Below, piece after piece: positions 1-64,000 of a stretch of DNA of 64,000 nucleotides. This DNA comes from Parcubacteria group bacterium GW2011_GWA2_42_14 (GTDB lineage: Bacteria > Patescibacteriota > Minisyncoccia > Sungbacterales > GWA2-42-14). Positions within the stretch are counted from its first letter, which is position 1, and each line of letters starts with the position of its first letter. A model generated the notes under the pieces. That model worked only from the letters and a program-made list of their open reading frames with translations, made no database searches and was not told where the DNA came from. Made by a program: the position numbers and the translations under genes. The stretch is taken from the NCBI GenBank assembly GCA_000998135.1, contig LCCV01000004.1:21681-85680 (forward strand), written 5' to 3'.

Positions 1-564
1 ATAATTTTTGAAGCCGGCAGTGCGCACCTTTTCAAGTTTTGCCCTTTCTTCGTTGGTAAATAAGGGACCGTTGATATGGAAACTGCGATGAAGAATATGA
101 ATTGATTCTCCCGGATAAACCATGTAAGCCGGACCGCCCCGGAAAATAAGGCGCTGGCCGCCCTCTTCAAGCCGTTCAAGAACCGCGCTATCAGCTCCTG
201 CCTTAAACAAAACCCTTACCGGTGTTTTCACTGAAACAGGATGATTTAATCTCAAATCCAGATTTTTGGTATTGGAAGTGTCAACCCACTTAACTCTGGC
301 TTGTCGCCCTTTGGCGTCAAACCACAGAGGCACCGTTGGTCCGAAACCGGCTATAGACTTTAGCTCTTTTTCGAGTTCCGGATTATTAATCATAGCGCTA
401 TTCAAGCGAATACCGGCAAGCCGGTTGTCATTGGCAAACTTGGAAAAATGGGGAAAACTCGGCCACAGCGTTACCATCAGCTTAAGCGGTTTTAATAAAA
501 CGGCCTCCGGAATTTTGTTTTTCGAGAGGCCCGGTATCAACTTTTTTAAGAGGCTCGGATTCAT
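1..564 (-). CDS. hypothetical protein. N-terminal part only; the 3' end lies beyond the window start
   Basis: Reverse-strand ATG at 562-564 opens a frame that stays open to position 1 (MNPSLLKKLIPGLSKNK...). No motif recognised. Confidence 0.4.
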   Translation of the reverse strand, partial: MNPSLLKKLIPGLSKNKIPEAVLLKPLKLMVTLWPSFPHFSKFANDNRLAGIRLNSAMINNPELEKELKSIAGFGPTVPLWFDAKGRQARVKWVDTSNTKNLDLRLNHPVSVKTPVRVLFKAGADSAVLERLEEGGQRLIFRGGPAYMVYPGESIHILHRSFHINGPLFTNEERAKLEKVRTAGFKNY

Positions 565-569
565 TTCCG

Positions 570-1541
570 TTATTCCTTTTTGGATTTGCGCGTTACCGAA
601 TGTCCATCTCCCAAACGGCGTTTGGAATCATTTGCCGACGGCAAGGCGTGAACGGTGCGAAGCGCTGTATAAACACTCTTAACCTGTTCCGGCTTCTGCC
701 GATCTTCAAGTTCCTTTTTGAAGTATTTAACCCTTCCGGCTTCTTTGGCCATAATGCCAAAAATCACATCAACCACACGTTCCGGATCGCCCAGAAGAGC
801 AATGTGGTCTTCGCCGACCAAGTCAGCCCAATCTTCATGAACTCTCTTAGTGGTTCCTGTCAGCGGGCCATCGCTAAGATGATCATCGCCGTATGGTTTC
901 TGAACAAAGTAAACGGAATAATGCTGTTTTAGTTCTTCAAAAACTTGGTCTGTCTTGATTTTTTGTTTGGTATTAATATGTGCCAATGTTTCGGCTTGGT
1001 TAGGGTCTACATAATTATACGGAGATTCGTCGCCGATAAAAATTAAAAGCGGTCTTATGGCATTAGGCATATTCACGTTTCTCGCGTAATAAAGAGCGGC
1101 AAGTTCATAACTTTCCTGGGTTGTTCCTCCGCCCTGACCCTCAATGACAAGCTCCTTTAGTCTTACGGCAAGATCAGTGCCCTTGGCAAATGGGCGAACC
1201 TGCAGCGGATAATCCTCGCCATTATGCGCGTCTCCGATAGCGCCCCAACTAATTTCTACGTCCTTTCCCATATATTCTGTCTTGGCTTCATGTTCCAGAT
1301 ACGGAAGTTTAGAAAACATAGTTGCCGGCCACTCTCCCATTGAACCTGTTTGGTCGGTAATAATTACCAAAGGATTGGTGCTTTCGGTAGAAAGTTTTTT
1401 GGGAACAAGATCTTTTGCCTTAACACCCTTGCTTACCGCCTTGCTGTAACTGCCTGCCGCATAACTCCGATAACTCCGGCGGGCACTGTCAAAATCATGA
1501 CCCGACCATACACCCGGACTATAATCGCCTGCTTCAGACAT
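570..1541 (-). CDS. von Willebrand factor A (vWA) domain protein, TerY-like
   Basis: 323-aa ORF. MIDAS-like motif LVIITDQTGSMGE (DxTGS). Divergent from the adjacent kinase/PP2C pair. Confidence 0.7.
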   Translation of the reverse strand: MSEAGDYSPGVWSGHDFDSARRSYRSYAAGSYSKAVSKGVKAKDLVPKKLSTESTNPLVIITDQTGSMGEWPATMFSKLPYLEHEAKTEYMGKDVEISWGAIGDAHNGEDYPLQVRPFAKGTDLAVRLKELVIEGQGGGTTQESYELAALYYARNVNMPNAIRPLLIFIGDESPYNYVDPNQAETLAHINTKQKIKTDQVFEELKQHYSVYFVQKPYGDDHLSDGPLTGTTKRVHEDWADLVGEDHIALLGDPERVVDVIFGIMAKEAGRVKYFKKELEDRQKPEQVKSVYTALRTVHALPSANDSKRRLGDGHSVTRKSKKE

Positions 1542-1800
1542 GGTTTTTTTTCCTTGTTTTTAAAGGTCTAACTGTATAATTATTAGTACTCTATTACCAA
1601 AATAATGTCAAGCCCCGTTAGAGGTTTAAAATTGTCTCCTTACCTGCTTTAGTGTAAGACGTAAGCCGCATTCGCTGTAGGTCTAATTTAAACTAATGTC
1701 TAATTTCGAACCTCTAACGGGGCAAGGCCTGCGGCTTGACAATTAAAAATTATCGTATATTATATAACAAATGATAGTTCGTTAAAAATCAGGAGGATTT

Positions 1801-2841
1801 ATGGCGCGCTTGGAAACCATTGGAAATCTTTATGAGGTTTTGGAAGTAAGCCCCAATGCTTCGGAAGAAGTAATGCGAGCTGCGGCCAAGGCATTAATGG
1901 TAAAATACCATCCTGATAGAGGAGGAGATGTTAATCGTTTTAAAGATGTAAGTTCAGCGCTGGAAATTCTTACCGACCCCAAAGCGCGGGCTCGGCTGGA
2001 AAATAATTTTAGAGATATGAGCGGAAAGGTTGTCGGTGAATATCGCATTTTGGCAAAGATTGCCGAAGGCGGTTTTGGAAAAACCTATAAAGCAGAACAC
2101 ATTGCCGTAGGAGAGCCCGTTTGCATCAAACACTGCCATAATCTGGATAAATTAGATGAAGCGATTCTCATAGAAGAGACAAAAATTATGTGGGACCTGC
2201 GCCATTTCTCCATTCCGGCGATTCGGGGAATCTTAAGGATGCCGGATAAAAAACTGGCCATGGTTATGAGTTATATTCCGGGACCGACTCTCGCCCAAAT
2301 CATAGAAAAGGTTTCCGAAAAAAATGAAGAACTCGACCCCGAACACGTCGCCTGGATTACGGAAAGAGTTCTTAACGCGCTTAGATATATTCACTATCAG
2401 GGTGTTGTGCACGGCGATCTTAAGCCCCATAATATCATCATTGAACCGGATAAACATTTAGCGTCTCTGGTTGATTTCGGTCTTGCCAAAATCAAACCAA
2501 AAGCCAAGTCGGGCAATAAGGGCTATACCGAATTATTTTCGGCTCCCGAGGTAATAGACGGAGGAACGATACTTCCGGAATCCGACTTTTACAGTTTGGG
2601 AATGACGATGATATATGCTTTATCGGGGGACGTAGGGCATTTGTTTAGAAAAGAAGTGCCCCGGCATACTCCCGAACCAATGAAAAAGTTTATTTCAAGA
2701 CTGATTGTGCGTAATCCATTATCAAGGCCGAAATGGCCCAAGGATCCCAATGCCCCTGACCCCTGGGACGAATTCCTTGAAGTAAGAAAAGAATCGTTTG
2801 GCAGAAACCGTTCAAAGTTAAAACCCATCCCCGGATTTTAG
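1801..2841 (+). CDS. J-domain (DnaJ-like) fused to Ser/Thr protein kinase
   Basis: N-terminal YEVLEVSPNASEEVMRAAAKALMVKYHPDRGGD with the HPD motif. Kinase motifs GFGKTY, HGDLKPHNIII, DFGLAK and APE. RBS aggagg upstream. Confidence 0.75.
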   Translation: MARLETIGNLYEVLEVSPNASEEVMRAAAKALMVKYHPDRGGDVNRFKDVSSALEILTDPKARARLENNFRDMSGKVVGEYRILAKIAEGGFGKTYKAEHIAVGEPVCIKHCHNLDKLDEAILIEETKIMWDLRHFSIPAIRGILRMPDKKLAMVMSYIPGPTLAQIIEKVSEKNEELDPEHVAWITERVLNALRYIHYQGVVHGDLKPHNIIIEPDKHLASLVDFGLAKIKPKAKSGNKGYTELFSAPEVIDGGTILPESDFYSLGMTMIYALSGDVGHLFRKEVPRHTPEPMKKFISRLIVRNPLSRPKWPKDPNAPDPWDEFLEVRKESFGRNRSKLKPIPGF

Positions 2842-2891
2842 CAACCATGTTATCCCTTAAACAGCAACAATGGGCATAAGAGAACATACTC

Positions 2892-3635
2892 ATGAAAAAC
2901 ACAATCACCCGGGCTCAAAGGCGGGGTTCACGAGATTATCAGGAAGATTATTATTATTTTTCCCGTATGGAAACGGCGGAACTTAATGGATGGATGCTTG
3001 CGGTAATGGATGGCCATGATGGTAAAGAGGTGGCAGAGTTTTGCCGGGAAGAAATCGGTAAACTATTTGAAATTATCAACCCGGACGAGACGGAACCAAA
3101 GCTTCGCCGTCTCGTGAGCGAACTGAATTCTCGCACCGCAAACTTCCAAGCCGGTTCAACGCTTTCCGTTGCCGTCATTCTCGAAAGCCATTTTATGGCG
3201 TCAATCGCGATTCTGGGAGATTCCCCTGTTGTAGTATTTGATAAGCATGGAAAACTCCATGCAAGTCCTGAACACAATGTTCGTTCGAATCCCGAAGAAC
3301 GCGCGGCCGTTGAAAAACGGGGCGGTGTGTATAGCGACGGATATATTTTTACCCGAGAAAGCAATAACGGCCTTCAACTTAGCAGGGCTCTGGGAAATGC
3401 GCATCTTAACGAAATTCTTTCGCGCGAACCCGATATCTATACAATTTCCGACCCGCAATGGGTACTGGTTGCATCAGATGGGGTTTTTGACCCGTCTCAC
3501 GAACATACTTCCCATCTTCTTGAAGAAATAAAACAGCACGCCATGAATAATGCTTCGGCGGAAGATATTGTGCGGTGGGCGGAAATTCGCGGATTGGAAG
3601 ATAACGCCACGGCCATTGTCTGGAGTTTACCGTAA
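2892..3635 (+). CDS. PP2C-family Ser/Thr protein phosphatase
   Basis: MLAVMDGHDG motif and a C-terminal VASDGV motif. 247 aa, immediately downstream of the kinase. Confidence 0.7.
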   Translation: MKNTITRAQRRGSRDYQEDYYYFSRMETAELNGWMLAVMDGHDGKEVAEFCREEIGKLFEIINPDETEPKLRRLVSELNSRTANFQAGSTLSVAVILESHFMASIAILGDSPVVVFDKHGKLHASPEHNVRSNPEERAAVEKRGGVYSDGYIFTRESNNGLQLSRALGNAHLNEILSREPDIYTISDPQWVLVASDGVFDPSHEHTSHLLEEIKQHAMNNASAEDIVRWAEIRGLEDNATAIVWSLP

Positions 3636-3655
3636 AAATAAAAATCCCGCGGTTA

Positions 3656-3679
3656 ACCCCGCGGTTTTTAAATTTCTCA
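3656..3679. terminator. intrinsic terminator, bidirectional
   Basis: CCGCGG-TTAACC-CCGCGG hairpin followed by a T-run. It sits between convergent genes. Confidence 0.5.
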
Positions 3680-3692
3680 ATCCGGGCTTTTG

Positions 3693-4238
3693 TCACTCAA
3701 TAAAATCAAGTTCGTCTAAAGATTTTTCGTAGCCGTCAATGGCCTTGTCAATTTCTTGGCGAGAAACAGGCCGGTTGGGGTCATGAGCTATTAAATTCCT
3801 GATTTTGTGCGCTTCCCACAATTCATCAATGGAATTAAGTTTGGAGCGGTCAAATTGTTTCAGCCGTTCTCCCATAGTTTCTCCCTGAAGGCCGATACGC
3901 TTCAGTAAATCGTCCGTAATGGAGTCGGCTTCAATTACGGCGAGTTTCCAGTCGGATGGATTGGGAGAGGCGGCTTTGTCCAAAACGCTTTGCCATTTTT
4001 GGGAAACATCAGTTTTCATGGAATCCGGAATTTTTCCGAAACTTTCTTCAACTATTTCTTCTATCGCTTCAAGCGCGGTTTTTTTAGGGCGGCGCAAACG
4101 GAAAAATAGAACATTTATATAAACGATGGCGGCAAAAAATATTATGGAAAAAAAACCGGCAAAAATTTTAATCCAAAAAATCAGGGTTTCTCCGCCCGAA
4201 GAATAAAACCAGTCTAAAAAGTTAAAATAAAGTTCCAT
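3693..4238 (-). CDS. hypothetical membrane protein
   Basis: 181 aa with hydrophobic N-terminal segments. No recognised domain. Confidence 0.4.
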   Translation of the reverse strand: MELYFNFLDWFYSSGGETLIFWIKIFAGFFSIIFFAAIVYINVLFFRLRRPKKTALEAIEEIVEESFGKIPDSMKTDVSQKWQSVLDKAASPNPSDWKLAVIEADSITDDLLKRIGLQGETMGERLKQFDRSKLNSIDELWEAHKIRNLIAHDPNRPVSRQEIDKAIDGYEKSLDELDFIE

Positions 4239-4454
4239 AATTGAATTGGTACTGATTGAAACTTGTTTCTTGCTTCGTTCGAAACGAAACTCATAGAAAC
4301 TAAATCTTCCGTCATTCTTCTCCCCCTAATACTTAGGAAGTAGGAATTAAAGAGGGTGGAGTTAATTTCGCGAGTCCCGAGCACGCCGAGGGATGAGCAA
4401 GTTTCTATTAATTTTTATGAATATTTTGAATGCCGAAAAACAGAGTTGGAAATC

Positions 4455-5918
4455 TCATAAAATTTTTTCCAATTGCGCGGCTATATTAAAAACTCTATCC
4501 TCCTGAAACCACGGGGCGATAAACTGGATTCCGACCGGCAATTTTTTACCTTCTTGCTCAACCCCTCGGCCATGCTCGGGGTAAACCCATCCGGCATTCA
4601 TGGAAAGGCCGGGCAAGCCCGCTAAATTGACGGCAACCGTGTAAATATCGGCCAAATACATTTTTAACGGGTCATCAGTTCTTTCTCCGAATTTAAACGC
4701 GGGGGTCGGAGAGGTCGGCCCGGCAATGATATCAACTTCTTTAAACGCTTTTTCAAAATCTTCTTTAATTAACCGCCTGACTTTCTGGGCCTTAAGATAA
4801 TAAGCGTCATAATAACCGGCGGAAAGCGTATATGTTCCGAGCATTATCCGTCTTTTTACTTCATCTCCAAAACCCTCGGCCCGCGTTTTAGCGTAGATAT
4901 CGTATAAACTTGTTTCTTGTCTCTTGTCGCTTGTCACTAATCCATACCGGATTCCATCAAACCGCGCGAGATTAGCCGATACTTCCGCCGGCATAATTAT
5001 ATAGTATGCGGCTAAAGCATATTCAGATATAGGCAAAGATATTTCCTTTATTTCATGGCCCAAGTCCTGAAGTTTTTTTATCGCATCACGTACAATTTTT
5101 TCTACATCAGAATCAAGGCCCTGACCAAAATACTCTTTAGGCAGTCCGATTTTGAATTTAAGATTTGGGATTTGGGATTTGGGATTTGATTCGACAGTTG
5201 TCGAATCTAACGGGTCTTTTCCCTTAATCACATCAAAAACAATTTTGGCGTCTTCAGCTGTTTTGGTTAAAGGACCGATTTGGTCAAGCGAAGAAGCCAT
5301 TGCTATAAGACCAGAACGCGAAACCATGCCATAAGTCGGTTTTAGGCCCACAACTCCGCAAAAAGAGGCGGGCTGACGGATGGAGCCACCGGTATCAGAC
5401 CCAAGGGCGGAAATACACATGTTTGCCGCAACAGCCGCGGCAGAACCGCCGGAAGAGCCGCCCGGAACGCAAGATGGGTCATGGGGATTTTTAGTCGGTT
5501 TAAATGCGGAATTTTCGGTTGAAGAACCCATGGCAAATTCATCCATATTGGTTCTGCCCAAAAAAATCGCACCTGTTTTTTTCATACGGGCAATAGCAGT
5601 CGCGTCATAGGACGCTTCGTAGTTTTCCAAAATTTTTGACGCGGCCGAGACACGTTTTCCCTCAATAAAAATATTGTCTTTAACAGCAAAAGGAATGCCC
5701 CAAAGAGGGGGCAATTCGTTAAAATCGGACGTTGCTCCATCCAGCCGTTTTGCTTCATTAAGCGCGTCTTCCCCATAGACCTCGAGATAGGCATTCAGTT
5801 CTTTATTTTTATCAATCGCTTTCAGGCAATCAGAAACAAGCTCTGCTATGGAAAATTTTTTGCTCCGTAAACCATCCTGAACTTGTTTAATTGTTAATTC
5901 GCAAAGCTCCATTCTCAT
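4455..5918 (-). CDS. gatA: Glu-tRNA(Gln)/Asp-tRNA(Asn) amidotransferase subunit A
   Basis: Amidase signature GGSSGGSAAAVA. 487 aa. Ends in TGA. Contains a repeat-derived in-frame insert (5148-5220). Confidence 0.9.
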   Translation of the reverse strand: MRMELCELTIKQVQDGLRSKKFSIAELVSDCLKAIDKNKELNAYLEVYGEDALNEAKRLDGATSDFNELPPLWGIPFAVKDNIFIEGKRVSAASKILENYEASYDATAIARMKKTGAIFLGRTNMDEFAMGSSTENSAFKPTKNPHDPSCVPGGSSGGSAAAVAANMCISALGSDTGGSIRQPASFCGVVGLKPTYGMVSRSGLIAMASSLDQIGPLTKTAEDAKIVFDVIKGKDPLDSTTVESNPKSQIPNLKFKIGLPKEYFGQGLDSDVEKIVRDAIKKLQDLGHEIKEISLPISEYALAAYYIIMPAEVSANLARFDGIRYGLVTSDKRQETSLYDIYAKTRAEGFGDEVKRRIMLGTYTLSAGYYDAYYLKAQKVRRLIKEDFEKAFKEVDIIAGPTSPTPAFKFGERTDDPLKMYLADIYTVAVNLAGLPGLSMNAGWVYPEHGRGVEQEGKKLPVGIQFIAPWFQEDRVFNIAAQLEKIL

Positions 5919-6006
5919 AAGGCGACTCTAACGACTCGAATTTTGCACACGAATGACTCGAATAAGTTATTAGAGTCATTCGAGTGTAATTCGTATATTG
6001 GAGTCG

Positions 6007-6333
6007 CTAATTAAATACTGACTTCACTTTCACAAATCCCTCTTTATGCTCCGGCGCGGCTTTTACGAGCTGAGCCACTTTTGACAATTTTTCTTCATGG
6101 TTAAAAGCATTTTCAATAATTTCATCTTTCCTCATGCAATTTATTAAATCTGTTCCGCCGGTAAGCGGCGCGACATTTTCCGTATTCACTTCATTTAATT
6201 TCGTCACAAAATTCAAAACCGCCGAAAGGTCTTTTTCGTTTTTCTCTTCCTCTGCCGGAGTTAAATCTATGCGGGCAAGTTTGGAAATATGCTGAACGTC
6301 TTTTTTTGAAATAGCCATTGTTTTTGTCTCCAA
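6007..6333 (-). CDS. gatC: amidotransferase subunit C
   Basis: 108 aa; MAISKKDVQHISKLARIDL... is a typical GatC N-terminus. Lies upstream of gatA on the same strand. Confidence 0.75.
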   Translation of the reverse strand: METKTMAISKKDVQHISKLARIDLTPAEEEKNEKDLSAVLNFVTKLNEVNTENVAPLTGGTDLINCMRKDEIIENAFNHEEKLSKVAQLVKAAPEHKEGFVKVKSVFN

Positions 6334-6417
6334 TCATTCACTAATTTTATTCGCGAATATTCGCGAAATAATTCGCAATTGATTAGTGATTTTGGAGATA
6401 TTCAGAAACCCTTTTTA

Positions 6418-6774
6418 TCAGTTCCGAAGGGTCAATATTGGTTTTACCAAAAAATCCACGATATTAAGTTTTTCGGTGGCTTCGCGATATTCTTCGCGGC
6501 CGTAATTCGTAAGCATCATTACCGGAATTTTTTTAAACTCTCCTTGTTCCTCATTATTTTTAAAACATCTAAGCCGTCAAGTTTCGGCATGCGTATATCA
6601 AGAATCACAAAATCCGGGTTTTTCCTGTTGAATAAGCTCAGGGTCTTCTTTTCCATCCTTGGCAAGCAAAACCTCCATCCCTTTGTTATTAAAGAGTTTT
6701 TTATAAAGAGTCAGAAGCACCGGGTCGTTGTCAACAACCAAGATTATTTTCTTTGTTTCGTTTTCTTGGGGCAT
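6418..6774 (-). pseudogene. CheY-like response-regulator receiver domain with two compensating frameshifts
   Basis: N-terminal (MPQENETKKIILVVDNDP...EKP) and C-terminal (EFKKIPVMMLTNYGREEY...FLVKPI) segments are in one frame. The central DFVILDIRMPKLDGLDVLKIMRNKE segment is in the +1 frame. The frame-1 reading hits TGA after KPGFCDS. Confidence 0.5.
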
Positions 6775-6844
6775 ATAGTTTTAATGATAAATTACCTTAA
6801 TACAAAAATCAATTCTTTAAATTCCAAAATTTGGATTCATAATC

Positions 6845-6958
6845 TCAAAAAATCCAAAATCCTAATACCCAAATCCCGAATAAATTCAAATTTTAAAATT
6901 CAAAATAGTTTCAACATTTGGTCATTCGGGATTTGAAATTTTGAATTTGGGATTTCAA
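6845..6958. repeat. MITE-like repeat, family F1 (AAATCCCAAATCCCGAATAAATTCAAATTTTAAAATTCAAAAT ... inverted partner)
   Basis: Internal inverted repeat. Homologous copy at 10631-10752. Fragments lie inside gatA and gatB. Confidence 0.65.
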
Positions 6959-6987
6959 TATGCTGAATTTGTTTACTATTTATGGCT

Positions 6988-9219
6988 TCATTTAATAATA
7001 TTTAAAAATTCTTCCTCACTCAATATTTTTACTCCAAATTTCATGGCCTTATTATATTTTAAACCCGGATTTTCACCAGCAACGACATAATCAGTTTTTT
7101 TGTTTACACTTTCAGATATTTCTCCGCCCAAATTGCGGATTTTTCCTTTGGCTTCGTCTCGCGTGAACGATTCTAATTCCCCGGTCAGAACAAACGTTTT
7201 ATCTTTAAACTTGTGTTTTTTTGGTTTTTGGGATTCAATTTTAATTTTTAAGCCAGCTTTTTTAAACCTGTTTAAAAGTTCCCGATTTTTTTTGTCCCGG
7301 AACCAGTTATAAATGCTTTTGGCAACGACACCGCCTATGTCTCGGATTTTTTCCAGTTTTTCCGGTGAGGCCAAATTTAAAGCATTAATTGAACCGAAAT
7401 TTTTGGCAAGGTCAATTGCCGTTTCTTCTCCGACATGATGAATTCCGAGAGAATAAATAAAACGGTTTAATTCAATCGTCCTTTTTTGATTTATGGACGC
7501 GATTAACTTAGAGGCGGATTTTTCGGCAAAACGCTCCAGCGGCTCCAGTTCTTCTTTTTTCAGAGTAAAAATATCAGCCGCGTTTTTAATCAGTCCCGAT
7601 TCAATCAGCGCGTCAATTATTTTCGGGCCGAGACCCTGTATATCAAAAGCTTTTTTGGAAATAAAATGATAAAGTTTTTCGCGCTCTACCGCGCCGCAAT
7701 TTTTATTGGAGCAGTAATAGGCAACGCTAAATTCCTGTTTCTTGTCAGCGCTTTCTATTTTTTTTACCGGCGAGTTGCATACGGGGCAATGAAGCGGCAT
7801 ATGAAATTCTTTCGCGTTTTTTGGGCGCAGACGCCGCAAAACTCCGGTAACCGCGGGAATCACGTCTCCGGCCCGTTCGACTATGACCGTATCGCCGGTT
7901 CTCACATCAAGTCGGCGAATTTCATCTATGTTATGAAGAGTGGCATGAGTAACGGTTACTCCGCCTATTCTTACCGGTTTTAATGTTGCCACCGGAGTTA
8001 AAACTCCGGTTCTTCCGACCTGAACGATTATATTCTTAACAATGGTTGTCGTTTCCTCGGCAGGAAATTTGAAAGCGATAGCGCCTCTCGGAGCTTTTCC
8101 CACAATTCCTAATTTTTCAAAAATTTTTCCGTTATTTATCTGTATCACTACGCCATCAATTAAAAAGGGAAGTTTTTCCCTTTTTCTTCCGACCTCTTTC
8201 CAAAATTCAATAATTTCGTTCGTGTTTTTACAATGTTTCGTAAGCGGTACTGTAGGGAAACCAAGTATTCTCATAATTAAATGTTCTTCCTCGTGGGTTT
8301 CTTGGCCGAGATTCGTAACCAAATCCCAGGCAAAGAATTCAAGGTTTCTTGACGCGGTAATTTTTGGATTAAGCTGTCTTATGGAGCCCGCGGCGATATT
8401 TCGGGGATTGGCAAAAACCGGCAACCCTTTCTTTTTCTGTTCCTTGTTTGCCGCGTTAAACGCGTCTTTGGGCATATAAACTTCGCCTCTTACTTCAATT
8501 TCAGTAATTTTATGGATTGATGAGAGGAATTGCTTAACGCGCGGATATTTTTCAAGAATAATTTTTATTTCCTTGTGTTTTTTGGATAATTCTACGATAT
8601 TTTTTTGTATGCTCAGCGGGATTGATTCCACTGTTTTTAAGTTTTCCGTAACGTCTTCGCCGGTAATTCCGTCTCCGCGGGTTGACCCCGTTAGAAGTTT
8701 AAATAAAATGTTACTTGATTCAAGGGGCATAAGGCGAAAGCCGTTTTGCTTTAAGCTGTTATTGTCATAGTTGGCGTGTTGCCGGACTCCTAACCGGATT
8801 GAGCCGGTTTTAAAAACGCCGTTTTTATAAATGAGAGATACGGCAAAACCGTCGCCCTTGGCTTCGGCAAAATAATCTAATTCTGAAACATGAAACTTGA
8901 AATCTGAAACAAGTTTTTTGATACGGGTTTCCCATTCATGAAGTTCTTCTTCGGAAAAAGCGTCATTTAAAGAAGTCATGCGAACCGTATGCGCAACTTT
9001 TCTGAATTTTTCCAAAGGATTGCCGCCGACCCTTTGCGTCGGCGAATCCGGTGTTAAAAACTCGGGGAACTGTTTTTCGAGTTTCATCAGTTCGTTTTTT
9101 AGGGAATCCAAAGCGGCGTCGGAAATTTCCTGTTTGTCCAAGACATGATAAAGATAGCGGTGATAATTGATTTCTTTTTTTAGTTTTTCTATGCGATCAA
9201 AAACCCTTTTTTTATCCAT
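6988..9219 (-). CDS. ligA: NAD-dependent DNA ligase
   Basis: 743 aa. Adenylation K-x-DG region, Cys4 zinc finger (CPVCNSP...CSNKNCG), HhH and C-terminal BRCT. Ends in TGA. Confidence 0.9.
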   Translation of the reverse strand: MDKKRVFDRIEKLKKEINYHRYLYHVLDKQEISDAALDSLKNELMKLEKQFPEFLTPDSPTQRVGGNPLEKFRKVAHTVRMTSLNDAFSEEELHEWETRIKKLVSDFKFHVSELDYFAEAKGDGFAVSLIYKNGVFKTGSIRLGVRQHANYDNNSLKQNGFRLMPLESSNILFKLLTGSTRGDGITGEDVTENLKTVESIPLSIQKNIVELSKKHKEIKIILEKYPRVKQFLSSIHKITEIEVRGEVYMPKDAFNAANKEQKKKGLPVFANPRNIAAGSIRQLNPKITASRNLEFFAWDLVTNLGQETHEEEHLIMRILGFPTVPLTKHCKNTNEIIEFWKEVGRKREKLPFLIDGVVIQINNGKIFEKLGIVGKAPRGAIAFKFPAEETTTIVKNIIVQVGRTGVLTPVATLKPVRIGGVTVTHATLHNIDEIRRLDVRTGDTVIVERAGDVIPAVTGVLRRLRPKNAKEFHMPLHCPVCNSPVKKIESADKKQEFSVAYYCSNKNCGAVEREKLYHFISKKAFDIQGLGPKIIDALIESGLIKNAADIFTLKKEELEPLERFAEKSASKLIASINQKRTIELNRFIYSLGIHHVGEETAIDLAKNFGSINALNLASPEKLEKIRDIGGVVAKSIYNWFRDKKNRELLNRFKKAGLKIKIESQKPKKHKFKDKTFVLTGELESFTRDEAKGKIRNLGGEISESVNKKTDYVVAGENPGLKYNKAMKFGVKILSEEEFLNIIK

Positions 9220-9284
9220 GTTTACAAAATTAAAAATGAGTGTGTTTTTACTAACCAGTGAAGGCGCAATATCCTTATTCGGTT

Positions 9285-9396
9285 ACCCGGCCCTAATTCC
9301 GAAAATAGTTTACCGCTATGCCATAAGTTAAATCGCGGTATCGCCCGCGGCTTACTTTTTATAAGCGCAGAATTATAACTTAAGAATTAGAGCCGG
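9285..9396. repeat. MITE-like repeat, family F2 (ACCCGGCCCTAATTCCGAA ... GAATTAGAGCCGGG)
   Basis: About 112 bp with 14-bp terminal inverted repeats. Second copy at 18602-18713. Confidence 0.6.
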
Positions 9397-9466
9397 GTTA
9401 AGGTTGGGCAGCCGCAATTTTTTCGTCCTTTGATAAGCTCAGGACTTAAAATTGCGGGCCAAGCAC

Positions 9467-10621
9467 TTAACACTGCCACGCCGGATCTCCCGGGTCTCCG
9501 GTCGGCTTTTTATAGTTATATTCCTTTAAAACTTCATTATCCTGAAGGGTTTTTGAAAAAATTTTTATTTCATCCATAATTCCCTGGAAATTCTGGGCTA
9601 AATTATCAATATTTAATCCGAGTCGCAGCGGTTCATTGCCCTGAGTCAGACTTTCTCCGCGGGGGATAGGAGAGCCTAAAATAATGCCGTTTATATAAAA
9701 TCTTACCTGCGACCCGTCGTAAGTAACCGCGGCATGCGTCCACCTGTTGAGGGTGGTTGCTCCGACCGCGGCGGAATCAGTCGTGAATTCCGTTCCGGCC
9801 GAATCTTTAAATTTAAAACGCAAGTTAAAATTTCCGGTTACCGGCTGGAACAGATAAAAACCGTATGTTTCTTCGGTAGCCCCCGCTCCTTTTTTTAAAA
9901 TAGTTTTGTATCCGTTGACAGCGCTTTTATTACAAACCCAGGAGGTTATGGAAATCGGCCAGTTGAGATTTATGCTTGATGAATTTGGAAACGTTACGCG
10001 GTCATTTTCCGTGTCAAAATACTGCAGTGCTCCGCCGAATACTACCAGCGGAATCGTATTTTGTCTTATTGGGTCTTCTGTTTCAACGCTTGTGGAAAGA
10101 CCCAAAACGCCGTCATTATCGTTGGCCGTCCAGTCAAAAACCGTTTGGCTTGATTCATTGTCAAATCTCCACCAGCCCGCCAAGTTCTCTGCTTCAAGCA
10201 TGGGATACTTAAAAAAGAACGAGCGCTTGGAAAGAAATGAGGAAGTTGTGTCACAGGGCGATCCTCCCGGATATTGTCCTACTCCTAGAATTTCAGTGTA
10301 GCCGGTTCCGGTTTTTTTTGACACTTTTACCGAATTGCAGGCGTTGTTGGAGGCGGTTATTAGCGGGGTGGTCCAGCAATCGTTTGAAAGATTCTGACAA
10401 ATGGCACGGGAAACTCTGTCAAGATAAACCGTTTTTTCAACTATTTCGTCAGCCGCGTAAAGCGCGAAAAACGATGCTCGTATGTCGCCGGAAAGCATAA
10501 GTTCGCTGTAAATAATATCAAATATTCCGAGGGAAATTGAGAGCATTAAAGAGAGCAAAAAGACGGTAAGGAGAAGACTTATACCTCGTTCTTTTTTTAA
10601 TTTTTTCTGCCGCGCTTTCAT
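9467..10621 (-). CDS. pilus-associated protein: N-terminal hydrophobic pilin-like segment plus C-terminal LamG (concanavalin-like) domain
   Basis: MKARQKKLKKERGISLLLTVFLL... N-terminus. C-terminal RFYINGI...FQGIMDEIKIF resembles LamG. Last gene of the pilin operon. The upstream in-frame ATG at 10660 lies inside repeat F1. Confidence 0.5.
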   Translation of the reverse strand: MKARQKKLKKERGISLLLTVFLLSLMLSISLGIFDIIYSELMLSGDIRASFFALYAADEIVEKTVYLDRVSRAICQNLSNDCWTTPLITASNNACNSVKVSKKTGTGYTEILGVGQYPGGSPCDTTSSFLSKRSFFFKYPMLEAENLAGWWRFDNESSQTVFDWTANDNDGVLGLSTSVETEDPIRQNTIPLVVFGGALQYFDTENDRVTFPNSSSINLNWPISITSWVCNKSAVNGYKTILKKGAGATEETYGFYLFQPVTGNFNLRFKFKDSAGTEFTTDSAAVGATTLNRWTHAAVTYDGSQVRFYINGIILGSPIPRGESLTQGNEPLRLGLNIDNLAQNFQGIMDEIKIFSKTLQDNEVLKEYNYKKPTGDPGDPAWQC

Positions 10622-10630
10622 ATTGTTTTT

Positions 10631-10752
10631 AAATCCAAAATCCCAATATCTAAATCTCAAATAAATTCAAATTTCAAAATTCAAATTAGTTTCGGCATTT
10701 GGTCACTTGATTTTTGATATTATTTAGGATTTGAGATTTTGAATTTGGAATT
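10631..10752. repeat. MITE-like repeat, family F1 (second copy)
   Basis: Aligns with 6845-6958 over about 115 bp. Confidence 0.65.
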
Positions 10753-10763
10753 TTAAAGGAATT

Positions 10764-11342
10764 TTAAAGGTTGACATCTCTCACTCTCTGCGTTACCGTT
10801 GTCTGCAAATTCATCGTGGTGTAAAGCCGGAGCTTGGGGTCAAAGGCCTTGGCTTTGAAAGAAATGGTTAAGCGGGGCTGGCCGTCATCGCCGGCAGAGT
10901 CAGTTCCGGTAACCCTTATGATTAACGTTTCAACAATAACTTCCGGCGCGGTTACCGGAGTGCCGTTGGCGCAATCGGGGTCAGTTGTCCAATTGTTTAT
11001 TTTATAAATTCCGCCTGGTAAATCGGGGTCGGGTCCGCTCGGACCATCGGGGTCGGGCGGGTCATAAAAAGCATATCCTATCGCGTTATTGAACTGGTCG
11101 CGAAAATTAATTTGGGTATTGCTTTGTCCGTTGCAGGCCTCAAGCAAAAAACCGGTTCCGGTTCTTATTTCTTTGGTAATGGATTCAATCCCGAATCTGA
11201 CGTTATCCACGACATTTTGAATGGCCGCGGCTTTATATTGGGCGTTTTTGGCGGCAACTAAAATATTGGCGGTTACCATCGCCACGAAAGCAAAAATTCC
11301 CAAAGCTACGGTTGTTTCAAGAAGTGATACTCCGCGTTTCAT
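10764..11342 (-). CDS. type IV pilin-like (minor pilin or pseudopilin)
   Basis: MKRGVSLLETTVALGIFAFV: class III signal, G then VSLLE with Glu at +5. Confidence 0.65.
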   Translation of the reverse strand: MKRGVSLLETTVALGIFAFVAMVTANILVAAKNAQYKAAAIQNVVDNVRFGIESITKEIRTGTGFLLEACNGQSNTQINFRDQFNNAIGYAFYDPPDPDGPSGPDPDLPGGIYKINNWTTDPDCANGTPVTAPEVIVETLIIRVTGTDSAGDDGQPRLTISFKAKAFDPKLRLYTTMNLQTTVTQRVRDVNL

Positions 11343-11409
11343 GAATCATTAATCATGAACCATAAATCATTAACTACTTGTTCAATGTTTTATGTTCCAA
11401 GTATAAAGT

Positions 11410-12078
11410 TTATCTCCAATTATATAATATCTCCGTTTGCACGAGCGTGCGCGAAATCGAGCCGTCCTGCCAAAGTATGGTAACATCTACTTTTATACGG
11501 TCCGAAGCGGGAATAGTGGTGCTTGTGCCGGAACAAGGCGCGGGACCGGGAGGGTCAATACAGACGGTTTCAGGACCAGGGTCAGAAATAGTTATTTTCC
11601 TTTTAAAAGTAGTAACTTGCGGATTAGGGTCGGCAAGGCAGCTGTAGGCGTATAATCCGTAGTTGGGATAAGTGGCTGTTGGCGGAGTTTGGCAGAAATT
11701 CAAAAAACGACCGGAGGCGCCGAAAGCAATAAGTCTTGGTTCAGCGTCAGTTAAATCATAAGTTGCGTCAACTTCCCAATTTCCGTTGGCAAGGGTTGTG
11801 CAGTTAGAAGAAGTATCGGTAATTGCCCTCCAATCAGGATCAGGGTTTTCATCGAAGTCAGCTCCGTCAGGTCCTACGCAAGACGCAAGAACATTGGAAT
11901 CCCGGAAATAACGAATCATTTCAATTCCTTCCTGCGCCAAGTTGGCGGCGACCAGACGATTTTTCGCGGATTTGGAGGAAAGAATGCCCCGGGATATAAG
12001 CATAAACGGACCGATAACGGCGGCAATAATAATGGTAAGAGCGACGATGGATTCAATTATGGTGAAACCCTTCTTCAT
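11410..12078 (-). CDS. type IV pilin
   Basis: MKKGFTIIESIVALTIIIAAV: canonical prepilin peptidase site G/FTIIE. Confidence 0.75.
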   Translation of the reverse strand: MKKGFTIIESIVALTIIIAAVIGPFMLISRGILSSKSAKNRLVAANLAQEGIEMIRYFRDSNVLASCVGPDGADFDENPDPDWRAITDTSSNCTTLANGNWEVDATYDLTDAEPRLIAFGASGRFLNFCQTPPTATYPNYGLYAYSCLADPNPQVTTFKRKITISDPGPETVCIDPPGPAPCSGTSTTIPASDRIKVDVTILWQDGSISRTLVQTEILYNWR

Positions 12079-12145
12079 GAATCATGAATCATGAATCATG
12101 AATCATGTTTTATATTACATGTTCCATGTTTCATGTTTCATCATA
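12079..12145. repeat. heptamer tandem repeats (ATGAATC)x4 and (CATGTTY)x3 abutting the pilin start codon
   Basis: Read directly from the sequence. A degenerate version lies at 11341-11375, upstream of the second pilin. Confidence 0.8.
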
Positions 12146-13465
12146 TTATGGTATTTTACTCCACAACTCCTTAATTCGCGAGCCAATTCCAGATTTCTCT
12201 TCTAATTTACCCGAAACAATTTGATGTTTCTTAAGCTCGTTTTCAAAATCTTCCCGCGTTAAATTTTTTGCGCCAACACCGCTGAACTCTTTGATAGATT
12301 CAAACGGCAAACCAAACTTTTCATAAAAGTAAAAGGCAATCGGAGCATCAATCAATGAATTTTCGGATTTCTTTTTTAACAGCTCTTTCAGCCCCTTAGC
12401 CATCATTTCCGTGAAACCAAGGCGCTCTTTTTTTATTATATCATTTATAATCCTGATTGAGTCCGCCGGATTTTTAAAATCGCTGTTATAAAGTTTAACC
12501 ATTTTTTCAATAATTTCTTCAAACAGACCTTCTGTAATTTTTATCAATCTTTCGTATACGAATAATCTTCTTAATAAATTCCGGATGCCGATTTTAAGCA
12601 ATTGTTCCGATTCGCCAGCCGGAATTTCGTTGGCCAGAAAACAAACGGCGCGAAGATGGTCTACCGCGATTCTTTTTTGCCGTTCCGTTAAAGCGGTATT
12701 TTGAAGCGGCAAAAATAGGCCATCAAAAATATCGGTTTCAAAAACATTTGATTTTCCATTGGCAACGGCGGTTAATCTTTCGAGGCCGGTAACGCTCGCA
12801 ATGCCTTGAACATCAAGACGTTCAATTTTTCTAATATTTTTTCCGGAAATAAGTTTTTTGTGCGTATCCGGAAAATAATAATCAACAAACACAACGTTCC
12901 AGACGCCAATATCTTTTATATAAATTTCGGAGGTAGAGCCGCAAATTCCTTCGTCGCCGGCCGGCCCCCAAAAATTTTCTTTCAGGCCGAGCCGCTGGAT
13001 ATAAGTTGCCCCGAGTTCTTTCCATATATATTCTGAATCTTTATCCAAAGAAAAACCGGAACCTCCGCTAAAAATCGTCACGTAATCTATGAAAATATTC
13101 AGATTTTTGAAAAAATCGCTTGTTATTTTTATGGCGGTTTGTTTTTTGTATCCGCCAAAAGTTAAGGCCGTGAGCATTTCAAAAAAAGTAAGATGCGAAT
13201 TATCGCCGACATTTTCGGCGTCTTCCGGACGAAAACAGTATTGGGAAGAAACCGCGTTGGGCGCCCCTAGCGGCTTATTTAGGCGCGGTTCAGGGTCGTC
13301 CAGGGGATTGATTTCTGACTTGAAATATTTTTCAAAATATTCAATGCCGGAAGAAGTTAAAAGTTTTTTTTGGTTATCAAAAATAAGAGGAGCCGATGGA
13401 ACAAAAATATGTTCCCGTCTTTCAAAAAATTCAAAAAAGCGCCGTTTTAAATCATGACTCTTCAT
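12146..13465 (-). CDS. alanyl-tRNA synthetase catalytic-domain-like protein (truncated, divergent)
   Basis: 439 aa aligns to the AlaRS N-terminal region: N-term ...FFE...H..VPS, HLTFFEMLTALTFGGY, NFWGPAGDEGICGSTSEIY, VWNVVFVDY and TGLERL. It lacks the GGKHND block, and the conserved Asp before TGMGLER is Val. No editing or C-Ala domains follow. Confidence 0.6.
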   Translation of the reverse strand: MKSHDLKRRFFEFFERREHIFVPSAPLIFDNQKKLLTSSGIEYFEKYFKSEINPLDDPEPRLNKPLGAPNAVSSQYCFRPEDAENVGDNSHLTFFEMLTALTFGGYKKQTAIKITSDFFKNLNIFIDYVTIFSGGSGFSLDKDSEYIWKELGATYIQRLGLKENFWGPAGDEGICGSTSEIYIKDIGVWNVVFVDYYFPDTHKKLISGKNIRKIERLDVQGIASVTGLERLTAVANGKSNVFETDIFDGLFLPLQNTALTERQKRIAVDHLRAVCFLANEIPAGESEQLLKIGIRNLLRRLFVYERLIKITEGLFEEIIEKMVKLYNSDFKNPADSIRIINDIIKKERLGFTEMMAKGLKELLKKKSENSLIDAPIAFYFYEKFGLPFESIKEFSGVGAKNLTREDFENELKKHQIVSGKLEEKSGIGSRIKELWSKIP

Positions 13466-13568
13466 TACTTAAATTCTACAATATATGGCTATTTTTACCA
13501 CAGTAAAAATATTTGGCCTCGCAATGCGCCGCGTTGATTTTTCTTGACTTTTCCGATATAATTGTATC

Positions 13569-15473
13569 ATGGAAAATGGCTTCCTCAAAGAAAAATACGG
13601 CCTGCATAAAAGTCCGGAGGTGGAGCAAGCCGCAAAACGGACGGAAGTTCGCACAGGCGAAAAGGTTCCACAAAACCCGGAGACACGCATCCAAAACTAC
13701 CTTGATCGCTTGCAAAATATCATCAACCCCAAGGAATTAGGGGGGCATCCGAACTTCGATAGATGCGAACGGAATTTAGAAATGCTAAAACACTCCCTTT
13801 ACGATAAATTCGTCATCAAGCCGGAGGAAATTCCCGAGGGTTATTTTGAAAATCAACGCCGCCTTGCCCGCGAGCAGGGTCATGGCGATATTGAAATCAC
13901 GCGAGATATGCGCGATCGGTTTGCCGAAGTAATCGTTTCCGATCAAAGAAGCACTCTTGATAACTGGGTTGACTATCTCGCCTCACCGGACGCGACATAT
14001 CCAGACTGGCTTAAGTACTATGCCATAAGAAGCGTTCTTAGTATGGGCGAGTTTGATAAGGATAAAAAACAATTCACAAAACGCTCTAAAGGAACAACTA
14101 AACCATTCCCAGACCTCAATCGCGAAGCGTTGGCGTATGTGCTTGATGCGATTGAGAAAAAATACAAAGGAGAAAAACCCGGCCTTGTCGTAATTGAAGC
14201 CGAAGACAAAGACAAATTTGAGAAACTTCTGCAAGGCGAAAACTTTGCCAAGCTTTACACTTGGGCGATTGAAAAAGTAACTCCCGCATCTAAGGAAGCG
14301 CTCGCTGATACTCGCGGGAAATGGGTGAAATATCTAAAAAGACAGGATCACATGCCGCTTGTGAAATCCCTTCAGGGCCATGGCACCAATTGGTGCACGG
14401 CCGGAGAATCAACCGCCAAAGCGCAACTCGAAAACGGCGATTTTTACGTCTACTACTCATTAGACAAAGACGGCAAACCAACCATCCCGAGAGCTGCCAT
14501 TCGTATGAAAGAAGACCGGATTGCAGAGATTAGGGGTGTTGCTGATAAAGAACAGAATATGGATCCGTATATCACGCCCGTAGTTGAAGCCAAGCTCAAA
14601 GAATTTCCCGACGGCAAAGTATACGAGAAGAAAACACTCGACATGAAAACACTTACGGTAATTGAACAAAAAACTAAGACTGGTGAAAAATTAACGAAAG
14701 CTGATCTCCTTTTTCTCTACGAAATCAATACGTTCATCGAGGGCTTCGGTTTTCATCCTGATCCGCGTATAGCAGAGTTGCGAGCGCAAAGAAATATAAA
14801 AGAAGATATGCCAGTTGTTTTTGAATGTACTCCAGAACAAATCACGTACACTCCGGACGGTATCAATGAAAACACCAAAGCATATGTTGGCAAGCTCGAG
14901 CCAGGCATATTCCAAAAGTTGCCGGAGAATCTTGAACATATTTACACTTCCTTTCCAAAAAATAAAATCCGCAAGGAAAATATAGAAATCGGTGGCAAGA
15001 CCGCTGAACAATTATTAAACGAGCTGGAACAAGCCGGCATCATAACCGATTTCGCTAAAGATATGTTTCGAAGTCGCGACTTTGTTGCAAGTAAAAATAT
15101 CGAAAGCGCAACTCTCATCCGCCTAACCGTCGCCGACCTTGGATTTACGACAGACGTTAACAACAATAAGATCTACCAGCGGGCAGAAGAACTTGGTTTG
15201 GAACTATGTCCATCCGATGTCGGACCTCATTATTATCTCAAACATCAAAATCAGCCGAGGAACAAGATTAACGAATGGGTGGAAATCGGCATGAAGCAAA
15301 TAAACGCCCATGGCGAACAGTGCGTATTCTTGCTGGCACGCTCCTTCGACGGTATGTGGCGAGATGGCGTTGTGTCCAGATCTGATGACTGGCGTAGTAG
15401 TCCGAACCATAGGATTGTGTTCCGTTTTCGTCGTTCGACCCCTTCGATAAACTCAGGGCATGCAAACTCATGA
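13569..15473 (+). CDS. hypothetical protein, 634 aa, with GC content noticeably above its neighbours
   Basis: Long clean ORF. No domain recognised. GC is roughly 45-50% locally against about 35-38% in flanking genes. Confidence 0.5.
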   Translation: MENGFLKEKYGLHKSPEVEQAAKRTEVRTGEKVPQNPETRIQNYLDRLQNIINPKELGGHPNFDRCERNLEMLKHSLYDKFVIKPEEIPEGYFENQRRLAREQGHGDIEITRDMRDRFAEVIVSDQRSTLDNWVDYLASPDATYPDWLKYYAIRSVLSMGEFDKDKKQFTKRSKGTTKPFPDLNREALAYVLDAIEKKYKGEKPGLVVIEAEDKDKFEKLLQGENFAKLYTWAIEKVTPASKEALADTRGKWVKYLKRQDHMPLVKSLQGHGTNWCTAGESTAKAQLENGDFYVYYSLDKDGKPTIPRAAIRMKEDRIAEIRGVADKEQNMDPYITPVVEAKLKEFPDGKVYEKKTLDMKTLTVIEQKTKTGEKLTKADLLFLYEINTFIEGFGFHPDPRIAELRAQRNIKEDMPVVFECTPEQITYTPDGINENTKAYVGKLEPGIFQKLPENLEHIYTSFPKNKIRKENIEIGGKTAEQLLNELEQAGIITDFAKDMFRSRDFVASKNIESATLIRLTVADLGFTTDVNNNKIYQRAEELGLELCPSDVGPHYYLKHQNQPRNKINEWVEIGMKQINAHGEQCVFLLARSFDGMWRDGVVSRSDDWRSSPNHRIVFRFRRSTPSINSGHANS

Positions 15474-15550
15474 CCAGCAAGAAAAATTCAAAAATTTAGT
15501 ATTTCTCATTGTTGACCCCTTATCTTTTTGTTTTTTAATTCTTTTTTTGA

Positions 15551-15579
15551 TTGAAATGTGTTTGCCTTTTTGCTATAAT
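15551..15579 (+). promoter_or_regulatory. putative sigma70-like promoter for gyrB (TTGAAA, 17 nt, TATAAT)
   Basis: Hexamers with 17-bp spacing about 80 bp upstream of the gyrB start. Confidence 0.4.
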
Positions 15580-15602
15580 TAAAAAAGAATCCTTGATTAT
15601 GA

Positions 15603-17801
<2,199 letters not shown>

Positions 17802-17844
17802 CATGGGTTTTATTATGAGTATAATTATAGTAGAGATTAATAAG

Positions 17845-17862
17845 GGCCCGCGGGCCTTTTAA
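17845..17862. terminator. intrinsic terminator after gyrB
   Basis: GGCCCGCGGGCC palindrome followed by TTTT. Confidence 0.5.
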
Positions 17863-17910
17863 AAGTGGCCTTTTTAATGCCGAATTATAAATGATGAATG
17901 GCTGAATAGG

Positions 17911-17938
17911 ATAATTCATAATTTATAATTCATAATTC
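17911..17938. repeat. heptamer tandem repeat (ATAATTC / ATAATTT)x4 abutting the secE start
   Basis: Read directly. Same motif family as 25347-25376. Confidence 0.8.
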
Positions 17939-18124
17939 TTGTTCACTAAAGTATTAACATTTTTTCAAGAAGTTCAGGTTGAGATGAAAAAAGTTACCTG
18001 GCCGACGCGTCCCCAGGCGGTAAATTACACCATCGCCGTTATTGGCATTTCCATCGGAGTGGCCGCTTTTTTAGGCGGGCTTGATTATGTTTTTCAGTTT
18101 ATTTTGAATACGTTTATTTTGTAA
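17939..18124 (+). CDS. secE: preprotein translocase subunit SecE
   Basis: ...FFQEVQVEMKKVTWPTRPQAVNYTIAVIGI... matches the SecE pattern and sits upstream of nusG. A TTG start is implied; an ATG at 17984 is the alternative. Confidence 0.65.
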   Translation: MFTKVLTFFQEVQVEMKKVTWPTRPQAVNYTIAVIGISIGVAAFLGGLDYVFQFILNTFIL

Positions 18125-18161
18125 ATATTGCTAATCAATCGCTAATTTTTTTTGCGAATAT

Positions 18162-18587
18162 TTGCGAAAATTAATTTGTGATTGTTTGGGGATTAATAAT
18201 ATGTCAGAAAAAGAATTCGGTTATCGCGACGGCGGCCTGCCCGGGCCGGAAGAAATTTCTGATGAAGTAAGGCGAACCAAGGAAAAGAAGGGGGCATATC
18301 GTAAAGATTTTTTGGCGGTTGAAAATATTCCCAATTGGTTTACTGATATCGGCGAGGAACGGGAAGATGAAAAAAGCCCGGAAGAAACGGGATGGAAAGA
18401 ATTGGTTGATGATTTTAAAACGCTTTCAGTTGCGGTCCAGCAGGAGTTGCTTCAGGATATGCAATCTAAGATGAAAAGAAATTTTTTCAAAACTAAAAAA
18501 GAAATGCTGGTTCTTTTTCGATACTTGGTTGATAGAAATTTGGAGGTCATAAGGAGAGGAGAGAGAATTAAAAGACAAAAGAAGTAA
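18162..18587 (+). CDS. hypothetical acidic protein inserted between secE and nusG
   Basis: 141 aa, rich in E/K. No recognised domain. Confidence 0.4.
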   Translation: MRKLICDCLGINNMSEKEFGYRDGGLPGPEEISDEVRRTKEKKGAYRKDFLAVENIPNWFTDIGEEREDEKSPEETGWKELVDDFKTLSVAVQQELLQDMQSKMKRNFFKTKKEMLVLFRYLVDRNLEVIRRGERIKRQKK

Positions 18588-18601
18588 TTATTTATTAGTA
18601 T

Positions 18602-18713
18602 ACCCAGCCCTAATTCTGAATTTAGTTTGTCAATAGGCAAGAGATTAAAACGCAGTATCACCTGGCGGCTTGCAACTGAAATCTGTCAAAGGATTATTTA
18701 GAATTAGAGCCGG
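18602..18713. repeat. MITE-like repeat, family F2 (second copy)
   Basis: Aligns to 9285-9396 including both terminal inverted repeats. Confidence 0.6.
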
Positions 18714-18792
18714 GCGCTAAAATTTATTGCTAAAAATTCTTCGTTGTTGAAAATATTATATTTCACAACTGGAATTTTTAGATAAATTTTGC

Positions 18793-19338
18793 ATGCCAAA
18801 GCAAACAGGAGAATTCGGCAGGAATTGGTACGCGGTTCACACCTATTCCGGATATGAGGACGCTGTTGCGAGAAACCTGAAACAGCGCATTGAGTCCTTG
18901 GGAATGGAAGATAAGATTTTCAGCGTACTTGTCCCCACCGAGAAAAAAATTAAAATAAAGCATGGAAAACGAAAAATAGTCGAGGAAAAAATTTATCCCG
19001 GCTATGTTTTGGTTGAAATGATTGTTACCGATGATTCCTGGTATGTGGTGCGAAATACCCCCCGTGTTACCGGTTTTGTCGGCTCGGGTACCACCCCGAC
19101 ACCTTTGTCGCCGGAAGAAATGGATATTTTGCAGAAAAGAATGGGAGTGGATGAGCCGAAATTTAAGATTGAGGTCGGTATCGGGGATCCGATAAAAATT
19201 ACCGACGGTCCATTTAAGGATTTTGACGGTAAGGTTTCAAGTATTGACGAAGAGCGGGGAAAGGTTAAGGTATTGGTTAATATGTTCGGGAGAAATACGC
19301 CGGTAGAACTGGACTCGCTACAGATTAAAAAACTGTAG
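18793..19338 (+). CDS. nusG: transcription termination/antitermination factor NusG
   Basis: NWYAVHTYSGYEDAVARNL NGN domain and a C-terminal KOW motif. Confidence 0.85.
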   Translation: MPKQTGEFGRNWYAVHTYSGYEDAVARNLKQRIESLGMEDKIFSVLVPTEKKIKIKHGKRKIVEEKIYPGYVLVEMIVTDDSWYVVRNTPRVTGFVGSGTTPTPLSPEEMDILQKRMGVDEPKFKIEVGIGDPIKITDGPFKDFDGKVSSIDEERGKVKVLVNMFGRNTPVELDSLQIKKL

Positions 19339-19406
19339 AACGTTGAGTGTGAAGTGTAGAATGTGGTTTTTTCTGCATCTACTCTCTACCATCTACTTTT
19401 GAAACA

Positions 19407-19829
19407 ATGGCAAAGCCAATTAAAACAATATTAAAACTTCAATTGCCTGCCGGAGCCGCAACGCCTGCCCCTCCGGTAGGAACAGCTTTGGGGCCGCATG
19501 GAATAAACCTCGGCGATTTTGTCAATAAATATAATCAGGCAACCCAGAATATGAAAGGAGATATTGTTCCGGTTGAAATTACGATTTATGAAGACCGCTC
19601 TTTTGATTTTAAATTAAAAACTCCTCCTGCCTCTGATTTATTGCGAAAAGCCGCCGGAATTGAAAAGGGCTCCGGCGCTCCCAATAAAAACAAAGTAGGC
19701 AAAGTGACTAAAGAAGACATTCGCAAAATTGCCGAGAAAAAAATGGTTGATTTGAATGCCGAATCAGTTGAGGCCGCCGAAAAAATAATTGCCGGTACTG
19801 CCCGAAGCATGGGAATAGAGGTCAAATAA
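19407..19829 (+). CDS. rplK: 50S ribosomal protein L11
   Basis: [34 protein letters not shown]... Confidence 0.9.
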
Positions 19830-19852
19830 AAAAAGATATTTTATAAATACGA

Positions 19853-19882
19853 AACAGGCCCGGACGGCCTGTTTTGTTGTTT
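19853..19882. terminator. intrinsic terminator after rplK
   Basis: AACAGGCCCGGACGGCCTGTT hairpin followed by a T-rich run. Confidence 0.5.
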
Positions 19883-19947
19883 GACTTTAGATTATAGCTT
19901 ATCTACTATTTTAAACAGGTCTTTGATTGCCAAAAAAGGTTTAAAAA

Positions 19948-20580
19948 ATGAGCGAGCAGGAAAAGCTTAGCGGGCCCAAGGAAAATGTAATGGTTGTGCA
20001 TAAAGATGATATTTTCAAGCATGGGGAATGGCAGGGGTTAAATGACAGAAATTTTATGAAACTTCTAGATATTGTAAGGCAGAAGCATACTTTCTTGCCT
20101 CGCTGGGATGTGGAAGACGACCCGCAATGGCAGCAGATTATTCCTTTCGGCATATTCGTTGCCCAAAAGCATATTTTTTCTTATGTTAAAGCCGGAGGTT
20201 CTTCGGAAAAGCGTTTGGTCGGCGAAAGATTTGTGGGAATTGCCGGACATCTTCGGCAAAGCGATTATGTTGATTATGGCAGTTTGCTGCAATGGTTTGA
20301 GCGTGAATGGAATGAAGAAATCAGATATGAGGGTTCACCTTTTGTCTGGCCGATTGGAGTCATTCATGATACATCGCGGCCGGTTTCTGCTTGCCATCTG
20401 GCCTTTATTTTTCTCCTTTATGGAAGCAAGATGAATTTACGAATTAAGGCCTTTGAAGAAATAACCGAAGCAAAATTTTTGACTTTGGACGAGTTCGATG
20501 GAGTGTCTCCAGCCGTTGATAACTGGAGCCGGGCGGTTTTGGAGTATCTGAAGCAAAATCGTAATTTGCTCGCATTATAA
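19948..20580 (+). CDS. hypothetical protein occupying the usual rplA position
   Basis: 210 aa. No L1 similarity. Function unknown. Confidence 0.4.
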   Translation: MSEQEKLSGPKENVMVVHKDDIFKHGEWQGLNDRNFMKLLDIVRQKHTFLPRWDVEDDPQWQQIIPFGIFVAQKHIFSYVKAGGSSEKRLVGERFVGIAGHLRQSDYVDYGSLLQWFEREWNEEIRYEGSPFVWPIGVIHDTSRPVSACHLAFIFLLYGSKMNLRIKAFEEITEAKFLTLDEFDGVSPAVDNWSRAVLEYLKQNRNLLAL

Positions 20581-20646
20581 TAATTTATCACCTGTGCACA
20601 ACAGGTGTTTTTAATTTTTGGGGAATTGATACTATAATGGATAACA

Positions 20647-21291
20647 ATGAGCTGGTTAAAACAAAAACCATTATTCATAGTTTTTGAAGGCGGAGAGGGT
20701 TCGGGAAAAACCACCCAGACCCGTCTTTTATATACCAGCATGAAAAGAGCCGGCAGGATGGTTATGTATACGGATGAGCCCGGGGCAACGCTTAAGGGGT
20801 TTCAAATTCGTTCCATTCTTTTGGATAAAGATACCGAGCCCCTGGATTCTATGGCCGAATTTTTGCTTTTTGAAGCGGATAGGGCTCAGCACGTATCATT
20901 GATTTTGAAACCGGCGTTAGAAAAGGGAAGCGATATAGTATGCGACAGGTTTTCGCCTTCAACCTTTGCTTATCAGGGATACGCCCGCGGTCTTGAAGCA
21001 AAATATCTTTCAGAAATGAAGCGGGTGGATGCTATTGCCCGCCAAGGCCTTGAGCCGGATTTATACATTCTTCTTGATTTGGATCCAGCAAAAGGACTTC
21101 GCCGCATTAAGGGACAAAAAACCCGTTTTGAAGAAGAGCGGATTGATTTTCATAAAAAAATACGGCAAGGATTTTTAAAACAGGTTCGCCAAAGTCCGAG
21201 AAAATGGTTTATGGTTGACGCAACCAAGCCGATTGAAACGGTTCATGAAGAAATTTGGAAGAAAGTGGCCAAACTAATTTTGAAGAGTTAA
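20647..21291 (+). CDS. tmk: thymidylate kinase
   Basis: P-loop FIVFEGGEGSGKTTQ, a DRF/DR motif and an LID-region arginine. Confidence 0.85.
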   Translation: MSWLKQKPLFIVFEGGEGSGKTTQTRLLYTSMKRAGRMVMYTDEPGATLKGFQIRSILLDKDTEPLDSMAEFLLFEADRAQHVSLILKPALEKGSDIVCDRFSPSTFAYQGYARGLEAKYLSEMKRVDAIARQGLEPDLYILLDLDPAKGLRRIKGQKTRFEEERIDFHKKIRQGFLKQVRQSPRKWFMVDATKPIETVHEEIWKKVAKLILKS

Positions 21292-21332
21292 GTAAAAGGT
21301 CTTTAAGCCCTTTTTGTTTCAGAACCAGTATA

Positions 21333-21437
21333 GACCTTTTGCAAAATAAGGTTTATTCCCAAAATTTTATTCCCTGAGCCTGTCGAAGGGTAAAATTTTG
21401 GCTTAAAATCAAGGTATGTCTTCGACAAGCTCAGACA
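21333..21437. repeat. MITE-like repeat, family F4 (GACCTTTTGCAAAATAAGG ... CCTGAGCCTGTCGAAGGGTAA ... GGTATGTCTTCGACAAGCTCAG)
   Basis: Inverted repeats CTGAGCCTGTCGAAGG / CTTCGACAAGCTCAG. Other copies at 31021-31163 and 56984-57050, and a fragment at 58199-58222. Confidence 0.65.
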
Positions 21438-21472
21438 ATAATGAATAATAGTCTTATTTTGCAAAGGGTCTT

Positions 21473-23185
21473 ATGAATGATAAATATCCAATTGAAAAAT
21501 TCGCGCCCTTATTTCAGGCCGATGAATATTCGGCAGAAGAACGCTTGCTTCTTTCTCCTTTTTTCACCAATCTTGATAAATCGGTTTATGTTCCGCTTAT
21601 TTTAGCGCCCGAGCTTATCGGGGCCTTGTGTTCCAGAACCAGCCGCACGGCCGAAGACCTTCGTTTGATTTACCTGCGTGAGTTCGTGGATCCTTTTATA
21701 AATCCGGTGCGGGAAGAAAAGGATACGAATGCGTTGTGGGAAGAAAAAGTGAGTTACGGCAAAAACCTTAAGGCCTTCATTGAATTTCTCAAAGGCCATT
21801 CGGTTTTGGATATTTTTTCCAATCCCAAAGCCCGCGCCTTTTACATAAAGTGGCTTGCCGAATACGGCGATGATTCCATAGCCCAGATGGCGGGCGGCCA
21901 TTTGATTTTTTGGGGATTGTCGCAATTAGCTATCAAACATTTTGAGGGCCAGCGTATTGCTTTGGCGCCCATTGAAAAATCAACCCGCTATGTTGATTAT
22001 TCTAAAAAGATTAAAGGGCATTATTTGTATTATACTGACCCGACGTTCGAGGACCTGAACCTTAAAAATGATTATGAAATGGCTATGGACGGGCTTTTTG
22101 ATACTTATACCGCTCTTTTGCCGCGTTTGATTGAACGGCTGTCCAAAAAATATCCTGAAGAAAAACCGTATGTTTTGAAAGCAAAAGCATTTGATACCCT
22201 GCGCGGGCTTTTGCCTGTCTCAACCCTTTCCCAGGTTTCTTTTTTCGGAAACGGCCAGTCGTTTGAACACATGATCAGCCGGTCGCTTCGCCATTCATTG
22301 GGGGAAATAAGGTGGGCGGGGGAGAGGGCGCTGGAAGAATTAAATCAGATAACCCCTTCGTTTTTGCGAAGAGTAAAGGATGATGAGAAAAAAGCGATAG
22401 TTGGGGCGTATCAGGAATATTTAGCAAATAAAGGTAGGCGGGTAAAAGAATTCGTGCCGCGTTTATTTGAAGATAATTTGGTTTCCCCGATGCCGGATGC
22501 GGATGTAAAACTTGTTGAATATGACTCGGAAGGCGAATCTAAAATTATCGCGGGGATTCTGTATTCCAGCCCCAATAATCACCGAAGTTGGGATGAATTA
22601 TTAAGCAAGGTTTCGGGAGTGAGCAGAGAAGAAAGGCGGGCTATACTCGCGGCTTATTTGGACGGAAGAGCGCAAAGATGGCAGAAAGTCGGACGCGCTT
22701 TTGAAAACGCATACGTGAGATTTGAAATAACAATGAATATCGGAGCATGGCGCGATTTGCATCGCCACCGGATGCTTACGCAAATGCGCCAGAATTTTTC
22801 CTGTTTTCACGGCTATGATCTTCCCCAAGAAGTCATTGAGGCGGGGTTTGAAGCGGAGTTTCGAAAAGCGATTGAACGCGCCGAGAATGTTTTTTCCAAA
22901 ATATTTAAGCGCGATGAGGACTTGGCGCAATATGCGGCAACGTTTGCCCACCGCCTCCGTTTTATGCAATGGGAAAATTTGCGGGAGTGTTTCTGGGAAA
23001 TGGAACTTCGCACCATTCCCGAGGGCCATCCCGATTACCGCCATATTGAGCAGAAAAAATTCAAGCTTGTTGAAAAAATATATCCGCTTATTGCCGAGTA
23101 TATGCTTGTGAATATGGGAGAATATGATTTTGCCAGAAGGGGGCAGGAAGAAAAAATTCAGAAAAAAATGGAAAAGTTATTGTAG
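21473..23185 (+). CDS. thyX: FAD-dependent thymidylate synthase ThyX-like, long form
   Basis: RHR motif (WRDLHRHRMLTQMRQNFS) and adjacency to tmk. The 570-aa length resembles long-form ThyX. Confidence 0.5.
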   Translation: MNDKYPIEKFAPLFQADEYSAEERLLLSPFFTNLDKSVYVPLILAPELIGALCSRTSRTAEDLRLIYLREFVDPFINPVREEKDTNALWEEKVSYGKNLKAFIEFLKGHSVLDIFSNPKARAFYIKWLAEYGDDSIAQMAGGHLIFWGLSQLAIKHFEGQRIALAPIEKSTRYVDYSKKIKGHYLYYTDPTFEDLNLKNDYEMAMDGLFDTYTALLPRLIERLSKKYPEEKPYVLKAKAFDTLRGLLPVSTLSQVSFFGNGQSFEHMISRSLRHSLGEIRWAGERALEELNQITPSFLRRVKDDEKKAIVGAYQEYLANKGRRVKEFVPRLFEDNLVSPMPDADVKLVEYDSEGESKIIAGILYSSPNNHRSWDELLSKVSGVSREERRAILAAYLDGRAQRWQKVGRAFENAYVRFEITMNIGAWRDLHRHRMLTQMRQNFSCFHGYDLPQEVIEAGFEAEFRKAIERAENVFSKIFKRDEDLAQYAATFAHRLRFMQWENLRECFWEMELRTIPEGHPDYRHIEQKKFKLVEKIYPLIAEYMLVNMGEYDFARRGQEEKIQKKMEKLL

Positions 23186-23293
23186 AGGAACGGGCTTTAT
23201 TTTTGACAAGCTTGATATTATATGATACATAATTTTTAGATTCTTAACATATGCTCATTGCGGTTTTTAAGAAAAAAAGGGGGGTGATGCCGT

Positions 23294-24301
23294 ATGGCTA
23301 TAGTTGCCATTGATACTCAAAAATGCATTGAAGTTGCGCGGCACATCCGCGAAAATGGCGGAGTTCCGCCTGATAGAGAAGACCCGATGCTGTATTCTTT
23401 TCCTGTCGAAATTGTCCATAATGCCTGGTTTGCTATGGTGGGTATCAACCAGCAGACAACTCCTGTGGTTGGGCTAGCTCTTCGCGGTTCGGTAAACGGA
23501 GTTAAGCTTCGCGGGTGGGACTATCTTTTACAGAAAGCCATTTTTGCGTCAAATCAAAATTACGGCATGTTCAGCGTTGATTGGTTTTTGAATGTAACGC
23601 CGGATTCTCTACGGGCGCTATATCATGACCAAGAAGAAGGCGATACGCTCAATCAGGCGGAAGCGAGGGCAATGCTTTTGAATGACCTCGGCGCTTTTTT
23701 GAAAAGAAAAAAATGGGAAAGCATTCACGAAGCATATCTTGAATCAGGAGGATATCTTGTAAGAAGCGACGGCAAGGGCATTATTCAGGTTATTGCGGGA
23801 GCAAAAGCTTATCAGGATCCTGTTCAGAAAAAGGCCTATTATTTTTTGGCTATCATGAAAAACGAAGAATTATGGCGGTATAAGGATATTTTGAATCTTG
23901 GTCCGCCGGTTAATTATCACGAACAACGGCTGCATCTTCGTTTGGGCACTATAAAAATAATTGATGCTGAGTTTGAAAGAAAAATCCGCAATCGCGAAAA
24001 TATTACCGACCAGGAAGACATTGAAATCCGTTTTGCGGTCAGGCGCGTGATTGAATTTATATCCCAGCTTCTTGAAGCAACGCCGTCTTCCGAGCATTAC
24101 CAATTATGGAACCATGCGCGCAATTGTTGTAGTCGTGATAATCCTCATTGCGCCGGTTGCGGGTCCGGATGCAAACTTCCCGAACGTTATCGTGTTTCGG
24201 GAGTTGTTCAATGCCTTTTTGCTCCGGTTTGTAAAAGCGCGGGACTTGGACTAAAGAATATACTTATTGAGCCGCGGCTTGATGATACGATTTGGCAGTA
24301 A
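23294..24301 (+). CDS. hypothetical protein with a C-terminal Cys cluster
   Basis: CCSRDNPHCAGCGSGC near the C-terminus suggests a metal or Fe-S site. Otherwise unassigned. Confidence 0.4.
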   Translation: MAIVAIDTQKCIEVARHIRENGGVPPDREDPMLYSFPVEIVHNAWFAMVGINQQTTPVVGLALRGSVNGVKLRGWDYLLQKAIFASNQNYGMFSVDWFLNVTPDSLRALYHDQEEGDTLNQAEARAMLLNDLGAFLKRKKWESIHEAYLESGGYLVRSDGKGIIQVIAGAKAYQDPVQKKAYYFLAIMKNEELWRYKDILNLGPPVNYHEQRLHLRLGTIKIIDAEFERKIRNRENITDQEDIEIRFAVRRVIEFISQLLEATPSSEHYQLWNHARNCCSRDNPHCAGCGSGCKLPERYRVSGVVQCLFAPVCKSAGLGLKNILIEPRLDDTIWQ

Positions 24302-24310
24302 GTAGAATTA

Positions 24311-24338
24311 TATCGGCAGAAAAAAATGCCGATTTTTT
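24311..24338. terminator. intrinsic terminator
   Basis: ATCGGCAG-AAAAAAA-TGCCGAT followed by TTTTTTT. Confidence 0.55.
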
Positions 24339-24477
24339 TGTGGATAACTTCTTGTCTTTTTTTTGCATCTATGATACTTCTTAAATTGCGGTCTTTGACG
24401 ATCGCAACATAATAAAAGCTCTAATCTCGGCCAAACCCAAAGCTGCAAAAAGCAGCTCGGCTAAAGGAGAAAAAACC

Positions 24478-25161
24478 ATGCCTTATGTTCCCAGCGAAAA
24501 AACAGTTCCGCCGGCAGAGGATAGAAAGATTCTTGACCCGGTTATTGAAGTTTTGGCAAAAGATGCGGCATCAAAGATAACCGACAATTCGTCTTTGATT
24601 CCTCTGTACAAAAACATCTTTTGTGAGGTAGCTTGTGAACTTTGGTTTTTATTGGATGGCGAAGCTACTTCCCATATTGGTCCCGCGAGGCATCTTGCTA
24701 GAACCATTTATGATGTAGCTAAAAAATATGGCTATTGGGGAGCGCATCAAGGCGAATTAAATTATTCAATTACTCGTTTTATCCAGCGCGTTCCGCAAAT
24801 TATGGTTGAACAAAAAAAATGGCTTGAAAAAGATGAACTTCGGTATTGGGTTTACGCTTCGACTACTGATGCTTTAATATCTGCCTCTCGGCATACGGAA
24901 GATTTGGGAATCGGTGTAAGTGGGGTTTTTGAAGATATTAAAGATGAATATAAGTGGAAAGTGAACCGGCCGTATGAGATTGCGCAGGTTATAAAGAGCG
25001 GCGATTGTTATGATGCGCCATATTATATGCGGATCGTTGAAATTGTAGATGAGGATGGAAGGCGTGTAAGTTATTTGGAAATTCCTTTACCACGAAGTGA
25101 TGAAACGCTTCATAAAGACGTTCTTGATTATGAATTGGTTTTGAGGAAAAAAACCAAATAA
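24478..25161 (+). CDS. hypothetical protein
   Basis: 227 aa, preceded by an aaaggag RBS. Confidence 0.4.
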   Translation: MPYVPSEKTVPPAEDRKILDPVIEVLAKDAASKITDNSSLIPLYKNIFCEVACELWFLLDGEATSHIGPARHLARTIYDVAKKYGYWGAHQGELNYSITRFIQRVPQIMVEQKKWLEKDELRYWVYASTTDALISASRHTEDLGIGVSGVFEDIKDEYKWKVNRPYEIAQVIKSGDCYDAPYYMRIVEIVDEDGRRVSYLEIPLPRSDETLHKDVLDYELVLRKKTK

Positions 25162-25175
25162 TTTTTTAGCGATAT

Positions 25176-25203
25176 GCCGCGTAAATTTTACGCGGTTTTT
25201 TTG
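25176..25203. terminator. intrinsic terminator
   Basis: CCGCGTAAATTTTACGCGG hairpin followed by TTTTTTT. Confidence 0.55.
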
Positions 25204-25346
25204 TTGTTTATCCAAAAAAATTTAAGGCATGAACTAAAATTAACACAGTCGGCAACGTTTTTTTGCAAAATTAGTTAAGGTCTGTTACTATGTATTGTAG
25301 ATATAGAGATTGTGAATTGTGTTATGAAATGCAGTTTTTACTCGTT

Positions 25347-25376
25347 TCATAATTCATAATTCATAATTCATAATTC
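25347..25376. repeat. heptamer tandem repeat (CATAATT)x4 abutting the GTG start of the next gene
   Basis: Read directly. Confidence 0.8.
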
Positions 25377-25802
25377 GTGAAAAGTGTGGTAATTTGCGGT
25401 TCACAACGATACAAAGAGGAAATTAAAAAATTTGCCAACCGGCTTAGGGAATTAGGCGTGCCTATTGTTTTTGAGCCGAATTTTGAGCGGCAACGGAAAA
25501 AAATGCTTGCGAAAGCCGAAAAAGAGCGATTGAAAATTAAATCATATAGAGACAGGGTACCCGCAATGGTGCATGAGCATTTTGATAGAATAAGAAAAGC
25601 AGATGTTGGATACTTCTATAATAAAAACGGTTATTTAGGAGTTAATTCAACGCTGGAACTCGGATTTGCCCACGGGAAAAATATGGTTATATACGCCCTT
25701 GAACCGGAAAGGGAGGTTGCCGAAGGAGGAGAAATCTGCCGTGATATTCTTTATACGGAAATAATTGAAACGCCGGAAGAATTAGTGAAGCGATTAATTT
25801 GA
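25377..25802 (+). CDS. nucleoside 2-deoxyribosyltransferase / DNPH1(Rcl)-like protein, paralog A
   Basis: Flavodoxin-like pattern: VVICGSQRY ... FYNKNGYLGVNSTLELGFAHGK (the conserved ...GT.(F)ELG.A.. glutamate motif) ... IYAL. GTG start. Paralogous to 27569-28027. Confidence 0.5.
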   Translation: MKSVVICGSQRYKEEIKKFANRLRELGVPIVFEPNFERQRKKMLAKAEKERLKIKSYRDRVPAMVHEHFDRIRKADVGYFYNKNGYLGVNSTLELGFAHGKNMVIYALEPEREVAEGGEICRDILYTEIIETPEELVKRLI

Positions 25803-25958
25803 CTCGCCACAAATACACTAATGACCACTAATTACACAAATACGTATTCGTGACATTCGTGAAATTTTCGTGTATTGGTGTCGATTAATTTTTGACTTTT
25901 AAAATATTCAGCGCTACTGATAAAGTAGCTCATTTTTAATTAATGAAGGCAAAGAAGT

Positions 25959-26474
25959 ATGTCTAAAATTTGCGATAACAAAAGCGCGGGCATTATTGTA
26001 CGGAAAAACGGCAGTATTTTGATGATTGAGCGAAAAAGATATCCTTTTGGTTTTGCTTTGCCCGCGGGACATCAGGACGGGGATACGCCCGAAAAAACCG
26101 CGGCTAAAGAATTGTCGGAAGAAACGGGATTGATTGCTGATAAATTGGAAAAAAAGCTGGAAATGTTTTTTAAGAATCCATGCAGGCGTGAAGGGTGAAC
26201 ACATCACGATTGGACGATTTTTGAGGCGAGCCGCTGGCATGGCGTTTTAAGGCCCTCGGACGAAGAAACCAAAAAAGTTTTTTGGGCCGATAACCTGGCG
26301 ATTTCCGGCCAGACAGCGCGATTTAAAGAATTTATGGGTAAAATCGGCATGGCGGTTGATTCTGAAAAGTTGCCGGAAATGACAAAATTGTTCAGTGAAA
26401 ATGAGTTATGGAAAGAAAATCCGGGTCTTGAGCCGGTAATGTATTTTTTGTTTAAGGAATTGGGAATTATTTAG
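25959..26474 (+). pseudogene. MutT-like Nudix hydrolase interrupted by an in-frame TGA at 26196-26198
   Basis: Nudix box GHQDGDTPEKTAAKELSEETGL. After the stop the same frame continues THHDWTIFEASRWHGVL..., a match to the MutT 'RHITLWFWLVERWEG' region. Confidence 0.6.
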
Positions 26475-26674
26475 GCGTAGAAATTTTAGGGCCCGGCCTT
26501 GATTTAAAAAGGCCGGGCCTTGTTTTTTGGGCGATTCCAATTTACGAATATCACACAAATGGCTCTAATATTTATTCGAGTCATTTGAGTTAATTTGGGT
26601 ATTAGAGTCGCTTTTTTGACTTTTTAATTTGATGATGCTACTTAATTGGTAAGCTCTTTGAAAGGAGGTATCCT

Positions 26675-27433
26675 GTGTCATACAAAAAGATTTTCCAGTA
26701 TCTTGACCGTGAGCAAAAAAATAATATTTTTAAATTGCTGAAAAAACATAAGAAAAGTTTGAAAAAGATTTTTATTGTAGTGTTTTATTCCATCGGTTCA
26801 ATACAGAATAAATATCAGGAGCGGCCCGGAGATAAAGGAAGGAACGGTGATTATGGGAGACGGTGGCGACAGGCCTTAGATAGATTGGTTGAAGCGAGGC
26901 AAGAAGAACTCATTAAATCCAGTGTTTTATTGGTTCATATTGACCCTACGAAACTTGATGTGATAGTTGCCAAAAAATCAATGCGAATTCTTCAGCCTCA
27001 GCTTAGGTCATTGCAAAAACAATTAAAGCTGGACCAGCTTCACAAGGCATTCAGCCCTATTAAGAAAAAAGAGTTGGAAGTGCTTTTGATGCGTGAAAAA
27101 AATATATTGGTTGTCGGCTGGATTCATTTGGCGGAAATGTATGTTTCCGGCGGCTCGGCCCAAGAAGTGATTGTGGCGGAATTGTTCGGAGTTCCCCTGT
27201 ATTTGAATTCTTCCGAAGATGTGGTGCAAAATTATAAATCCCGCCATGTTCTTGACAGTATTGCCGCAAGTAAAAAAGATGTGGTTAAGAGCCGCAATAT
27301 ATTTTATAACGCGGAAGACACTTTAAATAAGATTATTAAAGATATACCGCGTATCCGCCGGGAAAGAAGCATTCCGGCGCTGGGAAAGCTTTTTGTATAC
27401 GCGTGGAACAGAAAAATGACGGCTTTGAAATAG
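26675..27433 (+). CDS. hypothetical protein
   Basis: 252 aa, basic N-terminus. No domain recognised. Confidence 0.4.
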   Translation: MSYKKIFQYLDREQKNNIFKLLKKHKKSLKKIFIVVFYSIGSIQNKYQERPGDKGRNGDYGRRWRQALDRLVEARQEELIKSSVLLVHIDPTKLDVIVAKKSMRILQPQLRSLQKQLKLDQLHKAFSPIKKKELEVLLMREKNILVVGWIHLAEMYVSGGSAQEVIVAELFGVPLYLNSSEDVVQNYKSRHVLDSIAASKKDVVKSRNIFYNAEDTLNKIIKDIPRIRRERSIPALGKLFVYAWNRKMTALK

Positions 27434-27568
27434 TTGCAAAAAACGCTCGTAATTCTGCGGGCTTTTTTTATTGAATGGAGTGTGATATGCTTTAGAGACA
27501 AGTGACATGGGACATGCGACAAGGAAAATTAAACCCTTGTCTCCTGTCTCTTGTTTCATGTCGCTAAG

Positions 27569-28027
27569 ATGAAAAGCATTGTATTCTGTTCCAGTCAAAG
27601 ATTTAAGAAAGAGATGCGCGAATTTATTTTTGATTTGCGGAAATTATCCCAAGAAAAAGGGGCGCATCTTGTAATTTTTGACCCGGAATTTGAAGAGAAT
27701 CATGACTCGCTTAATTCCCTGCATGAAAAAGACAGGATGCGGAATGAAGAATATAAAAATACCGTTGCCGGAAGAGTTTATGACCATTTGTTCAGAAAAG
27801 TCCGGGTGGCGGATGTTTGTTTCATTTTTAACAAAGACGGGTATCTTGGCGCCAACACCAACGGCGAACTTTTTGCCGCGGCCGCTTTGGGAAAAACAAT
27901 TTATGCTTTGCACGAAAAAACTATGATGGGTCACTATCCGAATGATTTGTATGAGGAGCCGTCATCAAGAAAGCTGATTCATGAAGTTGTGGAAACGCCG
28001 GAGGAGTTGTGGAAAAGAATGGTTTAA
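27569..28027 (+). CDS. nucleoside 2-deoxyribosyltransferase / DNPH1(Rcl)-like protein, paralog B
   Basis: MKSIVFCSSQRF ... FNKDGYLGANTNGELFAAAALGK ... IYALHE ... TPEELWKR. Colinear with paralog A. Confidence 0.5.
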   Translation: MKSIVFCSSQRFKKEMREFIFDLRKLSQEKGAHLVIFDPEFEENHDSLNSLHEKDRMRNEEYKNTVAGRVYDHLFRKVRVADVCFIFNKDGYLGANTNGELFAAAALGKTIYALHEKTMMGHYPNDLYEEPSSRKLIHEVVETPEELWKRMV

Positions 28028-28310
28028 TAGTTTTATGTCTTGATAGTATAATGGCTGTATTAGGTCTTTGAAAAGGAAAAAATATCATGCCGCCGCCGCA
28101 ATTTTATATTCAATGGATAATAGCCATGGTTGGAGTTTTAATCGGCGGTATTGGCACTGGTTTGATTTTTCAAGGGTATTTAATTTTGGGGTTGGTGGTT
28201 GGCGCGATAGGATTGTTGATTTTTAATAAAGCATTAAGGCGTTCATAAAGAACGCTTTTTTTATTGGTTTTTTTATGGTATTTTAATAATGAGGATTAAG
28301 TTATATTAGT

Positions 28311-28390
28311 TGTCATCCTGAGGCCGTAGAGGCCGAAGGATCTCTTATTCGATTATTTTTTAGAGATTCTTCGCTTCGCTCAGAATGACG
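28311..28390. repeat. MITE-like repeat, family F3 (CGTCATTCTGAGG ... GAAGAATCTC ... GAGATTCTTC ... TCAGAATGACG)
   Basis: Nested inverted repeats. Other copies at 42337-42429 and 44187-44269. Confidence 0.6.
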
Positions 28391-29968
28391 TCAGAAAAAT
28401 TGGCAACCTATGCGCCAGTAATCGGCCTAGAAATTCACGCTGAACTAAACACCAAAACCAAGATGTTTTGCGATTCTTTGAATGACCCGGATGAAAAACA
28501 TCCCAATCTTAACATTTGTCCTGTTTGCATGGGGCATCCCGGAACTCTGCCCGTCATCAATCAGGAAGCGGTAAAAAAAGTAATTCAGGTGGGTTTGGCG
28601 CTGGGAGGAGAAATTCCGGAATTTTCGCAATTTGACAGGAAGAATTATTTTTATCCGGATTTGCCCAAGGGGTATCAGATTTCGCAATATAAGTATCCGC
28701 TTGTTCAAGGCGGAGTTTTAGAGATTGGCGGCAAGAAGATTCGCATTACCCGAATCCATCTTGAAGAAGATGCCGGGCGGCTTATTCATGAAGGAGGCCC
28801 TTCGACAAGCCCAGGGCGACAAGCTTCGCTTGTTGACTTTAATCGCGCGGGGCGGCCTCTTATGGAACTCGTAACCGAGCCGGATTTAAGAAGTGGAGAA
28901 GATGTTCGTGTTTTTGGGGAAAAGCTTCAGCAGATTTTGCGGTATGTCGGGGCTTCAAACGCTGACATGGAGAAAGGCGAAATGAGGGTTGAAGTGAATA
29001 TATCACTTCGACAAATCCCAAATCCCAAATCCCAAATCCCGAATAAATCCGAAATTCAAAATTCAAATGACCCAAACACCTTCGGTACTAAAGTAGAAAT
29101 TAAGAATATAAACTCATTCAAATACGCGGAGGATGCGGTGAATTATGAAATTAAAAGGCAGACGGAAATTCTTGAAAGCGGAGGGAAAATTGTTCAGGAA
29201 ACAAGAGGGTGGAATGAACGAAAGGGCGAGTCATTTTCCCAACGTTCTAAAGAAGAATCTCATGATTATCGCTATTTCCCCGAGCCGGATTTGCCCCCCT
29301 TGAATATTTCCCGTGAATTAGTTGAGGAATTAAAAGGTTCATTGCGTGAATTGCCGGAAGCAAAAAAATTAAGATTTATTGATGAATATGGTATTGACGC
29401 AAAACTGGCGGAAATAATTGTGCGTGAAAAAGCGTTGGCGGATTATTTTGAAAGCGTTGTTTCGGAAGTTAAAGAATGGGAAGCTTCTACTCCAGAAACG
29501 ATTAAGGTCCAACCTTCCGCGGGAGGTCAGACCCTGAACCTTGCTCGTCTGGCAGCCAATTTTATAACTGGCGATTTTTTGAAACTTTTGCATGAAACTT
29601 CGGCATCTGTTTCGGAAACCTTGATTACTCCTGAAAATTTCGGCGAATTTTTAACATACTTGGCCGAAGACAAAATTTCTTCAGCCGGCGCCAAAATAGT
29701 TTTTGAAGAAATGTTTAGGACGGGTGCTGACCCTTCGGAAATTATCCGCGATAAAAATATGCTGCAGGTAAAAGATAGTTCGGAACTGGAAGCAATAATT
29801 AAAAAAATTATTGAAGCCAACCCCAAACCGGTTGATGACTATAAAAAAGGTGCCCAAAATTCTTTGCAATTTTTGATGGGACAGGTAATGAAAGAAACAA
29901 AAGGGCGGGCTAACCCAAAAATGGTTCAGGACCTGATTCAAAAATTTATTGAAGTCAGACTTCCATAG
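28385..29968 (+). CDS. gatB: amidotransferase subunit B
   Basis: YAPVIGLEIHAELNTKTKMFC..., and a C-terminal GatB/YqeY-type domain. Contains a repeat-derived in-frame insert (29012-29068). Confidence 0.9.
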   Translation: MTSEKLATYAPVIGLEIHAELNTKTKMFCDSLNDPDEKHPNLNICPVCMGHPGTLPVINQEAVKKVIQVGLALGGEIPEFSQFDRKNYFYPDLPKGYQISQYKYPLVQGGVLEIGGKKIRITRIHLEEDAGRLIHEGGPSTSPGRQASLVDFNRAGRPLMELVTEPDLRSGEDVRVFGEKLQQILRYVGASNADMEKGEMRVEVNISLRQIPNPKSQIPNKSEIQNSNDPNTFGTKVEIKNINSFKYAEDAVNYEIKRQTEILESGGKIVQETRGWNERKGESFSQRSKEESHDYRYFPEPDLPPLNISRELVEELKGSLRELPEAKKLRFIDEYGIDAKLAEIIVREKALADYFESVVSEVKEWEASTPETIKVQPSAGGQTLNLARLAANFITGDFLKLLHETSASVSETLITPENFGEFLTYLAEDKISSAGAKIVFEEMFRTGADPSEIIRDKNMLQVKDSSELEAIIKKIIEANPKPVDDYKKGAQNSLQFLMGQVMKETKGRANPKMVQDLIQKFIEVRLP

Positions 29969-30018
29969 GTTGCCAGGGAAGTCGGACTTTCATAGTTCTA
30001 CAATAATAAGAAAATTTT

Positions 30019-31020
30019 ATGTCTTTGGAAAAATTAAAAACTTATTATTCCGAGAGCGCGGCTCGAGCCATGATTTCCGATTTTCCGGTTTGCCGGCCCA
30101 ATCAATCTGTTGAGGAGGCGCGTTCTTATATTTTGGAAGGAGCGAGGCACTTTGAAACCATTAATTATATTTATGTTATAGGAGACGATAAAAAGCTTCT
30201 CGGAACCGTTTCGCTCCGCGAACTTTTTCAGGCAGAAAAAGAGCGGAAGATTTCCGGCATCATGAAAACTGGTCCGGTTTTTCTTCATCCTCATTCTGAC
30301 CAGGAAAAAGCTGTTCTTTTGGCTTTGCATAATAATATCAAAGCTGTGCCGGTGGTTGACCAGAACCATATTTTATTGGGGATAATACCGTCCGACAAAA
30401 TACTCCAGATTCTGCATTCGGAACATGTGGAGGATCTTTTGAGGGTTGCCGGTATTACAAAATCAATTGAAGAGGTTGCGCATTTGGGCAAGGAATCTTC
30501 GTTTAAGCTCTTTGGACGCAGAATCCCCTCGCTTTTAATAGGCCTTTTTGCGGGCATTGTTGCCGCTTGGTGGATAAGCTCGTTTGAGCATATGATTGAG
30601 GCCGAGTTTCTTTTTGTCGCGTTTATTCCCGCTGTTGTTTATCTTTCTGACGCGGTAGGAACGCAGACGCAGATATTATTTATAAGAGATATGACTTTTG
30701 CCGAACTGTTTCGGACATCGTCTTATATTATCCAGGAATTGAAAGTTGGACTGTTAATATCCATTGCCCTTTCTATGCTTTTTATCGGCGGCGGATTCTT
30801 AATGGGCGGTTCCGTGCAATTTGCCGCAATATTAGTCATTACCGTCGTTTTATCGGTGTTTGCGGCCATGGCCGTATCGCTCTTTGTTCCGTGGCTTCTT
30901 ATTCGTCTGAAACATGACCCGGCCTTGGCTTCCGGCCCTTTTTCTACGGCAGTTTCCGATGTTTTTAGTCTTGTAATTTATTTCACGGTTGCTTCAGTGA
31001 TTTTGAATTTATTTTCTTAA
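30019..31020 (+). CDS. mgtE: magnesium transporter MgtE-like (CBS pair plus MgtE membrane domain, no N-terminal MgtE_N)
   Basis: CBS-like segments followed by five hydrophobic helices and the DPALASGPFSTAVSDVFSLVIYF motif. Confidence 0.65.
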   Translation: MSLEKLKTYYSESAARAMISDFPVCRPNQSVEEARSYILEGARHFETINYIYVIGDDKKLLGTVSLRELFQAEKERKISGIMKTGPVFLHPHSDQEKAVLLALHNNIKAVPVVDQNHILLGIIPSDKILQILHSEHVEDLLRVAGITKSIEEVAHLGKESSFKLFGRRIPSLLIGLFAGIVAAWWISSFEHMIEAEFLFVAFIPAVVYLSDAVGTQTQILFIRDMTFAELFRTSSYIIQELKVGLLISIALSMLFIGGGFLMGGSVQFAAILVITVVLSVFAAMAVSLFVPWLLIRLKHDPALASGPFSTAVSDVFSLVIYFTVASVILNLFS

Positions 31021-31163
31021 GACCTTTTGCAAAATAAGGATTATAGCCGAAATTTTTATGGTGAGCCCGTCGAACCATTATTCCCTGAGTATGTCGAAGG
31101 GTAATAGTTCAATAAACTCACTATAAAAATTTTGGCTTAAAATCAAGGTATGTCTTCGACAAG
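31021..31163. repeat. MITE-like repeat, family F4 (copy 2)
   Basis: Starts at the base after the mgtE stop and ends just before the partial tRNA copy. Confidence 0.65.
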
Positions 31164-31180
31164 CCCCGTTGAAATGTGGT

Positions 31181-31220
31181 GCGAGAATAGTTTAGTGGCA
31201 GAACGACTGCTTCCCAATCC
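31181..31220 (+). other. partial duplicate of the tRNA-Gly 5' half (about 40 nt, no T-arm)
   Basis: GCGAGAATAGTTTAGTGGCAGAACGACTGCTTCCCAATCC, compared with GCGAGATTGGTTTAGTGGTAAAACGAGTGCTTCCCAAGCA in the intact gene 56 nt downstream. Confidence 0.6.
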
Positions 31221-31236
31221 CCGTTAGAAATAGAAT

Positions 31237-31307
31237 GCGAGATTGGTTTAGTGGTAAAACGAGTGCTTCCCAAGCATTAGACAGGAGTTCGATTCTCCTA
31301 TCTCGCA
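31237..31307 (+). tRNA. tRNA-Gly (anticodon CCC)
   Basis: Manual fold: acceptor GCGAGAT/ATCTCGC with G1-C72, C2-G71, G3-C70; anticodon loop TTCCCAA; T-arm AGGAG-TTCGATT-CTCCT. No encoded CCA. Confidence 0.7.
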
Positions 31308-31480
31308 CAATAGTGGACTTTTCGCGCTTCGGCACATCAATCGCCGTTTCTATTTCAGAAAATCTGCGGGTTCTAACATCGTCTAATTGCCCGTATAGAG
31401 AAATGGAACTTTTTATTGCTGATTATTAAAATCTTCTGAGAAAGAAATGGTTTTTGAGTGGTCGGGTGAGGTTCTAACCA
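31308..31480. repeat. module X, copy 1, of a modular repeat of about 180 nt
   Basis: Shares GTGGAC...TTCAGAAA(T)CTCGCGGGTTCTAAC...TATAGAGAAA...TTCTGAGAAAGAAATGGTTTTTGAGTGGTCGGGTGAGGTTCTAAC with 32185-32368 and 33135-33450. Confidence 0.6.
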
Positions 31481-31623
31481 AAAACCTACTAGCTATTGAC
31501 TTATTTTTAGTTTTGTAATAGTCTTGATAATAGAAGTTTCAACCTACCCGAACCCCTCAAGCCGAGTGTTCGGCTTCAAAGGTAAATTTCGGCAAAAACA
31601 AACAGAGAAGGAGGGACCGAAAG

Positions 31624-32082
31624 ATGTTCGGAGTAATCATCGCGGTTTTGATCGGACTGTTTCAGTACATTTTTGTCACGAAGACGCCGGAGGCAATCTG
31701 GCTGACTTCCACGGGCTTTCTGTTTTGGTGGTACATAGTGTGGTCGTCAATCCTTGCCATCATCGTTTTCCTTGTGATGTTGGGTATCACTGGTGCCACG
31801 ACATTCGCGGCTGGATCCACTGGATACGGTGCTGGTAGCAAGTTGTTGCGGGGTATTGGTGGTTTTGTTGGAGGCGGAGCTCTTTCATTGCTGGTCGGTG
31901 TTTTGTTCTTCATTTCCGCTGGCCTAAAAATCGGAGGCATATACTTGCTTTCAACTGCAGTTGTACTTACCGAGCAGGGCTATGTGTGGAATACTACGAC
32001 TTTGATTTTCGGCACCCTTGCTTTGGTCGTTGGACTCATTATGAGCAAATCTTCAGGTTCTTCATCCTCGTCAAAATCCTAG
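31624..32082 (+). CDS. small Gly-rich integral membrane protein with a Ser-rich tail
   Basis: 152 aa with four hydrophobic segments and a ...SSGSSSSSKS C-terminus. Confidence 0.45.
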   Translation: MFGVIIAVLIGLFQYIFVTKTPEAIWLTSTGFLFWWYIVWSSILAIIVFLVMLGITGATTFAAGSTGYGAGSKLLRGIGGFVGGGALSLLVGVLFFISAGLKIGGIYLLSTAVVLTEQGYVWNTTTLIFGTLALVVGLIMSKSSGSSSSSKS

Positions 32083-32103
32083 ACTGGCGAGGCAAACGAG
32101 TTT

Positions 32104-32135
32104 GGCTGGTTGAGCGTATCAACCAGCCGTTTTTT
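32104..32135. terminator. intrinsic terminator
   Basis: GGCTGGTTGAGCGTATCAACCAGCC hairpin followed by TTTTTT. Confidence 0.6.
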
Positions 32136-32184
32136 ATGTAAAATCAGTTCGAGAGAGGTTCTAACATCGTCTATAAAAGTGCAC

Positions 32185-32368
32185 ACTAGTGGACCTTTAG
32201 CGTTCTTGCCGCGCGAAAAGTATTTAGACTTCAGAAATCTCGGAGGTTCTAACGCCGTCTCGTTGCTTGTATAGGGAAAGAGAAAAATTTTTAATTGTCA
32301 AAACCAATTCTTCTGAGAAAGAAATGGTTTTTGAGTGGTCGGGTGAGGTTCTAACTAAAAACCACGAG
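32185..32368. repeat. module X, copy 2
   Basis: See 31308-31480. Confidence 0.6.
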
Positions 32369-32447
32369 ACCTTGTATTTTTTAAGGGAATGATATAATAT
32401 TCTCTACAGAATAGAACACAACAGATACACATTAGGAGGTTTAGACG

Positions 32448-32819
32448 ATGGGAAAGATGGCTTTGCTCGCTGTTTTATTGAGTGTTTTCGTTTTGACCGC
32501 TTGCGACAATGCGCCGCGTTTACCACAAGGAACGCTTGTGAAAGAAGACAACGCAGAAATCCAGGCGCAGTTTGACCGACTTAGCAAAGATGAAACCGCT
32601 ACCGTCACAATCGGAGACGAACATGTAATGTTGATGGTTTTAAAAGATTTCATGAGTACGGACAACATCCGTGGTGTTGGTGGCGGTGATCCATGCAAAG
32701 CATACCGACTTACTGCGAAGGATGGGACAAAAGAAGTTGGGGTTGTCTGCAAAAGTATGCCGTTCGGCAAGAAGTGGGAACATCGCCCGTGGCGCGAATG
32801 GTTTCATTCACTTAGATAA
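32448..32819 (+). CDS. putative lipoprotein
   Basis: MGKMALLAVLLSVFVLTAC lipobox. 123 aa. Confidence 0.45.
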   Translation: MGKMALLAVLLSVFVLTACDNAPRLPQGTLVKEDNAEIQAQFDRLSKDETATVTIGDEHVMLMVLKDFMSTDNIRGVGGGDPCKAYRLTAKDGTKEVGVVCKSMPFGKKWEHRPWREWFHSLR

Positions 32820-33134
32820 TCGTCTAACAGCACAAGCGCCCTTGAGGACACAACCCCAGGGGCATTTTCTTTCAAAATCGAGGTTCTAACGTCGTCTATA
32901 AAAGTGCACCAAAATCTGATTTTCGGAAAATTGACCGACTTTTTCGTTGGCGGCGCAAAGCGCCGCCACCGAAATGGTCTGGAAATTTGCAATTCGTCAG
33001 ATTTTGGTGTGTCTTTACGGTTTGGCTCGAACTCATTTTATCCGAAATTCCTAAAAACTGACTGGAGGCCGCGCTTCGCGCGGAGAATCAGGAATTTTTG
33101 ATAAAATAGTTTCGAGCCGTACTGTAAAGATACA

Positions 33135-33450
33135 CAATAGTGGACTTTTAGCGCTTCGGCGCATCAATTGCCGTTTCTATTTCAGAAATCTCGCGGGTTC
33201 TCCTCCTTCGCTCTACGAGCTTCGGCGGACGCAGTAACACTTGCCTTGCCGTAGCTTCAGCGAAGGCAGGTCGTCTCGCTGCCCGCTTGCCCTGCCGTAG
33301 CTTTACGCGACTGCGTGCCACCTTAGCTTTAGCGGTGGAGCAAGGCGGGTATAGAGAAGTAGAACTTTTTATTGCTAAAAACTAAAATTTTCTGAAAAAG
33401 AAATGGTTTCTCAATGGTTTTGCAGAGGTTCTAACAAAAAAGCGGCTTGA
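33135..33450. repeat. module X, copy 3, with a GC-rich hairpin-rich insertion of about 150 nt (33201-33347)
   Basis: The module is split at CGCGGGTTCT | ... | GGGTATAGAGAAG. The insert contains repeated CC..GCCGTAGCTTYA..G hairpins. Confidence 0.55.
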
Positions 33451-33486
33451 TGTTATCGCGCCGCTATGGATAGTGGAATAGTGGTT

Positions 33487-34017
33487 TTAAGAATCTTCTT
33501 CGTCATACTCGATTTGTTGTTTTAAGATGCTCTCTTGAATATTGTTTGGTTTATCAACAGTCCAGTACTTCCAATGCGGCTTAATCCACCATGAATGAAA
33601 TTTAATGTTAACCCTGCCTTCAAAAAATATCTCCATCAGATGATCATCCAATACGATTCTTAAGAACGATCTTTCGGGCTCCGGAAGGGCGGGATCATAC
33701 GGATCAATTCCACGATTTAATATAACCATTTTTCCAACACCATCTTCCGTTGGCTCAATTCTCTCATATGCCAGAGAAAACCCCTTTTGATAATCATTCA
33801 AAAGAAAGTGAAACACCTCGCTTGAATCAATAAATAGATGCAGACCCGATTTGTTTTTTTTAAAAGTAAGCGTTCGGCCTTCTAATTTTTTATTGACCTT
33901 TACCGTACCGCCCATTGAGCCGACTAATCTAATATACAGCAAATCTACGGGATACTTGTCCAGACACAGCTTTAAATTTTTAAAATCTAACTTTTTTGGC
34001 ATCCAATATTGTTCCAT
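33487..34017 (-). CDS. hypothetical protein
   Basis: 176-aa ORF inside the repeat island. Confidence 0.4.
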   Translation of the reverse strand: MEQYWMPKKLDFKNLKLCLDKYPVDLLYIRLVGSMGGTVKVNKKLEGRTLTFKKNKSGLHLFIDSSEVFHFLLNDYQKGFSLAYERIEPTEDGVGKMVILNRGIDPYDPALPEPERSFLRIVLDDHLMEIFFEGRVNIKFHSWWIKPHWKYWTVDKPNNIQESILKQQIEYDEEDS

Positions 34018-34165
34018 CCGAAAACCCTCTAATTTTATATTTTGTAAAGTAACTTATCTGATATTACTTTAACGATATTAGACATTTTTGCAAATGAAAC
34101 AGGTTCTAACGTCGTCTATAAAAGTGCATAAAAAATTAAAACGGCCGTTAAAGCCGTTTTTAAAA

Positions 34166-34477
34166 TTAATTGTCCGGTGCCGAAGAAATTTTCAATTGCG
34201 CCATTCTTAATCTTGCGATAAGGCGTACGCGGAAATCCTCCGATTGGAAGGGGTTGTATTTTTTCGTGTCAATCTTGGTCACGATTCTTTCCCGTTCTTC
34301 AAGAAACCCCCGTTCGTCGCATTCATGCAGAAGTCCGAAATATCCGTCCCAAGCTTTTTCTTGGGTGATATTTTTGTTTTTAACCAGTTCATCCAGCAGT
34401 TTTTCATAATGCAAGATTTGGGCAAGGGCTTCGTTGTTCGTCAGTTTTTTTGCTTCAATTTCGTCAAAATCCATCAT
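34166..34477 (-). CDS. hypothetical protein
   Basis: 103-aa ORF, with a terminator-like hairpin just downstream at 34141-34161. Confidence 0.35.
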   Translation of the reverse strand: MMDFDEIEAKKLTNNEALAQILHYEKLLDELVKNKNITQEKAWDGYFGLLHECDERGFLEERERIVTKIDTKKYNPFQSEDFRVRLIARLRMAQLKISSAPDN

Positions 34478-34616
34478 ATTCCTCCTTGGCAGAATTTGTG
34501 CTGATTAAGAGGTAGCATAATTAATTCTTTTAAGCAATCTTGTCAGTGGATTTGATATTTGATTTTATTTATGCAACAAATGGGTTTATTGTTCGTTAAA
34601 AATTGCGGAGACACTG

Positions 34617-35504
34617 TTGAAAATAGTCATATCGGTTTTAGCCGCTATTTTTCTTTTCGCATTCGGTTCAGCGCTTCAGGCAAAGGAATTTTTGCGGGTG
34701 AAAGTATTATCTAAAAATACGCGTCCCGGCGATACCGTCATTATCAAACTTGATTCTTCCTACGAAATAAAAGAAGCGCGGGTTTTTACTGAATTTAACA
34801 GGCCTGCGCCGTGTTTTAATTTAGACCGGCAATGGTATTGTGTCGCGGGCATACCTTCGGCATATTCAAAAAAATCCATTGAGCTGATGTTTGATGTAAA
34901 AACAAAAGAGCCGTATTTCCTGATGATTAAAGAAGAAATTTCTGTCGGAAAAAAATCGTTTCCCAAAATTTCGTGGCCTTCTCCCTGGCCATTGTCCGGT
35001 CAGGCGGAAGCGCGTGTTTTTCGGGAAAAAGAAATGTTTAAAATAAAAATAGAAAATTCTTCAACCACATTCGTTCCGTCCGGCGCTTTTGCTTTACCCC
35101 TGGCCAAGATTAAAAAAGTTACTTCTCTTTTCGGAGAGCGCAGGGTTCGCCCCAAACCCCATCTTCCCAGAATTCATAATGGTGTTGATTTTAGGGCCAA
35201 AGCCGGTACGCCGGTTTACGCCCCCAATGACGGCGTTGTGGAAATTTCCGATGATTTTTATTTTGAAGGCGGATTTATTTTGCTTGACCATGGCGGCGGG
35301 ATAAAATCGAACTTCATGCATCTTTCTAAATTGTCGGTAAGGACAGGGGATAAAGTTTTGCGGGGACAGATTATTGGATATTCCGGAAAGACAGGGGCGG
35401 GGATTAGCGCTCCGCATCTTCATTTTGAAATTTGGGTTCATGATACTCCGGTTGACACGTTTAATTTTATTAAGGATTTTAACAAACTTATTTTCAAAAA
35501 ATAA
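34617..35504 (+). CDS. M23-family peptidase (LytM-like)
   Basis: Signal peptide. HNGVDF ... LDHGGGIKS ... APHLHFEIW, the HxxxD/HxH metal motifs. Confidence 0.75.
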   Translation: MKIVISVLAAIFLFAFGSALQAKEFLRVKVLSKNTRPGDTVIIKLDSSYEIKEARVFTEFNRPAPCFNLDRQWYCVAGIPSAYSKKSIELMFDVKTKEPYFLMIKEEISVGKKSFPKISWPSPWPLSGQAEARVFREKEMFKIKIENSSTTFVPSGAFALPLAKIKKVTSLFGERRVRPKPHLPRIHNGVDFRAKAGTPVYAPNDGVVEISDDFYFEGGFILLDHGGGIKSNFMHLSKLSVRTGDKVLRGQIIGYSGKTGAGISAPHLHFEIWVHDTPVDTFNFIKDFNKLIFKK

Positions 35505-35699
35505 GGATTGTTTTTATGAAATATCCGCACATTTAACGTGCGGTTTTTAATTTCACTGTTATTAGTTCTTTTTTAGGTATCTATTTATTTATCTATCGTC
35601 AGATAAATAGATACTTTTGGAAAAATGATAAGTAAATACGCGCTTTTTCAAGCGCGCGTATTTTTTTTTAAATTATGGAGATTGAACCTCCATAGATTA

Positions 35700-37814
35700 T
35701 TAATCTGACTCGTTGAATTGTTCGTTTTCAGATTCTTGCTGAGATGTTGATTCGGGTCCTTTATTTTTCATAGAAAACGGTTTGAACGGGTCGGTATTTT
35801 CCGGAAAAATCTCGCAGGAGCCGTCTTTGTAAATTTCATTCATTATTTTGATGAAGAGCGGTAAAATGTTTTTGCCGCCGGTTTCTTCCTCTCCGAGCGG
35901 TAATTTTTTATCAAACCCCATCCAGCCGCCAAAAATGTATGAAGGAGTAAAACCAATGAACCAGTTATCGGTTGCCTGCCCTTTTTCATTGGTGGCGGTT
36001 CCGGTTTTTCCCGCGGCCGGGCATTTGAATTCAGGATTTAATCTTTTCCAATTTGCCCGATAAGCAGTTCCGTGCCGGTATTCCACAACGCCGCGAAGGC
36101 CGCGAACCATTTGTAGCGCCGTTGATTCATCTAAAATCTTTTCATCTTCTTGCGGTTTATACCGTTCAATTTCTTTATCATTGCGGTCAAAAATTGTTTC
36201 AATCATGTAGGGTTCAATTTTTCCTCCAAAATTGGCAATTATGTTTATGGCTTTGGTTAAATCCATGAGAGTTACTTCGGAAGCGCCAATGGCTGTGGTC
36301 GGATAATCATAAAGCGCGGTGGAAATTCCCATTTTTTTCGCGAGTTCATTTACTTCTTTGATGTTTAGCAATTTGCATCGCGTTACCAGACAAACTGTGG
36401 CTGCATTTCGTGATTCCCAAAGCGCAATTTTTAATTCTGTTTCGCCGCGGTAACGCGGTATATTTTTATACGGGTAATTCTGAATGCATTTTTTGGGTTT
36501 ATCTTTGCCCATGTTGAGGCAGATGGTTCTTACGTCTTGGGTTTTGCATTTTCCTTCGCCTTCGTCATTGCAGTCAAGTTTGGCGCCGTTTTTAACGGCC
36601 GCCGTGTAAACAATCGCTTTGAAAGCGGAACCCGGTTGGCGTTTGGCCTGATAAACCCTGTCAAATTTATCCTGTTCAAAGTCCTCGCTGTTCACCCAGG
36701 CCTTTATTTCGCCGGTTGCTACCTGCATGATAACCAAAGCGCCTGTTATTTTTTCCGTTTTTTCTTCGGAAACCGGATGCCGTTTGTGATATTCGGCGAT
36801 TGCCTCTCCTACCGCCGTTTCAGCGAATTCCTGAAGATATTTGTTGATGGTGAGCTGGATTTTAAGTCCTCCCATCCATACTTCATTTTCATCGTAACGC
36901 AGTTTTAATTGTTGTCTGACATATTCCAAAATATGCGAATTGGGAAAGCGATGATTTTCTTGGGGCGGAGCCGGGGGCAGGGGATGTTTGATAAACGCGC
37001 TGAACTCTGCGTTGCTGATGATTTTTTCGTCCAGCAACTGTTTTAAAACGCGCGTTCTTAATTTTTCCGCTTTTTCTTTCATTCCTTCGTTGAACGGTGA
37101 GCGGCTGGGCGAACGTATGAGCCCTGCCAGCATGGCCGTTTCCGGGATTGTCAGTTCTTTGGCGCTTTTTTGAAAATACCAAAGCGAGGCGGCTTCCACT
37201 CCGAAATTGCCATTGCCGAGATACATATGATTAAGCCATAATTCCAAAATCTGTTCTTTGGACAAGTTTTTTTCAATATAATAGGCGATTACGGCCTTGC
37301 GTATTTTTTTTCTCCATAAAGATTGGCGCACTAAATTTTGTTCAACATCATTTTCTTGAATAACTGCGATTTGCGCGAGTTGTTGGGGAATGGTTGAAGC
37401 GCCCTCGGCCGGACGATGTTCTTTTATGTTTCGCAGGACGGAACGGTAAAGCGAGCAAGGGTCAACGGAAACATGGAATTTTTCAACAACGGAACGCGCA
37501 AGTCCACAGAAATTTCCTTCGGGCTCTTCGGCGAAGAATCGTTTGTCTTCGGCGGCAATGAATACCTTTTGTACGGTTTCTCCCATTTCCGAAAGCGGGA
37601 TTACTATTCTGTTTTCTTTGGCAAATCCCCCTATTTCTTCCCAATTTTCGTCATATACTATGGTTGTGGCCGGGGGCCGGTAATTTAGCAATGATTCCAT
37701 GTTGGGTTTGGCAAGAAGGTCGGAAAAATAATAAAACAGTAAGATGGCGAGCATTATTTTTAATGTAAATCCCACGCCAAAGATAATCAGCCACTTTTTC
37801 AGCCGTTTTTTCAT
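35700..37814 (-). CDS. penicillin-binding protein 1A (bifunctional transglycosylase/transpeptidase)
   Basis: GT51 motifs (EDKRFFAE, RSPSR-like block). Transpeptidase SxxK as PGSAFK, plus SxN and KTG(T) motifs. Confidence 0.85.
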   Translation of the reverse strand: MKKRLKKWLIIFGVGFTLKIMLAILLFYYFSDLLAKPNMESLLNYRPPATTIVYDENWEEIGGFAKENRIVIPLSEMGETVQKVFIAAEDKRFFAEEPEGNFCGLARSVVEKFHVSVDPCSLYRSVLRNIKEHRPAEGASTIPQQLAQIAVIQENDVEQNLVRQSLWRKKIRKAVIAYYIEKNLSKEQILELWLNHMYLGNGNFGVEAASLWYFQKSAKELTIPETAMLAGLIRSPSRSPFNEGMKEKAEKLRTRVLKQLLDEKIISNAEFSAFIKHPLPPAPPQENHRFPNSHILEYVRQQLKLRYDENEVWMGGLKIQLTINKYLQEFAETAVGEAIAEYHKRHPVSEEKTEKITGALVIMQVATGEIKAWVNSEDFEQDKFDRVYQAKRQPGSAFKAIVYTAAVKNGAKLDCNDEGEGKCKTQDVRTICLNMGKDKPKKCIQNYPYKNIPRYRGETELKIALWESRNAATVCLVTRCKLLNIKEVNELAKKMGISTALYDYPTTAIGASEVTLMDLTKAINIIANFGGKIEPYMIETIFDRNDKEIERYKPQEDEKILDESTALQMVRGLRGVVEYRHGTAYRANWKRLNPEFKCPAAGKTGTATNEKGQATDNWFIGFTPSYIFGGWMGFDKKLPLGEEETGGKNILPLFIKIMNEIYKDGSCEIFPENTDPFKPFSMKNKGPESTSQQESENEQFNESD

Positions 37815-37956
37815 CGGTTTTTGTCGTATTGAATTGTGAAGGTGCTATTCGTTAATGTATAATTTTTCGGCTAAAAGTCAAAGTTTGCAAAATATCTTTA
37901 ATTCTGCCACTTTTATAATTAGCTTCTTGTAAATTTAAAAATAGCGGAGGAGCATC

Positions 37957-38943
37957 ATGGAAAAAATAATTACCGGTTTTATTGCTGTTTTTTTGCTGTC
38001 TTTTGCCAATTCGGTTTTAGCCGAACCACACATACCGAAGCCGGATTCTTTTTCGGCAATTTCCCAGGAGCAATACCAAGAAATGTTGGAACAAATTCAG
38101 GCCCTTCAGGAAAAAGTAGAAACGCTGGAAAATTATATTCAGGCCATCGGCCGATTTTCTATTCCCAAAGAAATTGAATTCTGCGGGCAAAAAATGCCGA
38201 TTGATAAATGGTATGTCCGCGAGGAATTAGATAAGCAATTACTCGCCTTGAGTTATAACCGTAGGCAGGTGGTTACCTGGATGAAAAGATCGGGAAAATT
38301 TTTTCCGTACATGGAATCCGAATTAAAAAGGACGAAGCTGCCCGATTGTCTTAAATATTTGATTATTGCTGAATCAAGCTTGTTGGAAGATGCTTCTTCC
38401 CGGGCCGGGGCCAAAGGCATTGCGCAATTCATGAAAGAAACCGGACGGCTTTATAATCTTTCCTATTCGGAGTTTGTGGACGAGCGGATGAATTTTGAAA
38501 AATCAATTACTGCCGCTTTTTCACACCTTAGAGATTTGCATAATGAATTTGGAGATTGGCCGCTTGCTTTAGCAGGATATAACGCCGGAGCCGGAAAAGT
38601 TCGCGAAGTTAAGAGAGTACAAGGAGTAGGGGAATATTGGCGGATGCTCTTTTTGAATAAAAACGGAGTTTCGACCGAAACCAATTCTTATGTCTATAAA
38701 ATCATTGCGGTGAAATTGATTTTTGAAGACCCGAAGAGTTTTGGGTTTTTGCTTGGAGAAGACGATGTTTTTTTGACGCCGGAAACAAAAGAGATTGTTG
38801 TTGCGTTAAGCCGTCCCACTCTGCTTACGGATATCGCGCGCCGTTACCAAACGTCATTTTTTGAAATTAAAAAGCTTAACCCCTGGATCAGGGGGGCTAA
38901 TCTCGGAAAAGGAACGTGGAGGTTGAAAATACCCGCAAATTAA
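37957..38943 (+). CDS. lytic transglycosylase (Slt/MltE-like)
   Basis: Signal peptide. ESSL...AGAKGIAQFMKETG...AGYNAG lysozyme-like motifs. Confidence 0.7.
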   Translation: MEKIITGFIAVFLLSFANSVLAEPHIPKPDSFSAISQEQYQEMLEQIQALQEKVETLENYIQAIGRFSIPKEIEFCGQKMPIDKWYVREELDKQLLALSYNRRQVVTWMKRSGKFFPYMESELKRTKLPDCLKYLIIAESSLLEDASSRAGAKGIAQFMKETGRLYNLSYSEFVDERMNFEKSITAAFSHLRDLHNEFGDWPLALAGYNAGAGKVREVKRVQGVGEYWRMLFLNKNGVSTETNSYVYKIIAVKLIFEDPKSFGFLLGEDDVFLTPETKEIVVALSRPTLLTDIARRYQTSFFEIKKLNPWIRGANLGKGTWRLKIPAN

Positions 38944-39034
38944 CCACGTTAAAGGCCATAATACGGCCTTTTTTCATAAGCAACACCGAGTGTTGCTTAT
39001 TTGGCTGGCGGAAAATAATAGGTATAATGGATTT

Positions 39035-40348
39035 ATGAAGAAATATTTTATTGCCAGTTTGGCCTCTTTCGGAATTATCGGCGCTTTTTGGCTGTCTGCC
39101 AATTTTAATATTGTCAATATTTCCGGGCTGTGGAATAAAACGCCTTCGCAGGGCCTTGCTCAAAAAGAGGAAAAAACAAATGAACCGGAAAAACCGCGTG
39201 AAAAAACAAAAGAAGAATTGGTTGCCGAAGCCCTGGAAAAATCAAATAATATTAAAGGGGTTTATATGACCGCGGCCGTTGCCACCGACAATGGGGCCGC
39301 TTCCAAACGTCTTCGCCAATCACTTGTGGATTTGGTTAAGACAACGGAATTAAATGGGATTGTTATTGATATCAAAGAAACTGACGGGGTTTTTCTTCCA
39401 GAATCTCTGAAAAAATTTATTGAAGAATTGCATAAAGACGATATTTGGGTGATTGCGCGTTTGGTCGTTTTTAACGACACGGTTGAGGCCAAAGCAAATC
39501 CAAAAATAGCATTAAAACGCATCAATGGAAAATTATGGCTAGACCGGCGGGGAAATGGCTGGCTGGATCCGGCAAGTCAAGAGGCCTGGGATTATATTGC
39601 CGGAATTTCTAAAAAAGCAATTGATTATGGATTTGATGAGATTCAATACGACTATATAAGATTTCCATCTGACGGCGATACAAAAAATATTGTCTACCCT
39701 GTGTATAAATCTAAAACAACTCCTAAATATGTTGTCTTGAAATCATTTTTTGAATATATCAGCAAGGCATTGAAAGAATATAAACCCAGTATAATTCTTT
39801 CGGCTGACCTTTTTGGGTACGTGGCCACACAAGCTAATGATTTGGGAGTTGGGCAGAGAATTGAAGACATCGGCAACAGTTTTGATTATATTTCTTTTAT
39901 GCTTTATCCGAGCCACTATTATTCCGGTTTCCAGGTTCCGGCAGATTCTGTTCGCGGACTCCCCGCCGTTTATTTTCCCTACCGGGGAAAAGTCGTAAAA
40001 GATTTGGCTTCCAATCGGCCTTATGAAGTCGTGCATCGTTCATTGCTTTTCGCCATGGATATTTTGTCGGGAAGAGTTGCCACTTCATCTTTGGCTGGCG
40101 TTAACGCAAAAAAAATGGCTACTTCAACGTTGATTGTGCGGGAATCCGAAATTAAGCCGTTAAGCAAATCCCGGCTTCGGCCATGGCTTCAGGATTTTGA
40201 TTTGTCCGCCGACACTTCCAGAGGCATAAAGTACGACGTGGAAAAGGTCAGGGCGCAAATTATGGCCTCCGAAAACGCCGGCGCTTCCGGCTGGCTCTTG
40301 TGGAATCCGTCCAATGTTTATACTAAAGAAGCTTTGCAGTTAAAGTAG
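39035..40348 (+). CDS. putative TIM-barrel glycoside-hydrolase-like protein (GHL/DUF4015-type)
   Basis: N-terminal TM segment. IKGVYMTA... NGIVIDIKETDG ... FDEIQYDYIRFP pattern. Its last 27 codons are duplicated at 41773-41852. The upstream in-frame ATG at 38990 is a possible alternative start. Confidence 0.45.
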   Translation: MKKYFIASLASFGIIGAFWLSANFNIVNISGLWNKTPSQGLAQKEEKTNEPEKPREKTKEELVAEALEKSNNIKGVYMTAAVATDNGAASKRLRQSLVDLVKTTELNGIVIDIKETDGVFLPESLKKFIEELHKDDIWVIARLVVFNDTVEAKANPKIALKRINGKLWLDRRGNGWLDPASQEAWDYIAGISKKAIDYGFDEIQYDYIRFPSDGDTKNIVYPVYKSKTTPKYVVLKSFFEYISKALKEYKPSIILSADLFGYVATQANDLGVGQRIEDIGNSFDYISFMLYPSHYYSGFQVPADSVRGLPAVYFPYRGKVVKDLASNRPYEVVHRSLLFAMDILSGRVATSSLAGVNAKKMATSTLIVRESEIKPLSKSRLRPWLQDFDLSADTSRGIKYDVEKVRAQIMASENAGASGWLLWNPSNVYTKEALQLK

Positions 40349-40360
40349 ATTGTCCAGCTC

Positions 40361-40403
40361 TTGTAAATTAACCTCATTTCGATTATAATCGAAATGAGGT
40401 TAA
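40361..40403 (+). promoter_or_regulatory. putative autoregulated promoter: TTGTAA, 17 nt, TATAAT, with the -10 centred in a 16-bp perfect palindrome (TTAACCTCATTTCGAT|TATAAT|CGAAATGAGGTTAA)
   Basis: Read directly. Immediately upstream of the wHTH (AbiEi-like) gene. Confidence 0.5.
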
Positions 40404-40429
40404 TTTTTATCAATAAAAATCGAAACAAT

Positions 40430-41023
40430 ATGCTGAAAAAAGAAGCAATTTGGCGGGAAATTTTAATTCAGGCCCGAATGAATAAAAAGGCAATATTTAC
40501 CCAAAAAGAACTTGCGGCTTATTTTGGCTTTTCTCTAAGCACCGTTTTTAATGCCCTTAAAGTTTTACGGGCGGCGAACATTATATCGGTTAGCGGCAGG
40601 AATTTTCGTTTGGAATCATATCAAAAACTGCTTTATCTCTGGGCTTCGTTTAGGACATTTCGTAATGATTTAGCATATAGCGCGCGAATCGCGCTTGATC
40701 CAAAAAAGATAGAATCATCAGTTCCTCCCGACAGCGACTTTGGTCTTTATAGCGCGTCTGTTCTTTTATATCATATTGAGCCGGCTGACTACGACCATAT
40801 ATATCTGTATGCTGACGAGGCGCGCATCGCCGAAATTTTTGAACGATTTCCCGGGGCGGATCTTTCCTCCAAAAATCCTAATTTTTTTATTCTTAAAAAA
40901 GATCAATGGCTCACGCGGTATGCGGAAATGCCGCTTGAACAGATTTTTGTTGATATTTGGAATGCGCCGGAATGGTATGCAAAAGATTTTTTGAAAAATA
41001 TAGAGGATAAACTTTTGCCGTAA
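40430..41023 (+). CDS. winged-HTH regulator / antitoxin, AbiEi-like
   Basis: N-terminal wHTH (FTQKELAAYFGFSLSTVFNALKVLRAANII) plus a C-terminal domain. Paired with a downstream nucleotidyltransferase. The upstream in-frame ATG at 40394 is a possible alternative start. Confidence 0.45.
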   Translation: MLKKEAIWREILIQARMNKKAIFTQKELAAYFGFSLSTVFNALKVLRAANIISVSGRNFRLESYQKLLYLWASFRTFRNDLAYSARIALDPKKIESSVPPDSDFGLYSASVLLYHIEPADYDHIYLYADEARIAEIFERFPGADLSSKNPNFFILKKDQWLTRYAEMPLEQIFVDIWNAPEWYAKDFLKNIEDKLLP

Positions 41024-41035
41024 GGGCAATAGACC

Positions 41036-41128
41036 TGTTGCTTAATAATTTTTTGGGAAAATTTGATGCAAAAAACCCTTATTTTAAGCCACTAATTTTT
41101 TAAAAAAACGGCTAAAATCTTAATAGAC
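41036..41128. repeat. element F8 (AATAGACCTGTTGCTTAATA ... TTAATAGAC); its core is inverted relative to the copy at 55382-55478
   Basis: The central 70 bp is the exact reverse complement of the corresponding segment at 55400-55470. Flanked by TTAATA/TATTAA. Confidence 0.6.
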
Positions 41129-41140
41129 GAAATAATAAAT

Positions 41141-41764
41141 ATGGAACAATTTTGGCACAATATAATTACTGATAAGTCTTTTGTTTTTTTGCAGAAATTA
41201 AGAAAGAAGTTCAAATTTGTTTTAATCGGCGGCTGGGCGGTTTATTTTTATACCCATTCGCTTAAATCAAAGGATATTGATATCATCGTCAATTTTGAAG
41301 AACTGGGGCGTCTTCGTGAATCTTTTGACGTGAGAAAAAACGATCGGCTGAAAAAATATGAAATCCAGCAAGCCGGATTTGATATTGATATTTATGTTCC
41401 GCATTGGTCGGAACTCGGCCTGCCGCTTGAGGACGTTCTCAATACAGCAACGCTTATTGAGGGTTTTCGGGTTCCGGAAAAAGAGGTACTATTCGCGTTA
41501 AAACTATTTGCGTATTCACAAAGAAAATCTTCGCTAAAGGGAAAAAAAGATATGATTGATATCCTAAGTCTTTTATATTCTGGCGGTGCCCGGTTTCCAT
41601 CCCTTTTTAAAATAATTGAAAAATATAATGCCCGCGGCATCGGCGCGGAGCTTAAGGAGATTTTGACGACAGTTTTTGAAGTAAAAGAGTTAAATCTAAA
41701 CCGGAAGCATTTTTCGGACTTTAAGAAACCGATTCTCAAAGAATTGCAATCGAGAAATTTTTAA
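41141..41764 (+). CDS. nucleotidyltransferase-fold protein, AbiEii-like toxin candidate
   Basis: VLIGGWAVYFY ... KDIDIIV: an NTase G[GS] motif followed by DxD. Confidence 0.45.
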   Translation: MEQFWHNIITDKSFVFLQKLRKKFKFVLIGGWAVYFYTHSLKSKDIDIIVNFEELGRLRESFDVRKNDRLKKYEIQQAGFDIDIYVPHWSELGLPLEDVLNTATLIEGFRVPEKEVLFALKLFAYSQRKSSLKGKKDMIDILSLLYSGGARFPSLFKIIEKYNARGIGAELKEILTTVFEVKELNLNRKHFSDFKKPILKELQSRNF

Positions 41765-41772
41765 ATTTCCCT

Positions 41773-41852
41773 AATTATGGCCCCCGAAAACGCCGGCGCT
41801 TCTGGCTGGCTCTTGTGGAATCCGTCCAATGTTTATACTAAAGAGGCCTTAA
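41773..41852 (+). repeat. direct repeat: displaced duplicate of the 3' end of the GH-like gene (about 80 bp, about 95% identical to 40262-40336)
   Basis: ATTATGGCCCCCGAAAACGCCGGCGCTTCTGGCTGGCTCTTGTGGAATCCGTCCAATGTTTATACTAAAGAGGC compared with the gene copy; it would encode ...NVYTKEALRGR*. Confidence 0.7.
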
Positions 41853-41903
41853 GGGGCCGATAAATGTCTTTTAAAGGTCCCTGTTTTATGCTATAATGGG
41901 TAT

Positions 41904-42203
41904 ATGAAACTGCCGCCATTTCTCCATAAATATTTCTGGGATGTGGATTTTAAAAAATTGGATTCTAAAGCAGACGGTCAATATATTATTGAGCGCATTT
42001 TGGAATACGGGGACGAAAAGGCGGTTAATTGGCTGAAAAAAAATATTGAGCGCCGTTTTATCGTGTCAGTTTTAAAAAATTGCCGGTCCCTTTCTCCCCA
42101 AAGCGCTAATTTTTGGGCAGTTATTTTTAGGGTTCCGGCGGCTAAAGTTTTATGTTTAAATAAATCGTTTCTAGAAAGACGTTTTAATCACTGGATTTGG
42201 TAG
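41904..42203 (+). CDS. hypothetical protein
   Basis: 99 aa; weak call. Confidence 0.3.
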   Translation: MKLPPFLHKYFWDVDFKKLDSKADGQYIIERILEYGDEKAVNWLKKNIERRFIVSVLKNCRSLSPQSANFWAVIFRVPAAKVLCLNKSFLERRFNHWIW

Positions 42204-42336
42204 TTTGATTTATTTTGAAGACGCCGAAAAACAAAAAATGCCCCGTTTGATTAAAAACGTAAGTTGGCTCGCAGTCAAGAATTTTTTTGCAAGCGAAACA
42301 AGGCACATCTGCCTTGAGACTGATTGAACATTTTTT

Positions 42337-42429
42337 CGTCATTCTGACCCTGAGCGAGACGAAGGGGAAGAATCTTTTAATTAAGCCGCATTTGAGATTC
42401 TTCAGTCGTTCTGCTCCTTCAGAATGACG
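42337..42429. repeat. MITE-like repeat, family F3 (copy 2)
   Basis: CGTCATTCTGA ... TCAGAATGACG termini and the inner GAAGAATCT/AGATTCTTC repeat. Confidence 0.6.
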
Positions 42430-42502
42430 ACCGTATGATAATTATTCAACAGTACCGTTTTAGGAAGTTTATTATTTGAAATAAAAGTGTTATCATGAGT
42501 AT

Positions 42503-42808
42503 ATGCGTCTTGAACATTATCCTGTTGAAAAATTGAAAAAAGAGATTCTGGAAAGTATCGGTCGGCATCTTGACCTTTCGCAGTACCGGGTTTTTTTCTT
42601 TGGTTCGCGCGTTGCCGGCAAGGGCACAGACCGTTCGGATATTGATGTTGGTATTGAAGGAAAAGAGCCTGTGCCGTTTATAATTCTTGAGGATATAAAA
42701 GAAGATTTTGAGAAAATACCAACGTTATATAAAATTGACATAGTTGATTTTTGCCGTGTTGCGCCTAAATTTCGGGTGGTGGCGCTTCAAAAGGTGGAGT
42801 CGCTATGA
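42503..42808 (+). CDS. minimal nucleotidyltransferase (MntA-like antitoxin)
   Basis: FFGSRVAGKGTDRSDIDVGI (GS...DxD). Confidence 0.7.
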   Translation: MRLEHYPVEKLKKEILESIGRHLDLSQYRVFFFGSRVAGKGTDRSDIDVGIEGKEPVPFIILEDIKEDFEKIPTLYKIDIVDFCRVAPKFRVVALQKVESL

Positions 42809-42812
42809 AATT

Positions 42813-43202
42813 ATGACAAAATTTCAATCTCTCTATGAAGATTTTCGCAGCGCTCTTGAACGTTTTGACGAGATTCTAAAAGAACCCAAGAATGATATAG
42901 TGCGGGATTCCGCCATTAAGCGGTTTGAATTGGTTTTTGAGCTTGCCTGGAAAACAACTAAGGCTTATCTTGAAGATTACCATAATGGCACTTGCGTATC
43001 GCCACGCGAGTGTTTTCGCGAAGCATTTCGTATCGGCCTAATTGAACATGATGAACACTGGATAGGCATGACTGCCACGAGGAATTATACCGTGCATGCC
43101 TATAAACAAGCGCTTGCTGAAAAGATATATGTTGAGTTGCCTCAAACACTTATAATGTTTAAAAAACTCGCCGAAGCCTTCGAAAAAAATAAATCCGCTT
43201 AA
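42813..43202 (+). CDS. HEPN-domain protein (HepT-like toxin, HI0074 family)
   Basis: RDSAIKRFELVFELAWK ... TRNYTVHAY (Rx4-6H). Start lies within 8 nt of the MNT stop. The upstream in-frame ATG at 42744 overlaps the MNT gene and is probably not the real start. Confidence 0.7.
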   Translation: MTKFQSLYEDFRSALERFDEILKEPKNDIVRDSAIKRFELVFELAWKTTKAYLEDYHNGTCVSPRECFREAFRIGLIEHDEHWIGMTATRNYTVHAYKQALAEKIYVELPQTLIMFKKLAEAFEKNKSA

Positions 43203-43347
43203 GGAATGGCCTGTTATTCTTTTTTAACTCAGTTCGATTGTCGCCGAAATGAGTCTTTGTTTTATAGCAAAAAAGCGAAATGAATAAAGCTGTTTAATTA
43301 GGCATTAATCGTAAATAATTTTCCGATTTCAAAAGTTTCCAACGTAA

Positions 43348-44157
43348 CTAATAGGGAGTGAAGGTAAGGATAATACCCCATTCTTTTTTTGCCCATTCTT
43401 GTAGAGCTTTTAACTCGTGTTCAGTAACGCCCGCCGAATTGCTATAGAATTTTTCCTGCTTATCTTTTAATTGTAAGTCAAGAACAAATTCCATTGTTTC
43501 ATGGGGCAGCGCTATTAACAGTTCCTCGTCGGTTTTTCCTCGTTTTTTTTCGTATTGCAAGCTTTTTGTAATTTCTTCCATTTTAGGATGAGAAGGGTCT
43601 ACATCATATTCCCAAATCCCGGCAGGATCCAGTACCGAATGTTTTAACTGGTAACGCATCCCTTGTTCTTTCATAAAAATTTTTTGCCTAAGCAGGGTAA
43701 GAATGTCCGCGGAGGAAGGAAGGAACGGAAATTTTGTTTTTTTGTCGCGTTTAGCTTCTTGAATGGTTTCCGGAGGCAGTAGTTTTTTCTTTTCAGCCAT
43801 AAGAATGGGATGAGTATGGACAAAATGCATCATTTCTATTTTTGCGTCTTCCAGGAGCGGAAGTAGGTCTATGCTCTGGCCCATATCTTCCATCATAACC
43901 CCTTCAATATTAAGCCAGCCCTCGGTTTTATTTTTTTTAACGTACGCAAAAAACCTTTCTTGTTTTTCTTCAAATACTGCCGTCCTTAAACGGTCGAGGC
44001 CCTGTGCAAACGTTTCATTAAAGAATTCTCTCGCGGGCAATAATTTTTCCAGTTCCGCCAGAGCGCGTTTGGAAGAAAAAATTTCTGCAAAAAAAGCCCC
44101 GCCGGCCAAACCGGTTTTCAAAAATTCTCTTCGCGATAATTTTTCTTCCTCGGCCAT
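43348..44157 (-). CDS. secreted protein with a twin-arginine (Tat) signal peptide
   Basis: MAEEEKLSRREFLKTGLAGGAFFAEIF...ALA. The called ORF extends N-terminally into repeat F3, so I take the start at the Tat-motif Met. Confidence 0.45.
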   Translation of the reverse strand: MAEEEKLSRREFLKTGLAGGAFFAEIFSSKRALAELEKLLPAREFFNETFAQGLDRLRTAVFEEKQERFFAYVKKNKTEGWLNIEGVMMEDMGQSIDLLPLLEDAKIEMMHFVHTHPILMAEKKKLLPPETIQEAKRDKKTKFPFLPSSADILTLLRQKIFMKEQGMRYQLKHSVLDPAGIWEYDVDPSHPKMEEITKSLQYEKKRGKTDEELLIALPHETMEFVLDLQLKDKQEKFYSNSAGVTEHELKALQEWAKKEWGIILTFTPY

Positions 44158-44186
44158 AATGATTGCGTTAATTATGTTGAAATAGT

Positions 44187-44269
44187 CGTCATTCTGAGGC
44201 CGCAGCCGAAGAATCTCAACAAAATTTGTAAGATTCTTCCCCTTCGCACCGCTCATGGTCAGAATGACG
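44187..44269. repeat. MITE-like repeat, family F3 (copy 3)
   Basis: As above. Confidence 0.6.
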
Positions 44270-44369
44270 CGCTAGCTATACGGCCCCAGAGCGAGTACTA
44301 TTTCAACAGACACTAACTAAACAGCGATAGGAAATTAGGTGCAACCTGTTGGCGGCATTCGAGCGCTGA

Positions 44370-45635
44370 CTAAAAGTAAGATAGCGGTATAAATTTAATT
44401 TTGGTTTTGCCGATTTTTTCTTCTCCCAGATAATCTTTGGTTAAAATCAGAGCCGTCGGGGGTTTAAATTTTTCTATAAAACTAAATAAACTTTTGCCGA
44501 CTAATCGCTTAGAAACATATTTAATTTCTATCGGATAAACCGACTGTTCTTTTTCAATGATAAAATCCACCTCGGCCTTGGCTTTGGTGCGCCAGTATTT
44601 AATGTGCCCGCCAAAGAAATTTTTAAGCAGGATAAATCCATAGTTTTCCGCGAGATTTCCCGCGTCATTTCTTAGTTCTAAGGCGCGCCAATCCGCTAAA
44701 GAATAATTTCTCAATCCCAAATCATTAAAATAAACTTTGGGATTTTTAACCAATTCCGTCCGTTTATTGACAAAAAACGGAAGGACAAAAGAAACAACAT
44801 AAGTTTTAACCAATATATTTAAATGTTTTTTGAGTTCCGGATAGTTCAGGCCCGAGGCATTAGATAATTCTTGATATTTAACAATGCGGCCAATTTGCCC
44901 CGCCAGAAATTTCCCTAATCTTTCAAGTTCCAGGTCGGTCGCCAAACGAAGAAGTTCCTTAATATCTTTTAAAAGATATTTTTCATAGATGCTTTCTAAA
45001 ATCTTTTTTTTCTCCTCCGGCTTCTCCGATAAAACCGCCGCCGGATAACCGCCGAAAATCATATATTCTTCAAGCAGTCCGGCCAATTTTGCATTTATTT
45101 CCCGGCCAAAAACATTACGCAGGTCAAAATCAAAAATGTCGCCGTGGGGCATACTCTCCAAAAGATTATATATTTCTTTGTCGCGCGCTAATAAAAATTC
45201 CCTGAAGGAAAAGGGGTTGAGCGGGAATTCAATAAGCCGTCCCACCATATATTTGCCGGTCTGAAAAGTTAGTTCCAGCGACGACGACCCGGAAATAATA
45301 AATTTTACCGGCGTAGTGTCGTAGAGATACTTTAATTTCTGGCCTCCTTCCAGGCCGTACTGGAATTCGTCAATAAAAACGACTTCATACTGTTGAACTA
45401 TTTTTTTGAAATCTTCAATGTTCTGGTTAAACAATTCTAAATCCGCCCTTTTTTCAAAAGTAATAAACCTGATTTTTTGTCCTTCCCGCTTAATCCGGTC
45501 AGCTAAATTTTCAATAAAGGTTGTTTTGCCAGCCTGCCTTGGTCCGACAATGGAAATGGCTTCTTTTCTGGCCAAAAATGGCTCTATAACAGCTTCCAAT
45601 TGCCTCGGTATATAAATAATCCTGCTATTATTCAT
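44370..45635 (-). CDS. AAA-family ATPase (AAA_14 / DUF4143-type)
   Basis: Walker A GPRQAGKTT, a Walker B FIDEFQ-like motif, and a C-terminal DUF4143-like region. Confidence 0.65.
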   Translation of the reverse strand: MNNSRIIYIPRQLEAVIEPFLARKEAISIVGPRQAGKTTFIENLADRIKREGQKIRFITFEKRADLELFNQNIEDFKKIVQQYEVVFIDEFQYGLEGGQKLKYLYDTTPVKFIISGSSSLELTFQTGKYMVGRLIEFPLNPFSFREFLLARDKEIYNLLESMPHGDIFDFDLRNVFGREINAKLAGLLEEYMIFGGYPAAVLSEKPEEKKKILESIYEKYLLKDIKELLRLATDLELERLGKFLAGQIGRIVKYQELSNASGLNYPELKKHLNILVKTYVVSFVLPFFVNKRTELVKNPKVYFNDLGLRNYSLADWRALELRNDAGNLAENYGFILLKNFFGGHIKYWRTKAKAEVDFIIEKEQSVYPIEIKYVSKRLVGKSLFSFIEKFKPPTALILTKDYLGEEKIGKTKIKFIPLSYF

Positions 45636-45877
45636 AATATATATATTTTAGCAGGGTTATAATTTTAGTCAAGTTAGTTATTCACAGGCACAGAACTCTA
45701 CACGCAAAAGAGAATCGTCCCAGTTTTTTTAAGCGACGCGGCCACCGAGTATTCTTTTGCCAATTTTTAAGAAGAGGAAATTGGTTGCCTTGGTGCCCGG
45801 CGCTATATTTGACTTTTTTAGCCACACTATGCTATAATTAAAGTGCTGTAAAAATCCTACAAAAGGGGGTAGCAGCA

Positions 45878-46279
45878 ATGGTCTTTGTCAGAAATTTAGC
45901 GTTTTTTGTTGTTCTTATTGCGGTTCTGTCGTTTGTTTTTGTTTTACCCGTGTTTGCCGAGTCAAATTTTCAGCCACAGAACTTGATTGGCGAATGGTGG
46001 GCTGATTGGAATTATAGAAATATTGTGAGCGGTAAGTTATTTTTGACTATATTATCCGTTGAAGGAATAAAAGTTTCCGGTAAGTTCGAGCTTACCGGCG
46101 CTAAGGCACCAAATGAAGAATTTAAAGATGGCATTCTCGAAGGGAATACGCTTAAGATTACAACTGAATATCAGTATATTGAACTTGTTTTTGAAGGTAA
46201 GACGTTGTCTGGTTTTGCCTTGAGCGATCCTTATAAGGCAACGCGTTCAGAAATTAAAAATGGCGTTAAGGTAAAATAA
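45878..46279 (+). CDS. hypothetical secreted protein
   Basis: N-terminal signal peptide (FFVVLIAVLSFVFVLPVFA). Confidence 0.4.
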   Translation: MVFVRNLAFFVVLIAVLSFVFVLPVFAESNFQPQNLIGEWWADWNYRNIVSGKLFLTILSVEGIKVSGKFELTGAKAPNEEFKDGILEGNTLKITTEYQYIELVFEGKTLSGFALSDPYKATRSEIKNGVKVK

Positions 46280-46454
46280 AGATAGAAATTGAAAAGGGCC
46301 CCCCTCCCCTTTTTATTTTTCATTCTAAAAATTTTAGTGTTCTGTATTTTTGCTGCGTAGTTTGAATTAAAAATAATTTTAAAAATAAATTGCCCGTCAT
46401 GCAGTTAAGCCCTCTTTTGTAGAGGACCGTTCTGCATGACGGGCCAGTTCTTGA

Positions 46455-46895
46455 CTAAGCGCCCTCCTTTGAGGTTCTTTTGAACTCGAAAGTGCCGCTG
46501 TCGTATTTGTTTTTGTACGTTCCTCTAATGAGGAGCGGATTGACAAGCCAGAACATCATTTCAGTGCTGTTATCGAGGGTACCGATATCGCTGGAAGGAG
46601 CGTCAATCAGGATTTTGCCGTTCTCGAATTTTCCGATTGACATGGAGGAGTACGGCGGGGCAGGCGGTTCGGGCGTTTGAAACATCACCACCGTTACGGT
46701 ATTTGTTTCGGTGTCTGGAGCAAAAGCTGCATGCACCGGCGCATTATCGTGTTTTGGAGCGTCCGAAACCCATTTTCCGGTCCAGATGCCCTGGAAAAGC
46801 ATGATATTGAATTCTTCCGCGGTCGCCGGTAGAACGGTAAACAGCGAGATGAGTAGTGAAACGGTAAGCGAAAGAGCGGCGTTTTTCTTCAACAT
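46455..46895 (-). CDS. hypothetical secreted protein
   Basis: Signal peptide (LSLTVSLLISLFTVLPATA). Confidence 0.4.
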   Translation of the reverse strand: MLKKNAALSLTVSLLISLFTVLPATAEEFNIMLFQGIWTGKWVSDAPKHDNAPVHAAFAPDTETNTVTVVMFQTPEPPAPPYSSMSIGKFENGKILIDAPSSDIGTLDNSTEMMFWLVNPLLIRGTYKNKYDSGTFEFKRTSKEGA

Positions 46896-47223
46896 TGAAT
46901 CCCTCTTATTCTTGTTGTTGGTATGTTTAGATTGTTGTGGAAGAACCTCTTATTTTATTATATCAAAATTAAATAAATTTGTCAATAGTATTGACATAAT
47001 TCGCGCATTTATTGTTGAATTGGTATGATTTTAAGCCATTTTATGAGTATACTAAAAATTTAAAATAAGTCTACCAATTGTAAAATAGATAGAATTTTAC
47101 AAAAGCATATTGTATAAAGCAACCGGTGGTAAAAGTGGTGGAAAAATCCTTATTAATATTTTGTTTGACAAGTAAGTAAATATAGTGCTATTTTGGTGTA
47201 AGCGCTTTAACAATGGTTAAGGA

Positions 47224-48126
47224 TTGGGTATGAAACTTTTAGGCACCGGCCTTGCGCTTCCTTCAACGGAGGTCAAGAATGAAGATATCGCTTTTATACT
47301 GCCATCAGATGTTATAGAACGAAAGACAGGTATTCGATCTCGATACATAGTTAGCGACGAAACCGTGAGCCAGATGGCTGCAAAAGCTGTTAGGGAAGCT
47401 TGCCAATCAGCCAAGCTTCCCATTGAAGACATTCAGCATATTGTTTGTTCAACTAATTCAGGAGAACAATGGGTGCCGCCTACGGTTGCTCGCGTTGCCA
47501 GGCATCTAGGATATTGCGGTCCCGGTTTTGATATCAATGCGGCGTGTGTCGGAAGCATTACGGCTTTGCGTCTCGCGCTTTTTTTGCCAAGTCCGTCTGC
47601 TGTTGTAGCTACCGAGCATGTAACGCCTTTTACCGTGCAGCAACCAGGCGATTGGCCTTCTGTTATTTTTGGTGATGGAGCTGGTGCGGCAGTTATTGAA
47701 GCAGGAAAGTCGCTAATTGGATGGGTTGGCGGCATGAATCCCGAAGGCCACGACTGGATTCAAGTTCCAAAAGGCGGGTACTGCCAGATGAATGGGCCAA
47801 AACTTTTAGAATCTGCGATTCCGCTTATGACCGCCGCACTTACTAATGCCGCTAAGCAGTGTGGTTTACATCCTAAAGAGCTGGATATAATTATACCGCA
47901 TCAGGCAAATCTTCGGATTATAGAAGCATGCATGCAAAAATGGAACGTTTCATCCGAGCGAGTGATAATAACAGTAGATAAATTCGGGAATACTTCTTCT
48001 GCCTCTGTCTTAATGGCGCTTGCCTGGGCGAATCTACATGGAAAGATCAGACGCGGTCAGTGGATTGGCTTAGTTGGATTTGGAGCAGGTCTTATATGGG
48101 AAGCATTGGTGACACGATTGGAATAA
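47224..48126 (+). CDS. 3-oxoacyl-ACP synthase III (FabH)-like condensing enzyme
   Basis: Active-site Cys context NAACVGS, plus HQAN and GNTSSAS motifs. 300 aa. Confidence 0.7.
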   Translation: MGMKLLGTGLALPSTEVKNEDIAFILPSDVIERKTGIRSRYIVSDETVSQMAAKAVREACQSAKLPIEDIQHIVCSTNSGEQWVPPTVARVARHLGYCGPGFDINAACVGSITALRLALFLPSPSAVVATEHVTPFTVQQPGDWPSVIFGDGAGAAVIEAGKSLIGWVGGMNPEGHDWIQVPKGGYCQMNGPKLLESAIPLMTAALTNAAKQCGLHPKELDIIIPHQANLRIIEACMQKWNVSSERVIITVDKFGNTSSASVLMALAWANLHGKIRRGQWIGLVGFGAGLIWEALVTRLE

Positions 48127-48162
48127 TTTATATAAACAAAACCCAACAAAGGAGGAACCACA

Positions 48163-48936
48163 ATGCAAGCATTGCTTTTGGATAATACTGCGGTGGACGA
48201 GGTGATGAAATTTTATAAGACAAATGCAGAAGACGAGGTTCTTTATCCACGAAATCCAGATTGGATAAAAGAACATTTAGGAGATGATTTCTTTTTAACC
48301 GGCATTCTGACGGGCGAGGGTGAAGAGTTGATTGCTGTGGCATGGATGGCTAAGTTGAAAAATTTTGTTTACTTTACGGTTGAGAACGAAAAACTTTTTA
48401 TCAGAAACGACGGCAGTTATGCATACAGCGGCGGATGGTATATTAGGCCTGATTATCGCGGTATGGGAATGTTTAAGCTGCTTGCCGCTACAGTCAATCT
48501 ATTTTGGTTCACTAAAATAAACAAGAATGAATCTGTTCCTTTGTGGGGGCGGATGGTGGGACAGAAGGATGCGGATGGTAGCCCGCTTTTTTGGAACCGA
48601 GTCGGCGAAAGAGTAACAGGGTTACCTTATCATGAACTTTTAGCGCTTCCTTTCGGAACCATGGAGCAAGTAATTTTTGACAGCTGGCCGAAAGATCCCA
48701 TACCTTTGACATGCATCCCGCAGGACATTCTTCGGCAGACGCTGGGTAAAACTCATGAGTCTTTGACCGGCCCTCTTAATCAATTCATTAGGTGGGGGTG
48801 TATAGAAGTTACCGATCGTTTTGTGCCCACGTCTCTTAATCGTTTTCATGTTACTACTAAAAATAGCATTTCTGATCCGGAAAAATTTTTTTATCAAGCG
48901 CTTTCCAAAGTTCTTAATTCCATAAGTGCTGCCTAG
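48163..48936 (+). CDS. hypothetical protein, possibly a GNAT-fold N-acyltransferase
   Basis: 257 aa. No firm motif. The call rests on gene context (downstream of the FabH-like gene) and is weak. Confidence 0.3.
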   Translation: MQALLLDNTAVDEVMKFYKTNAEDEVLYPRNPDWIKEHLGDDFFLTGILTGEGEELIAVAWMAKLKNFVYFTVENEKLFIRNDGSYAYSGGWYIRPDYRGMGMFKLLAATVNLFWFTKINKNESVPLWGRMVGQKDADGSPLFWNRVGERVTGLPYHELLALPFGTMEQVIFDSWPKDPIPLTCIPQDILRQTLGKTHESLTGPLNQFIRWGCIEVTDRFVPTSLNRFHVTTKNSISDPEKFFYQALSKVLNSISAA

Positions 48937-49030
48937 AAAATTCTATCAGTGAAATGTTCGTATAAAAATAAGGCCAGTCGCAATGTGACTGGCTTTTTCT
49001 TGGTAATTTTTCTCAGGGTTTGTACCATTT

Positions 49031-50308
49031 TCAGATGTTTTGGAAAGGTTTAATAATTTCGGCTGGAGGAAGTATGCGGCTGCCTTTTAGCGAAACATCA
49101 TATTTTATCTCAATCGGTTTTATGCGTTTTCGCCGTATTGCGTCGCCGAGCGATTCAGTTGGCGATATGCGCACCTCCCGTTCCAAGATTTCTTTGATGG
49201 TGCTTGTAATAAACGGGGTTGGTTCGTTGATTGGCCGGATGGTGAGGCATAAAAAGAGCAGAAGAAGATTATTTTCCGTAATTTGTTCTATTTGCAGTTC
49301 AAAATCTTCGGTAAAAAATCCCGTAAGTTTTCCAAGCGCCCGTTTTATCGCTTCTTCCCGAAATACAAAGTTTCCGATTTTATATGATTTTTCCGAGTCC
49401 CGGGGGCCAATTACGCCGATTGTTCCATCAGAAAATCCGCATGAACATTTAAAGCCGTTTTTTATAATCATACGGTCTCCCGTATTATATCGTATGAGGG
49501 GTGCAGGAAGCTGGTGAAGCGCTGTAACGATGGATAAGCCGTTAACCGTCTCGAAAATAAAATCTTGAGTATTAAGATGATAAGCGTTCGGGCTTATAGC
49601 TTCTAAGGTGGCGCAAAGAGAAGATCTCATGCCCATAGATGACGGCCCCTCGGTCATGGCGTAGATATAAAGTATTAGCGCTCTTGGATAAACGTGTTTT
49701 AAAAGTGAAATGGCGGCGGAGGTGAGCGGTTCGCCTGTAAGATACAGAAACATAATGTGCGATGGTGAATATCCTTGTTGTTCCAGTGTTTTGGCAAAAG
49801 ATACTGCGGTTGATGGGCGGATACCCAGCCAGTCGACTTCCATTTCGCGCGCGATGTTAGCTGAAAGGATAAAATCGTTAATATCTCCCAAAGATATAAT
49901 AGAACCGGGTGGAAAAAATTGTCCCTGAAGTCCAGCGCCGATAGACGCCGCAGCATTACTTGCGGGTCGTAGCATGAGGCATGATTTGGGAGATTTATTA
50001 GTCAGTTTTTGAATAAAGTTATAATAAGGCGGTATAAAGTGGTGCGATTTAATAGTTATGAGGGGCCGTCCGCCGGTGCCGCTTGAAATATCGGCAAAGT
50101 AGTAGTAATTATTTGAGGTAAATATTGTTCGGTCCTGTACCGATATCGAAAGGAGGTCTTCTTTTGTCAAAATAGGAATTTTTTTTAAGTCATTGTCGTT
50201 TTGAAAATCTTTTTCAGGAAAAAATTCATTTCTTTTCCATAATTCACGATAAAAGTTTGAATTTTGCCATACATAATTTATGAGTTCAACGAGTTTAGTA
50301 GGTTTCAT
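49031..50308 (-). CDS. phenylacetate-CoA ligase (PaaK/CapK/F390-synthetase)-like adenylating enzyme, paralog 1
   Basis: SSGTGGRPL P-loop-like motif and YNTGD. Confidence 0.6.
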   Translation of the reverse strand: MKPTKLVELINYVWQNSNFYRELWKRNEFFPEKDFQNDNDLKKIPILTKEDLLSISVQDRTIFTSNNYYYFADISSGTGGRPLITIKSHHFIPPYYNFIQKLTNKSPKSCLMLRPASNAAASIGAGLQGQFFPPGSIISLGDINDFILSANIAREMEVDWLGIRPSTAVSFAKTLEQQGYSPSHIMFLYLTGEPLTSAAISLLKHVYPRALILYIYAMTEGPSSMGMRSSLCATLEAISPNAYHLNTQDFIFETVNGLSIVTALHQLPAPLIRYNTGDRMIIKNGFKCSCGFSDGTIGVIGPRDSEKSYKIGNFVFREEAIKRALGKLTGFFTEDFELQIEQITENNLLLLFLCLTIRPINEPTPFITSTIKEILEREVRISPTESLGDAIRRKRIKPIEIKYDVSLKGSRILPPAEIIKPFQNI

Positions 50309-50314
50309 GTTATT

Positions 50315-51607
50315 TTATTTTAACACAGCCATATCAATAATTGGCCTAAATTTACCCAAATTAGATGGGTGCTCTAGGTGTCCAACTGTTTTTATTTGAA
50401 AACTTATTTCACTGCCGATGATAGAACGAAATACATTAGAAAGTTGTTGTTGGGCAGAATTATCAAATGACGGCTGTGGTATGATTCGTATTTCTAGGAA
50501 ATCCGTAGAAAGTTTAACGATTTGATATTGTAAAATCTTATTGCAAAATTTGTTGAATATTTCGGCAATTTCAAAATGGTGAATTTTTCTAGGTCCGATA
50601 TTTAAAAAAAGACCAAGCCGTCCATCTATTGTGAATCGTTCTGTTTCAAGGCCGCAGGGGCAGTTATTTTCTAAAATACGCCCGTAATCTCCGGTATCGT
50701 AGCGTATGAAAGGCATATTGTAGTTATTTAGGTCAGTTAGGATTATTCTTCCGCCTTTTTCCGGTGGTACTTGACGGCCGTTTTCATCCACTGTTTCCAA
50801 AATAAATGATTCGCTATTTAAATGAAAATCTTTATGATATTTACACTCAACGCCCACCGCCCCTAATTCTTCTAGTCCGTATTTATTATATAATTCACAT
50901 TGAAGCGTTTTTTCAATAAATACTCTTTGAGAGGAATGCAGCATTTCGCCGTATGATAGTGCGTATTTAAATTTAAGCTGGCTTCCAGGCCCCTTTTCCG
51001 TTATTAACCTGCTTAACTCTATTAATATAGATGGATAGCTTTGAATTATATCCGCATCATGTTGTCTTATAAGTGTTATGACACCCCCGGGGTTTTTAAG
51101 AAAATCCGCAACCGAAATAAAGAGCCGTTGGGGACTGGATGCGGGACTCATACGGATGTTTATTATTTTTGTTTTTCGTATAATATGAGTAAGTGGTATT
51201 CCTGTCCAGTATAAAAATCTTAGTGATAGAAAATCTGCATAAGCAGTTTGCGGCGAGAAAGAGGCGGGAATGAATTTGAAAGGTTCCCCTGTTGAGCCGG
51301 AAGTATGTTTCCATGGTAGCGTTTTTGATACCTCATTATTTATATAATATTCCTGCGGCTTATTCTTGAATACCCTTTTATTTATAATAGGGAGTTGTTT
51401 AAGAATATCAGAATTTGTTATATCCGTTAATTTTAAACCATTAGTATCCCATAAATCATGATATAAAGATATGTTTTTGTAAGCGTAAGCAGTGAGTTTT
51501 TGTAATTTTTTCTCCTGCCATTTTTTTATAACCCACTTTGGCATAGCGTGTATGTCTTTCCAAACCTCAAACCGCGCGCGTTCCATATTTTTTTCTAAGA
51601 TGTTCAT
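50315..51607 (-). CDS. PaaK/CapK-like adenylating enzyme, paralog 2
   Basis: TSGSTGEPFKF and YDTGD. Confidence 0.65.
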   Translation of the reverse strand: MNILEKNMERARFEVWKDIHAMPKWVIKKWQEKKLQKLTAYAYKNISLYHDLWDTNGLKLTDITNSDILKQLPIINKRVFKNKPQEYYINNEVSKTLPWKHTSGSTGEPFKFIPASFSPQTAYADFLSLRFLYWTGIPLTHIIRKTKIINIRMSPASSPQRLFISVADFLKNPGGVITLIRQHDADIIQSYPSILIELSRLITEKGPGSQLKFKYALSYGEMLHSSQRVFIEKTLQCELYNKYGLEELGAVGVECKYHKDFHLNSESFILETVDENGRQVPPEKGGRIILTDLNNYNMPFIRYDTGDYGRILENNCPCGLETERFTIDGRLGLFLNIGPRKIHHFEIAEIFNKFCNKILQYQIVKLSTDFLEIRIIPQPSFDNSAQQQLSNVFRSIIGSEISFQIKTVGHLEHPSNLGKFRPIIDMAVLK

Positions 51608-51734
51608 AGGATGTTAAAATAAAAAAGTAAAAGTAATTGCGGCGCAATAAGGGTATTTTTGGAGTATTTAACAGCAGTTGACCGGTATGTTTAAAAAATA
51701 TTTGATAAAAAATATTTTTATCTATTCCCCCATC

Positions 51735-53048
51735 ATGACAGAATTTTCTCTGTTTATTCCGTCGCAATTAAAATTATTTGCCGGAGAATTGAATAGTGCC
51801 GTATGGAATTGGGCCGCTGCTGAATCTAGAAAATTTTTTGAAGATAGCGACTGGCAGGAATTGGTATTTATTAAGCTTAGAAACATACTTGTTCATGCCG
51901 GCAGAAATGTTCCGTACTGGCGGAGAATTTTTAGGGAAATCGGTTTTAATCCCCAAAAATTTAAAAACTTTGAAGATTTTCAAAAGTTGCCTGTTATTAC
52001 CAGAAAAAAACTAAAAAAAATTCCTATTGAAGAATTAATCGCAAAAAATATTTCAAAAAAATATTTTATACAAGCAGCTACTTCCGGTTCTACCGCCGAA
52101 CCGTTAAAATTTTTTCAAGACGGAAAGATAATTTTATTGCGCCGTCTGTTTCTTTTTTACGAATTAAATTATCCTAATTTTCGTGACGGTCCTTTTTTGT
52201 TAATTGGCCTTCAGACCATAAGGCATTTAAACGGATTGGGGTATCAAGTAGGCGGACATAAGTTGGAAGACGATAATTGGCGGATAAAGATTTTTTATCC
52301 GAACATCCGTTCTTTCCGTCCACGATACATTCTTTCCACCCCATCTTATTTAAAGAGATTTATTTTTTTTTGTCAACGAGATGGTTTTACGGTTGACAGA
52401 TTGGCCGGGGTTTTTTGTTATGGGGAACATTTTGGAGAAGAAGAGCGGCGAAGTGTTGAAGCATTCCTTGGTTGCCCTGCTTATGCTGTTTACGGTTCAC
52501 AAGAATGTTCGCTTATTGCCAGTCAATGCGCTAAATATAATTATCATGTAGCCCCCTGGATGAATTATGTTGAAATCATTGATGATAATGATAAACCGGT
52601 TTCTAGGGGTGTTTTAGGCAGAATTGTTATTACGTCACTTATGAATGAAACAATGCCTTTTATTCGTTATCAACTGGGGGATTTGGGCCGTTTAAGCAGC
52701 GGTAAGTGTTTATGCGGCAATTCGAGTCCAATTATTGAAATTGAGGGCAGGATTGTCGGTAATATAGAATTTTCTGATGGTACGGCCTTTCCATTATATC
52801 CCATATTGCAATATTTGGCAGATCATTATTCATCGGAAATTAAACAATTTCAGATTGAACAAATGTCTAAATTTCGGTTAATCTTTAGATACATCCCAAT
52901 GTATACCGGACAATCTTTAGATTTTGAGCGGGTGATGACAGAATACTTAAATTCCATAGTTAGGAATAGGATGGACATTAAGATGGAGGTCATTGATTAT
53001 ATTTTTCCGAACCAAAATGGAAAAACTCCTATATTTATAAAAAGATAA
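51735..53048 (+). CDS. PaaK/CapK-like adenylating enzyme, paralog 3
   Basis: TSGSTAEPLKF and YQLGD. Confidence 0.6.
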   Translation: MTEFSLFIPSQLKLFAGELNSAVWNWAAAESRKFFEDSDWQELVFIKLRNILVHAGRNVPYWRRIFREIGFNPQKFKNFEDFQKLPVITRKKLKKIPIEELIAKNISKKYFIQAATSGSTAEPLKFFQDGKIILLRRLFLFYELNYPNFRDGPFLLIGLQTIRHLNGLGYQVGGHKLEDDNWRIKIFYPNIRSFRPRYILSTPSYLKRFIFFCQRDGFTVDRLAGVFCYGEHFGEEERRSVEAFLGCPAYAVYGSQECSLIASQCAKYNYHVAPWMNYVEIIDDNDKPVSRGVLGRIVITSLMNETMPFIRYQLGDLGRLSSGKCLCGNSSPIIEIEGRIVGNIEFSDGTAFPLYPILQYLADHYSSEIKQFQIEQMSKFRLIFRYIPMYTGQSLDFERVMTEYLNSIVRNRMDIKMEVIDYIFPNQNGKTPIFIKR

Positions 53049-53059
53049 TTTTTTTGGAA

Positions 53060-53173
53060 ATGATTCAGGATAAAAATATAACGCCGGTGATAATTCTAGC
53101 CGCGGGCCGAGGCCGGCGGCTGATGCCGTTTACGGCGGACAGGCCGAAGTGTTTGGTGGCGGCTGGAAAGTAG
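53060..53173 (+). pseudogene. truncated duplicate of the 5' end of the NTP-transferase gene at 55495
   Basis: Encodes MIQDKNITPVIILAAGRGRRLMPFTADRPKCLVAAGK*. The DNA is about 90% identical to 55540-55615. Confidence 0.6.
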
Positions 53174-53248
53174 GGTTGGTGGCGATTGGCATAATAAAAG
53201 ATTTTTGGCTTTTTTGAATTTTGCTTTTGGTTGTGATAGAATAAAGCA

Positions 53249-54115
53249 ATGGATAAGCAAAACGGGTTAATAAGAAAACTAAAAGAGTATTTTGAAAAGC
53301 GCGATGACGTGGCGATGGCTTTTTTATTCGGGTCGCGGGCCGAAGATCGGCGGCATTCCGGTTCCGACTGGGATATTGCCGTATATTTTAAACCAGAGGT
53401 GGAACGAACCGAATGGGAAGAACATAACCGCGAGTACCCGGAAGAAACCCGTGTCTGGGGCGACTGTGTTGATATTTTAAAAACGGATAAAGTGGATTTG
53501 CTAGTGCTTAATCGGGCCCCAGCTACCATTGCCGATTCGGCCATACGCGGCGTCCCGTTAGTGGTAAAAGACCGCGGACTCTGGTTAGAGTTTATGCTTA
53601 TTATTACCAGCGCTGCTGAAGATTTGAGAGAATTTGCCCGTGATTATTACGAAATTTATATGCGCTCAAAATCTCTTACCTTGCGCGACGCGGAGAGATT
53701 AGGCAGAATTATTGAGTTTATTAATAATCAAATGACTCTTTATTCGGTTTTTCGCGAGCTTACTTTTGGAGAATACGAGAAGGATTTGATTAAACGCGGA
53801 GCGGCAGAGCGCTGGGTTGAGAATATGGTTAACTCGACAATGGATATTTCTAAAATAGTTCTTTCCTCCAGCAAAAAGCCCATGCCTTACGGCTATGCGG
53901 ACACGATTCGCGTTGCTCTGCTTTATTTAAACATTAATGATGGGTTTTGGCAAAAATTTTTGGATTGGGTTAAGCTCCGGAACGCTTTGGCTCACGAATA
54001 TACTGATATTAAGTGGAAGAAAATTGAAGATTTTGCCAAAACCAGCGAACCTTATTTTCAGACCTTAGTTAAATCAGCCCAAACATTTTTGGAAAGAGAA
54101 AGAGAAGGCGTTTAG
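53249..54115 (+). CDS. fused minimal nucleotidyltransferase + HEPN (DUF86) protein
   Basis: N-terminal FLFGSRAEDRRHSGSDWDIAVY (GS...DxD). C-terminal LRNALAHEY (Rx4-6H). Confidence 0.65.
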   Translation: MDKQNGLIRKLKEYFEKRDDVAMAFLFGSRAEDRRHSGSDWDIAVYFKPEVERTEWEEHNREYPEETRVWGDCVDILKTDKVDLLVLNRAPATIADSAIRGVPLVVKDRGLWLEFMLIITSAAEDLREFARDYYEIYMRSKSLTLRDAERLGRIIEFINNQMTLYSVFRELTFGEYEKDLIKRGAAERWVENMVNSTMDISKIVLSSSKKPMPYGYADTIRVALLYLNINDGFWQKFLDWVKLRNALAHEYTDIKWKKIEDFAKTSEPYFQTLVKSAQTFLEREREGV

Positions 54116-54142
54116 CGTTAAAAATCCTCAATAAATCTCAAT

Positions 54143-54205
54143 AAAATTTTTCATCCCGCCACTCTAGCCAAGGGCGGGATTTATCAAGTTTCATTGATAT
54201 TTTAA
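54143..54205. repeat. hairpin repeat F7 (TTTTTCATCCCGCC-loop-GGCGGGATTTATCAA)
   Basis: 8-bp stem ATCCCGCC/GGCGGGAT. Second copy at 55262-55322. Together they bracket the 54533-55245 gene pair. Confidence 0.6.
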
Positions 54206-54532
54206 TTTCGTCCGCAAGAATTCCCCGCGGCAAGCCGCGGGGATGAATTGCGGAGCACGAAATTAACCCAGCACCAAGTTTTTCGATAATCTTCTGATAA
54301 CGCAATTGCAAGCCGCAGGCGATTCCGTGAAATAAACAAGTGATTTAAGATAACCGTTTTCGAACTTTGGCGCTGGGTAATGAATATAAAATAAGATACC
54401 CCGCGTCGCTTGGCGCGGGGTGACAATAAATTCATTAAGCGAAGGCCGTCGTAAAAGAAGGGCGTAAAACGGCAGAAAGTGGATGATAGAGGGAGTTTGA
54501 CCAGGAATCAATAGGTATGATACAGTTTATAT

Positions 54533-54766
54533 ATGGTTATATTAACGCAAAAAAAACGTTTTAAATCACGCGAGCTTATTATTGATTTTGAAAGGTATCG
54601 CGGTCAACACGTGGCGATTTTTAATAATCGCGTAATCGGACGGGGCTCTTCCGCGACGGAGGCAATTAAGGAGGCTTTGCGTTTTTCTCCTCGCCTCGAG
54701 CGTTCTCAATTGATACTATTTTTCGTTCCTAAACAGCCGATTTTTATCTACTTTTTTCAAGCATGA
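54533..54766 (+). CDS. small hypothetical protein, cotranscribed with an aspartic protease
   Basis: 77 aa. Its stop overlaps the downstream start (ATGA). Confidence 0.3.
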   Translation: MVILTQKKRFKSRELIIDFERYRGQHVAIFNNRVIGRGSSATEAIKEALRFSPRLERSQLILFFVPKQPIFIYFFQA

Positions 54767-55245
54767 CAAGTATGAAGGGAATAATTTATCCGTATCGTAT
54801 ACGGCTGCGCTATGATGGCGGCATTGAAACTTTGCCGCTTATTTTATCCAGAATTAAATATGAACGCGGCGAACCTTTGACTGTTCTTTGCCTTTTGGAT
54901 TCCGGCGCGCAGGTCTCATTGCTTTCTAAAGCTGACGCAGACGAACTTAATATTGTTTTGGCTGATGGAGAAAAAATGGTTGTGGGCGGGGTTGGTGGTG
55001 AAGAAATAATTGGCTATCGGCACAATATTACTATTGATATTGGGGGAGTATCGTTTAGCGCGCCTGCTGTTTTCGCGATACGTGACGATGTGCCAAGAGT
55101 GCTTGGACGAGATGGCGTCTTTAATAATTTTTTCATTATTTTTGATGAAAAACGGCGCCGCGCCGCGCTCTTAAAATATCAAGCGGCTGCGATTACCGTG
55201 ATGGAAAAAGAAATTTTTAGTCGATTACCGATTGAGCCGCTATGA
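54763..55245 (+). CDS. retropepsin-like (clan AA) aspartic protease
   Basis: LLDSGAQVSLL contains the D-S-G-A catalytic motif; about 160 aa. Confidence 0.55.
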   Translation: MTSMKGIIYPYRIRLRYDGGIETLPLILSRIKYERGEPLTVLCLLDSGAQVSLLSKADADELNIVLADGEKMVVGGVGGEEIIGYRHNITIDIGGVSFSAPAVFAIRDDVPRVLGRDGVFNNFFIIFDEKRRRAALLKYQAAAITVMEKEIFSRLPIEPL

Positions 55246-55261
55246 GTTTTTTGATTCCCTA

Positions 55262-55322
55262 AAAGATTTTTCATCCCGCCCCTTATTTAATGGCGGGATT
55301 TATCAAATTTTACCGATGTTTT
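55262..55322. repeat. hairpin repeat F7 (copy 2)
   Basis: Same stem as 54153-54180 with a different loop. Confidence 0.6.
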
Positions 55323-55381
55323 TATGGCCGGTCTATTAAGCAAATGTTAGTATTATTGCACTCGCGGATGGCGTTTCCTAT

Positions 55382-55478
55382 AATAGACCTGTTGCTTATT
55401 AAGATTTTAGCCGTTTTTTTAAAAAATTAGTGGCTTAAAATAAGGGTTTTTTGCATCAAATTTTCCCAAAAAATTATT
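55382..55478. repeat. element F8 (copy 2; core inverted relative to 41036-41128)
   Basis: See 41036-41128. Confidence 0.6.
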
Positions 55479-55494
55479 AATGCGGAACAAAGCC

Positions 55495-56286
55495 ATGGTT
55501 TCAAAACCGGAAAAATCTAAGCATGATATACGCGTTTTAATCCTTGCCGCGGGCCGAGGCCGGCGGCTGATGCCTTATACGGCGGACAGGCCCAAGTGTT
55601 TGGTGGAGGTAGGTGGCCGGCCGATTTTATTTTATCAGCTGCGGGCTCTGGAAAAACACGGCATTAAAAACGTTGTTATAGTTGTCGGTTATCAGGCGGA
55701 AAAAATCAAAGATTATGTTCGCGATAATTTTTCCGGTTTAAAAGTTGAGTTTGTTTATAATCCTGATTACTTATCCACTAACGATATTTATTCATTGTAT
55801 CTGGCGCGTTCTTATTTGAATGACGGCGTTATTATTCTTGATTCCGATGTTTTGTTTCATTCGAAAATGCTTTCCGAATTATCAGAGTATCATTCCGGTC
55901 GAAGCGCTATTTGTGTCAGAGTCGGCAGCTGCGGAGACGAAGAAATGAAAGTGGGGGTTAATTCCAAAGGGATGGTCGTTCGCCTTAGTAAGGGCTTGCC
56001 GCCTGAAGAAACAGTTGGTGAGTCCATGGGAATATCTTTTTTTTCAGATAAATTTTCAAATTATCTCTCGCGTACCTTGGAAAAGATTATTGATATGGGC
56101 GGGATTCTTTTATATAGAGAGGCGGCAATTGAAAGAGTTATTTCTGAACATGCGGAACCATTGCATCTTTTGAATATAAGCCGGTATCCCGCTATTGAAA
56201 TTGATTTTCCGGAAGACATAGAAAGAGCCGAGAAAGAGATTTTGCCGCAAATAATTGGTGAATTTAAATTGACACAGTATAGATAA
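55495..56286 (+). CDS. sugar-phosphate / phospho-alcohol nucleotidyltransferase (NTP_transferase fold)
   Basis: ILAAGRGRRLMPYTADRPKCLVEVGGRPIL signature (G-x-G-x-R-L). The upstream in-frame ATG at 55480 is a possible alternative start. Confidence 0.65.
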   Translation: MVSKPEKSKHDIRVLILAAGRGRRLMPYTADRPKCLVEVGGRPILFYQLRALEKHGIKNVVIVVGYQAEKIKDYVRDNFSGLKVEFVYNPDYLSTNDIYSLYLARSYLNDGVIILDSDVLFHSKMLSELSEYHSGRSAICVRVGSCGDEEMKVGVNSKGMVVRLSKGLPPEETVGESMGISFFSDKFSNYLSRTLEKIIDMGGILLYREAAIERVISEHAEPLHLLNISRYPAIEIDFPEDIERAEKEILPQIIGEFKLTQYR

Positions 56287-56306
56287 TTATAGTAATGTGA
56301 AGACAT

Positions 56307-56537
56307 ATGACAACCAAAATCCTTATTTTAAAAGAAGCAAAGCTTTCGTTGCCCAAGTCGTGGCGTGGTTCTGAAATATTGATGCGGACGGAAGGCGATA
56401 TGCTGGTCGTAAAAAAAATCCTGAAGTCGCCGGGGCCGATTTTTGATGAGCCGGCAACACGGACCTTGGAATTGCTTGGAAGGCGCGTATCGGCCAAAAC
56501 CATCCGTGAGGCGGTACGTTGGGCCAGAAAGCGGTAA
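56307..56537 (+). CDS. AbrB/MazE-type antitoxin (VapB-like)
   Basis: 76 aa, immediately upstream of the PIN gene. Small basic C-terminus. Confidence 0.45.
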   Translation: MTTKILILKEAKLSLPKSWRGSEILMRTEGDMLVVKKILKSPGPIFDEPATRTLELLGRRVSAKTIREAVRWARKR

Positions 56538-56540
56538 TTT

Positions 56541-56963
56541 ATGCTGGTTGTGCTTGATACAAACGTTGTCGTTTCCGCGATTTTATGGAAAGGGCGCCTT
56601 GCTCCTTTATTTGAACTTCTTAACCGGCGCGTCCTCACGCCCTGTTTCAATCCAGAAACCGTTGCTGAACTTTTCCGCGTAGCAGACTATCCGCATATTT
56701 TTAAGCAGTCCCGGCGCATGGGCACTGATTTGAAATCTGTTTTTGCCCGAGTCGTTGAGGCGGGTATTGTGGTGGAGGACGTAAAAATTTCCGAAACGGT
56801 TCCGGATGATCCATCTGATGAAAAGTTTCTTGCCTGTGCCGTAGTAGCACGGGCAAATTTTATTATATCCGGAGACAGCCATTTGCTCCGCCTCGGAATG
56901 TTTCGCGATATTCCTATTCTTTCACCGAGAATGTTTTTGGCAATTTTTAAAAAGGAAATTTAA
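56541..56963 (+). CDS. PIN-domain ribonuclease toxin (VapC-like)
   Basis: MLVVLDTNVVVSA... with acidic residues in the D...E...D...D pattern. Confidence 0.65.
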   Translation: MLVVLDTNVVVSAILWKGRLAPLFELLNRRVLTPCFNPETVAELFRVADYPHIFKQSRRMGTDLKSVFARVVEAGIVVEDVKISETVPDDPSDEKFLACAVVARANFIISGDSHLLRLGMFRDIPILSPRMFLAIFKKEI

Positions 56964-56983
56964 AAGACAGAGTTTTGTATTAG

Positions 56984-57050
56984 AGACCTTTTGCAAAATA
57001 AGCTTTCGCGTTTTTATTGTCTGAGCTTGTCGAAGACATACTTTAATTTT
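56984..57050. repeat. MITE-like repeat, family F4 (partial copy 3)
   Basis: GACCTTTTGCAAAATAAG ... CTGAGCTTGTCGAAGACATAC. Confidence 0.55.
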
Positions 57051-57081
57051 ATAAGATTTTATGCTGAAATTTTACCCTTCG

Positions 57082-58188
57082 ATGAAAATGAATGACCTCT
57101 TTTTAAATTTTAAGATCCTGCTGTCGTTTTGGGACATAATCAAGCGGCGGGATTTTATTTTGGGCAAGGCCGTCAAAGATTTTGAGAAGAAACTCGCGTT
57201 ATATCTTGAAGCGCCTTATGTTTTAGGAGTGGCCAGCTGCACCGACGCACTGATTCTATCCTTAAAGGCGCTTGGCATCGGGCATGGGGACGAAGTAATT
57301 GTTCCGGCCGTCAGTTTTTTTTCAACTGCCGGAGCGGTTTCCTGGGTTAACGCCAAACCGGTTTTTGTTGATATTGAAGAAAAAAGTTTTAATATCAACT
57401 CGGATTTAATTGAAAAAGTCATTATGCCAAAAACTAAAGCGATAATTGTTGCGCATCTTGCCGGTAGAATGGCAGCTCTGGAAAAAATTTCTGCTCTTAC
57501 AGGAAAGTATAATTTATATTTAATTGAAGACGCGGCTCAAACTCTCGGCGCTAAATATAAAAATCGCCATATCGGATATTACGCCGATTTGGCTTGTTTA
57601 AGTTTTAATCCCCAAAAAATTCTTTCGGCTTACGGCGACGGCGGAGCGATTGTGACCGGACAAACCGCACTGGCGGAAAAAATTTCTATGATGAGAATGT
57701 ACGGAGCTAACGGCTATAAAGAAGTAAGTTTTCGCCACCCGATTGCCGGTGTTTCCAGCCGATTAAGTTCTTTTCAGGCGGCCGTATTAAATATAAAACT
57801 TGACCAATTGAACAAAATTATTGAAAAATGGAGGAAAAATTATTTTTTGTACTCGGAACTTTTGAGGGGCGTTGACAGCATCGTTCTTCCGGAAACCCCT
57901 TCCGAGGACTATTACATTAACGGTTATCGTTTTATTATTTTAACAAAAAAAAGAGATGAATTGCTTAAATACCTAAGAGATAATAGGGTAGATGCGCGCA
58001 GCCACTATTCGGTTCCGCTTCCTTATCTTGGCGCGTTTGAGTATTTGAATTATAAAAAGGGTGATTTTCCGGTTGCCGAAAAATTTGCCGAAGAATCCCT
58101 GGCGCTTCCTTTAAGCCACAGGATATCGGAATCGGAAATGCGCCATATCGCTGATTTAATAAGGAAATTTTTTGAGGTTATCGAATAA
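57082..58188 (+). CDS. DegT/DnrJ/EryC1/StrS-family PLP-dependent sugar aminotransferase
   Basis: FILGKAVKDFEKKLALYLEAPYVLGVASCTDAL, and a PLP-lysine region ...SFNPQKIL... The upstream in-frame ATG at 57061 is a possible alternative start. Confidence 0.8.
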   Translation: MKMNDLFLNFKILLSFWDIIKRRDFILGKAVKDFEKKLALYLEAPYVLGVASCTDALILSLKALGIGHGDEVIVPAVSFFSTAGAVSWVNAKPVFVDIEEKSFNINSDLIEKVIMPKTKAIIVAHLAGRMAALEKISALTGKYNLYLIEDAAQTLGAKYKNRHIGYYADLACLSFNPQKILSAYGDGGAIVTGQTALAEKISMMRMYGANGYKEVSFRHPIAGVSSRLSSFQAAVLNIKLDQLNKIIEKWRKNYFLYSELLRGVDSIVLPETPSEDYYINGYRFIILTKKRDELLKYLRDNRVDARSHYSVPLPYLGAFEYLNYKKGDFPVAEKFAEESLALPLSHRISESEMRHIADLIRKFFEVIE

Positions 58189-58311
58189 TTTAGTTATTGC
58201 CTGAGCTTGTCGAAGGCATACAAATAAGAATTTATAAAATAAGGTAGTCCCTCGACTCCGCTCGGGGAATATTCAATAGTTTCTTTTGCTGTTTGACGCG
58301 TTTTAAATATT

Positions 58312-58593
58312 TTGTTAATATACGCATATATGGTTAAAATTATTTCGTTGGACAAAATAGAGAATAATTTGACTGGTTTTTTTGGAGGTTTGCAAAGAAA
58401 TTCTTATGTGGTGGTGAAAAAAAACGGCAAGACGATTGCCGGTATTATTAATGCCGAGGAAATGGAGGATTTTTTAGACGCGCGTGATTTGTCTCTGCAA
58501 AAACAAATTAGGCGAAGTTATCGGGAGTTTAAAGGCGGTAAAGCCAAGCCAGCGCGTATTCTTCTTCAAAAAATTACTGCAACAGGAAAATAA
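58312..58593 (+). CDS. Phd/YefM-like antitoxin candidate
   Basis: 93 aa, directly upstream of and abutting the RelE/ParE-like gene. Confidence 0.4.
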   Translation: MLIYAYMVKIISLDKIENNLTGFFGGLQRNSYVVVKKNGKTIAGIINAEEMEDFLDARDLSLQKQIRRSYREFKGGKAKPARILLQKITATGK

Positions 58594-58875
58594 ATGGCAA
58601 AGTATATTGTTTTAACAACTTCGCTTTTTGACCGAGAAGCCGGGAAACTCGCTAAATTCCATAGGAATATCACCGATGTTTTATCCTCGGTGATTTTTGT
58701 TTTGGAAAACGACCCTTTCAATAATTCACGGCATTATGATATTCGTAAACTAGAAAGCGTTAAACACGGAGAAGGTCAGTTTCGAATTCGCTTAGGACAA
58801 TGGCGGATCCGCTATGATGTGGAGGATGATAAGGTTATTCTTTATTCTTTTCGCGACCGTAAAGAAGGGTATTGA
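58594..58875 (+). CDS. RelE/ParE-family toxin
   Basis: C-terminal WRIRYDVEDDKVILYSFRDRKEGY, typical of RelE/ParE. Confidence 0.6.
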   Translation: MAKYIVLTTSLFDREAGKLAKFHRNITDVLSSVIFVLENDPFNNSRHYDIRKLESVKHGEGQFRIRLGQWRIRYDVEDDKVILYSFRDRKEGY

Positions 58876-58894
58876 AAATAGAGTTTGTTTATAC

Positions 58895-60214
58895 ATGGAA
58901 CAAAAATATTTGTTTGAAGAAAACCCGAATCCCAATGCCAAAATCGCTTTTGTAGTTTGGAACGCTAATGATTTTTATGTTTATAAGGATGTTTACAAGC
59001 ATCTTCCCGAGGCGGAAATTGTTGTTAGCGATACATTTTATAGCCCTATTTGGCAAAGAGGCGATGAACATATTACAGATTTAATTAATCTTTTGAAACG
59101 TCACGGCGTTAATTGGCGGGTTATAAGGCATCTTAATTTGAGCGATGAAAAGGAAAAAGAAATAATTGAAAATTTTTTCGCGAAATATGAAATAATTGTT
59201 GCTCTTCGATTATGGACGCCACTAGCAACAGCAATGTTCAATAGCTGGCTTTTTAAGAAAAAAAGCGTATTGATGAATTACGGAGCGGGCAAAGATATTA
59301 TTACCTTTGCTCCGTGGGTTGCCCACTTTAACATTGTATTGAGCGATGGACCGCGCGAGCATCATTATTTTAATCTTTTAAGCAATTCTTATATTGTTGG
59401 CGTGCCGAAGTATGATAATTGGTTTAGTCAGACAATTGATTCAGTTAAAATTGAACAAATAAAAAACCGTTTGGACCCCGCCAAAAAAACATTGTTGTAT
59501 CTTCCAACTCATAGCGCTTTTTCATCGCTTTATAAATTTAGTGATGCCGTCATATCTTTGGCGGATAAATATAATATTTTAATCAAGTTGCACTATTTAA
59601 ACTCCATTACTGAAGAAAATATTGTAAAAAAATTCAAAGAGCATAAAAAAATTTTTCTTTTTGATGAAAAGGATGACCTCTTACCATTATTTTGTCTTGC
59701 CGATGCTGTTTTAAGCGATTCGTCGTCAGCGTCGCTTGAAGCGATATTGGTGGATAAACCGTTGGTAATTCTTGACACCCAGGAAGATGAGAAAAACATG
59801 ACCGAGGAAAAAGAGTATAATGGATTATGGTATTCCTCCGGCCAGGTTTACTCTAAAAGCATTGAACAGCAGATTAAAAAGCCGGAAATGGCGGTTGGCG
59901 AAGTTGTTAAGAATCCCGAAGAAGTGGGGGTGGCTGTTGCAAGGTCCTTTGGAGCGGAACCCCGGTTTAAGGAGAATAGAAAAAGATTGCGCGATGAGCT
60001 TTTTTCTTACAACGACGGAAAATGCGGGGAACGCGCCGCTGGTGTCATTAGAAAATATCTTCATGGTGAAATAAAACCGGAGCCGCCGATGCTCGGCATG
60101 GCCATCCGCAGTTATTTTTCTTCTCAGGCCAAAGAATATCAATTGAAATTGCGTAAGAAAGAGAAAGAGATAGAGTGGTTGAAAGAAATAGCGGCAGGGC
60201 GTAAAAAGATTTAG
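58895..60214 (+). CDS. CDP-polyol phosphotransferase, TagB/TagF-like, paralog 1
   Basis: [13 protein letters not shown] motif region. Paralogous to 61712-63070 end to end (both start ..NPNPNAKI.F and end [11 protein letters not shown]). The upstream in-frame ATG at 58814 is a possible alternative start. Confidence 0.55.
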
Positions 60215-60227
60215 AAACAAAATTTAT

Positions 60228-60989
60228 ATGATTTCGCGCCACAAACATTATATAAAAACAGCGCTGGTTACAGGCGGGGTTGAGGGTATCGGTCGGGCTG
60301 TTGTTTTGCGTCTGGTAGACGACGGTTTTCGGATTGCCATAAATTATAAAGATGCAAAAACAAAAAATTATGCCGAATTACTGGCTGAAAATTTAAGAAA
60401 GAAAAACGCCGATTTTATGATTATCAAAGCGGATATATCTCAAGAAAAACAGGTAAGAGAAATGATGCGAATAATCAAGAATAGGTTCGGCGGTTTGGAT
60501 GTTGTTGTAAATAACGCTGGAATAAATCAAACCGAAATTTTTGCCAAGCTTGATTTAAGGCGCTTTAATGATGTTTTGCAAACAAATTTGTTCGGTTCCG
60601 TTTTGGTTACGAAACATGCTTTGCCGCTTTTGAAAAAATCAAATGACCCGCGAATAATTTTTATTTCTTCGGTTAATTCTTTTATCGGCTCTCCTCATAG
60701 GGCCGCTTATATCGTTTCTAAAAGCGGAATTTTGGGCTTGTCCCGGGCTTTGGCCGCGGAGCTTGCCCCGAAAATTTTGGTAAATACGGTGGTGCCGGGA
60801 TATATTGATACCAAGATGTTTCATAAATTCAGTAGGGGTCCTGTCGGCGAAAAAATAAAAAAAATTCCACTGGGAAGAATAGGAAGGCCGGAAGAAGTGG
60901 CGTCGGTTGTATCTTTTCTTTGCTTTCAAGATGCCTCTTATATTACCGGGCAATGCATCCACGTAAACGGAGGACTTTATTTTTCATGA
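60228..60989 (+). CDS. short-chain dehydrogenase/reductase (SDR)
   Basis: [11 protein letters not shown] Rossmann motif, NNAG, and the YxxxK catalytic pair (YIVSK). Confidence 0.8.
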
Positions 60990-61705
60990 TTTCTAAAAAT
61001 AAAATAAAAAAAATTAGGGTTGTGGCAATTTTATTGGCGGGAGGAAGGGGTGAAAGAATGGGAGGCGTTTTTAAACAGTTTTTAAAAATTAGCGGGAAGC
61101 CGGTCTTTTTTTATTCTTTGGAGAAATTGATTGACAATGAATTTATTAACGAAATTATTGTCGTTGTTCCCGAACAAAAAGTAAATTATACTAAACGTCT
61201 TATTGAAAAAAAATTAAATAATGCAAAAGTTAGGGTTATTCCGTGTGAAAAAACGCGAAAATTATCGTCTTCGCGCGTAATTTTTGATTTTAAAAAAAGA
61301 GAATGTCCGCCGGATTATGTCATTTTTCACGATGCCGCCCGCCCGGCAATTTCTGAACGCATAGTCAATAGTGTTATTTGCGAAGCCGTTCGTTGCGGCG
61401 GGGCGGTTGTTGCCGGAAAAGCGGCCGACCTTATTTTTGAAGCCGGAAGCGGGTATATACATCGCGCCATACCCAAAGAAATGGCGTATTGTGGTTTTAC
61501 TCCGCAATGTTTTCGGTTCAAAGACCTATATGAGGCGCATAAAAAATCTGCCGATAAAAAAATTTTTGATTCGGCGGATAATATTGAACTTTTATTGCGT
61601 TTTTCCAAAAAATGCCGTATTAAACTAATTGAGTATTCGCGGCCCATTCATAAAATTACTTTTTCGTACGATATCGCGATGATTAAGCAGTTTTTAAAAA
61701 AATGA
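60986..61705 (+). CDS. IspD/TarI-like cytidylyltransferase (CDP-polyol synthesis)
   Basis: [27 protein letters not shown]. 4-nt ATGA overlap with the SDR gene. Confidence 0.6.
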
Positions 61706-61711
61706 CGCTCT

Positions 61712-63070
61712 ATGGAAATTGGTTTGAATAAAAAATATCAAGATAATCCCAATCCAAACGCAAAAATCGGGTTTGTTATTATGTACCCTTTTCAGTTTAA
61801 CGTGTTTAAGAATGTATACGAGCGCCTTAAAGATGAAGCGGAGTTTATTATTGATGGCGGCCGATTTTTTCCTAATCCGCCGCCTCCGGAAATTATTGAA
61901 AACTGCATTAGAACTTTACAAGAACAAGGCGTTTATTTCAGGGTTCTTTATTATGAAGATTATCGGCGCCAAAAATACCTTGTGGATTTTTTTTCAAATT
62001 ATAAGGCGTTAGTAGGGTTATGGAGAAGCGGCTGTCTGGTTATTCCCCAGACCGATAAGGCGCGCAAGGTTCATATGAATTATGGCGCGGGAAAGGAACT
62101 TACTATGTTTTGGTCGCGACACCGGGATTGGGATTTGTATCTTTGCTTGGGGCCGCGCGTATATGAGATTATTAAACTTTTTACCTGGGCGGAAATTGTC
62201 GGCTACCCGAAATTTGACGATTGGTTTAATGATACCGTGGACGAAAACGCGGTTTCAGAAATTAAAAAAAAATTGGACCCTTCAAAAAAAACGGTTCTTT
62301 ACCTTCCGACTCACGGAGACCTTTCTTCAATAGACGCGCTTGCCGGCGAGCTTAGAAAAAATACATCACTTTATAATATTTTGGTGAAGCCCCATTATTA
62401 CACTCCATTGGAAGAACCTGACCGCATAAAGAAATTGCAACATAATGGTATTATCCTTTTTCAGGATGAAAGTGATACCTTGCCGTTTTTTAAGGTTGCG
62501 GATGCCGTTGTGAGCGACAATTCCAGCGCTATTTTTGACGCCATTTTGGCCGATAAGCCGGTTGTGGTTACCGATTTTTTGTCGGAAGAGTATTTAAATG
62601 ATGAGCATAAAAAACTGAAATCTTTTCGTTTCCGCCTGCCTGAGGGCGCCCTGACTTATTCGCAAAGTATTGAACAGAGAATAAAGCGCGACGGTTCGGT
62701 GGTTGCCCTAAAAAAAGCGGCAGAATTTAAAAATGCGGTGGAACAGGCATTGGCCGACGGCCAACAGTTTCAAGAAGCAAGAAAAAAGTTGCGGGAAGAA
62801 ATTTTTGCTTTCAATGACGGAAAATGTGGGGAGCGCGCGGCTTGCGCGATTCAGAAACTTATTTCTTTGGAACGCCTTCCGGAAAAACCGATTTTGTATC
62901 ATGTGTTTGAAGCGGAGTATCAGGTGTTTAGAGAATATTCAAACGCGCTTAGCAAAACCGGTCCGTCAGGCAGAAGCATAATGGATTATTATAGCTCAAG
63001 AGCGGTTTTTCGAATAAAGTCCCTGCCGTTTTTTAAGCGCGTGGCAACTGTCATAAAAGAGTTTTTTTAA
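61712..63070 (+). CDS. CDP-polyol phosphotransferase, TagB/TagF-like, paralog 2
   Basis: KKTVLYLPTHGDLSS. Paralogous to 58895-60214. Confidence 0.55.
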   Translation: MEIGLNKKYQDNPNPNAKIGFVIMYPFQFNVFKNVYERLKDEAEFIIDGGRFFPNPPPPEIIENCIRTLQEQGVYFRVLYYEDYRRQKYLVDFFSNYKALVGLWRSGCLVIPQTDKARKVHMNYGAGKELTMFWSRHRDWDLYLCLGPRVYEIIKLFTWAEIVGYPKFDDWFNDTVDENAVSEIKKKLDPSKKTVLYLPTHGDLSSIDALAGELRKNTSLYNILVKPHYYTPLEEPDRIKKLQHNGIILFQDESDTLPFFKVADAVVSDNSSAIFDAILADKPVVVTDFLSEEYLNDEHKKLKSFRFRLPEGALTYSQSIEQRIKRDGSVVALKKAAEFKNAVEQALADGQQFQEARKKLREEIFAFNDGKCGERAACAIQKLISLERLPEKPILYHVFEAEYQVFREYSNALSKTGPSGRSIMDYYSSRAVFRIKSLPFFKRVATVIKEFF

Positions 63071-63261
63071 CTGTTTGTCTGCGAAAACAAGCGATAGTGA
63101 AGTTTGAACAGCAACAAACAGTTAACCCCTCACCAATCTTGTGGTTGCCTTGGGCCGGAATTCAAAAAGCCGAGAACACTTTTCCGGTGTTCGAGGCGAA
63201 TGCTGTGAGATTATTCCTTGTTTATTCTTACAGTTTTTTTGAGATTGGTGAGGGGTTAATT

Positions 63262-64000
63262 TCATCTGTTTTTTATTATCATATATTTTCCGAGCCACAG
63301 GCAGGCATTTATGTTTATTTCAAGAAAAATAAAAAATAATGCCTGCGAAATTGTTTTTTGAAAAATTTCATCGTTCAGGGCTTTTATAATATGTGATGTT
63401 CCGGCAAGAGCGCGCCAGAGAGAAGTTTTGAATGAAGTATTGAACACCGGGCATGTCGGATGAATTTTTGAAATAAGAAAGCAATCATATCCAACGCGAA
63501 GCCAGTATCTGACAAATTTTCTAAAATTAAAGTCGGCCTCGTGCGGAATGAATACGGGACGATAGAGAAGGGGCGCGCCGAGCTTGTGGAGTCGGATTTT
63601 AAGTTCCCAATCGTTGAATGTTCTTAAATTATGGTTGAACCCGCCGCAATCCAAAAGCGCCTGTTTTCGGTAACATACGTTTGCCGTATCGCCGCAATTG
63701 TTGAAAGGGCTCATTGTAGCGGACTTGCATTCGGCTTTCATATAAGGAAGCCGCCGCCAGAACATAAATGTGTCATAACGGCTTGGTTCGGCTCCGTTAT
63801 CGCGATGCGGTTTTTTCCATCCGCCGACGGCGATGCATTCCTTATTAGTTTCAAACGCGCTGAGGAATTGGTATAGCCATTCCGGAGGAGCGATGCAGTC
63901 GTCATCGGTTATAGCTATGAATTCTCCACCCGAGGAGAGTATTCCCGCGTTTCTGGCAAACGAAGAGCCGAGATTTTTTTCAAGCGTTATCAGGGTAATG
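63262..64000 (-). CDS. family-2 glycosyltransferase (3' part; the 5' end lies beyond the window)
   Basis: The reverse frame continues past 63765 to the window end with ...GEFIAITDDDCIAPPEW... (DxD). Confidence 0.55.
   Translation of the reverse strand, partial: ITLITLEKNLGSSFARNAGILSSGGEFIAITDDDCIAPPEWLYQFLSAFETNKECIAVGGWKKPHRDNGAEPSRYDTFMFWRRLPYMKAECKSATMSPFNNCGDTANVCYRKQALLDCGGFNHNLRTFNDWELKIRLHKLGAPLLYRPVFIPHEADFNFRKFVRYWLRVGYDCFLISKIHPTCPVFNTSFKTSLWRALAGTSHIIKALNDEIFQKTISQALFFIFLEININACLWLGKYMIIKNR

Follow-up and report, generated by a model that had tools for sequence, protein, structure and literature searches.

The 5' end of an NTP-transferase gene in the 64,000-nt stretch of DNA analysed here (the window) was found to be a natural filled/empty polymorphism, the junctions of which can be read at base level. 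In the filled allele, accessory DNA separates two chimeric copies of the gene's 5' region, and the crossover lies within a 29-bp stretch of identity. On the best reading, which we consider probable, a small circle lacking an integrase entered by a Campbell-type single crossover. The features are listed in Table 1.

Table 1. Features of the transferase locus and of the comparison locus (window positions).
Feature	Position	Strand	Evidence or remark
CapK/PaaK-like AMP-dependent ligase, resident left flank	51678-53048	+	Pfam AMP-binding (weak); NCBIfam acyl-CoA-ligase families
Orphan 38-codon ORF	53060-53173	+	ORF list; resident start, core and imported tail, ends TAG
A-left, resident start portion of orphan ORF	53060-53098	+	Identical to gene start in L105/L106
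Repeat copy 1 (attL-like)	53091-53162	+	29-bp identical core 53099-53127
C-right, imported tail of orphan ORF	53128-53173	+	Ends in TAG
Certainly imported DNA, 2,418 bp	53128-55545	+	Absent from L105, L106, L107; present in at least 14 contigs
Promoter-like TTGAAT-17-TAGAAT, TG upstream, ahead of MNT-HEPN gene	53214-53242	+	Consensus scan only
Fused MntA-HepT (MNT-HEPN), 288 aa	53249-54115	+	Pfam Polbeta and HepT-like; NCBIfam
Hairpin repeat 1, 8-bp GC stem, terminator-like, 3' of MNT-HEPN	54136-54206	+	Fold z = -3.9
Non-coding stretch	54202-54421	.	Long hairpin 54202-54266 (-39 kcal/mol); second GC hairpin 54398-54421
DUF5678 small protein, 77 aa	54533-54766	+	Pfam DUF5678, 28 bits (cut-off 23.2)
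Retropepsin-like aspartyl protease, 160 aa, DSGA motif	54763-55245	+	Pfam Asp_protease_2, Asp_protease, gag-asp_proteas
Hairpin repeat 2, ~81% identical to repeat 1	55256-55325	+	Repeat and fold analysis
Small TIR element F8, window copy truncated	55384-55480	+	Repeat search, sister contigs
Imported start of transferase gene, B-left MVSKPEKSKHDIRVLIL	55495-55545	+	Unrelated to resident start; absent from empty allele
Intact chimeric NTP-transferase	55495 (or 55480)-56286	+	Pfam NTP_transf_3 and NTP_transferase
Repeat copy 2 (attR-like)	55538-55609	+	Core 55546-55574
DUF4015 gene 3' end, copy 1 of 78-nt 95% repeat	40258-40335	+	Repeat comparison
Second TIR element copy	41030-41125	.	Upstream of orphan 3' copy
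Orphan 3' copy of DUF4015 gene end	41773-41850	+	After HTH gene, unknown gene and TIR element copy

The orphan ORF starts 11 nt downstream of the ligase stop codon. The initial annotation had described it as a copy of the transferase N-terminus. This holds for codons 11-34, to which the likeness to the intact gene is confined, but not for the first ten codons (MIQDKNITPV), which do not align with the first 14-16 codons of the intact gene (MVSKPEKSKHDIRV). At the nucleotide level a 72-nt direct repeat links the two regions; its copies lie 2,447 nt apart, are 92% identical and contain an exact 29-mer core (GCCGCGGGCCGAGGCCGGCGGCTGATGCC). With up to three mismatches allowed, the core occurs in the window only at positions 53099 and 55546, and 0 occurrences are expected in shuffles. 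A blastn search found no similarity beyond 53162. The fragment therefore does not belong to any longer paralog, and its continuation past 53173 as a decayed pseudogene was likewise rejected.

The empty site was recovered in three Sungbacteria contigs of the same population, L105 (JGI 3300025311), L106 and L107, in the order ligase, 12 nt, one intact transferase gene and a VapBC-like pair. The single gene has the N-terminus of the orphan (MIQDKNITPVII), and its remainder is that of the window's transferase; its product is the protein P0139 on L105 and L106, with a variant, P0140, encoded on L107. The uninterrupted target thus consists of the left part of copy 1 and the right part of copy 2. An outgroup contig (L003) has ligase, 11 nt and transferase, with neither orphan nor cassettes. 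The relatives without the cassettes (L003 and L105-L107) are therefore also without the fragment, and the empty-site contigs confirm the earlier proposal that accessory DNA was inserted in the transferase 5' end between two copies of a gene piece. Both alleles are found within single samples (L104 and L105 in 3300025311; L019 and L107 in ERZ4903125), ERZ27254845 being a further sample with the two of them. The filled structure recurs in NCBI, JGI and ENA assemblies, on at least 14 independent contigs. That the empty contigs are assembly collapses is unlikely, given their private core SNP, a poly-T length difference and their occurrence in three assemblies.

The flanks of the three empty-site contigs are 99.9-100% identical to the window. 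For L105 the left flank shows two substitutions and one T indel in 1,760 nt and the right flank, where resident sequence (D-right) begins at 55575, no difference in 1,473 nt, so that filled and empty alleles are separated in total by two substitutions and one 1-nt indel across 3,233 nt. In contrast, 6 of the 72 positions are mismatched between the two repeat copies, and the first 10-16 codons of the two gene starts show no relationship; one copy must therefore have been imported with the insert. Resident and imported versions of the repeat differ at 7 of 72 positions, a divergence about equal to that of the L003 species allele.

These figures weigh against duplication of the target in situ, whether by replication slippage or as a long target-site duplication, with later divergence of the copies. 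The insert does lie between direct repeats of a gene end, but such a history is very improbable given the diverged copies between near-identical flanks, and the initial annotation's implicit view that the second copy was made by duplicating the target was abandoned on the same grounds. Insertion of a transposon or IS element was rejected as well: no transposase was found, the insert ends lack terminal inverted repeats, and the 72-nt repeats are 8% diverged despite the near-identical flanks. The sole inverted pair near the insert ends (53045-53060 / 55462-55477) lies partly in resident DNA, which the empty allele has too. Least probable of all, to the point of being negligible, is that the fragment arose in assembly or is what remains of an independent paralog. 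Nothing except its shortness speaks for this; its start exactly equals that of the single gene of the empty allele, and the same structure recurs in the independent contigs counted above.

Four junction types were observed. With A and D denoting resident and B and C imported sequence to the left and right of the core, respectively, they are A-core-C, B-core-D, A-core-D and B-core-C. The last was seen only at the start of contig L010, with 42 nt on its left, and may represent a circle, a tandem copy or an assembler tip. The B-type allele reads MVSKPEKSKHDIRVLILAAG...FTADRPKCLVAAG. C-right is homologous to the transferase gene over 33 nt or more and differs from D-right at four positions. As a single crossover predicts, the insert in filled alleles is flanked by a truncated resident copy and a complete chimeric copy. 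The insert measures 2,447 bp once one core copy is added to the certainly imported DNA, and other population contigs have 87 nt extra after 55480. The 29-bp core is common to the attL- and attR-type copies, with A at core position 13 in both; the attB-type contigs and L003 have G at this central base. Since one G should remain after a plain reciprocal crossover, the second A must either have been in the recipient beforehand or have arisen by correction of a heteroduplex.

On the Campbell-type reading, a circle of ~2.45 kb (2.53 kb in the sister contigs) would have recombined once with the chromosome inside the 29-bp identity. Its cargo would have been the MntA-HepT fusion, the DUF5678/retropepsin pair and the small TIR element, and it would also have brought a ~125-nt 5' piece of a foreign transferase allele with a probable promoter, the start codon and 42 codons. 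One crossover product would be the resident start joined to a truncated foreign tail (53060-53173), a dead end; the orphan ORF would then be the native transferase start. The other would be the foreign start joined to the resident gene body (55495-56286). Because of this fusion, the transferase and the downstream glycan operon would remain functional despite the terminator-like hairpins in the cassettes. We infer that the incoming DNA was circular, as the one contig end supports, and that the joint was made by homologous recombination rather than by a dedicated recombinase. The candidate enzymes are RecA and a recombinase acting in trans, which may be encoded outside the 64 kb analysed. For RecA-type recombination, 29 bp of identity within a 72-bp region of 90-92% similarity is close to the minimum. 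Toxin-antitoxin addiction or defence would explain the high frequency of the insert in the population. The initial annotation had suggested an uncharacterised mechanism; a single crossover with a fragment-carrying circle yields the pattern, and no such mechanism need be invoked.

Site-specific integration was also considered. On this view a small mobilisable island, with the repeats as its attL and attR, would carry a surrogate 5' gene end, much as many integrative elements bring a surrogate 3' end, and its recombination in the 29-bp core would depend on a tyrosine or serine recombinase from another part of the genome or from a helper element. The exact core amid imperfect similarity, the attB-, attL-, attR- and possible attP-type junctions, a homology very short for RecA and a second cassette of like topology are all consistent with this, as is an imperfect dyad in the core (CGCGGGCC-GA-GGCCGGCG, read by eye) with the A/G SNP at its centre. 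We nevertheless regard it as unlikely. No tyrosine or serine recombinase was found by Pfam and NCBIfam across all insert ORFs, no integrase or transposase among the cassette proteins by NCBIfam, and no integrase or transposase domain by Pfam in the main predicted genes of the 64-kb window. The dyad is built of Gly/Arg codons and may be incidental. The two repeat pairs have only GCCGGCG in common; as a recombination motif shared by both it was rejected, being not enriched in the window (13 occurrences versus 9.2 expected).

A further possibility is import of linear DNA from another strain, either the filled structure or a block from the cassettes rightward, by double crossover or homology-facilitated illegitimate recombination, the orphan being an illegitimate left joint. 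The operon is indeed a recombination mosaic with uneven identities to L003 (ligase 39% at the amino-acid level; transferase 84% and DegT 85% at the nucleotide level), the transferase identity falling from ~93-97% to ~70-78% past roughly 55900, and strain L107, whose DegT stands at 91%, is without the RelE-like pair. Linear replacement, however, leaves no gene-homologous tail (C-right) on the resident start, and in the filled allele A-left and D-right are identical to their empty-allele counterparts as far as the core. This route is improbable; at best it means that the structure first arose in another host. Scans of GTDB genomes, metagenomes and viral contigs revealed no donor with a B-type allele and no free cassette. 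Among the matches listed in the GTDB genome scan with the transferase, relatives had at most 46% identity and no close species appeared. One metagenome scan was run with the 29-mer core and gave a single contig, of the filled type, and the viral-contig scans gave nothing for the core, the MNT-HEPN protein, the protease or the TIR element. Ligase homologues outside the population were all at most 44% identical, and their contexts (L101, L102) showed a modular cluster without an informative junction.

The MNT-HEPN protein matched Polbeta (1e-16) and HepT-like (5e-13) in Pfam, and MntA_antitoxin (67.1 bits, cut-off 60) and HepT_toxin (52 bits) in NCBIfam. Its translation contains a GS...DxD motif (GSRAEDRRHSGSDWD) and an Rx4H motif (RNALAH), and the protein is predicted to be a fusion variant of Type VII HepT/MntA. 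The protease gene overlaps the DUF5678 stop by 4 nt, and the protease has a weak PADLOC match to PDC-M08B. The hairpin repeats are each about 70 nt long. At the gathering threshold Rfam detected tRNA-Gly only, with no family in the non-coding stretch 54202-54421. A sub-threshold twister-P3 match was noted at 55260-55338(-) (25.9 bits versus 39.9). The transferase belongs to a family named phosphocholine cytidylyltransferase by the sources and has an alternative ATG at 55480.

In sister contigs the TIR element is complete, with 111 nt and perfect 15-nt TIRs (TAGACCTGTTGCTTA). In the window, its piece 55397-55480 matches 41042-41125 in inverted orientation with 100% identity. Three putative deletions in the window adjoin TIR elements, at 41125, 55480 and 57082. 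Inside the element, TTGCAT-18-TATTAA points at the transferase gene; judged by inspection it is a probable candidate promoter, and it is absent from the consensus-scan list.

The initial annotation had regarded the insertion as one of a recurring kind, and one further case was found, the 78-nt repeat at 40258/41773; both repeats are shorter than the 80-110 bp first stated (72 and 78 nt). The cassette at this locus (40394-41764) shares the topology of the transferase insert, but an empty site could not be found: population contigs were all filled or ended at a palindrome. The AbiE label given to it was not borne out, as Pfam, NCBIfam and PADLOC detected no AbiEi or AbiEii domains. The first gene gave generic HTH matches only. 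The second gave none, either as the 207-aa window form (Pfam, PADLOC) or as the 222-aa full form of contig L108 (NCBIfam). Orthologue C-terminal tails fail to show which DUF4015 end copy is native, no variant C-terminus was present in the DUF4015 cluster, and in a 79% relative (L116) the downstream region differs. Repeat family D1 (6836/10617) was discarded as a third gene-end duplication, being the common upstream region of two different genes. It is a doubtful conjecture that integrase-free circles with toxin-antitoxin or defence genes and a short gene-end 'homing' piece form a distinct class of CPR mobile cassettes, inserting at conserved motifs of housekeeping and envelope operons and supplying a replacement gene end at no cost. 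Both window cases, the tRNA-Gly-adjacent repeats and the 111-nt TIR element would then belong to one system.

CPR bacteria have tiny genomes with few recognisable mobile elements and many toxin-antitoxin and defence genes, the arrival route of which is poorly documented. The present locus is a concrete case of gene flow via very short homology in uncultivated bacteria. The cassettes lie in mid-operon, among cell-envelope glycan genes, yet the operon is not broken: the interrupted gene receives its start codon, and probably its promoter too, from the incoming DNA. It also carries a warning for annotation: short orphan gene starts or ends beside accessory genes are recombination joints, not paralog pseudogenes.

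Several known systems invite comparison. The TIR element resembles MITEs in its perfect 13-15-nt TIRs, hairpin fold, identical copies at two loci and possible TA flanks, and differs from them in having two copies only and neither a known partner transposase nor a provable target duplication. Like Type VII HepT/MntA systems, the predicted MNT-HEPN protein combines MNT nucleotidyltransferase and HEPN RNase domains with catalytic motifs, but in one 288-aa polypeptide (order MNT-HEPN) rather than two genes. Integron cassettes are small circles, often with toxin-antitoxin genes, that are arrayed and bracketed by structured repeats. The insert shares the toxin-antitoxin content and the bracketing repeats; however, there is no IntI or attI (no IntI-like protein in the window), the hairpin repeats inspected lack the GTTRRRY/RYYYAAC ends of attC R'/R'' motifs, and the repeats that recombine belong to the target gene's coding sequence.

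Integrase-driven islands and prophages, such as tRNA/tmRNA-targeting islands and SCCmec (at rlmH), enter gene ends and bring a surrogate end along. Here too imperfect repeats of a resident and an element-borne gene end are seen, the target stays intact, and empty and filled alleles coexist. Unlike in those islands, no integrase was found in the 2.4-kb insert or the 64-kb window, the insert is very small, and the target is the 5' coding region of a protein gene, for which the element has to provide a start codon and probably a promoter as well. Campbell-type (insertion-duplication) integration is used in insertion-duplication mutagenesis (e.g. PMC3936844) and also occurs in the homology-based integration of plasmids. 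The present case differs in being natural, in an uncultivated groundwater CPR bacterium, with a homology of 72 nt (29 nt exact), toxin-antitoxin and defence-type cargo, no replicon or vector functions seen and a circle that is only tentative. It agrees in its upstream truncated copy with the resident promoter, its downstream complete copy with the incoming start, and the direct repeats that flank the insert and make it reversible by recombination between them.

The host population belongs to Candidatus Sungbacteria (Parcubacteria/CPR) from the Rifle aquifer; MHQY01000033.1 (GCA_001820775.1) and GCA_001822305.1 are near-identical to the window. The truncated 5' copy of the NTP-transferase gene that the initial annotation had placed upstream of the intact gene was recovered: codons 11-34 of the orphan ORF resemble the intact gene, and no alignment was obtained between the initial 10 codons of the orphan and the initial 14-16 codons of the intact gene. 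The repeat contains an identical 29-bp core, for which no third site was found in the window with 3 mismatches tolerated.

Features of the insertions, their surroundings and the allele junctions (window positions unless a contig is named; A/B, left of the core, orphan/intact type; C/D, right of the core, orphan/intact type)
Feature	Position	Remarks
CapK/PaaK-like ligase gene	end 53048	11 nt before orphan ORF
Orphan ORF	53060-53173	38 codons; A-core-C
72-nt repeat	53091-53162, 55538-55609	92% identity
Same region, empty-site contig L107	L107 143-214	four private substitutions, versus one in the following 1,473 nt
Fused MntA-HepT (MNT-HEPN) protein	between repeat copies	both catalytic motifs present
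Non-coding stretch	between repeat copies	strong hairpins
DUF5678 gene	between repeat copies	overlaps retropepsin-like protease gene
Two ~70-nt hairpin repeats		each module ends with one
Twister-P3 ribozyme match over hairpin repeat 2	55260-55338 (-)	sub-threshold, 25.9 bits (gathering score 39.9)
84-nt piece	between repeat copies	exact inverted copy of 41042-41125
Intact NTP-transferase gene, filled allele	from 55495	B-core-D
Transferase gene, empty allele		A-core-D
Start of contig L010 (same population)	first 111 nt	B-core-C
Transferase aligned with L003	55538-56246; L003 2360-3068	88-97% identity to about 55870, then about 67-79%
78-nt repeat (DUF4015)	40258/41773	95% identity
Perfect 42-nt palindrome	40365-40406	directly past DUF4015 stop, left edge of first cassette; several assemblies end here
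TIR element, 111 nt	41030-41125, 55384-55480	full copies L108 6996-7104, L002 6624-6732
Second MITE-like family	21332-21472, 31020-31164, 56984-57082	full copy L001 11506-11655
Sequence absent from the window	41125/41126, 55480/55481, 57082/57083	98, 87, 102 nt, versus every other population contig
Toxin-antitoxin-type pair, 76 aa + PIN	56307-56963	intergenic, same operon; L003 has GDPD gene there
Toxin-antitoxin-type pair, 93 aa + RelE-like	58312-58875	intergenic; absent from L003 and L107
tRNA-Gly(CCC) region	31237-33418	followed by three ~160-nt direct repeats: 31306-31462, 32182-32339, 33133-33418

Insertion at the transferase start is proven by an empty-site allele, which came to light among the proteins that cluster with the window's transferase at 90% identity. 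Protein P0139 (259 aa, same cluster) consists of the orphan N-terminus MIQDKNITPVII and the remainder of the window's transferase. It is encoded on contigs L105 (JGI 3300025311) and L106, with a variant on L107; the orphan N-terminus is thus the start of the single gene of the empty allele, which contradicts an independent paralog. All three contigs have the order ligase, 12 nt, intact transferase, VapBC-like pair, and the cassette is absent, which bears out the reported insertion of accessory DNA at a gene end. Between L105 and the window, the left flank (1,760 nt) shows two substitutions and a difference of one T, and the right flank (1,473 nt) shows no difference. The same samples hold both filled and empty alleles; an assembly artefact is contradicted by the filled structure on at least 14 independent contigs. 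In a related species (contig L003), the same operon runs from the ligase through 11 nt to one transferase gene, 80% identical in amino acids, with no orphan and none of the window's three toxin-antitoxin-type insertions.

Sequences A and D are the same in the filled and empty alleles, and B and C are foreign. Imported and resident versions are mismatched at 7 of 72 positions, a divergence similar to that of the allele of L003, a separate species. Together these comparisons indicate that the second copy came with the insert and that the target was not its template, so that the claimed duplication of the resident gene end does not hold; duplication of the target in situ is contradicted by the foreign B and C and by the near-identical flanks of the two alleles. 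Joined head to tail, the insert ends form a continuous 5' transferase piece of 42 codons, the last being TAG. At core position 13, G is found in the empty alleles and in outgroup L003 and A in every element-linked copy, which indicates that the empty state came first and is no fresh product of excision.

The arrangement is best explained by Campbell-type integration, the simplest route to it, with one reciprocal crossover and a small circle bearing a gene-start fragment. A circular DNA with a 5' transferase piece would recombine once with the chromosome inside the core; this would explain both the resident start, turned into a dead-end ORF, and the transferase, restored downstream by a start codon and probably also a promoter that came with the insert. 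The promoter is probably supplied by the TIR element, in which TTGCAT-18-TATTAA faces the gene (own inspection; absent from the consensus promoter scan). The core SNP is a loose end, as a plain reciprocal crossover predicts one G left in the filled allele.

No integrase or transposase domain was found in the main predicted genes of the 64-kb window (Pfam) or in the cassette proteins (NCBIfam), and host homologous recombination is therefore favoured as having made the joint. An identity of 29 bp is near the lower limit for this process, which, together with an imperfect dyad in the core centred on the SNP and a gene search that covered 64 kb of genome, makes a recombinase acting in trans on the core a serious rival, although GCCGGCG, the sole motif common to both repeat pairs, is not enriched in the window.

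The second repeat, a duplicate of the DUF4015 gene 3' end, encloses an HTH gene, an unknown gene and a second TIR-element copy. Its topology is the mirror image, as expected for a circle with a 3' gene piece. The native copy could not be identified from the C-terminal tails of DUF4015 orthologues. Recurrence of gene-end insertion, as proposed in the initial annotation, is plausible: the mirror-image repeat speaks for it, but no empty allele of this cassette was found among the population contigs and relatives examined. The name AbiE was not sustained, the HTH/unknown pair having no AbiE match in Pfam, NCBIfam or PADLOC.

The twister-P3 match at hairpin repeat 2 is probably spurious, since the model gave no match at the first copy. 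An identical copy of the MITE-like TIR element lies in each cassette, in opposite orientations; its 15-nt terminal inverted repeats are perfect (TAGACCTGTTGCTTA), with possible TA flanks. The second family (about 140-150 nt, 20-nt TIRs, AGACCTTTTGCAAAATAAGG / CCTTATTTTGCAAxxGGTCT) has one copy directly 3' of the PIN gene of the VapBC-like pair. Each of the three window deletions begins within a small TIR element and loses the right-hand TIR and 45-85 nt of flank; MHQY01000033.1, without these deletions, is otherwise 100% identical to the window. These deletions are either genuine in the strain or introduced by the assembly from which the window was taken. The tRNA-Gly(CCC) repeats look like tandem cassettes at the tRNA 3' end; the two small ORFs between them had no Pfam match.

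The operon as a whole is a recombination mosaic. Compared with L003, the ligase has 39% amino-acid identity, and the transferase and DegT genes have 84-85% nucleotide identity; within the transferase, identity goes down from about 93-97% to about 70-78% past roughly 55900, and the tabulated drop near 55870 suggests an older recombination breakpoint in that gene. In L107 the RelE-like pair is absent and DegT is at 91%. Gene-end duplication flanks neither of the two tabulated toxin-antitoxin-type pairs.

The filled/empty polymorphism makes the route by which toxin-antitoxin and defence genes are gained directly testable. Read as Campbell-type insertion, the event is an integrase-free variant that targets a 5' end and occurs in a CPR host; its topology is shared with laboratory insertion-duplication mutagenesis (PMC3936844).

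Follow-up and report, generated by a model that had tools for sequence, protein, structure and literature searches.

A mobile DUF5678–retropepsin gene pair of Patescibacteria, possibly a toxin–antitoxin-like module, bracketed by duplicated target DNA

Hardly any stand-alone prokaryotic retropepsin has been characterised, and how these enzymes relate to the retroviral proteases and to DDI1 is a standing question of evolution. The best characterised in bacteria is APRc of Rickettsia, a membrane-embedded enzyme that processes autotransporters and has no DUF5678 partner. It is also the best structural match (PDB 5c9b/5c9d/5c9f; Foldseek E 5.7e-6, TM 0.62/0.72) to the protein at the centre of this study, a protease encoded in a small mobile cassette that is common in CPR/Patescibacteria and patchy among species. 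Each is a single-domain retropepsin fold that carries a D-[ST]-G-A motif and presumably works as a homodimer, but they share only 18–19% sequence identity, and the cassette protease differs from APRc in having no predicted membrane segment, in carrying extra N-terminal beta-hairpins and a C-terminal helix, and in always being accompanied by a partner. Profile and fold matches extend to the proteases of FIV, EIAV and HIV-1 and to DDI1, with DSGA, a glycine-rich flap and LGRD in common; unlike these, the cassette has no polyprotein or UBL/UBA context, its protease gene lies outside any retroelement, and it encodes no reverse transcriptase or integrase.

In layout the cassette resembles type II toxin–antitoxin (TA) modules (VapBC, RelBE, ParDE): two small co-oriented overlapping genes, the smaller first, behind their own promoter, with variable context, more than one copy per genome, patchy spread and a decay that spares the first gene. 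Integron cassettes are likewise compact one- or two-gene units bounded by repeats; they are promoterless, however, and carry a conserved attC recognised by IntI, whereas the present cassette has its own promoter and is bounded by locus-specific duplications of target DNA. The locus that we analysed lies in a window of 64 kb (the whole stretch of DNA studied) from a Candidatus Sungbacteria genome from groundwater (Table 1). An earlier note, made from the letters of this window, had seen in it a hairpin-bracketed cassette encoding a retropepsin-like protease and a small protein of unknown kind, possibly a TA or defence gene pair.

Table 1. Features in and around the cassette (positions are those of the window).
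Feature	Position	Strand	Remarks
Sugar nucleotidyltransferase relic, 5' end (MIQDKNITPVIILAAGRGRRLMPFTADRPKCLVAAGK*)	53062..53172	+	core 53091-53162
MntA-HepT fusion, single polypeptide	53249..54115	+	MntA nucleotidyltransferase and HepT HEPN RNase; related to type VII TA systems
Left repeat copy, ~72 nt	54136..54208	+	holds hairpin 1; begins 21 nt past MntA-HepT stop codon
Hairpin 1	54153-54180		stem 54153-54160 / 54173-54180, 12-nt loop; tip of a longer imperfect stem
Structured non-coding spacer, ~290 nt	54209..54496		between left repeat and cassette promoter
Sigma-70-like promoter	54497..54526	+	TTGACC-18 nt-TACAGT, TG-extended; ends 6 nt before partner ATG
Partner gene, 77 aa, DUF5678 family	54533..54766	+	product very basic; upstream of protease
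Retropepsin-like aspartic protease, 160 aa	54763..55245	+	start overlaps partner stop (ATGA)
Right repeat copy, ~72 nt	55256..55328	+	holds hairpin 2; begins 10 nt past protease stop codon
Hairpin 2	55273-55299		stem 55273-55280 / 55292-55299, 11-nt loop

The downstream gene of the pair encodes a clan-AA retropepsin by HMM score, by conservation of DSGA and by a half-barrel fold with a flap and a G-R-[DN]-type motif. The earlier note had suspected as much from the string LLDSGAQVSLL, which is indeed present (catalytic D46 at 54898-54900; D46-S47-G48-A49 at 54898-54909), and the Pfam check that it had proposed was positive, three aspartic-protease models scoring above their cut-offs: Asp_protease_2 (PF13650; 31.4 bits, cut-off 24.3), Asp_protease (PF09668; 30.3 bits, cut-off 26) and gag-asp_proteas (PF13975; 29.4 bits, cut-off 28.2). 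A profile search of the PDB matched the FIV and EIAV proteases, DDI1 and APRc, and the AlphaFold2 model (pLDDT 94.3) adopts the same fold, its best Foldseek matches in the PDB being 5c9f (APRc) and HIV-1 protease, with probability 1.0. The protein has a flap-like segment, VVGGVGGEEIIGY (residues 73-85), of which we take VVGGVGGE to be the counterpart of HIV-1 IGGIGGF, followed by a PRVLGRDG motif (111-118). Across 30 relatives D-S-G-A never varies at D and G and hardly ever at S and A; P, L, G and R of PRVLGR are likewise invariant or nearly so. At 50% identity the wider family falls into ~1,300 clusters; neither protein of the pair has an NCBIfam model, and PHROGs gave no match. The NCBI annotation uses an alternative start at 54772, which yields 157 aa.

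The small upstream ORF has the 77 aa claimed for it, but it is no longer an unknown: Pfam assigns it to DUF5678 (PF18929; 28.0 bits, cut-off 23.2), and a profile built from 17 cassette partners retrieved 618 proteins, with PF18929 in all 120 matches listed. Its AlphaFold2 model (pLDDT 85) shows a small alpha/beta core and, after it, a C-terminal tail (V65-P66...Y73) that is conserved and poorly ordered; the protein has a pI of 10.9 (family median 10.4). Neither fold nor sequence gave an informative match in the PDB or BFVD, and among known DNA-binding folds in Pfam RHH_1 reached only E 0.11.

Partner and protease are inherited as one unit. The ATGA stop/start overlap and both predicted lengths were confirmed in the window, and in relatives the two genes usually overlap by 4 to 8 nt. 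At loci found with a five-sequence protease alignment, a partner homologue lies directly upstream on the same strand in 14 of 14 assessable GTDB loci from six CPR lineages, as well as in L001; the retropepsins thereby gain a concrete, testable context, a DUF5678 partner accompanying every relative whose genomic context can be read. More distant protease relatives of ~135 aa have a DUF5678-like ORF upstream in four of four cases, one of them weakly. Starting from the other gene, 63 unique metagenome partner genes are followed by a full protease (46), a truncated one (6) or an in-frame deletion fusion (1); in the remainder the contig end cuts the protease (1), the partner stands alone (5) or there is no room (4), such that a protease, or what remains of one, follows 54 of 59 assessable partners (92%). 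Partner and protease sequences have also diverged in concert (pairwise distances, r=0.77, permutation p=0.001, 58 unique pairs). Aspartic-protease homology and a small ORF conserved with the protease, the two points on which the earlier note had staked its reading, were therefore both found.

Where the pair is decaying, it is the protease that has suffered truncation or loss beside an intact partner, in at least ten unique loci (L025, L026, L042, L045, L049, L068, L086, L036, L054, L103), and in a variant of the same population (L007) a 7-nt deletion leaves a 97-aa product; no intact protease without a partner was seen among the loci examined. Loss of the protease first would be expected of a toxin, and the asymmetry goes some way in that direction. 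In part it is an ascertainment effect, since the loci of the large sample had been collected by way of the partner; the protease gene, 2.3 times longer, is also the bigger mutational target. In the protease-seeded sample (n=14) two proteases and no partners were defective.

The pair is preceded by regulatory sequence of its own. No Shine-Dalgarno sequence lies ahead of the partner ATG at 54533, and the same arrangement recurs among relatives: a -10 element ends 4-11 nt before the ATG in 68 of 72 unique partner genes, 59 of which also have a -35 element, and a Shine-Dalgarno sequence precedes only one of the 72. Random ATGs in the same loci gave 19% and 6% for the two promoter layouts. The proximity of the -10 to the ATG and the missing Shine-Dalgarno sequence imply that the partner mRNA is probably leaderless; mycobacterial TA operons are reportedly enriched in leaderless transcripts. 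Between this promoter and the left repeat, the strongly structured spacer takes in a near-palindrome of 64 nt (54203-54266), a stem formed over a long range (54267-54379) and a GC hairpin (54398-54421), which a terminator scan scores as a minus-strand terminator, with fold z-scores of -3.8 on the plus strand and -4.7 on the minus strand. It matches no Rfam family, similar DNA is absent from the other related loci, and ORFs within the 347-nt spacer have no Pfam match. Among relatives the distance from the end of the repeat to the partner ORF start, as called, is just 17-224 nt, and most loci have 130 nt or less.

We propose that the cassette is a mobile toxin–antitoxin-like module in which the partner restrains the protease; drawn from genomic behaviour, this seems to us an evenly poised proposition. 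The protease, having retained D-S-G-A, the glycine-rich flap and LGR(D/E)G, would be an active homodimeric clan-AA enzyme and the harmful effector of an addiction or abortive-defence module. The partner, made first and in coupled amounts, would bind the protease and keep it inactive, plausibly by means of its conserved tail (VPxxLxVVY), which might serve as pseudo-substrate or prevent dimerisation; were the partner lost or titrated, free protease could cleave cellular or invader proteins and bring about growth arrest. As in type II TA systems the genes are small, adjacent, co-oriented and conserved, and their behaviour is accessory and mobile; unlike in those systems, the proteins belong to no known toxin or antitoxin family and the partner shows no RHH, HTH, AbrB or Phd fold. 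Counted against the TA reading are this lack of the usual antitoxin DNA-binding fold, the immediate neighbours, which are usually not TA or defence genes, and the strict co-occurrence, which equally fits an obligate cofactor or substrate. A clan-AA aspartic protease serving as a TA toxin would be, to our knowledge, unprecedented, and we know of no aspartic-protease toxin of any kind among characterised TA systems. None appears in the census of Makarova (2009).

The same features could describe a two-subunit enzyme or an enzyme–substrate pair whose accessory role, in protein quality control or maturation for instance, would be non-toxic; DUF5678 would then be a chaperone, an activator or specificity subunit that the enzyme cannot do without, or a precursor that the protease processes. 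Any obligate heteromeric partnership is compatible with the strict co-occurrence, the translational coupling and the co-divergence, the partner has no recognisable antitoxin fold, and its C-terminal tail, conserved, hydrophobic and with Tyr at the end, might be a site of cleavage or recognition. A patchy species distribution, more than one copy per contig, variable contexts and insertion scars would be unusual for housekeeping, however, and the frequent survival of partners beside destroyed proteases is odd if the partner serves only the protease; we consider this non-toxic alternative rather unlikely, if still a serious contender. If the partner of the proposed TA-like module is a proteinaceous retropepsin inhibitor, the pair would offer a natural model for protein-based inhibition and a function for DUF5678; if the protease is a toxin, TA and defence systems would gain an effector of a new chemical kind, in a module-rich, poorly studied bacterial radiation. 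A small retropepsin-like protein is already listed in one candidate phage-defence system, since the protease matches three PDC-M08B models of PADLOC (component B of candidate PDC-M08), weakly and over its catalytic half only (best E 7.6e-5, 20.7 bits); DUF5678, in contrast to that system, matches no PADLOC model. We found no literature on PDC-M08, and no description of the DUF5678–retropepsin pairing.

The cassette is a horizontally mobile, self-contained two-gene unit consisting of its own promoter, the partner gene and the overlapping protease gene. That the pair behaves as a cassette, as had been suggested, is borne out by its promoter, its variable neighbours and its flanking repeats. Neighbours differ between genomes, 150 flanking ORFs being varied housekeeping genes, and one contig (L012) carries two pairs within 3 kb. 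The placement among TA modules that the earlier note had remarked upon is real in this window, where the stretch around the cassette is rich in them (MntA-HepT, PIN, ParE-like), but judging from those flanking ORFs it is not general. Direct repeats scoring above every mismatched-locus control flank 22 of 44 unique cassettes; they are strong in ~17 of these (19-81 nt, 84-100% identity), and they are locus-specific, their sequence consisting of pieces of the local target. Neither protein has relatives among the viral contigs, plasmids and phage genomes of IMG/VR, PLSDB and INPHARED, and the missing link to known mobile replicons counts against the proposed module as well.

In the window, the cassette has been inserted into the putative terminator region that follows MntA-HepT, and the left repeat copy is read as the original target. 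Two hairpins whose 8-bp stems are identical and whose loops are unlike (ACTCTAGCCAAG and CCTTATTTAAT) do stand around the pair, as coordinates and shuffles both confirm: the motif ATCCCGCC-N(11-12)-GGCGGGAT occurs at these two sites and nowhere else in the 64 kb and had no match in 100 shuffles, and is therefore not due to chance, while the flanking strings TTTTTCATCCCGCC and GGCGGGATTTATCAA each occur exactly twice. The hairpins lie on both sides as described, but the left one does not abut the pair, being separated from it by the structured non-coding DNA and the promoter-like site, and the repeated unit extends beyond the hairpin to ~72 nt, longer than earlier described. Its two copies are ~80% identical (blastn: 64 nt aligned, 79.7%, E 1.7e-8), and the left one folds at -20.4 kcal/mol (z -4.9). 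Each hairpin has a GC-rich stem, an 11-12-nt loop and a position 28-38 nt past a stop codon, with a moderately T-rich tail, TTTATCAA(A/G)TTT; a consensus terminator scan made no call at either.

The hairpins had been read as boundary elements of the cassette, and two copies with identical stems and unlike loops around a gene pair do bear a superficial likeness to attC or REP architecture, as would suit cassette-specific recombination sites of an integron-type or site-specific cassette. This interpretation is very improbable. The motif is missing from every other cassette among ~100 related loci, its only other match there (L041) being unrelated and ~900 nt from the pair; it occurs just twice in 64 kb; the repeats around related cassettes are of unrelated sequence and derive from local gene ends, such as the htpX 5' end in L035, L036 and L059, or from a tRNA flank, as in L062; and the unit itself is 72 nt of ordinary intergenic sequence that begins just past the MntA-HepT stop. 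Membership among integron cassettes was likewise rejected on the absence of the hairpin from other related cassettes and the variation of bounding repeats by locus. Rather, since relatives are bracketed by locus-specific repeats made of local target, the hairpins are duplicated target DNA and no signature of the cassette: duplication of the putative terminator region after MntA-HepT accounts for the two identical stems. Scarcely credible is a twister-P3 self-cleaving ribozyme at the right-hand hairpin, which cmscan reported on the minus strand (55260-55338, 25.9 bits, E 0.002-0.015). The score falls far under the gathering score of 39.9 for RF03154, the match rests on the generic 8-bp hairpin, most of the conserved consensus positions (GCgGUUcCA, GAGgA, UAA, AC) align with a mismatch or a deletion, and the left repeat copy has no such match; the candidate was rejected as below the Rfam threshold with mismatched core positions. 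At the gathering threshold Rfam finds one tRNA only in the whole window, and a permissive threshold adds in this region only sub-threshold noise (twister-P3 and terminator-like NsiR4 matches), all rejected.

The long, locus-specific target duplications around cassettes and other inserts suggest that genes may enter CPR genomes by a route not yet recognised. We would suggest, as a tentative and on balance doubtful combination, that DUF5678–retropepsin is the first TA or abortive-defence family with an HIV-protease-like effector under a small protein inhibitor, and that it reaches new CPR genomes by an insertion process, so far undescribed, in which 20-80 nt of the target, be it a gene end, a terminator or a tRNA flank, come to stand on either side of the insert. 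Could the cassette encode this mobility itself, with DUF5678 and the retropepsin-fold protein promoting insertions that give long target duplications? It is minimal, a promoter and two genes, and yet has duplications around half of its loci, and the partner is basic enough to suit nucleic-acid binding. We give this very little credence all the same: no recombinase or nuclease is known with a retropepsin fold, the catalytic motif is that of a peptidase, and inserts in the window that lack the pair are bracketed by like gene-end duplications, so that the mechanism is generic or acts in trans.

Other accessory genes of this genome appear to owe their position to the same undescribed process. No empty insertion site was found for the cassette of the window, every contig that encodes an identical MntA-HepT or nucleotidyltransferase also carrying the pair. 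The core of the nucleotidyltransferase relic upstream of MntA-HepT is 92% identical to 55538-55609, a stretch of the intact nucleotidyltransferase gene (55480-56286). Between these two copies lies a 2.4-kb block of MntA-HepT plus the cassette, an arrangement suggestive of nested insertions. Inserts without the pair show the same gene-end duplication, as a 72-nt repeat in the case of MntA-HepT and a 78-nt repeat in that of 40336-41772, and further repeats of the gene-end type adjoin a tRNA at 31.3 kb in the window.

Support for the aspartic protease that the earlier note had recognized in the 160-aa protein came from several directions. The protein scores above the curated thresholds of three retropepsin-type Pfam families, a profile built from 30 relatives has PDB matches to the FIV and EIAV proteases, DDI1 and Rickettsia APRc, and the structures closest to its AlphaFold2 model (pLDDT 94.3) are APRc and HIV-1 protease. 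In the D-S-G-A motif the relatives never vary at D and G and hardly ever at S and A, and in PRVLGR(D/E)G the P, L, G and R are invariant or nearly invariant. With these motifs and a glycine-rich, flap-like segment kept across the relatives, the protein looks like a catalytically competent retropepsin, as judged from conservation and the predicted fold. An exhaustive profile search returned 1325 clusters at E ≤ 1e-3, of which 138 reached E ≤ 1e-10; these are mostly stand-alone proteins of ~130–160 aa. The sole link to catalogued defence systems is a weak match between the protease and PDC-M08B, component B of the PADLOC phage-defence candidate PDC-M08.

The association of the small open reading frame (ORF) with the protease, also proposed in the earlier note, proved to be conserved. 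A scan of GTDB (one genome per species) found 15 protease loci, every one in CPR lineages (Wolfe-, Sung-, Giovannoni-, Uhr- and Ryanbacteria, and Saccharibacteria), and all 14 for which upstream DNA is available have a partner homologue immediately 5' of the protease gene and in the same orientation. The genes overlap likewise in the nearest non-identical relative (49% and 41% identity). A metagenome scan seeded on the partner gave 63 unique partner genes, followed by a full protease in 46 cases, a truncated one in six, an in-frame deletion fusion in one and, in one more, a protease that runs off the contig; of the remainder, five occur alone and four leave no space downstream. Even the more distant, ~135-aa proteases have a DUF5678-like ORF immediately upstream (4 of 4, one of these ORFs being unannotated and one a weak match), and no intact protease without a partner was seen among the loci examined. 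Pairwise distances of partner and protease are correlated (r = 0.77, P = 0.001). We found no paper describing a DUF5678–retropepsin pairing.

The partner is a strongly basic member of DUF5678 (28 bits, cut-off 23.2), predicted to form a small alpha/beta core with a conserved, poorly ordered C-terminal tail in which V65, P66 and Y73 are invariant across the family alignment. Searches of the PDB and BFVD gave no informative relative, whether by structure or by sequence, and a classic antitoxin fold is absent. Of 72 unique partner genes, 68 have a −10 hexamer ending 4–11 nt before the ATG and 59 have a −35 as well (random ATGs in the same loci, 19% and 6%); a Shine–Dalgarno sequence occurs in only one. 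Because promoter elements adjoin the ATG in most partner genes and Shine–Dalgarno sequences are nearly absent, the operon carries a promoter of its own, and its transcript is probably leaderless.

Layout of the cassette interval in the window.
Feature	Position	Size or sequence	Remarks
Structured non-coding DNA	54209–54496	~290 nt	Between left repeat and promoter-like site; strongly structured on folding
Promoter-like site		TTGACC-18-TACAGT	Ends 6 nt 5' of partner ATG
Partner ORF	54533–54766	77 aa
Protease ORF	54763–55245	160 aa	ATGA overlap with partner ORF

Two hairpins with identical stems and different loops do flank the gene pair: the pattern ATCCCGCC-N-GGCGGGAT occurs at 54153–54180 and 55273–55299 and nowhere else in the window (no matches in shuffles), and the immediate flanks are shared too, within a direct repeat of ~72 nt (54136–54208 and 55256–55328, ~80% identity). 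Their proposed role as cassette boundaries did not hold up, the hairpin being found at no other cassette among the related loci scanned, where repeats are instead locus-specific pieces of the target. When 300 nt upstream were compared with 300 nt downstream of the pair at 44 unique loci, a direct repeat outscored all mismatched-locus controls at 22. About 17 loci have strong repeats (19–81 nt, 84–100% identity). The repeats are unrelated in sequence from locus to locus and derive, for example, from the upstream gene's 3' end, the downstream gene's 5' end with its ATG, or the DNA just past the CCA end of a tRNA. The window's hairpin repeat is a case of this phenomenon: insertion duplicated the terminator-like region 3' of the fused MntA-HepT gene, and both copies have since retained their stems while the loops drifted. 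Gene-end duplications of like style also bracket other inserts in the window, one of them a 72-nt repeat of the nucleotidyltransferase 5' end; thus the process that makes them seems to be a general feature of this genome and not a function supplied by the pair. For such long, variable target duplications, microhomology-mediated insertion is a conceivable source, as is Campbell-type reintegration of looped-out circles. The structured spacer (fold z −3.8 and −4.7) contains a 64-nt near-palindrome, a long-range stem and a GC hairpin scoring as a minus-strand terminator; it is not present in related cassettes, and Rfam, Pfam and DNA searches gave no match.

Varied housekeeping genes flank the cassettes, and none recurs as a third component. 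A Wolfebacteria contig (L012) has two divergent DUF5678–protease pairs (877–1573 and 3666–4471) 2 kb apart, both within 3 kb, interspersed with PIN-domain and RelE/ParE-like genes. N-terminal deletions have removed the catalytic half of the protease at six related loci (L025, L026, L042, L049, L068, L086), and a frameshift interrupts it at another (L045). In a contig from the same population as the window (L007, 1702–1995), a 7-nt deletion leaves a 97-aa protease of which only residues 1–73 match, the partner and remaining locus being identical. At L059 (3090–3620), an in-frame deletion joins partner residues ~1–50 to protease sequence beginning near residue 18, with loss of the conserved partner tail and the protease N-terminus; this cassette lies at the 5' end of an htpX-like gene, and the beginning of that gene is duplicated to either side. 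Decay preferentially hits the protease and the partner persists, an asymmetry due in part to ascertainment and in part to gene length.

The earlier note had suggested a toxin–antitoxin or defence pair. With the small gene first, the genes coupled under their own promoter, a patchy, mobile and sometimes multi-copy distribution, and decay biased to the protease, the cassette behaves in its genomic context like a toxin–antitoxin-like or abortive-defence module. From this behaviour we infer, as our favoured model, that the partner may bind and restrain the protease, perhaps via its conserved C-terminal tail. Co-occurrence fits equally well with a partner that is an obligate cofactor or substrate of the protease, and the contributions of ascertainment and gene length to the decay bias, like the missing antitoxin fold, also count against the toxin–antitoxin model. 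We rate the finding as a putative toxin–antitoxin-like mobile cassette made of novel components.

Other repeats and inserts lie in the window. The upstream gene (53249–54115) encodes MntA (nucleotidyltransferase antitoxin) and HepT (HEPN RNase toxin) in one 288-aa polypeptide, whereas type VII systems usually have two genes. A sugar nucleotidyltransferase 5'-end relic at 53062–53172, which has an ATG of its own and stops prematurely (start MIQDKNITPVIILAAGRGRRLMPF...), shares 92% identity over 72 nt with 55538–55609 inside the intact gene (55480–56286). Since these copies enclose a 2.4-kb block of MntA-HepT and the protease cassette, they point to nested insertions within a locus of polysaccharide or teichoic-acid type. 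Two intergenic sites 14 kb apart (55397–55479 and, inverted, 41043–41125) share an exact inverted repeat of 83 nt. The contigs matching the window are Candidatus Sungbacteria (CPR/Patescibacteria) from Rifle groundwater (e.g. MHQY01000033.1); there the copy near 55.4 kb runs on into GCAACAGGTCTA, the inverse of TAGACCTGTTGC at 55384–55395, and the element therefore resembles a ~107-nt MITE with 12-nt terminal inverted repeats. Every public contig also has 87 nt, just 5' of the nucleotidyltransferase ATG, that are missing from the window between 55479 and 55480 (compare L003, 10949–11035). A 78-nt direct repeat (40258–40335 and 41773–41850, 95% identical) duplicates the 3' end of ORF 38990–40348, in the gene-end style seen around the cassette, and holds a 1.5-kb insert encoding an HTH/RepL-like protein (40394–41023) and an unknown 207-aa protein. 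A tRNA gene (31237–31307) has at its 3' end the beginning of several ~35–70-nt repeats, each in three copies (starts at 31306, 32182, 33133 and other positions), which separate small ORFs without Pfam matches; the pattern of the region (31237–34134) suggests tandem insertions into a hot spot next to the tRNA. Further direct repeats surround a DegT-type aminotransferase gene (28 nt, 93%; 57014–57041 and 58194–58221) and an NAD-dependent DNA ligase with a LamG-domain gene (105 nt, 80%; 6836–6940 and 10617–10721). Two adjacent 93-aa ORFs at 58312–58875, the second a sub-threshold ParE_toxin match (21.1 bits, cut-off 23), look like another toxin–antitoxin pair.
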